A stretch of 64,000 bases of DNA, taken from Auanema rhodensis. Its lineage: Eukaryota > Animalia > Nematoda. A model generated the notes under the pieces. It did no database searches. It was not told the origin of the DNA and saw nothing but the letters and a program-made list of their open reading frames with translations. The DNA is taken from assembly GCA_964057225.1 (NCBI GenBank), contig OZ059896.1:15438001-15502000 (forward strand), given 5' to 3'. Made by a program: the position numbers and the translations under genes. Of this stretch, positions 1 to 64,000 are shown piece after piece. Each line of letters opens with the position of its first letter. Position 1 is the first letter of the stretch.

Positions 1-33
1 TTTACTTAGTTTTCTATTTGTTTTAAATTTTAG

Positions 34-1615
34 ATTTTCTAACAAATTGATTGGGGATAATTTTTCAAATTACTCAGCATGGCATTACCGTGTCACTCTC
101 CTTCCTAGAGTGAAAGATGAGGCTGCCAGTATTTCAGGAGCATATCGTATGGATGAAACAACTCTTGGAGAGGAACTAAAGGTGAAAGTTGACAGCATTG
201 TTTTTAAAAATTTGTTAGTTTAGAAAGTTACATCGGCCTTCTACACTGATCCTGATGATCAATCTGCTTGGGTTTACACTCGATGGCTTTTGGACATTAG
301 CTCAGATAAAGAATGGAGTTTGTTTTTGCTTTCAGCAAACTGTTTGCATTTTTAAATTGTAGTGTTGCCTGATTCTCGTTTACCCTCAGTACCTTTGAGC
401 GTTACTTTCAATGGTGATAAAACAACTCTTGTTATGTCTCGAGCTTGTACTGCGGAGGTTGTAGCTTCATTTATTAGAGCGAATTCTGAAGGAAATTTCA
501 TTCCAGTAAGAATGATTTGTTGGCACAACCATTAGAGAAATTAAATATTTCAGTATTCTGCCTACTCTAAAAACCCCAAATCTTCAAAAACATGGCACTT
601 TACTTCGAAAACCCCTGTTAAGGTTATAGGCAATGGTTTTGATGTTTCAGATCATGATTGTGCCTCAGGACCATACATTAATAAGGTATGCTGTTCTGAA
701 TCCACTGTAAATACGCAATCATATTTAGAATGCCTTTTACATTGCATTCGGTGTTGAAGCTCGAAATAAAAATAATGCAATTGCTACATTAACTAAAAAC
801 TGCGCTGAACTCATTGAGTTGGAGCCTAATAATGTGGTAAGTTGAGAATTTTTCAAAGTTTTAATGTACCATACGCATTTCAGTGGGCATTGGCAATGTA
901 CAATCAGTGTTTGATTGCTACAGATCCTGTTGCAAATCATGAAACTATTATGTCTAACTTTAATAAATTGGCTAATGAACTGGATACGAAGCGTAAACAA
1001 GTAACTATTAAATTTTAATTGTTTTCCTACTGATTCTTCACTTATAGATGTACATTGCTATGGCATGTCGCGAGCTATTAAATGAAACTTTAAGAGCAAA
1101 AGAGGAAAATGGTAAAAGTTTATTGGATAACATTCTAGAAGGAACACAAAAGAGATTAGTTATTAGAAACAAAGAGATCACAAGGTACCATTTTTCCTCT
1201 CATAGCTGTTATTTTTTTTTTTTAAGTTTGGACGGCGTAGAACTTCTTGCTGGCTTTATTACTGAACTTGAAGCTCCTGGCAATTGCCTTCAATCAGTTG
1301 GAGATATAGTTCTGCCAAATCTTGAGTTTTTAGATGTGAACGAAAACCAAATCAAAGGGTTCGTAGCCCGTACAGTATAATCATGTAATCAAATGTCTTT
1401 TCAGTATTGATGATTCTCGAATTTTCTCCAATTTACGTTTCCTCTCTGTTGCGGGTTGTCCTATCAAAGAAACAACTGATGTCATTGCCGCCTTGAAGAA
1501 TATGCCTCATCTAGAAAGATTTTTATTTGCCGAAACCGAGCTGAGTCAAAAAGAAAACTGTCAAAAATTAAACGAAGAATTGCCGAATTGTAGACTAATT
1601 CCACATTGGATGTAA
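34..1615 (+). CDS. Rab geranylgeranyltransferase alpha subunit (RABGGTA-like), 3' part; gene starts upstream of window
   Basis: Spliced exons give prenyltransferase alpha repeats (NFSNYSAWHYR; AFYTDPDDQSAWVY) followed by LRR-like C-terminus (LPNLEFLDVNENQIK); stop TAA 1613-1615. Confidence 0.85.
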
Positions 1616-1986
1616 AAGTAAGGTGATGTTCTTTTTTTGTATATTTCTGTGATATCGTTTTCTCAAACTGATACATCATGTTTTTAGATGTAAATAAAAA
1701 TTGCAAGAAGCTTGTAATGTTTTCAATGAAACTTTTTCGATGTGTATCCAATAGAAGAGCACAAATGAATAGAGCCAGCCAATTGATCAGTTTTATGAGA
1801 ATTGATAAGGGTACCTTTTACATGACATCAACGTATTTGACTGGTCCACTCACTAATCTAGCTAGTTTTCATCAGAAGCAGTTTACTATTCATTTCATTT
1901 TTTGATTTAAAGGTCGTATTTGATAATGAGGGATCCATTAACTAAACATTAACTAAAGAAATTATTGTTAATTATTGTATTTAAGG

Positions 1987-6262
<4,276 letters not shown>

Positions 6263-7940
6263 AAGGAACTCTTTAAATGATAGAAAAGAAATGTTCTTAT
6301 TCTTTATTGAAAAATTATTTTAAATTAGATTTTAAACAGTACTTTACAATCTTACAACCATTGATTCTTTTACAATTAGAATGACGATAATCGATATGAC
6401 AGGTTAAAATTGGCGATCTTTGTTTTTAGGCTCAAGTTCATAATCATTAAGTCTTCAACAACAAAAAAACAACTTTAGCGGTTTCTTTTGGTTTTTTTTA
6501 AAATATTATTGGCATTTTAAAAGCTATATAACAAGTTGTAGATAATTCATAAACATATATAAAATATCAAGAAAATGACTTCATTGAAAGGAGAATTTGA
6601 GAAAAAAAAATAAGAAGAATGTGAATGTAATGTGCTAAATTTATCAGAATATGATTATTGTTGATTTAAATTTGAAGATGTTTCTAGATGCTCATGCACA
6701 AAGGACATATTTAGTTTAATAGGAAGTGAGAAAGCAAGAGAGTTCGTGGCAACCTTTGACATCAACTCTTTCTGATCTCTGAAGCAAATGACGTTTATAT
6801 GTTATGGGATTTAATCAGATTCACAATTTTGACAGACTTAATTGCATGACCTTGTATAGTATTACATATAATGTTATTGAAAGAGTTATAATCATGAGTT
6901 TTATGTTGAAGGATTATTTTGAAAATGGTTGCCCCGTCGTTGTCGTTCGCAACTTTCACGATGTCACGAAGAAGATATTAATGTGAAATTCTTCGTTTTC
7001 ATCACCATCTCATATAAGACAGCTGTAGCTCAAATCTCTGATCATTTTTTGTCATTTGAAGAAAAATATTTAACAATATCATTGGTTTTTTCAATCCAGC
7101 CCATCCCATACTATCTATTAATGGCTGGAAAAACTGAAAGTGAGAAGAAAGGTTGCAAGTCAAAGGACTTGTTTCAAACAGTATTTTTTTCTATTTTCGT
7201 GTTGATTACCCGAGGTTTTGTGGTCAAAAACAGCATTGAACAGTAAGAACAGCTGCCTGTAACTAGGCATAAACATACGCCATACACATACATACATTGA
7301 TGGGAATTTATTTTTGGGAGTCTTTCAACAACTCCGATTGACTTCAATTTGTGTCAATGGATATTATATGCTCATTGATTCTTCCATCTTCATTCATAAA
7401 CATTACTTTACAATAATTTTAACCTTATACTCATATAAAGTTTTTAAAAGGTGGAAAAGACCACTTCAGAATTAGGATATTTTGAATTATTGTTAAGTGA
7501 TACAGTGAAAAGGGCATTTCAAATGTCAAAAAATGACGACAACTATCAGACCACAACGCGTTTTACAACTTCGGTGCCGGTCATATATAGCCTTGCTAAC
7601 AGCCGGGCCAAACAAAGAATCCAAATTTTGTTTGGAGACACTCCGGAGTGATGGCACCTGCGGATTATCAAGCACTATCTCATCTATGCTTAAGTTCTTT
7701 CTCTCTTTTCTTCGTCACTTCTTCATCAATTGAATAGCTATTAGCTCTTTACCGTATTCCTCCTTTTTATATCAGAAATAATGTTAATCGCTGAAGTCCA
7801 GTCCAAGTTTCTCAAAAATCTACTGTTAGATACATTCACTCTCCCATTCCTCTTCTCTTTCACTCAATTCATTTCTCTTCCGAATTGTTACCTTTTTAGC
7901 TAAAACCGTACAACTAAAACTTTTCTTGTTTTGTAGAATC

Positions 7941-9244
7941 ATGACGCGCGCTTCTCTACCAAAAAGAATCTGGCTAACAATCGTCTTTATTGTTCAATAC
8001 ATATTTGCATTCACCTTCAAAGATATTCCAAGATGGATGTACACTCGAAGAAAGAATGTTGAAGACAAGGCTAGATCTTATACTATCTTCTTAATTAATT
8101 TTTTTGTTTTTTAAGGTAATTGTTATAACAGGAGGTGCAATGGGTATTGGAAAAGAAGTTTCCAAAATCTTTGCTCTCCAATATAGAGCTAAAGTTTGTA
8201 TTTTGGATATCAACGAGGTTGCGATATTATGGTTACAACAACCTCAGTAAATTTATTTTCAGAAAGAAGGGTTGAAGACAATTGATGAAATTACTTCAGC
8301 AGGAGGTGAAGCCTACTTTTATAGATGTGACATTTCCGACTACGATAACATTCAAGAAGTATCACAGAGCATCTATCAACATCCTCGCTTAGGTACAGTT
8401 TGTCAAATTCATATCCGTTCACTCATTTCTATATATGCTTTAGGATTTGTTGACATTTTGGTTGCGAATGCAGCTATATTGAAATTCGGAGAACTGCTTG
8501 ATATATCTGCAGAAGATTATAAACTTAGTACAAATATTAACGTATTAGGACAAATTTATGTAAGGGAATTGGATGTTCATCAGCAATTATTTCTTTATTT
8601 ATAATATTTCAGACAGTTAAAACATTCATACCTAAAATGATTACTGCTAATTGTGGTCATATTGCAACTGTTGGCTCAATATGCAGTTTCTATGGAGAAT
8701 ATTGTGGGACAGCATATTGGTATGTTATCCATGAAATACATGCTTCATAACTCACTAGCATATATACTCATTAATAATCTTACAGTACTAGTAAATTTGC
8801 TGTTCGTGGCTTCATGGAAGCTCTTCAGATGGAACTGATGGAGAAGAAACTAAATAATATTCAAATTACTAATATTCATCCATATTTTGTAAAAACTAAT
8901 TTGATTCAAAATCTTGAGGAACCTCATAGCACGTATGTTTCATCCGACATAACACAGAAAACTAAAATGTTGTTCAGATTCTTCAATGTAGTCTCAGTCG
9001 AAAGATGTTCGCGTGAAATTGTTGACTCCATTTTGAAAGAGCGAGTTGTTCATTTTATCCCAGGTGGTATTACATTCCTCTGCCTTTTCCTTAAATGGTA
9101 TTTTAACTGAAATATTTTTTTCTATATAATCTATAACGATTACGTTTCAGCTTAGCTACAAAGAATACATTGGCTTTGGGGCGCAAACTATTCAACTTTA
9201 CATATGAGACGAAGACAAAATTGCCACCAACCAAAATAGTTTAA
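7941..9244 (+). CDS. Short-chain dehydrogenase/reductase (SDR16C/retinol dehydrogenase-like)
   Basis: VIVITGGAMGIG Rossmann motif, VDILVANAA, YCTSKFA catalytic YxxxK, IHPYFVKT; N-terminal hydrophobic anchor. Confidence 0.92.
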
Positions 9245-10365
9245 TGTTTTTCAAGATTGTTCCAATTATATTTATTTTATCAATACGTGTATATTTTGAT
9301 TCATTAAATCTTATTTATTAACATGATACACATATTTTTATTTATCTCATATTTAAAAAATGATGAAGTAATCAATCAAATAAAAAGCAAATCTAAAAAT
9401 AACACGATAATGTTAAAATTAGATTATCATCAATTACAAAATTTATTATTATTTAATTACAATGGATTATCAAGTTTGATGGACTAACATATTTCATTCG
9501 AACGTGTTCAAACATGCACGCGAAATTAGCATTAGGTGCGTTTTCATTTCTAGTGTCATGCACTGGTAGAACGGTTGTTCTCTTGTTTAATCGGTAATGC
9601 ACAGCAAGTTTTCTATATTTCACATAATCATAGAAAGTCATTCCATTTTTAGAAGTTCTCCTAACATGTAATTTAGCTGCTTTACAATATTATCATATTG
9701 CTAGTGATTAAGTACACTTAAGAACTATAAGATCAGAAGTACAGTAATTCCAAAGGAGAAGTGAAAATATAAAATTTGAAGATAAGGGAAAACTAAAACC
9801 ACAAGTCTGAATGAAAGTAAAATCTAATTTTAAGAAATTTGTAGTGTTAAAAAACATTTTTTTACAGCAATACACTGATGGATATCAACATATAATTAGT
9901 CATTTTTTTGAGGGATAGCTCTATTTTCTGTCAATAAGAGAGCAAGTAAGTTACTATGTACCGAAGATTCCTCATCTCTACTTTTGATTTTTTCACAATA
10001 CGTCCATATGTGGTCTACCACGTTTGCTTGTCTTTTTGTTTGTTTTTCTCTCACATCTCTGGTCATTCTCAATCTCATCAGCATTATTCTCTTGCTCTTT
10101 CTTTTTCATATTTCCCGTAAAGACATCCCTTCATCTTCATAGTGCTTGTCTCTGCTTACTTCCATTCGCGCTTCTGTGCGCTAACAGAAAGACAGACGAC
10201 AAATCACTGTCGCACAATTGGGAGGAGGAGAAGAAGAAGGAAGCAGCTTTACGGTCTCAACCATCAGTCTTCGAACGACGTCGACTCCATCTCAGTTTCC
10301 GAGCAATCCGTTATAATACTTACAGTCAACTTTTCCATTTATAATACGCAAGAACTTCTAATTGA

Positions 10366-12069
10366 ATGCATCAATTTTCTTTCGCATATCACTCAGCATA
10401 CGTCAGGAATTGGAGAGTACTAGGAGCAATCTGGGTTCTCTTCGCTCTCAGTGCAAGTAAGTCTTCTTCCATTACACTATGAATCTATTTAATTACTACC
10501 TTCAGCAATTCTCCAAATTCTAGTATTCATTCATCCTGCATGGATAGGAAACGATGAAGGTGGCTATTTCGGGTTGTATGATTATTGCAGCACCACAGAA
10601 TGTACATGGAACATCTTCAGGTTAGAAACGTGATTCGTAAATGTAAAAAAGTTTAAACTTTAGGGTTCGACCTCTGAGTTTCCCTTTCGAAGTTTCAGCT
10701 TTTTTAGTTCTAGCAGCAACTATTCTTACGATTCTAGCGGTATTCTCTATATTGGTAGTAAAAAAGTATATGTTTGAATCGTAACCATTGTCAATTTTTA
10801 GCTTTTAATTCTATTACGTGATAGATATGTCTTCCTCCTCTGCTCGTGGATGCACTTATTCAGCTGTGAGTTGTATTAATCATTAAATTCTGCTTAAACT
10901 GTCAATTCAGTCGTTGCAATGTTGACGGCTTGTACACTCTACCCCTACGGCTGGGAAAATGCGAATGTTCGCGAAATTTGCGATTCGAAGAAGTTTGCTA
11001 TCTCTAAACAATTTTTTTAACATTCGACAATAGATATAACATTGGAATATGTCATCTCCGGTGGCCTTATCTATTAGCGCTTGTGTTGGTTGTTGACCAG
11101 CTCTGCTTGTCACTGTTAGGATTCGTCTTAGCTTGTCGTCAGCCACCTAACATCCCTGAAGTACACCCATTTGCGAGTAAGTTACAATTCTATAATATTT
11201 TTCTTTACCGAAATATGCTATTCCCCTTTCTATATTGCAAATTTTGCTTCAAATTGATAAACGTTGCGAAACCATTAAACCCCCTTATCACTGACTAGTT
11301 GCTTGTTGAAATATCTCCTTTTTGCTACAACAAGAGGTTGTTATTTAAGAGTGAGACAAAAGAGGTGTAAATACAACACAATTTGGAAGCTAGATGATTT
11401 TAGATAGCTTTGTCAACAAACAATGCGAGAGAGAGAACCAACGTGGGAGAGATAGTTACCACACCACTGACCATGACGACTTAACATAGTTGCTGTTATA
11501 AAAGCCATGTCTAAATTACTCCTTTACGAATACTTTGAGAAATACTCCATAATAACAAGTGAGTACGACCCAGCCATCTTTATCATTTGTGAGCATTACC
11601 GGCTTTTAAAATAGAATAGAAAGTTCTTTCCTATGGTTCAAAGTTTAATAACTGTATTCGTAATTGAAGAATTGAACTAGACCGCATCTTTAACCATATT
11701 AAATCAATTGACAGCAAACTTATTGTTTGATCAAAGGCTACACAAACCTCTGATGACACCTCTGGGCGTTTTAAAGAATACGTCATCGATTACATCTACC
11801 GAAATAAATTAAAATCATAGCTTATGATTTTTTCTTTTAAACTTAAGCTTTAAAAAGGAAAATCTATTCTCTTTTTGGTTAACAAATACACTCGCCAAAT
11901 TATATCTATAAATAACTGATATCAATGTATTATCAGTTCATTGACAATATCTTCAATTTTATTTCATTATTAAACAGAAATAATTTCAGTTACAAGTGAT
12001 TTGAAACCAGCCCCTCGAGCCAGGCCTGAGTCTTGCTATTTCAATAACATGAGAAAAGTTGAGCTTTAA
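10366..12069 (+). CDS. LHFPL/TMHS tetraspan membrane protein
   Basis: Exons give YVRNWRVLGAIW, PAWIG..GYFGLYDYC, YPYGWENANVREIC, YNIGICHLRWPY; putative last exon 11990-12069 after an ~0.8 kb intron (less certain). Confidence 0.85.
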
Positions 12070-13042
12070 AAAATATATTCCAAGTTTGTAAACAATGTTT
12101 CTGTGATTATAAATACTTTTCGTTTGAGTCATTCAAGTACAGGCAGGCACTCATAATACTGTCACTTTCAATCCTTTTTCTTTTGAAATTTTGAAATTAA
12201 AATTTAAAACAGCGAAACCATTAATTAGCTCAATTTATTCATTTAAATCATATTATAAAGGTAAGCAGATCCTATGGACAAGATTAAGGAAGGTTTTCAC
12301 AGCAATCAGCTAATAACACATAAATGACGTAAATAAAGTTGTAAAAAGTTGTTACTCGAGTCTTATTATTTTTCTAATCTAAGGTTGAAAAAATCGTCAA
12401 GCTTATAATACACATGTTAAAGTGCAAAACTGAATAGAAAAAATATTCGAAAGTATTCAAACCTACGTATCTTTTACATAAAAGCTTAGTAATCGATAAT
12501 TGAGAACCTTCTAGATGTCCGCACTCCCTATATAAAGGAATATGTATGTTATCAGTCAGTGAATATAATTTCACAATTTTTTTTCTCGAATTTTTCCTAT
12601 TATTCAGATAGGAAGCTACCTTGCTCACAAGGAATATTCAATTTACCAATTCTATACTTCTTCATAAAACCAAAATATCTTGGTATGTTTAAATATATTA
12701 GCTATCTTTTTGGATATCTTCAAATTTAAAACAAAATTGTACTAAACTGCTAAATTGATTTTTAAATATTCTTCAAGAGTTACAGAGGGGGGGTTAAGTT
12801 TTCAACATTAAAGCATATATCAAAACTAGAATTTGAAAATATAAAATGACAGAATTATTATTCAAAAAGCACAAGTAAAGAATCTTATCATTTTATAACT
12901 TACTATTTCGGACTCTATTCGCAATTTCTGTACCCCTGCACTTTTTTAAAAACCTGATTTTTTTAAAAACCTACTTTACATATGATCCTCAAACATTTTT
13001 AGTTCCAAAGTACAATGACTAACACACGCAGTGCTTTCGCCT

Positions 13043-13157
13043 GTTCTAGAACAAAATAGAATCTTCGAAATCGCGCCAGAATTGAAAAAAGGCGGGGCTT
13101 GTTGTGTGCGCGCTCTCAAACATTCTTCGCGAAATTTCGGGCGGCAGAATTCGAAGC
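13043..13157 (+). promoter_or_regulatory. Heat-shock element-like nGAAn/nTTCn cluster upstream of hsp-1
   Basis: TTCTAGAA (13044), GAATCTTC (13059), GAATTCGAA (~13147) about 250-350 bp upstream of the HSP70 ATG. Confidence 0.55.
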
Positions 13158-13395
13158 ATGGTGGTGCATATACGTCAACTCAGTTGAACATCGCAGTTGG
13201 CCTAAGTCGTCTTATCTTTAATTACCTTATCTGAATAAGAGTCAAATAATTTATTAGTTTATCTCCTTGTTCGTTTATCACTGTTTCTCGAGCTCTTATC
13301 TTTTATGAAGATAAGAAGTTCAGTTTTTTTTGGTTTAATTTGTGTTACTTTTTCAAAGTTTGCTAAATTTACGGAATTTCAGCTAGTGCCTCAAA

Positions 13396-15625
<2,230 letters not shown>

Positions 15626-16737
15626 TTTTTTTTTTTTTGGATCTCAACTTTTTTTTTATATTTAAAAATATGTTATAAATTGTTTGAATCACGATAAAAT
15701 GTTGACCTATCATTACTTTCTCTTTTCTGCAGGATTTCAACGAGAATTTTGCAACATTAGGAATACATAGACAGAAGGGATTCCCCAAGATAAGAAGTTG
15801 TCCTTGAAAAACGTGTATTATCATGGGAAAAAATGATGGTATCAATGATTTGTTATATCTTATCAATAGTATTTGCAGTTGTTAAGTGGTGGGTAGGGCC
15901 ATTTGCATGTTCAATAGGTAGCACCTGGTTTTGAAACATGAATGTTAACGGTTTTAATTTGTGTATTTAGTGACAATGACACATTATTCTTAAAGGCTAC
16001 AACAATTACAGCAATTTGATGTTTTTCCGGGTCATCGTTCTCTACAATTCATGGACTTGAAAGTAGTAATGAGTGATCACGGTTGAGCAATAATCGAGAA
16101 TTTTACGAAAAACGTAATTAGCAGAAGAATAAGGAGAATTTCATGAAGGACAAAGTCTCCAACTTCGTTGAAAAGAGAGGAACAGAACTAAACTGATGAA
16201 ACAACAGATGAAATCACCACTGTAAATATTCTGGAAAAAATCATTGTATGCGTTGAGGTAGTAGTTAAGAAGATAGATACATTTCATAATTGACGTAAAC
16301 TTGATGGCATCTTTAGGTTTTGCAATTCTTTTGTTTAAATAATTGGTAGCTTTTTGATCTCATGAGTTTGTTAATAGCCAAGGCGTGTCACTCTCTGTGG
16401 TTTCTTTATTATACAAGTTTTATCAAGTTCCACATTAATCAAGTTTGATAGAGTTACCCAGTCTGGTTAGGCCCTAACTACTTTACAGCATTTAGTGTTA
16501 GTTGTAAAATTTTTACCTTGGATTGTAGTTCACACTTACTCGTTGAGATGTAAATAGAAATGTCAATATAAGAGTTAAAACTCCCGAAGTTCATTGGATT
16601 ATCATCAAAGAGTAGTCCAAAGTTCACTATTTTATTCTGTACTATTCTTATTCTTATCAGCGATAAGTTCAAAAGTGTGTTCAATAATTTATTAAACATG
16701 ACCAAATGTAATATATCCCTAGTATTGAGTTTTTTTA

Positions 16738-19656
16738 TTAAGGTTGGCAAGTGTCTCTGACATTTTTTTCAGTTTTCTTGTCTTGAGCATTGAGATCAAG
16801 AGGAACCAAACGCCTATAAAACCCTAAAACAAGGAGTGTGGCGAGACCCACAGTTCCCAGTTGAGTGACCATAATGTATTTGTATCCACTTCTTTCAAAT
16901 AAGGCTCTGAAAAAACCGTATAAAACTTCATGCATGAGCCTCTAGTGTGAGGAATTAAGCTGCATGACTTACGTGGCCACGATTGGTGAGATGAATTGTG
17001 CTAAACTTCCACCTAATGAGTGAAGCCCTTGCATACCGCCCTATATCCGAATATATAGAAAACAGGAAGAAAACAAGAAAAAAACCTGTCGGCGAGGGCC
17101 TAGAACTTCAGAGAACAGAGTTCCAGATGGAGAGGTGACGAAGGGGAAGGCTAATCCGTAGAACACGACGTATCCAATCATATAGACACTCTTTGGAATT
17201 TGCACAGTTTCGGAGCACCATTCGAACTGTGGCATGCATCCACCAGATTCGTCCGTAGAATTACCTGAATTATTTGTTTTGTACTTGATGAACATTGAAA
17301 GACGCCTACCTGGCACTATATACTTAAGAGGACCAGAATAGAATGGCCAAGGTAAATTAGTAAGATGGAAGAGAAGGAAGAAGGCTAATCCAAACAGAAT
17401 TTGAATTCTCTTTTCACTGAAACATAGGAACATGATTGAACTTGGCATGAATCATAGATTAACAGTACATTTTTCCTATTCTAGTATATCCTATAACAAC
17501 GTTAAAGGTTACTGATACGAGACAAGATAAGGCTTGAAGAATGGCATTGTATGTTACTGCTTCACTATCATTCCAAGCATACATGGCAACAGTCCATGGA
17601 GTGGAAATTCTGAAAAAAAAAGTGTTTTGTTGTAAGATGAACTATTCTCCTTACACTTCTATATTCGTAGCTATCATATTAATAACCATCCACAAGTAAA
17701 TACAGATGAATGCAGAAATTACATCAAATGGAGGAATTACGAAATCGCCTGAAAGTTGTAGGATATGTTTCAGATTCGACAGGTTGCTTAGTTACCGCTT
17801 TCACTATCTACAGACTTCTCCATTATACCCGAATAATCTTCGGCAAAAGAGTACTGCATGACAAGAATTGATACAATTGAGAGGAGTACCATAAAATATC
17901 CTGGTAAGGTATACATATTCAGATGTAATGAAAGGAATACAACTCCTTCTTCTCCAAATGGAGTGAATAAAGCCTGCAGATATGCCAAGGATCATGAAAT
18001 TGTTTAAAATTGTAAAATCAAACTTGAACCGCAGGACCAAGTGATAATCCGAGGACATATCCCGCAGTTCCGAAGGAGATTGCTTTCAATCTATCAGCTG
18101 GTACAGAGGCCATGGAGAGGTAGGCTCTTAGTACAGATAAACATCCTTCAAAATTCTAACGATGATATTTCGAACATATTTCATTAAAAATACCTGCTCC
18201 ACACCCTGTTACAAATCTTGCTACAATCATAATCCAGAGCCGATAGGCTGTAAAGGATGGTAGCAAAGCATATGCCAATTGACCTGATACAAAACGTTTA
18301 AGATCGTATGATTTTTAAGAATTACCAATAGCCGCTAAAACCATTCCCAAAGCTACTGGTTTTGTAACCGATAAAGTCTTTTGGTTCCATAATCCAAAAA
18401 TAGGATTAGCCTATAATGCGTAAAAACGTTAAAACGTTAAAACAGAAAATGACTGCATAATCAATAGACAACAAATTGCATAAAGTTTAAAGTAATTTTT
18501 AATATGGATTAAAGGGTTAGTAAATTGTTCTTGGTGGCCTATCATCGGCAACAACAGACTACCGATTAATCCTGTTGCGTCCATAATTCTGCAGACACAA
18601 GGGAAAAGTTCAACTTCAACCAAAATGACGGCATTAAGAACAAAAAGGAAAATTATTGAAATGTTGAATAAAACATAATAGAAATACACAACAACGGAAT
18701 ATTAATATATTTGATACACAAAAATGAGACCAATGTATTTGTTTAACAATCGTTCTTTCTGAATTTTAAAGATTGCCGTGTATATGCATTAATATATATG
18801 TTATAAAATATATAGTTTATACAAATAGATATATGAAATATTTGAAAAAATATCGTTATATAACTCAAAAACTGTAAAAAATTGTTGCTTTAGTTTTATA
18901 CTCACAACCGCATCAGTAGAAGTAGCAAAATGATGTTAATAAATTAAAAATTAAATTAAGTGTTGGAAGAAGAATAATTGAAATTGTTTGAAATCTTTAG
19001 AAAAAAATGTTGCCATTTTAAAGATATTTGGTTGTAATAAATGAAGATTTGTTATAACTGAAGATCAAAGGTGAATAGAGAATTTGTCTGTTTGAGCAAT
19101 CATGCTCAAACAAAACAACTCGAAATTAAAGATTAATAGAAACCAACATCATTATGATATTGAGGGTATTATTCTAGATATTCATTTTCTCATTATAGCC
19201 GTTTATACTATTCTTTCGAGATTTCTTTTTTAATATATCTAGAGATTACTTACTATTGAGCAACCTAAACTGCACGCAGCCACAATCCAACCAAGCATTT
19301 CAATGGAAACCTTAGGCTCTAACTGAAGATATTACTATTTTTTGTTTTTGATTCTCTAAACAACTTACTCTACTCAAGTAAGGCCACATTGACATAAAAT
19401 ATAGCGAAATTTGTATTCCCACAATAAATTGCATTCCAATTGAAATATAGATAGACTTCCATGGCGTTTTTTTTAAATCGGACACAGGTTCAATACTGAA
19501 AGTTACTTGTAAATGCTCGTAAGCTTTGCACAAACATAATGATCATGTAACAAGTCAAAGACATTGTAAGTTAGCATGTTAGAAAATAACTCACGAAGTT
19601 ATGCAATCATCAGATGCCGAGGTAGTTTTCGATTTGGATTGAGTTACTACTGTCAT
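16738..19656 (-). CDS. MFS transporter, MFSD8/CLN7-like nematode family
   Basis: Exons: KTPWKSIYISIGMQF..YFMSMWPYL, LRAYLSMAS, NMYTLPGY, PWPFYSG, GGC..FEWC, TLFSEVLGPRRQ, FYRRLVPL; all junctions GT-AG. Confidence 0.9.
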
Positions 19657-20853
19657 TTTTGGCAACAGAGTTTTGGGAGTCCTAAGTTAGGATGCGGAAT
19701 GGAGACGGCAGACGTGCAGCCAGATTGAGTTTTCGAAATGTTTATATACAGATATGGTAATGAATGATCAAACTCTCATTTTTGGAAAGAAATGATTATT
19801 TGAGACCAATATATTGATATGCACTCAAATACGTCTGTCCTGAATTTTTGATGAGGTCTGCAGAGCACAATCCTATTTTCAAGAGTAAAGGTTGCGCAAC
19901 CAGTATCCGCTAGACTGAAAAAATGGTTAATATATAAGCGAGACTGTGGGTTCATGAAAATCAAAAAAAAAGAGCAAAAAAAGCAAAATACTGAATACAA
20001 GTTCTTAGTTACGAGTGTTTTCTGATATAATTGATTTCATTCAATTTTTAGGTGGCATATTTATATAATTTTTACATTAAACTTATGTTTTTAACATTTG
20101 TAGAAGAACAAGTCGATGATAGAAAATTAAGACCAGTAGTACTGCTATTACAAGACAGTCTAGATGATAGAAGATAACGTGCTTGGGACCACTAACTTCG
20201 AACAGAAACCTAGAAGATTGGATAAACTTAATTTGTACTGTTAAATAGATGTCAAATAGAAGGCTTACATGACTAAGAATATATGTTAAATAGAAGGCTT
20301 ACATGACTAAGACAGGTGCTCTACATCGTACTATGCTTCCACTGAATTAAAATATTCCTTGCATCATACCCTATGAGTTTGTTTTTTAGTTAAGCATAAG
20401 CTCAAATCAAATAGCACCTGCTTCCAAGGACCTAGAACTTAAAAAAAAAGAACTGCAGATATTGGTAAGACGAAAGTTAAGTTGAAAGTTGAAAACTCCT
20501 AAGCCAACGATCCAAGAAATAATCAAGAAGGGAAGAGGGATTTGAGATGTGTCTTTACACCAATCATATTCAACAATACAGCCTCCTTCAGATATTGTAT
20601 AATTCACTCCTAGCAGTTTTAGAAAAAAAAGGATAAAAGTGAAAAAAATGCTATACCTTTTTTAGTGATGTAATTCAAAGAATTTGAATAGAAGAACCAG
20701 GGATATTTTACATTTTTTTTACAATTACAATACTTCCCCACCCATTTGAAATTGTTTACAGTATTTGAAAAAAATATGCTAATAATTTAAAATTTAATTT
20801 TTTTTTCTGAAAAAACTTTTTTTTTACCCACTTTTCTTTTTCGATTTTTCGTT

Positions 20854-21030
20854 ATGGATGTAGCACATATGCACCATGTCCTTCTTTCTCATTTTGAAAG
20901 TGTTGTTTCTGCTCATAAAGCCCACCAAAAAATGTAAGCTGTTCATGGAGAATCTTCTCCAGCATACAGCACATGTAAGAAGTGGTTTGCCCGGTGCCAG
21001 TCAGAAATTCAGTGATTTTGACCTCCAAAA
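20854..21030 (+). mobile_element. Degenerate mariner/Mos1-type transposase N-terminal HTH remnant
   Basis: MDVAHMHHVLLSHFESVVSAHKAHQKM*AVHGESSPAYSTCKKWFAR then frameshifted FSDFDL, matching the mariner HTH pattern (H.LL..F....A..AH..i..VyGe.aps..TC..WF.RF..GDFDL). Confidence 0.7.
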
Positions 21031-22234
21031 TGCTCTCGATCAAATTCCTGGAGCAACCCGAGAGCAATGGAATAAGAAATTTAGAGAAGAGATGGAAGAA
21101 AGTAATAGAAAGGGGGGGGGGACTTTTGAAAATAAATTTTTCGCTTTAAACAGTTTTTTTTTAAATTTTTTCGATATGACACACTATGGCCACGTATTTA
21201 TTGACACACCTAATATATTAAATCAGTTTTCCTCCGAAATTAATGAAATTTTTTGCTTGTAGCAATGCAACAACTCTATCTGAAAGAAATATTTGAAATT
21301 ACAAATACAGAAGAGAAGTCTCGTAAATTTTTAGAAGAATGCTTAAATATTATATTTTCATATCATTTTCATACTTTTTACAAAATTGATGAATGTCGAT
21401 TTTTTTCATCAAGTGCTATTATAAAAAAATATAATAATATATATAATATGAAAATAAAGCCTATTAAATGAATAATCTAAAGAAATTTCACTCCTTGAAA
21501 ATGTTCTTTCGGCACTTGGATTTCGAATTCCTTTTTTTGATCCTGAATATTTAATTAGTAAAGTTTATTTAAAAGATAAAAGAAACCTGAATAACCAGAT
21601 CATAGCGGGTTTGCGTGATGTTACCTACGGCAAGAACCCCGCTGTCAACCAAGAACCAAATGAGGATAGCATTTGTACTTTGTTTTCCGGCAAATATTCA
21701 TTATTCTAACTAAGTTGTCATAAAATCCTACTTGCTGGTTTTCAGACTAAAGGAATCATACAACGGAAGTTTTGTCCGTAAATCCATCCCATAACTGGAA
21801 AAGCGGGCGAGGAGAAAGTAGCAGTGCTGAGGTGTTCAATTTCTTTAGTCAATCCTATCTAAAAACGAATATTAAATACAATACTAAAATTTCATCCTAC
21901 TTGAACAAGCTCATGTTCATCAATGAACGTCAAACTCATCATATGGCATCACCAATTTCTAGCATAAACCTGAACTCTAAAATAATAAATTAATTTTAAA
22001 ACATTTAATTTTATACCGTGTAATAGTCGTTCATGGTTGTCGTGCAATTTGAAGTGAATTTCAAAGCAAAATTCAAATATCCTTAATAAATTGGTGAATT
22101 CCACAATGAACAAACAACATTGTTTCTTATAATTCACCAATTTATTAAATATTTTTGAAAAAGAAGTGGGGAACAGCGGAAAATGGTTTTCTCTCTAGCC
22201 AAAAGCGTCGCATGTCGCGTGTTGGGTCGCATGC

Positions 22235-22951
22235 GGAGCAAATGTGTGATTGCGGTTACAGAGAGGAAGAGAAAAGAAAGTCACACAAAAAGAAAGTAGT
22301 CACATCTAAATATTGTGAAATTGCCAGGGCGAAGGCGTCACAAATTGAGAACGTTTATTGTCTTGAAATGAAACGTATTGAAATGAAATATTTGAATATT
22401 ATTTTTTTAAATTATTTTCAAGTTTACTTTCAAGTTTTTAACACTTTTTACCAAGCTGTTAATTTATGATAACTTACCGATATTTCTGGCGCGGAAGGAT
22501 GCGTCACCAGTTTGGGAAATACGAATCATCCAATAGATGTAGATTGAAAGTGTAAGAATACAAGAAGCTGTAACTCCAAGGATTGAAGCTGAAAAAAGAG
22601 AAAATAAAAAATATTTTGTTATACAGTAATTTCTAATAATATTAATTTAATCTTATAGGTTTATTTGATATTTGTACTTTTATCTTTTCGTCTTTTGCTC
22701 TGAATTAAAGTTTTTTTATCATTTAAGAGAAATTTACAACCGTTCAACTTGTATGCTCAAGGAGAAATGATTTCTCATTTTACGTGTATTTACACGCAGA
22801 ATTAATAGATTTTCACGTGAACTTTCAATATTCAGATGGTGAATTAACAACATGTGAACTTGTAATGATATTAATAGAGAGCGCCTTGTTCAGCTGGAGT
22901 AAATGTGTGATTGTGCTCGGTCACAGTGAGAAAGAGAAAAGAAGGTCACAC
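22235..22951 (+). repeat. Pair of diverged ~55-bp direct repeats (22235-22286 and 22896-22951) inside the insertion
   Basis: GGAG-AAATGTGTGATTG...CGGT-ACAG-GAG-AAGAGAAAAGAA-GTCACAC shared by both copies. Confidence 0.75.
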
Positions 22952-25690
22952 CCTAACATTTAAGAACATTTAAGAAAGTACCATTTCAAGAGTATGTTGA
23001 TAATTAAATTTTTTAATTGAACAAAAAGATGATCCTAAGATATTAATTGACGTTTTTACATCATCTGCTTTAGAAGAGATGATTTAATGCTTGAGAAGCA
23101 AAATGAAATAGAACATTATTATACTAGAGGAAGACAATCTGGGGTAGATTGTTTTTACATCTCCGCTAATATTTTTATAATCTTTTCCTTGAAATTACTA
23201 GAGAAAATGACAAGAAAATATAATATTTAAGCATAAAATATGAAATTAAAAATGAAATTGACATTTCAACAGAAAATTGTTCGAAAATGTATAAAAATTA
23301 TTAAAGATAAGCACTTTTTAGTGCTTCAAAATTCACTTTTTTTCACTTTCTTTTAAGAAAGTGTTGTAAATGAGGTGATTCTCCGACTTCAGAAAATGAA
23401 AATGTGTCTAAAACGGCTGAGATGTCGAAATGGTATTATAATCCCTCGTATATATACTACTTGAGTATTTAAGAGGTACATTTTATTTAAAATAGTGAAA
23501 GATGACGCCATGTTGAAACATACAGAAAACATGTTCGCTGATCCTTGGTAGATCGCATTTTGTTGAACAGATTTACTATCATTCCAATCATACATCGCAG
23601 TTGTCAACGTAGTAGAAATTCTGGAAAAAAAAGTAAAAACAACGGAATTAATTTTAAAATTCCACCAGCACATTTCAATGTTCGCTGATATACTGTTAAC
23701 AATCAGGTAGAGATATATACATATCAAAGCAGGCAGCCAATCAAAGGGAGGAACACCTTCAGCTTCTCTAATACATTAATAATTTCCAAAAATGACTCAA
23801 CGGAGTAAGTTTGAAATATACTAAATTTTACCCTGAAAAAGCATCGATAATTTATTCAAGTTTTCAATGTATGATCAGTACTTTTATTGTTGAATGTGAT
23901 CATACTACTGATTTATAACCAACGTTTTTATGATTTGAAATTGAAAACTAAGTGTAACAATTGCTAAACGGAACAAACTAGATAACACGTGTGTTTCTGT
24001 TTGAGTGCCTGTGGATTATTAATTAAACGCCGATTTGTCTTGATGACTTTGCTTACCTTTTGTACCAGCATCCTCAATGATCCCTGAATATTCTTCCTTG
24101 AAGAATAATATTAATACAGGAATTGTTGGAAACGAAAAGATAATTATGATATAAGCTGGCCCTATGTACATATCAAATGGAGCATTTCCAATTTTGAATC
24201 CGGAGGCAAGGGGAGTGAATACAGCCTTCAATTAAGTTTGCGACTGAAGCTTCACTTCAGTTGTACGTGAAACACAGACAACAGCCAATCCAACAATCAA
24301 TCCAGCTGTTCCTAGACAGACAGACATCGTTCTATCAGATGTAACAGGAGCAGTAGCAAAGTATGTATTTAATACAGTTTGACAGCCTTAAGTCGACTAG
24401 AAAACATTAGATTTAAGAAGGGATCATTGAACAAGATGTCTGTACAATAAAGTACTTTTAAAACACGAGACGTTCATGCGATGAAAAACAGCGTCGTACT
24501 CACCGATTTCGCACACCGTTAAAAACTGTGAGACAAAAATCACAACTAGTCGACCATTAAGGAACAAAGGGAGTGCAGACTGCGTGCAGAAGTTGGCCTC
24601 AGAAGTGGATGAAGAATTTCCAAGTCTATGCGAGAAATGAACCTAAGCATATGAGAAAGATTCCAATGCATACAGATAATGTAACAGCTAAATTCTTCTG
24701 ATTCCAAGCACCTAATAAAGGTGAAAACTATAATATATGAAGAACAATGTGATACAAAAACAATTTACCAAAGTAGTTCCTATGCTAAAACTAGAAACAA
24801 TCCAACCACACATACTAGCAGTTATCGAAGGAATATTCTATGTTATCGAGAAGTTGTAATAAACAATTCCAGAAATTACATCTTCTTCTGTTAAAAATAG
24901 CCATAATGACATGAAATATATGGAGACATGCACTCCAAAAGTAAAATTCCATCAGGATATATATACAAAGCCATCAGGATATATATATATATATATCCAT
25001 GGTGTTTTCAAATTTCTACTATAGTCTTAAATATAACAAAACTAGAGTAGGAAACTTTACATTTCTTTCCAGCAGGATTCATTGGACTGTATTTTAACTT
25101 TTTCCATTTTTCAGGAAAATAAGGGAGGAATAAAAAATAAGCTAGAGAATATTGTGATTGTGATGTTCGATTCTATTATCACTGTAATATTTGTATTTAT
25201 ATAGTTCCAAGAACGACTAACAAAGAACAGAAACATTTTGTTTGCGATTACAACGAGAAAGCTACTTCCTATGTCTCAATTCATTGATAAGGAGAGCTAT
25301 CAAAGGAGAAAAATCATTAATCAATGCTGCATAATAAACATAAAGATAGAACACTTACAACTGAATTAAAGAACTAATCATTTTCGAAAAAATCTTGTAG
25401 AATCATGAGCAAATTAAAAGACAAACATAATTAAGTTAATAATAACCATTTATAGAGTAATTTTATTATAGACCCCAATTTTTCAATTAATATAAGTTAT
25501 TATCACCAAACGAAATTTGAAAAATGACAAACTGTTATCATCCCTGATCTACCGCATTTGGCGCCGTAAATCCTTAATATAGAACTCTGAATGGTATAAT
25601 TCTCTGAGTCGTTCGACTACCAAGCATTACCAGTGTTAACGCTCTGGTTGTATTAACTAACAAAAGATCACATACAGCTCAGATTTAACC

Positions 25691-28600
25691 ATGCGTTTAC
25701 TTATAGCCTTAATAGGCTTGTTATCAGGTAATTTCTTTGGCTTTTCTTATTGTTATTACGAATTTATGTTTATAGTATGTTATGCACAATACGAAACAGT
25801 TGGTGCTGATTCAACTGCATTCAATTGTGATGGTCAATCTGATGGAAATTATGGATCTCCCTGCTCTCCTCGATATTTCTCTTGTGTTGCCGGAACCGCT
25901 GTAGAAAACGTCTGCCCAGAAGGACTTGTTTTCAATCAGGCCGAGAACAATTGCGATTATCCTGATGAATCATGTGGTGGAGAACCAGCTCAAGCTGAAC
26001 CCGAACCCATCGATGAGGATTATGGTCATCCTTCCGATTTAGGTTATGGACAGCCTATTGATGACGAAAGCGGATTCATAGGTAGTAGAAGGATCTTTAA
26101 CTAGTTTTATGCCATCTTTTAGATTGTTCTGATAAGGCTGATGGATTCTACTCCCATGGATGCTCTAATGCGTACACTGTCTGCTCCTTCGGAACTTCAA
26201 CTCTTATCCATTGTCCAAATGGATTAGTCTTTGATGGATTGAAGAGCCATTGTACCTATCCTGACGACTGTGGAAGACCAATTCAAACCACCACTGCCAC
26301 TTCCGCTGATATACCACAACCAACTAACCCAGTGTACCAGCCTCCAGTTTATCAGCAGCCATATGCTCCAGTAACTACTGAATCTCCAGCTCTTTCTCCA
26401 GTTGAAACCACTACCAGTGGTACTGTTTTTGGTAAGCTTTTACAGGGTTTCACTGTATTCTTTCTGTTATTTAGACTGTCAAGGAAAGGAAGACGGCGAA
26501 TATGCTGTTGGATGCTCTTCTGAATTCGTTCAATGTGTTGCTGGATTCACCTATCATCGCATGTGCCCTGCTGGTTTATTATATTCTGCTTCCACCAGAA
26601 GATGCGAGGTCAGCTGTGATGTAATTGCTAAAGAAGGTAAGTATTGTAATTGATTATAGTTTCTATTTTGTACTAATTACAGAGCCTGTTAGCACTGAGA
26701 CTCCAGTAACTCAACAACCGTACGTGCCAGTCGTCACCGAATCCCCGGTTACTCAGCATCCTTACGCCCCTATCACAACTGAAGCCACAATTGAAACAAC
26801 TACATTGGAATCTGTTTTTGGTAAACAATTTCTTTAAATTTAAATTTAAAGTTAATTGTATTAGACTGCCAAGAGAAAGAAGATGGTTTGTATTCTGTTG
26901 GATGCTCCGCTGAATTCTACCAATGTGTAGCTGGATTTACATACCATCGTATGTGCTCCAGTGGATTGTTCTTCAACTCTTCAACCCAAAGATGTGAATT
27001 TACTTGTGATACAGTTGCTCAAGGTAGTATATCATTTTGCATATTATTTTTATCTATTTATACCTAGAACCTGCCCAAGAATCCACAGTTACTCCTTTCC
27101 CAGCAGAACCTACCAATGTCTATGTCCCTGAGCCTACCCAAATCGTTCAAACAACTGCTGCTCCAGTTGTTGAAAACCAATCGGGATGCGTTGATGGAGA
27201 TACCTCTTCTTTCGGACAGTGCTCTTCAAAGTTCAAGCGCTGCAAGTAAGTATTCATCTGTCATAATGAGGATAAATCGTTTTCAGATCTGGAAACTGGA
27301 AAGTCGGAAGATGCCCGGGCATGACGGTCTTCGATGAGACCATCGGACTCTGTATCTACGATCTTCCACGTTGCAAGACTACCCTCTTCACCAAAAAACC
27401 AGTACGGCTATTGTTGGCCTATTGTCTTCAATCTTTATCTTTAGGAAACTACTTTGCCATCTTACGGAACTATTGAATACGGCACTACCCAAACCCCTTC
27501 CACTAGCTACCAGACTGCCGCTGCCGCTCCTGTTGCTCCTGTAGCCCCTGCCGCTCCTGGCTATCTTTCTTACCCACAGCAATTCTATCGCCGTCCAGCT
27601 TACGTTTCTAACCCTTTCTACGCTTACCGTCGTGATGACCATGATCATGATCATGAACACCGTAGAGGACGTCACTTCCGTGGACACAAATTTGATAGAA
27701 ACCGTTACAACAAAAGTAAGTTTAATAAAAATAAAGGATAGTCATTTATATTTTCCAGGAGATTACGTAAACAAAGGTCAAATTAACTACAAGACTAGAA
27801 GTGTTGTTGTCGATGGAAGACGTCAATATGTCAGAGATATGTTCAAGGGAATCAGAAATCCATATGCTCCCCCAATGTACAATGATGTGTTCATCTCGGC
27901 TAGGGTTAGTTTTCTTACATAGTATTGTAAGAAAGTTATGTTTTTACAGACCGATCGCAGAAGACCTTCAACCACCACCATTGCTCCAGGAAGCAATTCA
28001 GTTGAACCCGATGCTGCAGTACCCAATGCTCCAGTGCCCAATGCAATCTTCGCTTCTGCCCCATTGGTTGAGAAAACTGAATTAGTAAAGGTGGATCACT
28101 TTCTCTAATGCGTTAACTTTTCCTTTTTTATAGGATCAGATTGAAGGATCCGGATTAGGAGAGTTCGAATCTGCTGCTTTCACCGATAATTCCGCCTCAA
28201 CTGAACGTCTTAGATCTAAAAGAAGTTATGGACTTTCGGAAGCTCCCGTTACCACGGAAAATTTGTGTGCCACCCAGGTTTTAGGGTCTCTTGTTTCTCT
28301 TGGAAGCTGCAGACAAGATTTTGTCTATTGTGAATCTTCTACCAATGATATCGTGAGAAGAATCAATGTTATATGACATTGAGTGCCATTTTGTTTTCAG
28401 GTTGCTGCTTGTCCTGTTGGAGAATTATTTGATGATGCTGCTAAAAGATGTGTTTCTGCTTATCATTGTGGTGAACCAGCAGATATCTCTGTTCCTGACG
28501 TTGCTGCTGATATGGAGGAATTCATCCCGATCACAGCCCCAATCTCCGTACCAACTTCTGGCTCTCCATCCGTTGATGCTGAACCAATTCTTGTTGATCC

Positions 28601-31451
28601 TGTACCTGCCCAGACGGAGACTGTTCTCTCTCCCAGTCATGAACAAGGTAAACAGGATGAAGTGATTGTTCTTACCGTTTCTTTAAGTTTACAACCAAGT
28701 TTACGATAACTATCCTGCTCCAGTTGCTACCGATTCTGCTCCAGTTGCTACCGATTCTGCTCCAGTTGCTACCGATTCTGCTCCGGTATCCGCCGATGCT
28801 TATCCTTCTTTCGATCGGTCTCCTGTTACTTCCCATCCCGCCATCGTAAACTTCGATACTTGTGATGGAAAAATGGACGGATACTTTGCTGTTGGTTGCT
28901 CCAACAATTACTTCGTCTGCCAGGGTGGCCGTGCTATCGAAATGGTTTGTCAAGATGGACTAGTCTTCGATCAAAGAAGAATTGCCTGTGATTACAAATA
29001 CAATGTCGCTGCTTGTGGACCAACATCAGTCAAACCACCAGGTTGGTGCTTTTGGTTAAAACAAGCTTATATATTATTTAAGTTGACTCTTACGTTGCTT
29101 CACCCTCAAACGATGAGCCCGTTCCCTACAAGCCAACTGCTTCTGTTAATCCAACTGCTTTAGTTCAACCAACCATCGCTGTTCAGACTGCTCCCAAGCG
29201 TAAGATCTAGATCTATATTAATTTCATTGTTATTTGCATTATTCAGTCTGTAAGGGCAACGGATTCTTTGCGGTAGCTCCTTGCTCGAAGAAATATGTTT
29301 CTTGTAAGAATGGTGCTCAGCTCTTCTCTTTCACTTGCTCCGGAAGCGATGTTTTCTCTGAGCGTTTCGCCACTTGTGTTTCTAGAGCTAAGGCTGGATG
29401 CCCTGCTGCTGTTGATACTCCTATTCCTTACGTTCCCACCATTTCTCTTCCAAAATCCACTGTTGCTCCAGTCGCTAGAGATCAGGTCACGAATGGATAT
29501 ATCGGAACATTCGAGACTACCACATTCGCTCCTTCCAATTCTGAAAATTATCACAAGGCTGTTCCCTCTCTATCTGAACCAGTTGATTCAATCTACCACG
29601 TTCCAAGCTCCGATGATTCTGCTGTCCCCTCTACTGAGACTGAAGAAAGTAACGACTGTCCAGCTCGTGCGTATTCCACTGTTGACTGTTCTAACACCTA
29701 TAAACTCTGTGGTGCCGGTGTCGTGTTCGGTAAGAGCTTCCAACATATCACTATTCATTAATTGAATTATAGAATTGAATTGCCCTGCTGGTTTGATCTT
29801 CGATAGAGCCTCCGGTAGCTGTGAATTCCCACAATTTGTTGCCGGTTGTGAAACCTTCAAGACTCCTGGAAAAGATATTGTAGCTACCTCTGCCTCTCTC
29901 ATTTCCACCGAAGAAACTTCCAATCCTGAAGCTTTATCACAAAAAGAATCTTATGATGCCGTTATAGCTTCTGATAACAATGGATATACTTCAGAAGCCA
30001 CAACTTCTGCTTCAGAGAGTTATGCTTCGGATGCTACTACTTCCTCTACTGGCCTTGCACAAGACAACTCGTATGAGAGCAGTTCTTCAGATTCCAATGT
30101 TTATGGAAAAGAACAAACTTTTGAAAGTACTACCACTGCTTCCAATAATTATGTGAACGAAGATAGCTATGCTAACGAAGAAACCACTGCTTCCAATAAC
30201 TATGTGAAAGAAGATAGCACTGCTTCCAATAGCTATGCTAGTGAGGAAACCACTGCTTCCAATAACTATGTGAACGAAGATAGCACTGCTTCCAATAGCT
30301 ATGCTAGTGAGGAAACCACTGCTTCCAATAGTTATGCTAGTGAGGAAACCACTGCTTCCAATAACTATGTGAACAAAGATAGCACTGCTTCCAATAGCTA
30401 TACTAGTGAGGAAACCACTGCTTCCAATAGTTATGCTAACAAAGAAACTACCTTTGCTCCCGTTGTCGTCGCTCCTCAAGAAATCAAATGCACATACGGA
30501 AACGAGAGAACCTCGTTCGCTATAGGAGAATGCTTTAACAGCTTCAAAATCTGTACTGAAGAGGGACGTTTGATCAACGCTAACTGTGATAATGGACAAG
30601 TTTTCGATTCTGCGACCGGTGTTTGTGTGTTGGCTTCCTCCTGTGGTGCCAAGGTTAACATTATATTATTATTGCATTATTCAATTCATTCGTTTCAGCC
30701 TACTCCTGCTGCCTTGACTCCAATCACCCCTTGTTCTGGAAAGAAGGATAACGAACTTCTCGCTTATGGAGAATGCCGTGAATCATTTATGCGTTGTATC
30801 AATGGAGCCTCTATCACCGAGCATTGCCCACGTCGTCATGTATTCCACGCCGGACAACGTTTGTGGAAAGTGTTTGGCTGAACAACAACATTATTTTTTA
30901 GAGAGATGTCTTCCTCGTGAACGTATCAATGAATGCTCCGAAAGCCAAGTGGTATACATGACTCCATCTGCTAATCAATCCGAATTCTGTGTTGGACGCC
31001 GTGATGGCCTTTATAGAGATCCTAAAATGTGCTCTGGAATTATCCAGTGCTTCGGTGGAGAACTCTTTGCCAGACCTAGCTGTCCCACTGGATTGGTCTT
31101 TAATGAGAAGAATGCTCAATGTGACTACAGATATAACGTCCCTGGATGTGAAGAAGTTGCTGCTGATCCAGCACGTACGTTTGTATTTTTTGAGGGTAGT
31201 CTAATATATTTTTAGTCGAGGGAAAATGCAGAGGAGAGAAACATGGTGCCTACTTGGCCGACAGCAGTGACTGTAGTATCTTCTACCGGTGCGTCTGGGA
31301 TAAACTAGAGAAGATGAGCTGTCCAAGTGGAACTGTCTTCAACCCAGTCTTCTCCGTGTGTGACTGGCCTGCTAACGTTCCTCATTGCTTCAACGGCAAA
31401 GTCACTACCACTGCTGCACCATCAGCAGATGAGCCCATCAGACCATACTGA
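25691..31451 (+). CDS. Secreted multi-domain chitin-binding peritrophin-A (CBM14/ChtBD2, ~13 domains) mucin-like protein, CBD-1-like eggshell/vitelline component
   Basis: Signal peptide; repeated Cys modules (e.g. CDGQSDGNY..CS..YFSC..CPEGLVFN..CDYP) separated by P/T/S-rich linkers; stop TGA 31449-31451. Confidence 0.9.
28715..28784 (+). repeat. Coding 21-bp tandem repeat (~3.3 copies, APVATDS)
   Basis: CTGCTCCAGTTGCTACCGATT repeated. Confidence 0.9.
30132..30449 (+). repeat. Coding 33-bp minisatellite (ETTASNSYASE/DSTASNNYVNE-type units)
   Basis: ~9-10 copies of CACTGCTTCCAATA-anchored units within ORF 29775-30881. Confidence 0.9.
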
Positions 31452-31919
31452 AAATTCATTTCTAATTCATTTACTAGATAACTCCTCTTACATTATGTGA
31501 TCTGTGATATTTACCAATCTTATACTGTGCCTAATGTTTTTACTTTACCTGAGCGTTTTACTTCATAATTCATTTCAATTTATAATTTCATAATTACTTT
31601 TTTATAATAAGTAATCTTTTTAATAAATTTTTTATGTAACTACTTACTTGTTTTCTCTTGTACATTATAAGCAATCGAAATATTTCAATTTCAGATTTAT
31701 GCATAATCTGTAAACGGGAGTTAACCGGCTCTTGGTTAATATGTCTTTAGTATTCAAGTTAAACGTGGCAAAAGATGAGATCTGGTTGGTGGAATATATA
31801 GCTGAAAGGAACAATGTAGACTAGGATAAGCCTTTCCGTAACAGTACCCTTTCAACAGGCACCTCCCTTCCACTATAAAAGTAGCGAATTGAACAATTTC
31901 AGTTCAACTGGGAATAGCT

Positions 31920-32852
31920 ATGCAGTTGTCTGTACTAACAGGTTGGTCATATTACAACTTAGCCTGTACTGAACCTTTTTTATTTTTAGTATTGTTTTTT
32001 GTTAAAGTGGTATCCAGCCAATGGAATTATGGTATGTTTATCTATTCCTGATATTCCTCACCAATCCATCCACTCGATCACACGTTTTAATAAAACGTCT
32101 TTTACTTAACTAACACGCATGCACAGCACCTCACTTGTAGGTTGGCCTTTCTCAGGCTACTTCAATCCTTACGCTTCAGGATATTCAGGATATGGTCTGG
32201 GAATGAGCATGGATCCATATGGAATGGGAATGAATCCGTATATGGGAGGGTAATTCTACTGTTATTTCTATTTCGTAATCAATATCTGTTTTCGAATGAT
32301 GAACCCACTGATGATGGGTGGTGGAATGTGTATGGATTTAAGTACTCAATGCCCTGTATGGGCAAGCACAGGTTACTTTTTTCTTTTCAGATTAATAGGA
32401 TATTAGAAGGGCGATTGGGGTCAAACCACCTAAAAAAATCAGAAAATACAATCATCAAAACTATTCATATACTACGTTTAGGTCAGTGTGCAACTAATCC
32501 AATGTATATGCAACGAACTTGTGGTCGTTCGTGCGGAACTTGTATGGGAATGGGAATGGGAATGGGAATGGGAATGGGATACGGTTTGTATAATTATAAT
32601 CATTGATAATAATATGGATGTTAAGGCATGGGATATGGCTCTTACGGACTTGGTTTAGGAGGAGTTTCCCCTTATGGATTCGGTAGAAGCATTTACGAAA
32701 CTGGTAAGTAACTAATAATTAACAGTTTACTTTTCTAACAATCAATAGGTATTCTGCGATCACAACCAAAGCCTGCTATTTTTGCCAATGAAGATGGAAA
32801 AAACACCAAAATGACCAATGATATTACAACTCCTCGCCAAAAACTTGTATGA
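31920..32852 (+). CDS. Small secreted Gly/Met/Tyr-rich protein with one ShK (ShKT) domain
   Basis: Signal peptide; CMDLSTQCPVWAST-GQCATNPMYMQRTCGRSCGTC; (GGAATG)n encoding MG repeats; TATAAAA at ~31874. Confidence 0.85.
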
Positions 32853-33064
32853 AAGCTTCTATTAATAATATTCAGATCTCTGATTTATCAATTGCAATAT
32901 TAATATATTATATTATACACGCTCCAAGTATTATGTAACAAGTTTTTATTCCAAATAAATAAATTAATAATGTTCTTAAACATTTTTTGTTATCTATCGC
33001 TTGAATTGAGAATGAGCTCTTATCTTTCTGCTGTGCGTAACAGTGGGTAAGAAAATCGTTGCGT

Positions 33065-34539
33065 ATGGCTGTTCAACACGTTTGGTTGGGCCCAGTGTTT
33101 ATAGCAGCTTACAGCTTATCCGCTTTATTAATATGGTGAGTTTAATACCGGTTACGAATATGATGATATTTTACGCTATTCTATTACAATCATTATTCAA
33201 AAAAAAAACTATTTTTCAGCATTTCTATCTCTGCATATTACCACTACCTACCGCCACGATGGCCTTATCTCAGGTTTGCTCCAAAATTCAACATTTAAAA
33301 TGTTATACTTAAAAATACCTTTCTTATATTCTATTGTTGAACAACCTCCATGTAGGAACAGCGATGACAAACGATAATGAAAAACATTAGAAGTATATGA
33401 AAACATCCATGTAGTCTATTCACATGAACTATAAGCGTCAATATATTCAAATTTATTCTGAAAATAGCCAACGATGATTCAAGACCGTCTTTTTGTTAAA
33501 ACTTACGAAAACGATAAACATGTTTTAAATTAAAATGATTATTGGTTTTTTGATTTTAAATTAGAAACAACCTATATTCAACTTATCAGCCAATTTTCAT
33601 TGATAATAATAACTAGGAAGAATTGTATCTTGAAGTAATTATCTGATATCTTTATTATTTTAGCGAGATCGCCACTTTACCTCCTGCCAGCAATGTCTAT
33701 AGCTTGATGATGAACCACATTGCTGTTATGAGTATTGAGAAAATTCAATGCTTAAATATAGTTGCATGCTTACAGTAACATTTTGGTTGTATATAAAACA
33801 TCGTGAGATCGTGTCATATCTCGAACATGACGAAAATTTGAAACGAAAACGACTTATTTCATTTATTAATATGTGCATCGGAATGTTTGGGCTACTTGCT
33901 TTTGTTATGAGTGCTAACTTTCCGGTGAGATCCGTACATAGAGATCGTTATAAAATTATGAATTTAGAAGGGAAAGGTGCCATTGATTCAAACATCAGCT
34001 AGCTTAGTTGTTATGATCTGTTCAATAATTTATGTCTGGATGCACTCGTTTATTTCTATTCAAATTCAAGATCCTACTATCAACAGAATCCCTCTGTTTC
34101 TTGTCCGAATTTCATTAGCTGCTGCTCTCACGTCATGTTCTATATCAAGTCAGTTATGGAAATCACTCTAAATTTATATATTCCGAATTAAGTGATCAAA
34201 GTACTAGAAATAAAAGGACATAACTTTGATACGACAACTCCTGCTCCACCAACGGTAAGTTAGGTGATCTCATATAAAGATTGGGAATAATTATTTATTA
34301 AGGATTTATCAAGTGCAGGAGCAGTTTTAGAATGGGGTATATACTTCATAACCATATTATTTCTCCTCACAGATGCATATGAATTTAAAAACCTCATATT
34401 AAAGCCATTGAAATTGGTAATACCAGGTTCCCCGTTGTACGATGATACGCGTATCAATCCCCCGCTAGTTACTCGAAGAAGGGAATTATCATTTGCTGAT
34501 CTTCCATCCTCATCAATGACAAGACCTTTGGTTCGGTAA
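33065..34539 (+). CDS. Frag1/DRAM/Sfk1 (TMEM150-like) membrane protein
   Basis: WPYLSEIATLPPASNVYS, SANFP, YVWMHSFIS, GAVLEW, LTDAYEFK motifs; GT-AG junctions. Confidence 0.8.
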
Positions 34540-35065
34540 AGAGGAAACACATTCATATTCTCAGAATAACAAAAAATATGAGCAGACATTATAGATTTTT
34601 TACAAGTTCATATTTGCATCTCCAAATTCAATTAATAACACAAATGTTCTATAACTTATCTTTAATCATTTATAAACAGCTTCTATCTACTTTAAAATTT
34701 CAAAGCCATTTAATAGTAAGCAAATTTCAATAATGTTTCACTGGTATTATGTACAAAAGTTATTAATAAGTTCTGTGTGACGAATATGTTTTTTTTATGG
34801 ACTTTTTTTTATATAATAAATATAACATCTATATTTTTTACACAAAATGAGTGATAAGTTCTAATATTATGAAAATATCAAGAATAATTCATAAATCAAG
34901 ATACAATGTGTATGCTGTTTACAGACCTGCTGCGGGTCTATTGCTGTTTTTCAAATCATCACTTGCTTAATGCTAGTTGTGTTTTTCATTTAGTCTTAGT
35001 TTTTCTTTTCTATGTTAATTTATGTTTTTTTTTGTATATTTGCTTCAGTTTTAGTTTAGTTTAAG

Positions 35066-36565
35066 ATGGCAGAAAGCTCAAAACCAAAGTCTGCTGGAAA
35101 TGAGGAGAATACTTATGAAAAAGAGGTTGGCTTTAATTCCTATGTTCACATTCCTATGTGATACTTTAAGGTAATTTCCAAGCATCCAGATCTAGAGTTG
35201 GCTCAGCTTCGTTTCTTAGTAAATCATCCTGAAATTGATCAACAGAAGAAAGCTGCTACTTTAGATCAAATTCAAAAGGTAGGGTGTTTTAGCCAAAACT
35301 TAACAATGTTTTTATTTTTTAGGCTATTAAAGAATATGATATGGCCCCATTCTATGAGCTTCTTTGTACTGATATTGGAACAAAACCAGATGTTGCTGAA
35401 CTCAGTGCTATGAAGCAGGCTAATGAGAAAAGAATAAAAGAAATTGAAGCAGAAATCGAAGATGCTGAAAAAAATCTTGGTGGTTCCGAAGTTCGACAAG
35501 CTTGGCTTCGTAAGTTTGATTACTTCTGTCAGATTGGAGATAAAGAAAATGTTTGCAAAGCGTTTACAGTGAGTTTTTTGAATCCTTTCTAGTATAATTA
35601 AAATTATTTAGTCAACATACGAAAAAACTGTTGGTATGGGCTACAAGATTGATCTTGTTTTTGCTATGGTCCGAGTTGGATTTTTCTTCCTTGATCATAC
35701 TCTAATCAACCAGTACATTACTAAAGCCAAAGAGTTGATGGAACAGGTATTACCTACATATGTATATTCTTAACACATTTGGATACTTATAGGGAGGAGA
35801 TTGGGAGCGTAAAAACAAACTTAGATCATATGAAGCTTTGTACAAAATGTCTGTTCGTGATTTTTCCGGTGCCGCGAATCTTTTCCTTGAAACAGTTCCT
35901 ACTTTCGGTTCATACGAATTGATGACTTACGAAAATCTTGTATTTTTCACTGTTGTCACTTCTCTTTTTGCTCTGGATCGTCCCGATCTTCGCACCAAAG
36001 TTATCAAATGTAATGAAGTTCAAGAACAACTTAATGGAGGTGGAATTAATGGATCTCTTATACCAGTTCGCGAATATTTGGAAGCTTTTTATGGATGTCA
36101 CTATGAGCGCTTTTTTGTTCAATTGGCTGCTCTTGAAGCTGAGCGCTTCAAATTCGATCGCTATCTCTCTCCCCATTTCCATTTTTACTCTCGGACAATG
36201 CGATTGAGGGCTTATGAACAATTCCTTACCCCATACAAAACAGTTCGAGTTGATATGATGGCTCAAGATTTCGGAGTTTCCAAAGGATTTATTGACAAGG
36301 AACTTCATCGACTTATAGCTGCAGGACATTTACACTGCCGGTATAATGTGTCTTTCCAAAAATTCGAATCTGATTATTGTTTTTATAGCATTGATGCGGT
36401 AAACGGAGTTATTGAGATGAACCACCCTGATTCCAAAAATCATTTGTACAAAACAGTAATTAAGTGAGTCCTATTCATTAAATTTCTCGTATACGAATTT
36501 TTTATAGGGATGGAGATATTCTGCTCAACAGAATTCAAAAATTGGCCCGTGTTATCAATGCATAG
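35066..36565 (+). CDS. rpn-7: 26S proteasome lid subunit RPN7/PSMD6
   Basis: MAPFYELLC, DAEKNLG.SEVR, GGDWERKNKL, PCI domain, IDAVNGVIEMNHPDSKN..IKDGDILLNRIQKLARVIN. Confidence 0.96.
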
Positions 36566-36788
36566 TCGGATCTCACTTTCTAGTGTAATCGTTTTGTCAA
36601 ATTCAATTTAATATTTATAAAACAATGGTAACTTATGTTTTTTGTAAATTTGGACTGGTACAAAAGGCTGTGTTGACGGTCTATTTCAATAAAATAATTT
36701 TGTACTTTACGCGATATGTTACGGAATTTCCGATAATTACTTTATTGCCTGTTTTGCATAGTTTGTTTTATTATATATTTATTGAACT

Positions 36789-37847
36789 TTAATCTGCTTT
36801 CTTCCATAGAGCACAATAGTATCCTTTAATTCCATTTGCTATTTTAGAATGAGTTTTTGTTCCTGGTGCACAATATGTAGATCGTAGTGTACTTTTAAAT
36901 AGTTTTATTATTGAAGGTGCCTGAAAATTTCCGACGTTTCTTGTTTTAAATTTTTTTGATTTCGCGCGTTTCACATTGACTTGCCTGATCAATTACACTG
37001 TCGTAATTTTCAGCGGTTTTGGGAATTCCATTTAGAACGTTCTCCGTTATGTCTACCCATGCTTCTTGTATGAACCCTGCCCGGGTAGCTTGATCCTTGA
37101 CCTCTTGTACCTGCTTCAATTTTTAATTTGTTTATATGAAATTTACCTTACTTGTTGTTTATAGCGCAAATCAGCCCAACAAACATATCCTCCTGGCTTC
37201 AGGGCTCTATTACATTCGCTGAAAAATTTGAAGCAGTCCTTGTACAGATGAGATGATTCAATATTGAGGACTGAAATCAAACATTTTTTTTGACCGATTT
37301 TTGTTCCCCGTTCCCACTTATGTCGCAGGATTTGCTCTCTGCTGGAATATTTTCTGCGTTTCCCTTTCGAACCAATGAGTCTATCTGTGGCATGGGGTCT
37401 ATTCCTTCAATGCTTGCTATCAATGGGTGAGCTCTGTAATTTTGAATTACTGGATAATCTTATAAATATATTCCTACCTGTTTATCCATTTCATACCTTC
37501 TCCTTGACCACAACCTACTTCTACTATACTATATCCTGGGAATGAGGGATAGGCATGATGCAAACTCAAAGTTTTTTCATAAAGATAATAGTGCGCAAGG
37601 TTTTTGTCTACAGTTATAGAGTATTGTTCGAAGTTCAATTTCTCTCACCTTGTCTATCTTTTATCACTCTGCTAACAGTTTTGATAATCTTGTTCTCACC
37701 GAAGTTACTTGAAGGCCAATAGCCTAAGTTCAGAAAATGGGTTCCTACCTTTTTGGCATACCATTTAAGTAGAGGGTATAGAATTAGTCTATCGAATACG
37801 AATAGCCAGAATCTGAAGCAATAGTCAAATACTATAGAGATGATCAT
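36789..37847 (-). CDS. Class I SAM-dependent methyltransferase (Methyltransf_11-type)
   Basis: FLNLGYW, IVEVGCGQGEG motif I, GNAENIPA, VLNIESSHLY, ALKPGGYVCWADLR. Confidence 0.85.
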
Positions 37848-37974
37848 ATTGTGCTACTGTTTTGGTACTATTCGATGCTTGCTTGTATATTAGATATTAT
37901 TAGTTTGAATTGCCTGTATTTTTTCTGTGTCTTTCAATTTCTCCTTATATTGTTGCTAATTTCAGTAAGTTGAT

Positions 37975-38257
37975 ATGTCTGGAAGACAAGGAGGAAAGCA
38001 GAAGCCACTCAAGGCTCCCAAGAAGGAATCTAAGGAACTGTGTGATGTATGCAACTTACATTAATTAACAACATAAATTTTTTTCCAGGAGGACATAGAG
38101 TTCAAGAAAAAACAACAAGAAGAAGCCAAGAAGATGAAGGAGGCTGCTGCTAAAGCTCTGCAAAAAGGTCCCATGGGATGTATGTAATGTCATAAAATTC
38201 TTTTTAAATGTATATTTTGCAGCTGGAACTGGCATCAAGAAGTCTGGAAAGAAGTAG
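37975..38257 (+). CDS. TMA7: Translation machinery-associated protein 7 (TMA7/CCDC72)
   Basis: MSGRQGGKQKPLKAPKK...KGPMGSGTGIKKSGKK over 3 exons. Confidence 0.93.
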
Positions 38258-38511
38258 ACTATAGGTGCTTTATTGTTGTTTGTTACTTTTATTGCCCATT
38301 TATTGGTTAAATGGTTTTTCTCGAGTGAGATATGATTGAATACAATGAAATCTTTTGATTTAAATTGTGTACAATAGTAAAACAGTGAAAAGATTACAAA
38401 TTATTAGTTTATTATGAACTTTATACATTCTAGTGATATCACTTGATTGTGTCACGGATACAACTATGTGGTTTTGAATAAAAAGACTACAGTTCAAACG
38501 GTTAAAATTTA

Positions 38512-40264
38512 TCAAAGAGTTTGTGATTTAACGTTATACTTTGTTGCTGATTTCAACATAGTTTTTAATCCCATCTCTAGCTTTTCGGTTAAAACTTCTA
38601 AAAGTTTGTTGTCGTCATTGTTATTCTTAAGGCCAGCCTAGATGTTAAGAGGTGTGTATAAGAACTGGGTAATATTACTAACTTCTGCAATTGGATGAAT
38701 GATCATAAACAAGATTATTAGAGCATGTGCGGTGAGCTTATCAAAACTATGCTTCAACTAAATTTCAATTGTTTTAAGACTAGATAAGTTGTGTCCATGT
38801 TTACCTGCTCTAGTGTGTAAGGAGGTGTTTCTCCATTCAATTCTGTTAAGAAATAAGAATAAAATTCTTCTAATAAGCTTTCAGAATGATGTACGAAATC
38901 ATATCCGCTAAGCGTTGAGGCAAATACTCGCACAAAATCTTCGGCTGGACATCCAAAATGGGCAAGCTACAATAAAAGTTGACGAAAATATTACTTCGAT
39001 TCTTCTAACCTGAAAATCTATCAGCTTAAGAAACTCAATCCCTTCATCTGTTTTCTTCCACATAATATTGGAAGACCATAAGTCTCCGTGAACAAATACT
39101 TCTTCCATACCTAAAACTCAAGATACAACTGAGTGTAAACATAAAAATAAAAAACATACCTAATTCTTTAGATATACGTTCGAAAACTTCCAAATCAGCC
39201 AAGTAATCTACATGCTTTAATAATTCCTGAGCAACTTCAACAGACTCCGGTCCCAACAATTTCGTAATAGACTTGAGAAAACATTCTATATTCTATAGCA
39301 GGATTTATTTGAGGAGAACTGTTTTTTTTAACTTACTGTGCTACTTGAAGATCCCTCATATAGTTTGAGAATTTCATTGGGAAGTTTTGCCTTTTCCTCT
39401 AGAGTCCACTTCATTGCATTAGCTTGCATCTTTGCCATTGTGCATAAAACCTGGATTAAAAGACAGTAAAAAGCTTAATGTTTGTTGAAATAGAAACCTC
39501 AGAGAGATCAGAAGGCTTTATGGTATGATAACAATGACGAATGTACAAGTCCTTAACAAATTCGAAAGAAATGAAACCTAAAATTTAGTTTTTCCTTATA
39601 ATCTTATAAGCTTAGAAACTATTTTTTTTAATCTGATATTATACCTTTCAACTTATTTTCTTCCGAAAATTGTTTTTGGAAATACGGAGTGAGAATTTTA
39701 AGTTTATCCAGAGGATCTTCATATTTATGGAATAAATCGTAAGCAATAATTTCTCGATTATGCAACTTGAAGGAGAAATATAAATAAAAGTATCAAATCA
39801 AAGAAATGTACCACTCTCGACATTTGAGAAAATCTCATGAGAAGTTCTTCCTTTTGTTCCGTAGTTTTTTCCTCCTTTTCGATCAAACTATCAATTTCTT
39901 TAGCTAAGTTTTTAACATTTAAACAAGTAGGTATTTTAACAACAATTCTGAAAAATATGGATTTTAGAAAGTTGCAAAAGAAATCAGCGTACTGTTTGGG
40001 AAGAGATTCTGAACCTCCTTGCCAATCGGCATCAATAAGTGCTATATTTGAAAGAAAGCCCTAGAAGCAAATTAAGTTGAATGAAAAAACCACGAAACTT
40101 ACATTTCCCTCTCCTATTTGTCTTAAGCCTTTATTGGGCCCGAAAGTAACTGTTCTATCGAAAACTTCTTGAGCCGCTTGCTCGATATCATTCCAAGACA
40201 CATGGGTGCTAAGAATGCCGTAACCAGGTGTCCACAAGTTTGCACTTGTTGTAATCTCGGACAT
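38512..40264 (-). CDS. DUF1679 / CHK kinase-like (ecdysteroid kinase-like) nematode protein
   Basis: IGEGNGFLSNIALI, LHNREI, VFVHGDLWSSNIMW, LIDFQLAHFGCPAED; upstream TATA-like and TGATAA sites. Confidence 0.88.
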
Positions 40265-40624
40265 TGTTGAATGGGAGATATTATGAGTGGTGAGTTTATA
40301 AAGAGCCAATCTTGAGCAGAGAATTGTTATGTTATAAAGGACTATACTGATAAGATTATTCCTCTTTGATAAGCCGATACGCAGAGCACATAATCAAACT
40401 GTATATCATTTTTTCGCACATGATTATAATTCATAAAATGTGCTTAGAAAAAAATTTATTGTTCGAAGTTGTAGGATACAATTTGGGTAAAATCGAATTC
40501 ACAGGCAATTTGTTAATCATTCGATAATAGCAAACATAAGTGCGATATGTTAATTATTGCTTTAAGCATAAAATACATAAGAATAGCTTTGAGTTAAGAT
40601 AAAAAGAATGATTTAGACGAATAA

Positions 40625-41580
40625 TTAAGATTGCACTTGGATAAAAACCTTTCTTGGGATTTCCTCTTCATCGTTCTTGCGGCAGAAATCTCCGCGCGCT
40701 AAGTTTTCAACGACGTTTAGAACATCGTCGGAATCCCGCCTCTGTGATTCCGTATAATAGCAGACACGGCATAAAGCTTTGTAAGTATCTTCTCCTCCGA
40801 TTATTTCAACCTGAAATCAATGTCTTCTTATGGCTGGCATTTTTCCAGATTTGATGTTTACTTTTTTGTCTTTGGTACTTCTAAATGTGTAGCAGGCATC
40901 AGCTCCACATTCCATACAAACGGCAACAACTTGCACCACATCATCACAATATGGAAGAAGAAGGCTAATTTGTGGAAATGGCTGAAAATCAAAATACAAA
41001 CTATACAAAAAAAAGAAGATAGAATTTAAAACTACCTTTCTCTCGAAAGTGCCGTTAAGTGCAGCAACATAAACCAACTTTCCGGCTTGAGCTAAGCGCT
41101 CACAGACACCAGCCAAATCAGAAAACTGTACCAAGAGAAACGTTGAATACGATAATTACAGAAAAAAACTAACAAATTGGCCTTCATCAATAGAGACAAC
41201 TTGGACGTTGGGGTCAAATATCTCGTTCTCGACCTCTATTAAGCGATTCGCTTTCAATGTTGTACCACGTCCAGTGACTCTGAAACAGAGATGACATGAA
41301 GATGATGAATTTGGTTAATTTGATCTACTTCGAATGTGTAGCCACAAGATTAGCATCATATCTGGTGTCTCCAGCGTACTTGATCAATACACAAGTTCTC
41401 TTAGCAATAATTTGTCTATCATGAAGTCGTAATAACTCAGTACTAAATACAAAAACAATAACATTAATTTACAAATAATTAATTAACTCACGTTTTACCA
41501 CTGAACATTGGTCCAATAATACACGTAACTTTTCCACGGCTGGGTGCTGAGGGAGGCATGTCTGAATTAATGTACCTCAT
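40625..41580 (-). CDS. thk-1: Thymidine kinase (TK1)
   Basis: IIGPMFSGKTTELLR, DTRY, SIDEGQFF, AALNGTFERKPF, VCMEC, IGGEDTYKALCRVC; start could alternatively be the ATG at 41559. Confidence 0.93.
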
Positions 41581-42204
41581 GATGAAGACTCCGAGAACGT
41601 AGAGAAGATTACAGTTGAGAAGGTACAATTGAAATCTGAGAAGAGAGAGGGCTCAGACCAAGATGGCAGCGCCACTTAGATGATCAATTTAGCGCCAAAA
41701 TAGTTTGTATTTGAGTGGATATTATTATGAGTTGGGACAGGAAACTATTTTTAATTAGAATTTTGAATATGTCAAGGGTCTTTGGCGAGTGTAAAGATTT
41801 AAATAATTGGCAAATGAAAATCTCAGACGTATCGAAGAATATGAAAGAAAAGAGAGATGATTCGGACAAAACAAGTCATCAAGGATATGGGAGAAAATCG
41901 GATAATCGAGTGTCCATAACACCCGAGATAACACAGATAATACAGACAATGAACGATAGTTGATAGCAGCTGGAAAAGACCATTGGCCGATTATAATCTT
42001 GACAGATTTTGAACATCTTTATTCATATAGAAATATGAGTCCATCTACAAGTTTCACATACAGCGATAATGTACAAGATTCAATTAACAAGCATTTTCAA
42101 TAATAACCCGATGTAGTAAACTAATACAAACATTAAAAAAGAAACCTGCTTCACAATGAGATATGTTAGAAAACCGAAAATAAAATCCAAATTTAAACAT
42201 CATA

Positions 42205-43684
42205 CTACTGGTCTTTGGCGTCATCTATTCCATTTGTAGTGATAGCAAACGTAGCTTCGGATTCTGCCAAATTTGGTGATTGGTGAACCTTACAAATACG
42301 GGTTTCTCCCTTTCCTTTCCGTAAACCTAATCTTTAAAAGATTTCATTAATCTCATGACTTAACCTGAAAAATGACCTGGTAGTTGTCATGTGAGCCATA
42401 ATATGACCACCGATAGGTTTTTTAGGGTCAGCTTGATATGGCCCACCTCCACCATCAACTTGAGCTACAACCTAAGAGATAAAGTGGCATTAGAAAAGTA
42501 TATTCTAGACTATAACTAACTTGATTTGTCACCACTACTGCAACACCAAATTCATCTGCTAATTTCATTAATGATCTCAACATTCTGAAAATAATAATAA
42601 TATAAAAGTTCACAAATTTACAGCAACTTGGCGAGCATTGTTTGACGAGCAGCGAGCTCACCTCGACCAGAAAAGTCCGTTCTACAAAAAAAGCTTATGA
42701 ACATTCACACATTAAATTGAAAAGATTTCATAAAAGGAAATAAACTACCTCAGGAGAGACATTATACTATCTACTACCAATAAAGCATATCTACTTTCAG
42801 CCATCATTGCTCCTACATTCAGGACAGTTTTGGTTACCGTATATATAAACTTACCTGCTGCTGTTAGTAAATTCATTTGATGATCAGAATTATAGCATCG
42901 TGCAACGGCTACATTCTCTAGGACATGCTCTCCTGACATATTATATCTGAATGAACAATATTTATATTAAAAGCAATCTGGATATACCGATGCGCAACAG
43001 CTAATAAACGTTCAGGTCGAAAAGTATTCTCTGTATCAATCCACATACACTTTCCCTCTGCACCACCCATTTCGACTGGAAGTTGACAAATGACAGCCAA
43101 GTTGTGACAGAGTTGAGACTTTCCCGTACGATATTCTCCAAAAACCTGAACGTGCTTTAATAAGAACAACTACTTTTTTGAAAAATTACTTCAGTAATAC
43201 TACCCGTCTCTATACCTCCTCCCAATAATCTATCTAATTCCTGTGAACCTGTTCGAATTTGAACTAACTCACTACGACGAATGTGAACTTCTGCTGCTGT
43301 TGTGAAGCCCATTGGAACATACTTGATGGCTTCAGCCTGAAACAATGAATAGCTGAAAACTATAAAAATAAATATTAACGAATAGTTTTTCGGCTTTTTG
43401 TTCACTAATTCCTTTAACTCCTATAATATCCTTGCGCGTGGCGTAAGCAACCGATTCTACCGTGTTGAAGCCAGCTTCTTTCAATTTTTTAATATCACCA
43501 GAAGAAAATCCGGCTTGCTAAAATGTATTTATAATAAAGAATAGGGAGGTAAGATATTCTATCTCACTTCTAATTTTTCAATAACAGTATAATACGACTC
43601 TTCCTCCTCAGCAGTTCCTTGATTCATAGCAACTTCCATAGCTTCATCTTGAGCAGTACGCTTCCGAGTAGCCTGAGCCGCCAT
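42205..43684 (-). CDS. rad-51: RAD51 recombinase
   Basis: N-terminal HhH ([23 protein letters not shown]), MGFTTA, Walker A GEYRTGKS, Walker [23 protein letters not shown]. Confidence 0.95.
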
Positions 43685-44146
43685 CTGAGAATTTTAAAAT
43701 GAAATTACATAAATATGATAATTAATTATGCGAAAAGCAAAATTAATATGCGATTTTTGAGCTTAATCATTGATTTAAATGCTATGGAATCGCGCCGTTT
43801 GTGTTGTAGAGAGTCTAGAGTAACGAGAGAGCACATATCACACGTTAAGTGAGAGAGAACAGCGAGATGTCATAGACGCAGAGATTAGTGGAAGGCACGA
43901 CCCGGAACGCAATGCGAGGGCATTGAAGAAGGTCTTCTGTAAAATCCATGTTCATCTTATCATTTTAAAAGTCATTTTATGCTATCATATACCTTTTTAA
44001 CTATTGTCTATGCCTATTTATTGTTGCGTTTTTGGTATCCAATGATTATATGATATTATGTTCGTGCTCCGTTTTTTTTGCTTTCTCCAAATTAGTTTTA
44101 CCTTATATTTACTTTGATTTTTGATTATTTCAGGGCTATAGCTCTC

Positions 44147-47100
44147 ATGAATGCCTCTCCTGATGACTGGCTTGTTCGAGCTGCTGAAATGGAAATGAAT
44201 TATGATCCTGAACGTGATAATGCATCTTTCGAGGTACCTTGACCAATATGCTCATGTTTTTATTGTGTTTTCAGGATTCTGAACGTTTCGAAGATGATTC
44301 TGAAGGCTCATTCTTGTCATCGGAGGAGAGTATAAACCAGAATTGGAGGGGATGGTCTCATGGTAATCACAATGATGGTGGTAATTTAGTCACTATTCAT
44401 TTTCATAACTAATGCTACATGCTTTAGCAGGATCAACTTTGATGCCTTACCAATCTGGACGATATTCATCGGCATCAAGTAATACTGTTGTTGGGTTAAA
44501 TAGAAGTAACTGTTCTGAACAGAAAGGTGAAGCATTTATGTGTATCTTGTTTTAATAGTTCCTTACATTAATTTTTTAGGCTGCTCTTCACCTGCATCGC
44601 TTGTTGAATTATCTGCAAAAATTTGTGCTAAATCTTTATCGTTTGAACAACTTGAATTATGTTGGCGTGAAATTAATAAACGTCGAGAAGTTCTGAATTT
44701 ATTCTATTGATGGGTTTTAAACATTTATTTTCAGGAATCTCTGCATGATTATCTTATACCTTCATATTGTATACCAGAAAATTTAATATTGACCATAATA
44801 CAACAATGTTTTCCTTCAAGTATGGAAGATATTCGTCTTTATTGGTTAGTGTTACTAAGGTTTTGTTTTTTATATATGAAGCACGTTTCAGTTGCTTAGC
44901 AAATGGTAATGGTGATGAGTTTAATTATGGTGACTTTATTTATCAATGTGGAGCAGTTAATAATGTTATACAAATTGGTTAGGATCTTATAATTGCTTAT
45001 TATTTTGATTATAATTTTAGGATTTTTAATAACAGCTAAAGTTTCACCTATTCCTCAACCTGAGGGAGCATCCATGCCTCAAGATCGCATGATTCAAAAA
45101 AATTATGATGTAGCTTTGCAACTAGATCGGTGAAAATTTTTAAAATCTTCAGCCATTATTGTTTATGTTATAGTGGTCGCGTCATTGGCTGTAAATGTAC
45201 TTGTGGGAAACGTCCATTCTGGTGTATGCACGTTATTTCTGTATGCCATTACCGATTATATCAAGCTTCTTCAGTGGAATACAGGTATGAGCTTTTAGTT
45301 GCATTTTATTTATAATAATTTTATAGAAAACCTATTTGGGATTCAATAAGTGAGCTTAGCCATGATAACTTGAAAAAGATGGTTCAATTTTTCATCAATA
45401 CAATCCCTTGGGAGGTACGTATATAATTCAAGTTTTAAATTAAAATTTTTTCAAAACTTTTATATTCGAATCTTTGCCTAACATTTGTTTTGTACAATGG
45501 CTCCTCACAGTAAATAAATTTTAGATGTTTTTTAACGTCTAGTTAACGTGGGTAGAACACAATATTCATTCTGAAAGCATACTTTCTTCCCATGCTTATA
45601 ACTGCGTTTTATTTTCTTCTATTTTTTTAAAATTTTCATTTTCTTAGTATCTCTCGACTGCACAACGTTTATTGGATGAACTGAAAGCATCTCATTCTGA
45701 AATCAGTACTTCGGTTGGAGTACCTGATCCCACTGATGGTGGCCATGATATTGTATGTTGTATTGTTTTTTAAAGTTATGAGTATTTTCTTTAGATCCCA
45801 AGATGGGCTTTCAGCGAGCCTGGAGTCCATACAAAAATTAGAAATCTACTGCATTTCTTCTGTGTGCCTGCTCCTGTTGTATTCAGTGATGTTGGAGCTA
45901 TGACATCTCCCATACACAGCCAGCATCCTATTGCACAAGAGTGGCGAACACTTCGTAAATGCTTTAGAGCTAAAGAACCTGAAGGTAATTTGGAAAATGT
46001 ACTAAAACCCATTTAAAAATATTTTAAGGGCTCTGGAATCTGATATCCATTGTAAAAGAAATGTTAACTCGTAGAGATGCTAACGCTATTTCTGTGCTAA
46101 GAATCATTACTGAAGAATGCTTGGCTAATAGTCAAGTTTTATTGTGGTGGTATGTCAGCAGGTTACTTTTTTCCAATGAATGGATTCAAATTAGCGGAGG
46201 TAATACTAAGTGTTTGTAACTTCTCACTGTAGTTATTAAGGAAAGAACGAGAGTTGCACTAACAGTAATCAAATGAATGCTGCTTTATTGTTGGAAGAAA
46301 TTGTATCGTTATGGAAATTAGCTTCGTTGAATCCAGCTTTTTCAGTTGAGCACAGAAATCAGGTATCAGTCCTATTTTTAGTCATATGAGGCAGTTTTAT
46401 ATTTTTAGCTTTTCGTATTTCTGCAAAATTATCACAGGCTTGCTGCAAATCGTATATGGACTATGATAAAAAGTGTAAATCAGGAAGCTAACACCCAACG
46501 GTCGATGGTAAATTTTTCTTCAAATACTTTTTAAAATGAGAAGTTTTTAAAGAATATTAACTGTTTATCGTTAAGGCTGCCCAACTTATCAATAGCATTT
46601 CTAAAAGAGGTCAGCCTGATGTCCGATTGAGTACTGAAACAGTGAAGTTCACGATGAAAGAATTTCCGGGTTTCCATAGTGCTTTACACGTAATACCGTT
46701 TAGAAAATCTTGAAATTATATTTTTGATTGTAGGTTTGTTGCACTTTGTCAAAAGTCAATTGGTTGAAGAATGAATCTTCTATTGTCCGCTACTCCTTGG
46801 TAAACTTTAGCTGTTTGTTTTTTTCAAATAGAATGTGTTCAGATTTCTGAATGGGATACAAACACTTTTGTACCATTGCAACTCCAGACTTTTTCTGATA
46901 GAACTCAGGGTAGGAAGAACAGGGTTGGAGTTTTTGTAGCTAATGCTGTTTTTATTCATTATCTTACAGAGAAATCGAAATAATCACAGGAATAGACATG
47001 GCAGACATAACGTAAGAGTTCGATATCTCGAAGAAGAAAGTTCTGAATCTGGTCAAGAAAGTGAACAAGATGCTGTATGTCCCTTTACCCTATTTCATCA

Positions 47101-50100
47101 AATCTTCGTACTGTTTCAGGCTCGTGTAGTCCAAGGTGCTCGAGGATTTCCACAAGAAGAAGTTGATAGTGTATTGGCTGCTTCTTATTTGGCCATGGAG
47201 CCATTAGAAATTCGATTCACGAAATGTGAGTCAATGTACGCACATGGATATACGTTTGAGGTAAATTTTTCTCAACTATTTTCAGTAGTTTATCAAGTTT
47301 TAGGCTGTTGACCATGCTAGAGAAATAGCTAAAACGTTACGTATGCACATGCCAGGAGTCGTAGATTCACCAACTCCGGTAAATACAGTCTTTGCAAATA
47401 ACTTATTAGATCAATGTTCTTAAGAGTGATCAACCTGGATGTAGCCATGATGGAGACGGAGACAGTATTTCTAAAGATCTTAAAATAAATATTGAAAAAT
47501 CCGTGCAGACTTTAGATATTCTTGAGAAGGCTGTAGCCATTGCTCAGGTATACTAACAGACTAAACAAATAGAAATTGTTTTTTTTTTTCAGATTTTAAA
47601 ATCACAAAATGACAATAGTTTGTTCTCCTTCATATTAGGAATTTTGATGTCTCCTAAACAACCCATGGCTACAAAATTCAGCCAAGTCAAAGAATATCAC
47701 ATTGTATGTTTAGTTTATGAAATCAAGAGTTCTATGAATGCTTTAGGAATGTGAGCTAATTGATATCTTACGATCACTTCATCTTGGCGATTCCGAATTG
47801 TTACAATTACGAAGAACTGCTTCAATTGTTAGTCTAATACTGCTCTTTTAAAATTTATTGTTAAATTATAGTTGGTTGGAAATGTGGAAAAACAAGTTCC
47901 CTCTACCGTTCCACACGTAGCGTTATCACATTATATTTTTGACAAGTTATCTTACACAGTAAATGTATGTGAAGTTGATCAAACAGGGTACGTTTTAACA
48001 TCATATTTTGACTCTTATTGTCAAATTTTAGAAATTCGAGGGTTCGTGACTATAAGGCTTGTGGTAGATTTTCTTCTGATGATGATCTTTGTCTACATGT
48101 TGCACTAGACGCCTTAGGGTCTAAATTGCTTGTTCCGGAAGATGAGTTTCCTATGCTTAGCGAAGTAGTTAGAAGACAGAAAGGAGACTTGTGTATTGCA
48201 CTGTTAAATGTATATAAAGATTCGAAAGAGAAGATTGGCCTGATTATGGACAAGTACCTAGATCCTCATGTCCATCGTATGTATAGGCAAGTTAACTTTT
48301 CAGCTTGAAACTATAATTTGTAATATTTCTAGTGAACATGCGTCTAATGCGGCCTATTTTATACGGAGAGACCCTATTTTGAAACGCAATGTGAGATCAA
48401 ATCTTAGACCTCAATTCCCTTATACGGACAAATATATTTTCATGGATGAAACTCTACCTGATAATTTCTTATCGACATGTGGAAAGTTGCCTATCAAACG
48501 ATGGAGGTATATTTCTTGTTTTTTGATTGTAATAGACTCTCTTGTTTTGAGACTTAAGAAACTTGAATATCCTACTGAAGCTCAGGCTCAATATATGACT
48601 GAGTTGTCTAAGCGCATCGTCGAAGAAGCTGGTGGAAATCAAAACCCTGTCGTTTTCGCTCCACTTGGTGCTAATGTTGTACAGGGACCTCATCGTACAA
48701 TGCGCTTGTGTGGTATCCTTGTGGCTATGTACGGTCTTGGTCTACACAACAAAGTGTCGTCTAGTTGGCAAACTCGTACGTACAACTGCAATACTTCTTG
48801 GATTAACAGTCAATCGATTGAAATTGGCTCGACTGCTGTTGAGATGATTCGAGAGCTTTGGATCGGCCATTATACAGCTTCAGAAGCTGCTGCTCTGGCT
48901 GATAAAGTGAAAAAAGATTGATGTTGGTTTTTTAATATTTTCTGTTTTAGGCTAGTTGTGAATCTCGTGATCCAATTATGGTCAAGGAAGCCGCAGAACT
49001 TGCTCTGTCTGTTTTGTCTCAAGCTTCAACTCTATCGTCTAGTGAGATTTTGAAAGCCTTGCTACAATGTAAAGAACAGGATTCAAAACTACTTGAAACA
49101 GCTTGTTTGAACTTAAGAGATGTATAATACACACGAATTTCAGTTTTTCAATGATCTTTTGCAGGTTTATCTAAAAAATGTTATACCACCCGAAGCATTA
49201 TGGAAAGTGGCTCATTACTGGGAAGATCTACACGTTGATTATGATTTCCCTCTTCAGAGCCCAAATGCTTTTTCTAATCCGCAGGCATTTAATCTTCAGC
49301 CTCCAAATAACCCAGTAAGCTTTTTAAATTCATTATTTTTCATTTATTTTCTTAGTTTCAGTACCAATATTCTCGTCAGCCAGTACCATATAGCAGATGC
49401 TCTACCATACAGATGGGCACCCTTCCACACTATCCACCTCATATGAGTAATCCTCAATATATATCGAATTATAATATGCATAATCCTGTTCGGTACGGAA
49501 GTTTACCCTTATTTCTATTCAATTGTTTGTTTATAGAATGCCAAACCCTCCTATTCAACCCCCACCACCAGTACAGCCTCAGGGACAAGGACCAGTTCCT
49601 TTGATTCATCAAAGTCACTCTGCTCCTCAGTTATCATCTATTCATCAAAATTCTGAACCTGAAACACGAATACACCTCGTAAGTGACATTTGATCGAATT
49701 TGCCCCAAAGCTCCGCTTTCTAGGCTCACGAAGCTGGAATCAAAGCCATCGAATCCTTAGGAATTGCTTCCTTGAATGAAGATTCCCGTACAAAATATGC
49801 TGTGGTACGCTAGAATTTAAGTTACTTCTTGCTAATTTTATCAAATCTTAGACTAGTTTGTATACTTCTGATATTCAATGGCTTTTCCGAATTTCTGGAA
49901 GCTTGGGCGCTTATTATGTGTCGACCTTCTTGGAAACTGCTGCGAGAAACGTAATGTCTCCGTTCACTTTGTATAATCTGGCTACTGATACTCTAAAAAT
50001 GGACAAAAAGTTCTTGTTGTCTCAACTCGTCTTTGGCCCAATTCCTCAAAGTGCAGCATCTAAACAATATTATCAGAACTTTGGACAGGTACTTTCTGAA

Positions 50101-50523
50101 TAAAATTATCGCTTTTTGCTAATGAAAGTAAATGTTCTTTGGCTTATAGTGTGTTTTCAGGTTCGTATAACCATGCTGAATCACAATTATCTCGCAGTCA
50201 CCGCGGAATTATTCGAAAGAGCCATTGAGCAGTTCTATGTAGGGATTATGACAAAGTTGAATTTCAGCAGATTCACTAATAGCGACCGAGAAGAAGTATG
50301 GTCTTCGGGTTTTCTTGTTTTCCTTACATACATTTTTTAGGCGTCACGTCTTTTGCAAGCAGCATGGGATGCTTGTCAATGCATTCCAGCTATTAGTCGA
50401 AACTTATTTGAAGATCTCTGTCGTCAAGCTAAAAAGCAAAAAGCTGGGAAACGTGAAATGTCGGGTGTCATCAACGAGCTAACCAAAAGGAGTGCACTTT
50501 ATCCCCAGAATGTTTACAAATAG
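44147..50523 (+). CDS. ebax-1: ZSWIM8/EBAX-1 Elongin-BC/Cul2 substrate receptor
   Basis: N-terminal SFEDSERFEDDS..NWRGW, BC-box SLVELSAK, SWIM finger CKCTCGKRPFWCMHV, DPTDGG, GLWNL, YGLGLHN, WINSQSIEIG. Confidence 0.9.
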
Positions 50524-51137
50524 TTTTCTATTTATTCCCACTTTAATAACAAATTTCCAAGTTCATTAACTTTGAGTTCAAGCGGGAGTTCATTAATGTT
50601 AAGTTTTTTAATCATATTTACTATATCACAGTTACCCTCTGGAAGGGGTTCATCTCTACATTTAGCTTATACATACAAACATAATCAATCATTTTATCCT
50701 TAAAAATGTAAAGAAAATAAGTTGTTGCAGGTTGTCGTACACCGTTTTACGAGTTTCTATTACAATAATAGTTTTTGGTAATATTATTTGTATATACAAC
50801 TAAACATAAATACGCTTCTCCTCTTTGAAAACCTAATTATAATCTCGATGTTCATTCTGTTTGACAGATTGTTTTATTTGATAATCATGTATTAAGTTAA
50901 TAATAAAATATCTTAGAAGGTGCACTGTTTTATATTGTTTTTATGATCCCCGTGTCTGCTCTATTGCCATAGTGATGCTGAAACTACTACTGGTAGCAGT
51001 CGCGCTGCTGCTTCTGATGTTGATACTGATGATGATGTAACAACGTGCTAAAGAACAAGACATGATAAAGATTATTAGCTTTCAAAATATTTTTCATCTC
51101 ACAATGTTTGGTGGCTTAGATTGAATACGAGTACATC

Positions 51138-51190
51138 TCGTGTGTGTGCCTGTGTGTGTGTATGTGTCTGAGCCTGTGTATGTGTCTGTA
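51138..51190. repeat. Degenerate (TG)n microsatellite
   Basis: GTGTGTGTGCCTGTGTGTGTGTATGTGTCTG... Confidence 0.7.
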
Positions 51191-53519
51191 AATGATGTCG
51201 CCCAATGCTTTAAATATACCGCAAAATAGATTTATGTTGGCAAATCAGATAGTAAAAACTGCGACAACTCCCTAGTTTCAATAATGTGTCCATGATCATC
51301 GAATCATGAGGTATTAGAGGTCACCAAAAAGGAAACAAAACAAAACAACATCACAACATCCCTTCCTTCCATCAGCTGAGGACTCTCTGTACTTTTCACT
51401 CTCTACTTGTTTTCAATCTATGAGAAATGATCTTTTCGAAAAAGCCTATTAGGCTTTGTCGGCGATAAATACGCATGTATGCTTGCATGTGCAGCTCATA
51501 TAATTGACCAAAACACTCAAAATGTTTATCATAATTCTATGTCGGAACTCAATTTTTTTGAATAGTTTTTGTACTCATCTTTGTTACAACTTATCCTTGT
51601 ACTTTGGTGGCAATATAAGATAGTTCACCACAAACTTCATGAAATGTTTTAATCTTAATTTTTTATTTAAAAAAAAATTCAAAATTAAATGAAAACAAAT
51701 CTGAACTTATCAAATTAGGTATTTTAATTTTCATAAAGAGAAATATTGTTCATATCGAATCTAAAGACGAGGCACTTTATTTCTTAACTTTATAGTTATT
51801 ATCTTCCAAAATTCAATGTTTCAAATGTGAACGGTGCTCCGTCCATAACATTTGATGATGCAAAAGCGGTAAGATGAGATATGGATTCTAAACAATTGCA
51901 AGTTGTTATCAGATAAGCTTTAGAGTCTAGCACTCTGAGCTTCATTGAAGAGGTAGATGTACTTTTACTTAGCATCATGAAGTAATGGCGTCTGCTAGGT
52001 GCCCTCGCTGTATTTTCTTTTAATTTCAAGAATATTTTCAATAACTTGTCGCTTCTATGCCGAATTCAACCGGTTCAGGCGTTCAACTTTGAACGAAATG
52101 ATCCACAAACCTGTCTGATATTTGACGTGAGAAGCACGTTTTAAAAGCACGTTCGAAGCATACTCAAGTCTCGAAATTGCTAAATAACTTAACTTTTAAT
52201 AATCAGGTTCTACTAGTTATGGCACGAAAAGTAGTAGCAGAAGCTTGTTTTACGTTTCCCACGAAAACGATTACTTCGTATGTTCCACCTTTAGTGATCA
52301 ATTCACGTAAGCCTGCACACCGATTAGCTTACTGCTGTTGAAAACTTATTGTTAGCATTAACAGCATACTGCCGCCGCTGCTGCTGCTCAACCATATTTC
52401 GCAATTTCTGGAAATATCTAGCAATACTGCAGCTGCCTCATATGCCTATAAATAGGTTCCCAACACATTCTCTGACCTTTTTCTTCTTGTTTTTTCTTAT
52501 TAGAAAACGGATCATCAGTCTAACAAAAGCAGGGAGAAGTTAGTTAAAATAAAAAAAATATTTATTTCACAATCAGTAGATCATACTTCTAACGATGTTC
52601 TTGCTGTTATTAATGAAGATGTTCCAAAAATATTAACTGTTTCTTTTTCTGTTTTTGACCAACATTAGTGATACAAATTAACGATTCACTATCATCTATC
52701 TGTTCTTTCATGTTATACTTATATTTTATTCCGCTTAGTTACTTCTGATTTCATGTGTCCGATGCTAAAAGTTTGTGCCTACGTATGGAAGGCACAAATT
52801 TAGATTAAGCTTATTCCACCTATAAGCGATAATACTTTGGATGTGCTTGTTTCCTTCATTCCTTCACAGCCGTACGTACTCACTTCCAAATCTATATTCA
52901 ACATGCCATTTCCTGAATATTCATCACACAGAGCGTCCATTTCCTTCACAAATATTTACATTTTTTATTTTGTCCTACAAGCTAATTTACGAAGCTAATT
53001 GTCTCAGGCGTATTTTAAACTTTTTAAAAACTTTGTTTGCTAACCTACTAGCGCCTGTTTCTTGATTTTCAATGATTTTTCGATCTGAATTAGAAGGACA
53101 AGCTCATCGAGATTATTCTGATGATTCGATTATTTCAACAGTTGAAGTTTAACTCCTTGTCTTACCCTTTAATTCGTTTATATCACATCTACTCAACTAC
53201 TTAACATCATCAACCTCTTTAAACTTTTAAAAATTATTTCATGTATCTGTTGTTTGTTTTAATTGAGAAACATTTGAAAAGAAGAAAATAAACATAAACA
53301 AGGTTTTCTAATGAAGTTCGTAAAACAAGTTTATCAAGTTTGGTTCATGACCTATTTCGAACTATTAAAAGATATTTTTATAATTTTATTCCCAAATTAA
53401 GCTCAAGAACGTTCTGATTCAAATAGTATTTTTCAGTTTTTTTGAAATCAAAAAATTTCAATTCAAGATCAGAAACTAAGATTGAAACTAATCAGTACAT
53501 CATTATGTCATGCGGGTAC

Positions 53520-54800
53520 ATGCAGTTCAAAGATTAAAAGGTTGAGAGTGGTATCATCGAGATTGGCAATTCTTTGTATATTTACTTAGTAAGAGCAGTA
53601 GAAGCCCCTTGATCATTATATATTTAAGGTCTTGAATTGTATTCATTTCGACAGTATTTCAGTCGACCCGCGAAATTGACTTAAATTGCCGTCTATTTCA
53701 TGACAAAAATCTCTGCATCATCCAAATTTGGAGCATTCAGTCTCGTGTTTTTCCGCGAAATTTTGTCAAAAATTCTTTTATTTGTATCTCTCAACTTAAC
53801 ATCAGATTTGAGAGTGAAGTCTATTCGGCGTAAACATGGCAATTTGATCGTTCTGCCTGAATTGCTGCTTATTTCCATGTACCGTTTGACCATATATAAA
53901 GCAATATTGATTGAACTCGAATCCGGAAGTCCTAACGTCATCGTACTCCATTCTGTACTTCTTGAAACAATTGCTTGAATGATCTTGAGTTAGTGACGAT
54001 GACAAGTCTGAAATCAGCTTTATGTTTTCTTCTCGTATTTGCCAATTTATCCTTGATACTCATCCTCACGTACGAACGGCTGAATAGCGCGATTGCCCAG
54101 ATATCTTGGTGGTGCACACCCAAAAGCAATTTCTGATCCTTCATCGTGTGCGCTCTCAAAACGTATTTGCACTTTCAGGACAAATTCGTCTGAGGCTTAG
54201 GTCATGTGATATCTTCTACTATCGGGTTATGGAAGAATTGTTTCTTCTTGTAATTTTCTGTATATAAACGATGTGACGTGTGCTACTCTGTCCAGTATAT
54301 AATATCCCATCAACACAAATTGCCCACACTCACTGACATTCAATCTCACACAAAGCAGCCGAAAGTCAGGATAGTATGTGTGCTCTGGGAGATAGCATGT
54401 TGAAGGTTATTTCGCCAGATTTAACCAGATGTTCGAGTCAACTGTGTTTTTCTCATTCATTTCTTACTTTTCATTGAATTTTTTAATTTTTCTTTTCTTT
54501 CTCCTTTTCAGTCTTGTTTTTTTTGTTTCGTTGCCTCTATCTTTCTATTGTTCTATCTCTTTTTCTCTTTGTTTTACCGGAAATATCTCCAGATTTTGTT
54601 ATTTTGAAACATTGGCACTTTGTATCATCTGTTCGTTTTTCACTTCCCCCTTGTTGACAGGTTAAGAGCGCAACAAGGCTCAAGAAATAATGAAAAGATA
54701 CTTCTCCAAACCTGCTCTTAGCATAGTCTTCATCATCATCACTACTACGTACGTCTCCCATCTCTCTCATAATTCGTTCTGTTCTCTCCGTTGACATTGA
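53520..54800 (-). pseudogene. Decayed coding-like sequence of unknown family (possibly F-box/LRR-like)
   Basis: One minus-strand frame gives long protein-like runs (MLSPRAHTYYPDFRLLC...; LPCLRRIDFTL...LNAPNLDDAEIF) broken by stops; GC above flanks. Confidence 0.3.
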
Positions 54801-55977
54801 AAAGCTCGTTCACCCATCCTTTGCCCCTTACAACCACCCGCCCTCCCTACAACCATATACACAACCTATAGACATGCAAGTAATAACTAGTTTGACAGCA
54901 GGAACATTGTATCAACTTTATTTCTTTTGAGGCTTCTTCTTGGTGTTTTTGCTGTTCCTAGAGTCAAATACCCGGAGCCATAGCAGCACATTCATTGTTA
55001 TAATCAGCTAGGACAACTTAACTATTTTTTTTCAATGGTGGCAAAAAAAAACGAAATCAAGTTGTGTTCCGAGCAGTTTTATTTTTAGCTTCATGAAAGT
55101 TGTTAACTAAGCTAATTATGTTATCTAAATATTATGATTTGTTGCTCTTGCATCTCATGTTTCTATACTTACTCTGAGAAAACAAGAACAAAAATATTTG
55201 GAAGCCATGTGCTGCATTCGAACTTTGAAAGAAAACAATAATCAGCTTTTATCAATGTTGTTCTTCATTTCAGTATATAAGGAGAAGCAAAAAATCGTAA
55301 AATTGATGTAGCACACATTCACAAAGCTCTACCCCCCCCCCTACCAATATAACCCTCTTCTCATAGGCCCTTAACAGTCCTTAGTCCTATTTCATCTCAT
55401 TTTTATTTTGGAGTTTTCCTCTTCATCTATCTATATATCTACATATATATCTCTCACTATCTCTCTTTATCTCTTCTTTGGTCTATACCATTCATATCCC
55501 CTTCCTGGTATACCTGTGTTTGTGTGCTTCATGTTCCCATTCCATCTATCATCTGCAGCCGGCTTCATCTGTTATCGTATGTATGTTCTCTGTCAGGTAT
55601 CCATTGATTAACCATATTTAAGTTGATTAACCCATAATCATGTATTTGATGTCATATACATTCACACATACATACATTCATTTTAACAGTTTCTCTTCAT
55701 TTTATATATAAAAGTATTATTTGTGAATTAATTTACTAATATATCTTATAATCTATATATTATATACATTGGATAGTTAAATGTACTATTCTCTTGATTA
55801 TATACTATTAATATACAACGTATTCTTATCATATTATTTCAATCAAACATAATTTTTAATTATAGAAATTCCGAAAAGAAAAAAAAGCTTTAAGCGAAGT
55901 CATAACTCATATCAGAAACTCATTCAAAACCTACTCTCTCTCTCCCTCTCTCTCTCGGCCTATACTCACTATCGAAA

Positions 55978-57427
55978 ATGATGGATCTTCAATTCTTCTT
56001 AAGTTGCCTATCAGTTTCTGCCATTATCACTACAATTTGTTTGTTTTTCACAGGAATGTAAGTTATATACAAGTTATTTATTTCTTTAAAACATAATTTT
56101 TCTCATTTTTCAGTCCAATATGTAAAAAAATTTTACAACAAAAATCTACCCAAGATATTTCTGGTATTGTCTTTTTAACAGGATTCATAGGGTAAGTAAG
56201 GATTTGCACATGCGTAGAGAACTAATCGAAATCTTACTGTATCATCCTTTATTGGATACTGTATTTTTGAGCATTAAACGATCAGAAATCGTATAAATGT
56301 ATATACTACTATGTATACTATATGTAATATATATATATATACAAACTATATATGAATTATATATATATATATATATATATATTGATTATAGATGTTCTTT
56401 CTGGCTTCGTTATGGATACTTGAAAGAAGATCGAACTATGATGACTGTGAATGCCGTCGGCTCATCACTTTTTGTTGTTTATTCGACGTTTTATTTAATT
56501 TTTACAAACCCTAGAGTAAGTTCAAACAATCGTTTAAAACCTAAAAACATATATATTTAGTTTGCTTTTGCTTGGAAATATTGCATTTCCTGGATTCTCA
56601 TTGTTGCCATGTTATTGTATACGGAAATTCAACCAAATATGGATTTATTAGGAATTGCTTGCATGACTTTTAACATTTTAACTTTTGGTGCACCATTAGC
56701 AGGATTGGTAGGTTCTTTGAAGTTCAGTTAAATATATTTTCTATAAATCTATCAAATATTTTTGCAAAATTGGTAATTGAAATGAAAAAGAAGACGAAGA
56801 AGGTTCTAAATTTATTATTCTTTAGGGTATTGTATTGAGAAAAAAATGTTGTGATAGTTTACCTTTACCTATGTGTGTTGCTAATCTTTTGGTTAGTTCA
56901 CAATGGCTTTTATACGGAAATATCATTAAGGATTCTTATATTATGGTTTGTTTATCTTAAATCTCAATTTTTCATTTTCAAATATTCAGATTCCTAATGG
57001 AATTGGTATGGCTTTGGCTGTTTTCCAGCTATGTCTTTTCATTATCTTTCCAATGAATACTCATGATCGCTCAATTTTGGATCGTTTCATGACCTTATGT
57101 CGTCGCCAAGACGTAGATGAATCAGATATTGAAAGTGGTATGTTTCTTAGTTTCATCATCCTCTTTCTCATGCTTTATTTCATATATTTTTGCAGCTGAA
57201 AGCAGTAAATGCTCATCCACCACACTAACCATTGACAGCGACGATACTCTGATTAAGCAAGCCAAGTAAGCATTTACTAGCAAACATAGAATTTTCTTTG
57301 ACTGATTGTAACTGCTCTCTTCCATTTCAGAGACTTCAAACGACATTCAAATTCACATTTTGACGGAGCTGTTGTATATCCAATGACCAAAACTAAAAGT
57401 TTTCCGGATATCTATCGATTAGCTTAA
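55978..57427 (+). CDS. SWEET (MtN3/saliva) sugar transporter
   Basis: [58 protein letters not shown]. Confidence 0.93.
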
Positions 57428-60125
57428 GTTTTTCAGTTTTAATCTGCTTCTTCCTAGACTCAAAATAAACCAAAATAGGTCGAAAGATATCATAAAATCA
57501 TGATTAATTCATAATTTTTCATGCATATATGCATACATGTATTTCAATTTATTAATATATTAATTCTAATGGTTTTTATTTCAATTTTTTGTTCTAATTG
57601 TCTTAATTTTTGGTGCAATACGTGTAGAATTTGTTTTATATACATATACTTATGAAGAGATTTCTATTACGAAGAGAATTTTTATACCTTTTTTTTCAAA
57701 ACAATTGATCTGATTCATAAAAATTATTGAAATTTAAATAAAAATTTTTACTCTTTACAAGTGTATTTTATTAAAAGTTAACAGAATAAGCTTATGAATA
57801 TAATGCTCAGTTTCAGAAAGTTTGAAACATGGTGATGCCGGGGAGTTTTCAGTGAATGAATTATTTGTTATTTGCATGTAATATAATACATTTTCTAAAG
57901 AATTCGATTGAAAAAAGAATATTACTTTCCTCTTTCCAACTAGACCAGCATTCCAACTTGAATATACTGCGATTTTTTCTCCTTCTTTTCTTCAAATACA
58001 AATTTTGATTAATATTCATAATGCTCATGTATTTCTTCTCTTCACTCACTCTCTCTTTCTCTCTCTATTTATATTTGCTTCTCTCAGTTTAAGCATATTT
58101 CTCTCTGGGAGGATGAGTATATGCTTTAGATTGTTTCGATCTATATTGACTTTTAACAATCCCATCTTGTATTTATAATAATTTTAATAAAATGAATTCG
58201 TTTATGTGTTTCCATTTTAGTAAATGAAAAATTTATACGATGAGTTGCTATGAGTCAGTTCCTAAACATCTTTGCACAGCCCAAAGCTTCATGAGCAATG
58301 GGAGGATTTTCTCAACAACTTTCGATTCCCATTGTTATGGCATGCGGCTTTCTCTTTACTAAAACTACTTTTTCAAGTTTTGTTAATCTCGTTTCTTTAT
58401 AGTTTTCTAATTCTATTTCATTTTTTTCATCTTTGTTTCCTTCTTCACAAATTTGCCTACTTTTTAGTTTAATATTAGTATTTATATATATAGGAAATCC
58501 AGATGAATTATCTACCATATAGTCAGTATAGTGACTTTATTGAAACTGCTAGAAATCTTCCAGTTCTCTATGATGAGCAATCATCCGAGAAAGACAAATA
58601 CAGCGCTTATGAGATATTAGGGAATACATTCAATCTGAAGAGTAACAATCCCTCCTTAGACAATCTAATTTACGAATTTTGAGATTTTTAGCAGAAACAG
58701 CTAAACAGCAATGGCTTCAAATCGTAAGATGGCATCATCACATGTTACCCAAGTTAGATAGAAAGGCTTTTCTTATTCCTCCGCCGTCAGGTATCTTGAT
58801 TGAATTTCTCTTCTAATACTTGCTCCCAATTCAGAAGCCGATCAAAATAGTTCAATTGATGAATGGAGAGATGCTGATTGTCGGATAGCTGAATCTTTAT
58901 CTCATTTTTTCTTTGACGATTTAAATTTTCTACTAAAACCTCTAACTAAAAAGCAAAAATAAAACAGCTTGACAAACATATTTGTGACAATTTGTATATA
59001 TGTGTATATATGTTTCTAATATGTACATTTATGAAATTCTTTTTTAAAAATAAGGAAAATCACATTTTCTAAAATCAAAAATGACCTGTAAATTGTATAG
59101 TAAAGAACTGATTATAATTGGATGTACTTTAACGCTCATGTTACTGAATCAGAATCTCATCAATCTGTTTGATTGACTAACGATATGTGATCGGTGATGA
59201 ATGTGAAAAACACTTGTTTGCTCTTTTTGACCAAAGTTTATATGAAAATCTTCTATCTTTCTATTTCATTATAATTCTTTCAATGTTTTAGAAGAATGAA
59301 TTTTAAAAACCTGCTCATATGTGTATTGTTCATGTTTAATTGATCTTTAATTATAAATCATGCCATCATCACGTTGTTCATAATGAAATTTTCCTGATTT
59401 TATTGTTAATTGTGAAATTGAAATATTCATGAAAGAGGTACTTGAACAATAATGTTTAAAGCTTTTCTGATTCTTTAAGATTTAAGTTTAAAAGAATATA
59501 TAGTGTATATAGTTTGATTTTTACTATTTTATATTATATTTTATTAAAAATTTAATTTTCTCAAAGGGGGCCGCGAATCAATGCAACCACCTAATATTAA
59601 AATAATTTAATTTTTTTTAATCTTAAAAGAATCAAATAGTTCATTATAATATCTAAAAATATAAAGAATTGAGAATGAAGCCTTAATTAGCATAATTTTC
59701 TAAAATTACGTGAACTACCACGTATATTTAATTTTATATGTTCTGATCTGAGTAAACGATTGCTTTCAACAGCATCTAATCTAACAATAGATACTTGCAG
59801 AGATATATGTGGAAATTTTCACGATACATAAAGATAATTTCCCATTGTTCTTGATATATCATTGACTTATTTATAATTTTTTTTAAATGAAAACCAAGAA
59901 AAAGCATTGTGCATACGACGAAGTAAATTCTTGGAAATGCTTTTGTATGGTGCATAGCTTTGTGATTTGTGGAGATTGGGTTCAGAATTATTCTCCCACG
60001 TTGTACTGGTACTCATTTCAGCTTGTGTGAATGTCTATATTTTAAGACTTGTTGAGTAGTAGCTCACGTAATCAAATGATATTGTAATAGAAAATCATTT
60101 TAACTATTATCGACAAAGAGAGCAG

Positions 60126-60189
60126 CTGCATTCCGTACATACTACTTAGACGAAGTGAAGTCTTCACTTACGACCATACCACGTTGAAA
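60126..60189 (+). pseudogene. Truncated 5S rRNA 5' fragment with its upstream flank
   Basis: CTTACGACCATACCACGTTGAAA (60167-60189) identical to 5S nt 2-24; preceding 40 bp align without gaps to the array's 5S upstream flank. Confidence 0.85.
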
Positions 60190-60645
60190 TTATACAGCCA
60201 GGCGGCTCGGTTATTATCTGTGACGCCTTTAAAATTTCAGTTTTTTCTTTTTTGAGATAAAACCTTAGCATTTCAGTTATATGATTGACTTATTCATTTT
60301 ATTCACAAAATCACAAACTGATATTTTTCGCTTCTGATAAAGAAGATAAAAAAGATTTGAAGAAATATTATCTAACTATTTCTTATATATGCTGCTCACA
60401 CTGTTTGATATGTATATGAGAAATCAATATAAATTATTCTTTTTATATTTTATAATATATTTTTGTTGTCAAAGTGTTATATTAACATATAACCATAGAG
60501 TAGTTCTAGCTAGTTGGAATCACACTGTAACAGCTATCCCTCTTGTCTGGTCTTCAAGTGGCAAATAAGCTAGTCAGTCATATTATATTCTTCAATATAA
60601 ACTTATGAGCATTATTCATATTTTAGGAAATTTGATTGGAATACA

Positions 60646-61936
60646 ATGCTGAAAACTACTTTACTTATAGTTTTAGCTGCATTATTAATCTGGGGATTTA
60701 TTATAAATATATTAGTTATATATGCAGTATATATTCTTGCATTTAAGTATGTTGTAAAATAATATTTGTTAAGAAAATTATATTAAAAATTATGTTTATT
60801 TTAGAAAGAAATTGTCACCAATATATATTTTATCTTTATATAATATATCAATTGATTGTATTCATTTATTATTATCATTATGTTATACATTTCCATCAAT
60901 TCTTTTAGATGTATTATCATTTATTAACTTATATATTCATATAAATATATATTTTAGGATTGGATTTTAGTTAATGGACGTGATGATGTTATTATGCATA
61001 TACTAGGAGATATTTTCATGTTTTGTTGGTATAGTATTTCAGGTTCACAAATAGCTATGGCCATCAATAGGTTAATATTTTTAATCAAAAATTCTTGTAA
61101 AGATAGATAAGTTACAAAAGATATTAATAATGAAGTTTAGACTTGTGGTTGTATGTTTTCCTCGATATGATATATTTACATTTAAAACTGTTAGTATTGT
61201 AATCATAGTTGAAGGCATAATAAGTATCGGATTAACTATACTTACTCAGCATTTATTCCCTTGTTGTCAGTATGTTATATCTATTGAAACAGTTGAAATC
61301 ATACAATCACCTGCAGATTTATACTTGATAAAGATATTTATTCATATTCTTATAATATCAAAGAAGGAATTATAAATTATACAGATGTATACGTTGATAT
61401 ATGGCTAAGTAGTTCAACCACAATATTATGCGCTGTCTGTTATTCGGCTGTAATCTCACAATACATCATATACTTTTAAAATAATATTACATTTTAGATT
61501 ATTATTTATGTAAAATATTCAAGAAGAAATATAAAATTAAGTGAAAAAGATAAAAACAAGCGTAAACTACAGGAATACAAGTTTATAATTAAAAATATAT
61601 AAGCTAAAATATGAGAATAACATGATTTAGATACGCTATTCAGTTCTGCATCTTAGGCATCTTCTATCTATTCAGTTGGGTGCTTTTCCGAATATTTCCT
61701 CCATTCATAATGAACAATGGCGCTCCTATTGCATGGTTAATCATAACTCCTGTATGTTTAACTCTAAATAGTAGTGCTAATTCAACAATTTATATTTTTT
61801 CGAATAGTGAGGTGAGTTCATTAAAATTTAAAATACAACAAAATACATAATATAATTATAGGTTAGAGATATATTTCGAACCAAATCTAATTTCTTTAAA
61901 AGGAAAGTAACTACAACAGAAACTAATAGTTTATAG
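60646..61936 (+). CDS. Serpentine chemoreceptor (7TM GPCR, srx-like)
   Basis: Seven hydrophobic segments; QIAMAINR, PCCQF, EYKYAIQF, NSSANSTIYIFSNSEVR; reading frame intact across GT-AG introns. Confidence 0.85.
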
Positions 61937-62114
61937 ATAACAATATGTTCTTACTTGTCCTGAATAAACACTTTGAACTTTAATATGTAAGAATATTCAT
62001 ATTTTAAACAACTATTAATTCACGTAATCACCCGCTTGTTACCTGGTTGGGAATCCCGGGTGCCGTAAGCTTTTCCCTTTTCTCATATTTTCATATAGTT
62101 TATCATCTTTAGTT

Positions 62115-62130
62115 ACCTATATGGTATACG
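62115..62130 (+). promoter_or_regulatory. snRNA PSE of U4 (repeated in each unit: +490, +980, +1470)
   Basis: ACCTATATGGTATACG at -58..-43 from U4 start, same offset as the U2 element. Confidence 0.75.
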
Positions 62131-62172
62131 GTTAACTAGAAATGCTTTCGTTTTCGGAGACAACTGTTAGAC

Positions 62173-62313
62173 AGCTTTGCGCAGTGGCGATAACGTGACC
62201 AATGAGGCTTTGCCGAGGTGCGTTTATTGCTGGTTGAAAACTTTTCCCAATTACCCGCGATATTCCCTGAAACATGGGTGATATACGCAATTTTTGAATG
62301 CCTGATAAGGCTG
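62173..62313 (+). ncRNA. U4: U4 spliceosomal snRNA, copy 1
   Basis: AGCTTTGCGCAGTGGC, K-turn 5' stem-loop CCAATGAGG..CCGAGG, TGCTGGTTGAAAACTTTTCCCAA, Sm site AATTTTTG, 3' hairpin GCCTGATAAGGC. Confidence 0.97.
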
Positions 62314-62442
62314 ATTAGCATATTATGGAAGATTGTTCCACGTGAAATGACGTCATTTTTCTCATGACGCGTCAATTTTCAAAACCAAATTAGAAGGAAC
62401 GGTTGCACTCCATACATATTCCGAAAAGTAAGGTAAGCATTC

Positions 62443-62561
62443 GCTTACGACCATACCACGTTGAAAGTACGCCATCCCGTTCGATCTAGCAAGTCAAGCA
62501 AAGTTGGGCCCGGTTAGTACTTGGATCGGAGACGGCTTGGGAATCCCGGGTGCCGTAAGCT
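62443..62561 (+). rRNA. 5S rRNA, copy 1
   Basis: GCTTACGACCATACCACG...AGTACTTGGATCGGAGAC..GGGAATCCCGGGTGCCGTAAGC followed by T-run Pol III terminator. Confidence 0.97.
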
Positions 62562-62662
62562 TTTCCTTTTTCTCATATTTTCATATAGTTTATCATCTTT
62601 AGTTACCTATATGGTATACGGTTAACTAGAAATGCTTTCGTTTTCGGAGACAACTGTTAGAC

Positions 62663-62803
62663 AGCTTTGCGCAGTGGCGATAACGTGACCAATGAGGCTT
62701 TGCCGAGGTGCGTTTATTGCTGGTTGAAAACTTTTCCCAATTACCCGCGATATTCCCTGAAACATGGGTGATATACGCAATTTTTGAATGCCTGATAAGG
62801 CTG
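62663..62803 (+). ncRNA. U4: U4 snRNA, copy 2
   Basis: Identical to copy 1. Confidence 0.97.
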
Positions 62804-62932
62804 ATTAGCATATTATGGAAGATTGTTCCACGTGAAATGACGTCATTTTTCTCATGACGCGTCAATTTTCAAAACCAAATTAGAAGGAACGGTTGCACTC
62901 CATACATATTCCGAAATGAAAGGTAAGCATTC

Positions 62933-63051
62933 GCTTACGACCATACCACGTTGAAAGTAAACCATCCCGTTCGATCTGGCAAGTCAAGCAACGTTGGGCC
63001 CGGTTAGTACTTGGATCGGAGACGGCTTGGGAATCCCGGGTGCCGTAAGCT
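62933..63051 (+). rRNA. 5S rRNA, copy 2
   Basis: As copy 1 with point variants. Confidence 0.97.
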
Positions 63052-63152
63052 TTTCCCTTTTCTCATATTTTCATATAGTTTATCATCTTTAGTTACCTAT
63101 ATGGTATACGGTTAACTAGAAATGCTTTTGTTTTCCGAGACAACTGTTAGAC

Positions 63153-63293
63153 AGCTTTGCGCAGTGGCGATAACGTGACCAATGAGGCTTTGCCGAGGTG
63201 CGTTTATTGCTGGTTGAAAACTTTTCCCAATTACCCGCGATATTCCCTGAAACATGGGTGATATACGCAATTTTTGAATGCCTGATAAGGCTG
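63153..63293 (+). ncRNA. U4: U4 snRNA, copy 3
   Basis: Identical to copy 1. Confidence 0.97.
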
Positions 63294-63422
63294 ATTAGCA
63301 TAATATGGAAGATTGTTCCACGTGAAATGACGTCATTTTTCTCATGACGCGTCAATTTTCAAAACCAAATTAGAAGGAACGGTTGCACTCCATACATATT
63401 CCGAAAAGAAAGGTAAGCATTC

Positions 63423-63541
63423 GCTTACGACCATACCACGTTGAAAATACGCCATCCCGTTCGATCTAGCAAGTCAAGCAACGTTGGGCCCGGCTAGTAC
63501 TTGGATCGGAGACGGCTTGGGAATTCCGGGTGCCGTAAGCT
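63423..63541 (+). rRNA. 5S rRNA, copy 3
   Basis: As copy 1 with point variants. Confidence 0.97.
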
Positions 63542-63642
63542 TTTCCCTTTTCTCATATTTTCATATAGTTTATCATCTTTAGTTACCTATATGGTATACG
63601 GTTAACTAGAAATGCTTTTGTTTTCCGAGACAACTGTTAGAC

Positions 63643-63783
63643 AGCTTTGCGCAGTGGCGATAACGTGACCAATGAGGCTTTGCCGAGGTGCGTTTATTGC
63701 TGGTTGAAAACTTTTCCCAATTACCCGCGATATTCCCTGAAACATGGGTGATATACGCAATTTTTGAATGCCTGATAAGGCTG
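63643..63783 (+). ncRNA. U4: U4 snRNA, copy 4
   Basis: Identical to copy 1. Confidence 0.97.
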
Positions 63784-63893
63784 ATTAGAATATTATGGTA
63801 GATTGTTCCACGTGAAATGACGTCATTTTTCAAAACCAAATTAGAAGGAACGGTTGCACTCCATACATATTCCGAAAAGAAAGGTAAGCATTC

Positions 63894-64000
63894 GCTTACG
63901 ACCATACCACGTTGAAAGTACGCCATCCCGTCCGATCTGGCAAGTCAAGCAACGTTGGGCCCGGTTAGTACTTGGATCGGAGACGGCTTGGGAATCCCGG
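63894..64000 (+). rRNA. 5S rRNA, copy 4 (cut by window end)
   Basis: As other copies. Confidence 0.95.

What the first reader, a model, noticed from the sequence alone, without database searches (positions are those of the whole stretch)
62047..64000. 5S rDNA array whose repeat unit co-carries U4 snRNA instead of SL1
Seen: each 490-bp unit is PSE - U4 - palindromic spacer - 5S - T-run, all on the + strand. The U4 PSE begins only ~44 bp after the end of the previous 5S. No SL1 exon (GGTTTAATTACCCAAGTTTGAG) is visible on either strand. Established: in C. elegans and many nematodes 5S is linked to SL1 RNA, and U4 is a low-copy dispersed gene. Inference: a Pol II snRNA gene has been captured into the Pol III 5S array and is amplified and homogenised with it. 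This could put U4 at 5S-like copy number, out of balance with U6, or mark a germline-type ncRNA array.
Basis: partly seen in the sequence, partly recalled or inferred. Interest (0 to 1): 0.82.

Follow-up and report, generated by a model that had tools for sequence, protein, structure and literature searches.

The report
U4 snRNA array carrying 5S genes
A roundworm keeps most or all of its roughly 119 U4 spliceosomal RNA genes in tandem repeats, and about 91 of them lie in this array, where each unit also holds one 5S ribosomal RNA gene; U4 seems to be a new partner for a known habit of 5S genes, but this is not the genome's main 5S array and U4 is not out of step with U6.

Summary
From window 62047 to the window end, a 490-bp unit repeats head to tail. 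Each unit holds a promoter element (PSE) at -57, a full-length U4 gene, a spacer rich in palindromes, a full-length 5S gene and a T-run, all on the + strand. No SL1 is present.

The array continues past the window to about C4:15,604,700. It holds about 91 units and is broken by young LTR retroelements.

- This is not the main 5S array. The genome has about 2,437 5S genes, mostly in 5S-only arrays on contig C3 and U2-linked arrays on C1. About 5% sit next to U4.
- The unit's spacers match no spacer of the sampled arrays, so capture into the 5S array is unsupported.
- U4 (119 copies) is not out of balance with U6 (171 copies, in its own 226-bp array).
- U1, U2, U5, U6 and SL1 each have their own array. 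The U1 unit also carries a tRNA-Asp gene, and the U2 unit carries two 5S genes.
- U4 is the conserved part. In at least eight units the 5S gene is truncated while U4 stays intact.

This is a new partner within a known kind of 5S linkage. The same array was noted earlier in this scan (s1-422442). Read evidence could not be obtained.

The parts
62047..62071 (+). Left edge of the array: the last 25 nt of a 5S gene, joined to unique flank
   Evidence: the repeat starts at 62047, and the sequence equals the 3' end of the full 5S copies
62116..62131 (+). PSE-like promoter element of U4 (CCTATATGGTATACGG), at -57 to -42. It repeats at 62606, 63096 and 63586.
   Evidence: five matches in the window against 0.16 expected, all at -57 of a snRNA gene; related motifs at a similar distance upstream of U1, U2, U5, U6 and SL1 genes of this genome.
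62173..62311 (+). U4 snRNA gene, copy 1
   Evidence: RF00015, 117.9 bits, model positions 1-138. Sm site AATTTTTG is present; it pairs with this genome's U6.
62339..62374 (+). Palindrome cluster in the U4-to-5S spacer: CACGTG, AAATGACGTCATTT and TGACGCGTCA. It repeats every 490 bp. The last palindrome is lost in the 471/472-bp unit variant.
62443..62561 (+). 5S rRNA gene, copy 1, ending in GCTTTT (T-run 62561-62564)
   Evidence: RF00001, 96.7 bits, full length; the consensus differs from the bulk 5S at one polymorphic site.
62663..62801 (+). U4 snRNA gene, copy 2
62933..63051 (+). 5S rRNA gene, copy 2
   Evidence: 98.8 bits
63153..63291 (+). U4 snRNA gene, copy 3
63423..63541 (+). 5S rRNA gene, copy 3
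   Evidence: 100.2 bits
63643..63781 (+). U4 snRNA gene, copy 4. Its unit is the variant with the 19-bp spacer deletion.
63894..64000 (+). 5S rRNA gene, copy 4, cut by the window end. The array continues to about C4:15,604,700.

Best explanation
This is the main U4 snRNA gene array of a nematode genome. It is not the genome's 5S rDNA array.

**Structure (shown).** Each 490-bp unit combines two independent transcription units on the same strand.
- The first is a U4 gene with the genome's usual snRNA promoter element at -57. It has no TATA box and contains an internal T5 run at its Sm site, so RNA polymerase II transcription through SNAPc is inferred.
- The second is a 5S gene with essentially the same sequence as the bulk 5S genes and a T4 terminator. 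It is inferred to be transcribed by RNA polymerase III from its internal promoter.

**Origin (inferred).** A 5S gene came to lie beside a U4 gene. The composite was then amplified and kept uniform by unequal crossing-over and gene conversion.

**Selection (partly shown).** Selection acts mainly on U4. The U4 copies are nearly invariant, and units with a truncated 5S gene persist.

**Context (shown).** The array is one case of a genome-wide pattern. Every spliceosomal snRNA and SL1 sits in its own tandem array, and three of those arrays carry polymerase III genes as passengers: U1 with tRNA-Asp, U2 with two 5S genes, and U4 with one 5S gene.

**Not shown.** Transcription, polymerase assignment and the origin of the unit are all inferences.
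For: - Unit anatomy.
- Extent: the array runs from C4:15,500,047 to about 15,604,700. The U4-to-5S spacer marker occurs 92 times, 91 of them inside the array. The U4 28-mer occurs 119 times genome-wide, and all 100 listed places are on C4.
- PSE: it sits at exactly -57 of U4 and of U2 in the window. Related motifs lie upstream of U1, U5, U6 and SL1.
- U4 function: U4 pairs with the genome's U6 at the canonical stems. Stem II scores -24.0 kcal/mol against -13.0 +/- 2.5 for shuffled U6.
- U4 is more uniform than 5S. 52 of 63 U4 copies equal the consensus (0.0015 differences per site). Only 17 of 54 5S copies do (0.0086 per site). Nucleotide diversity is 0.0025 in U4, 0.0145 in 5S and 0.013-0.014 in the spacers.
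- Eight units have a 5S gene cut to its last 71 nt by a 56-bp deletion while U4 is intact.
- The 5S consensus equals the bulk 5S except at one polymorphic site.
- Genome context.
- Not an assembly chimera. Units vary, LTR insertions with target-site duplications lie inside units, and runs from a second, independent study hold 0.73-0.94 of the sampled 31-mers.
Against: - Expression of either gene from this array and the true copy number are therefore unverified.
- The 5S copies here are no more variable than a small, best-score-biased sample of C3 copies (0.0053 differences per site). 'Passenger' status of the intact 5S copies is therefore not shown.
- Array copies are related by descent, so the variation statistics overstate significance. 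Segregating sites number 8 of 139 in U4 against 16 of 119 in 5S (p = 0.05).
- Nineteen of the 119 U4 matches were not listed, so a few U4 genes may lie off C4.
- The direction of origin (5S joining U4, or U4 joining 5S) is not resolved.
Confidence: 0.8

Rival explanations
1. U4 was captured into the genome's 5S rDNA array, rides at 5S-like copy number and is out of balance with U6.
For: U4 and 5S share one homogenised unit. U4 is low-copy and dispersed in C. elegans (PMC11822377).
Against: - There are about 2,437 5S copies against 119 U4 copies.
- The main 5S arrays lie on C3, and their spacers are unrelated to this unit's.
- U6 has 171 copies in its own array.
- U1, U2 and U5 are also arrayed.
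Confidence: 0.07
2. The polymerase III gene is a working part of the array and not a passenger. Under this reading, 5S genes (and tRNA genes elsewhere), bound by TFIIIA, TFIIIC and polymerase III, keep the snRNA arrays open. Alternatively they place the arrays in a shared polymerase II / polymerase III nuclear body, as at the C. elegans 5S-SL1 cluster.
For: - Three separate composite arrays occur in one genome: U1 + tRNA-Asp, U2 + two 5S genes, and U4 + 5S.
- The C. elegans 5S-SL1 cluster forms polymerase II and polymerase III foci (bioRxiv 10.64898/2026.01.07.698080; PMC11822377).
- Most 5S copies here are intact and match the bulk sequence.
Against: - The U5 and SL1 arrays carry no polymerase III gene.
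- Units with a truncated 5S gene persist.
- A solo U4 gene with the same gene body and 3' flank has no 5S gene beside it.
- There are no functional data.
Confidence: 0.12
3. The array is an inert satellite built from dead gene copies, and functional U4 comes from other loci.
For: Young LTR retroelements have accumulated inside the array. Some 5S copies are truncated.
Against: - U4 copies are nearly invariant and full length, each with a well-placed PSE.
- No other U4 family was found. All 42 covariance-model matches and all 100 listed 28-mer matches lie in these C4 clusters or the solo copy.
Confidence: 0.03

Closest known systems
C. elegans 5S rDNA-SL1 tandem cluster (about 110 copies, chromosome V)
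   Same: A nematode tandem unit pairs a polymerase III 5S gene with a PSE-driven, Sm-class small RNA gene transcribed by polymerase II (PMC1657053, PMC11822377, bioRxiv 10.64898/2026.01.07.698080).
   Different: - The partner here is U4, not SL1.
- Both genes are on the same strand here.
- This array holds only about 5% of the genome's 5S genes.
- SL1 has its own 252-bp arrays.
5S rDNA linked to U1, U2 or U5 snRNA genes in other animals: Crassostrea (U2), Solea senegalensis (U1, U2, U5), Asellus aquaticus (U1), Acropora (U1, U2)
   Same: Tandem units combine 5S with spliceosomal snRNA genes. Such linkages are said to form and dissolve repeatedly in evolution (as cited in PMC8167085 and PMC6204057; Drouin and Moniz de Sa 1995).
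   Different: U4 is not among the partners named in the papers I could read. My searches found no report of a 5S-U4 unit. The metazoan survey by Vierna et al. 2013 was not available to check.
This genome's own composite arrays: U2 + two 5S genes (C1, about 2.47 kb unit) and U1 + tRNA-Asp (C3, 727 bp unit)
   Same: A polymerase II snRNA gene and one or more polymerase III genes sit on the same strand in one amplified unit.
   Different: The partners, unit sizes and spacers differ, and no spacer homology was found. These appear to be independent assemblies.

Membership tests
U4 spliceosomal snRNA gene (Rfam RF00015) | Full-length match to the covariance model above the gathering score | tested here: met
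   117.9 bits against a cut-off of 46, model positions 1-138, four copies in the window; the same score along the rest of the array.
U4 spliceosomal snRNA gene (Rfam RF00015) | Base pairing with U6 (stems I and II) and an Sm site | tested here: met
   U4 positions 2-16 pair with the array U6 at -24.0 kcal/mol (shuffled U6 -13.0 +/- 2.5), and the stem I pairing is found. The Sm site AATTTTTG is visible.
U4 spliceosomal snRNA gene (Rfam RF00015) | snRNA-type promoter (PSE) at the position used by the genome's other snRNA genes | tested here: met
   the motif lies at -57 of U4 and U2, and related motifs lie upstream of U1, U5, U6 and SL1
U4 spliceosomal snRNA gene (Rfam RF00015) | Transcription and assembly into snRNP | not testable with these tools
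5S rRNA gene (Rfam RF00001) | Full-length match above the gathering score, and the same sequence as the bulk 5S genes of the genome | tested here: met
   90-100 bits against a cut-off of 38; the consensus differs from the C3 copies at one polymorphic site. At least eight units beyond the window carry a truncated 5S gene.
5S rRNA gene (Rfam RF00001) | Polymerase III terminator (T-run) directly after the gene | tested here: met
   the gene ends in GCTTTT, as in the C3 and C1 copies
5S rDNA linked to another small-RNA gene family in one tandem unit | Both genes lie inside the same head-to-tail repeat, in many homogenised copies | tested here: met
   about 91 units, with diversity of 0.0025-0.0145
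5S rDNA linked to another small-RNA gene family in one tandem unit | The partner is one already reported (SL RNA, U1, U2, U5, histones, 45S rDNA) | tested here: not met
   the partner is U4, and no report was found. The literature check is incomplete.
Nematode 5S-SL1 unit | An SL1 RNA gene inside the 5S repeat unit | tested here: not met
   no SL1 in the window. SL1 lies in separate 252-bp arrays on C3.

The most novel reading that the evidence does not exclude
In this nematode, polymerase III genes (5S and tRNA-Asp) may have been recruited as working parts of polymerase II snRNA gene arrays. They could act as boundary elements or as seeds of a nuclear body. That would explain why three independent arrays (U1, U2 and U4) each carry one or more. 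It would also make the C. elegans 5S-SL1 cluster one instance of a general design that mixes the two polymerases.
Probability: 0.12. Interest if true: 0.6.

Novelty: new member of a known kind. Interest (0 to 1): 0.35.

Why it matters
Linkage of 5S genes to other small-RNA gene families is an old, recurring observation, so a U4 partner adds a case and not a principle.

The genome-level picture is more useful. One nematode has put every spliceosomal snRNA, SL1 and 5S into separate large tandem arrays. U4 and U6 gene doses are similar (119 and 171). Three of the arrays mix polymerase II and polymerase III genes.

That makes this genome a natural system for two questions: whether such mixed units are accidents of amplification or serve transcription, and how concerted evolution treats two genes in one unit differently. 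For annotation, the locus should be labelled as the U4 gene array and as a minor 5S locus.

Tried and rejected
- **Read evidence.** I therefore have no read depth, no RNA evidence and no look at the junctions in the related organisms B and C.
- The 5S count used a 33-mer that overlaps those places.
- **More genome sequence.** Its 5S linkage rests on the 471-bp spacing seen and on an earlier unchecked note.
- **Relatives in metagenomes.** Two junction patterns found nothing in metagenome contigs. This says little, because the patterns need near-identical gene ends and similar spacer lengths.
- **Species identity.** Nematode origin rests on the canonical 22-nt SL1.
- **Literature.** The metazoan 5S survey by Vierna et al. 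2013 is not held.
- **Flanking ORFs.** Small ORFs in the left flank gave no Pfam match.
- **Rejected idea.** I first thought the 5S copies here were decaying faster than the bulk 5S genes. Their per-site variation (0.0086) is of the same order as in sampled C3 copies (0.0053). Only the truncated copies are clearly dead.

Full report
**1. Observation**

- Tandem Repeats Finder reports a single array at 62047-64000 with period 490, 4.0 copies and 96% matches.
- Rfam's curated thresholds give four full-length U4 genes (117.9 bits, cut-off 46) and four 5S genes (90-100 bits, cut-off 38). They alternate on the + strand, and the last 5S gene is cut by the window end.
- The array begins inside a 5S gene: 62047-62071 is the last 25 nt of 5S, joined to unique flank.
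- The SL1 22-mer is absent from the whole window even with three mismatches allowed.

**2. The promoter element is real**

I lined up the upstream regions of U1, U2, U4, U5, U6 and SL1 genes from this genome. They show a shared motif of the type CCCATATGAnATACGG about 40-65 nt upstream of the gene.

In the window, the pattern CCNATATGNNATACG occurs five times against 0.16 expected. Each match starts exactly 57 nt upstream of a snRNA gene: the four U4 genes and the lone U2 gene at 3012.

U4 has no TATA-like box near -30 and contains a T5 run at its Sm site. The U6 genes have the PSE plus an A/T-rich box. This fits polymerase II for U4, but that assignment is an inference.

The U4-to-5S spacer holds a dense group of palindromes: CACGTG, AAATGACGTCATTT and TGACGCGTCA. 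Their function is unknown.

**3. Extent and texture of the array**

I fetched 80 kb beyond the window.
- Within the first 72.5 kb (to C4:15,572,597) the array holds 65 U4 and 65 5S matches, all on the + strand.
- Five insertions of 3.9-12.3 kb interrupt it. Three have terminal repeats of 365-417 bp that are at least 99.75% identical, with short target-site duplications, so they are young LTR retroelements.
- Exact-word searches show that the array continues in further blocks to about C4:15,604,500. A marker from the U4-to-5S spacer occurs 92 times in the genome: 91 inside C4:15,500,387-15,604,509 and one at C4:15,358,755 on the other strand.
- Unit variants exist. The 471/472-bp form has a 19-bp spacer deletion. 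The 415/416-bp form has that deletion plus a 56-bp deletion that removes the first 48 nt of 5S.

The unit variants and the unique insertions argue against an assembly chimera. So does the sequencing-run search: runs from a second, independent study hold 0.73-0.94 of the sampled 31-mers.

**4. Genome context changes the reading**

| RNA gene | Main location | Unit | Other genes in the unit | Copies |
|---|---|---|---|---|
| 5S | C3:12.09-13.47 Mb | 529 bp (about 928 bp in places) | none found by Rfam | 2,437 genome-wide (33-mer, up to 1 mismatch) |
| U4 | C4, three places | 490 bp (471 bp in second cluster) | one 5S gene | 119 (exact 28-mer) |
| U6 | C1:6.375-6.399+ Mb | 226 bp | none | 171 (exact 25-mer) |
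| U1 | C3:15.86-16.08 Mb | 727 bp | tRNA-Asp(GTC) | not counted |
| U2 | C1:10.96-11.28 Mb | about 2.47 kb | two 5S genes | not counted |
| U5 | C8:10.43-10.53 Mb | 371 bp | none | not counted |
| SL1 | C3:6.74-7.10 Mb | 252 bp | none | not counted |

- All 100 listed U4 places are on C4: a solo copy at 14.557 Mb, this array, and a second cluster at 16.26-16.31 Mb.
- All 42 covariance-model matches for U4 lie at the same places.
- SL1 carries the canonical 22-nt leader, although its Rfam score (54-62 bits) is below the gathering score of 75.

So U4-linked 5S genes are about 5% of all 5S genes. U4 is nowhere near 5S copy number. Gene doses of U4 and U6 are similar. Arraying is a property of all small nuclear RNA genes in this genome.

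**5. Which gene is the conserved one**

- Among 63 full-length U4 copies, 52 equal the consensus (0.0015 differences per site). Among 54 full-length 5S copies, only 17 do (0.0086 per site).
- In 40 canonical units, nucleotide diversity is 0.0025 in U4, 0.0145 in 5S and 0.013-0.014 in the two spacers.
- Eight units carry a 5S gene cut to its last 71 nt while their U4 gene is intact.
- Copies share descent, so these contrasts are indicative and not formal tests. Segregating sites number 8 of 139 against 16 of 119 (p = 0.05).
- The 5S consensus here differs from the C3 5S at only one site, which is itself polymorphic.
- A small sample of C3 copies, biased toward the best scores, varies at 0.0053 per site.

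The intact 5S copies therefore look like ordinary 5S genes. I claim only that U4 is under tighter constraint and that 5S is dispensable in some units.

The array U4 pairs with the array U6 at the canonical stems. Stem II scores -24.0 kcal/mol against -13.0 +/- 2.5 for shuffled U6.

**6. Origin**

- The spacers of this unit share nothing detectable with the spacers of the C3 5S units, the U2-5S units or the other arrays I sampled. Homology with other 5S loci starts at +1 of 5S and ends at the T-run.
- That pattern fits relocation of just the transcribed 5S segment, or gene conversion confined to the gene. It does not fit insertion of U4 into the present main 5S unit.
- The solo U4 at C4:14,556,848 shares the unit from -57 (the PSE) to +73 past the gene and has no 5S gene. 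Its gene is identical to the array copies, its 3' flank is of the 471-bp type, and its promoter region is diverged.
- This defines a U4 module of about 270 bp to which a 5S module of about 220 bp is attached in the array. Which came first is unresolved.

**7. Comparison with what is known**

- Tandem linkage of 5S with SL RNA is known in nematodes. Linkage with U1, U2 or U5 is known in oysters, sole, an isopod and a coral. Such linkages are described as forming and dissolving repeatedly (PMC1657053, PMC8167085, PMC6204057).
- In C. elegans, the 5S-SL1 cluster forms separate polymerase II and polymerase III foci and binds the AT-hook factor ATTF-6. U4 genes there are few and dispersed (PMC11822377; bioRxiv 10.64898/2026.01.07.698080).
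- My searches found no report of a 5S-U4 unit. The broad metazoan survey by Vierna et al. 2013 was not available.
- I therefore file this as a new partner within a known kind. It works like the 5S-SL1 unit, but it fails that family's defining test because it has no SL1.

**8. Limits**

- I have no expression data, no read-depth copy number and no direct view of the junctions in relatives.
- In one search, organism B holds 0.76 of the sampled words. That share is larger than the flank or the genes alone could give, so it probably has a near-identical unit. Organism C holds 0.29, which the conserved genes alone could explain.

**9. Earlier notes of this scan**

- The same array was reported from a neighbouring window (s1-422442), with the same 'unreported partner' conclusion.
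- Other notes describe the 471-bp cluster (s1-378863), the U2-5S arrays (s1-387557) and the retrovirus-like elements inside this array (s1-378747).
- I confirmed the first and third myself and the other two in part.

**Verdict**

This is a modestly interesting new member of a known kind. The genome-wide arraying of all small nuclear RNA genes, three of them mixed with polymerase III genes, is the more notable finding.

Noticed in passing
window 2955-3201: A lone U2 snRNA gene (3012-3201, 147.7 bits) with the same PSE motif at exactly -57 (2955-2969). It lies 59 kb upstream of the U4 array.
   Followed up: partly
G000 C1:6.375-6.399 Mb; C3:15.86-16.08 Mb; C1:10.96-11.28 Mb; C8:10.43-10.53 Mb; C3:6.74-7.10 Mb: Every spliceosomal snRNA and SL1 has its own large tandem array: U6 226 bp (171 copies), U1 + tRNA-Asp(GTC) 727 bp, U2 + two 5S genes about 2.47 kb, U5 371 bp, SL1 252 bp. 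SL1 scores below Rfam's gathering score although it carries the canonical 22-nt leader.
   Followed up: partly
G000 C4:15506509-15518848, 15526880-15531720, 15532652-15540979, 15543817-15555889, 15567147-15571080: Five insertions interrupt the array. Three have LTRs of 365-417 bp that are at least 99.75% identical, with short target-site duplications at varied unit positions, so they are young and not site-specific. I observed them only and did not analyse them further.
   Followed up: partly
L001 (G000 C4:14555348-14558486), U4 at 1501-1639 on the - strand: A solo U4 gene identical to the array copies. It shares the unit only from the PSE (-57) to +73, with the 19-bp-deleted 3' flank, a diverged promoter region and no 5S gene.
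   Followed up: partly
L011, L013, L016, L017 (G000 C3 5S arrays): In the main 529-bp 5S unit, each gene is followed about 20 nt later by a roughly 35-nt fragment resembling the 5' part of 5S. Some units are about 928 bp, and the extra spacer has no Rfam match.
   Followed up: no
window 62339-62344; L056 261, 988...; L022 1463, 1715...: The E-box CACGTG occurs once per unit in the U4 unit (after U4), in the U1 unit (TTTCACGTGAAA about 50 nt after U1) and in the SL1 promoter just after the PSE. It is absent from the U2, U5, U6 and main 5S units sampled. It may be a shared regulatory site or chance.
   Followed up: no
L039 (U6 array): The U6 genes begin GCTCAGAAATGAGC, a short 5' hairpin that looks unlike the usual animal U6 start as I recall it. 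They still score 110 bits full length.
   Followed up: no
window 14270-15322, 29775-30881, 35838-36467: Long exons with Pfam matches to HSP70, chitin-binding Peritrophin-A and proteasome RPN7/PCI. These are ordinary neighbouring genes.
   Followed up: no
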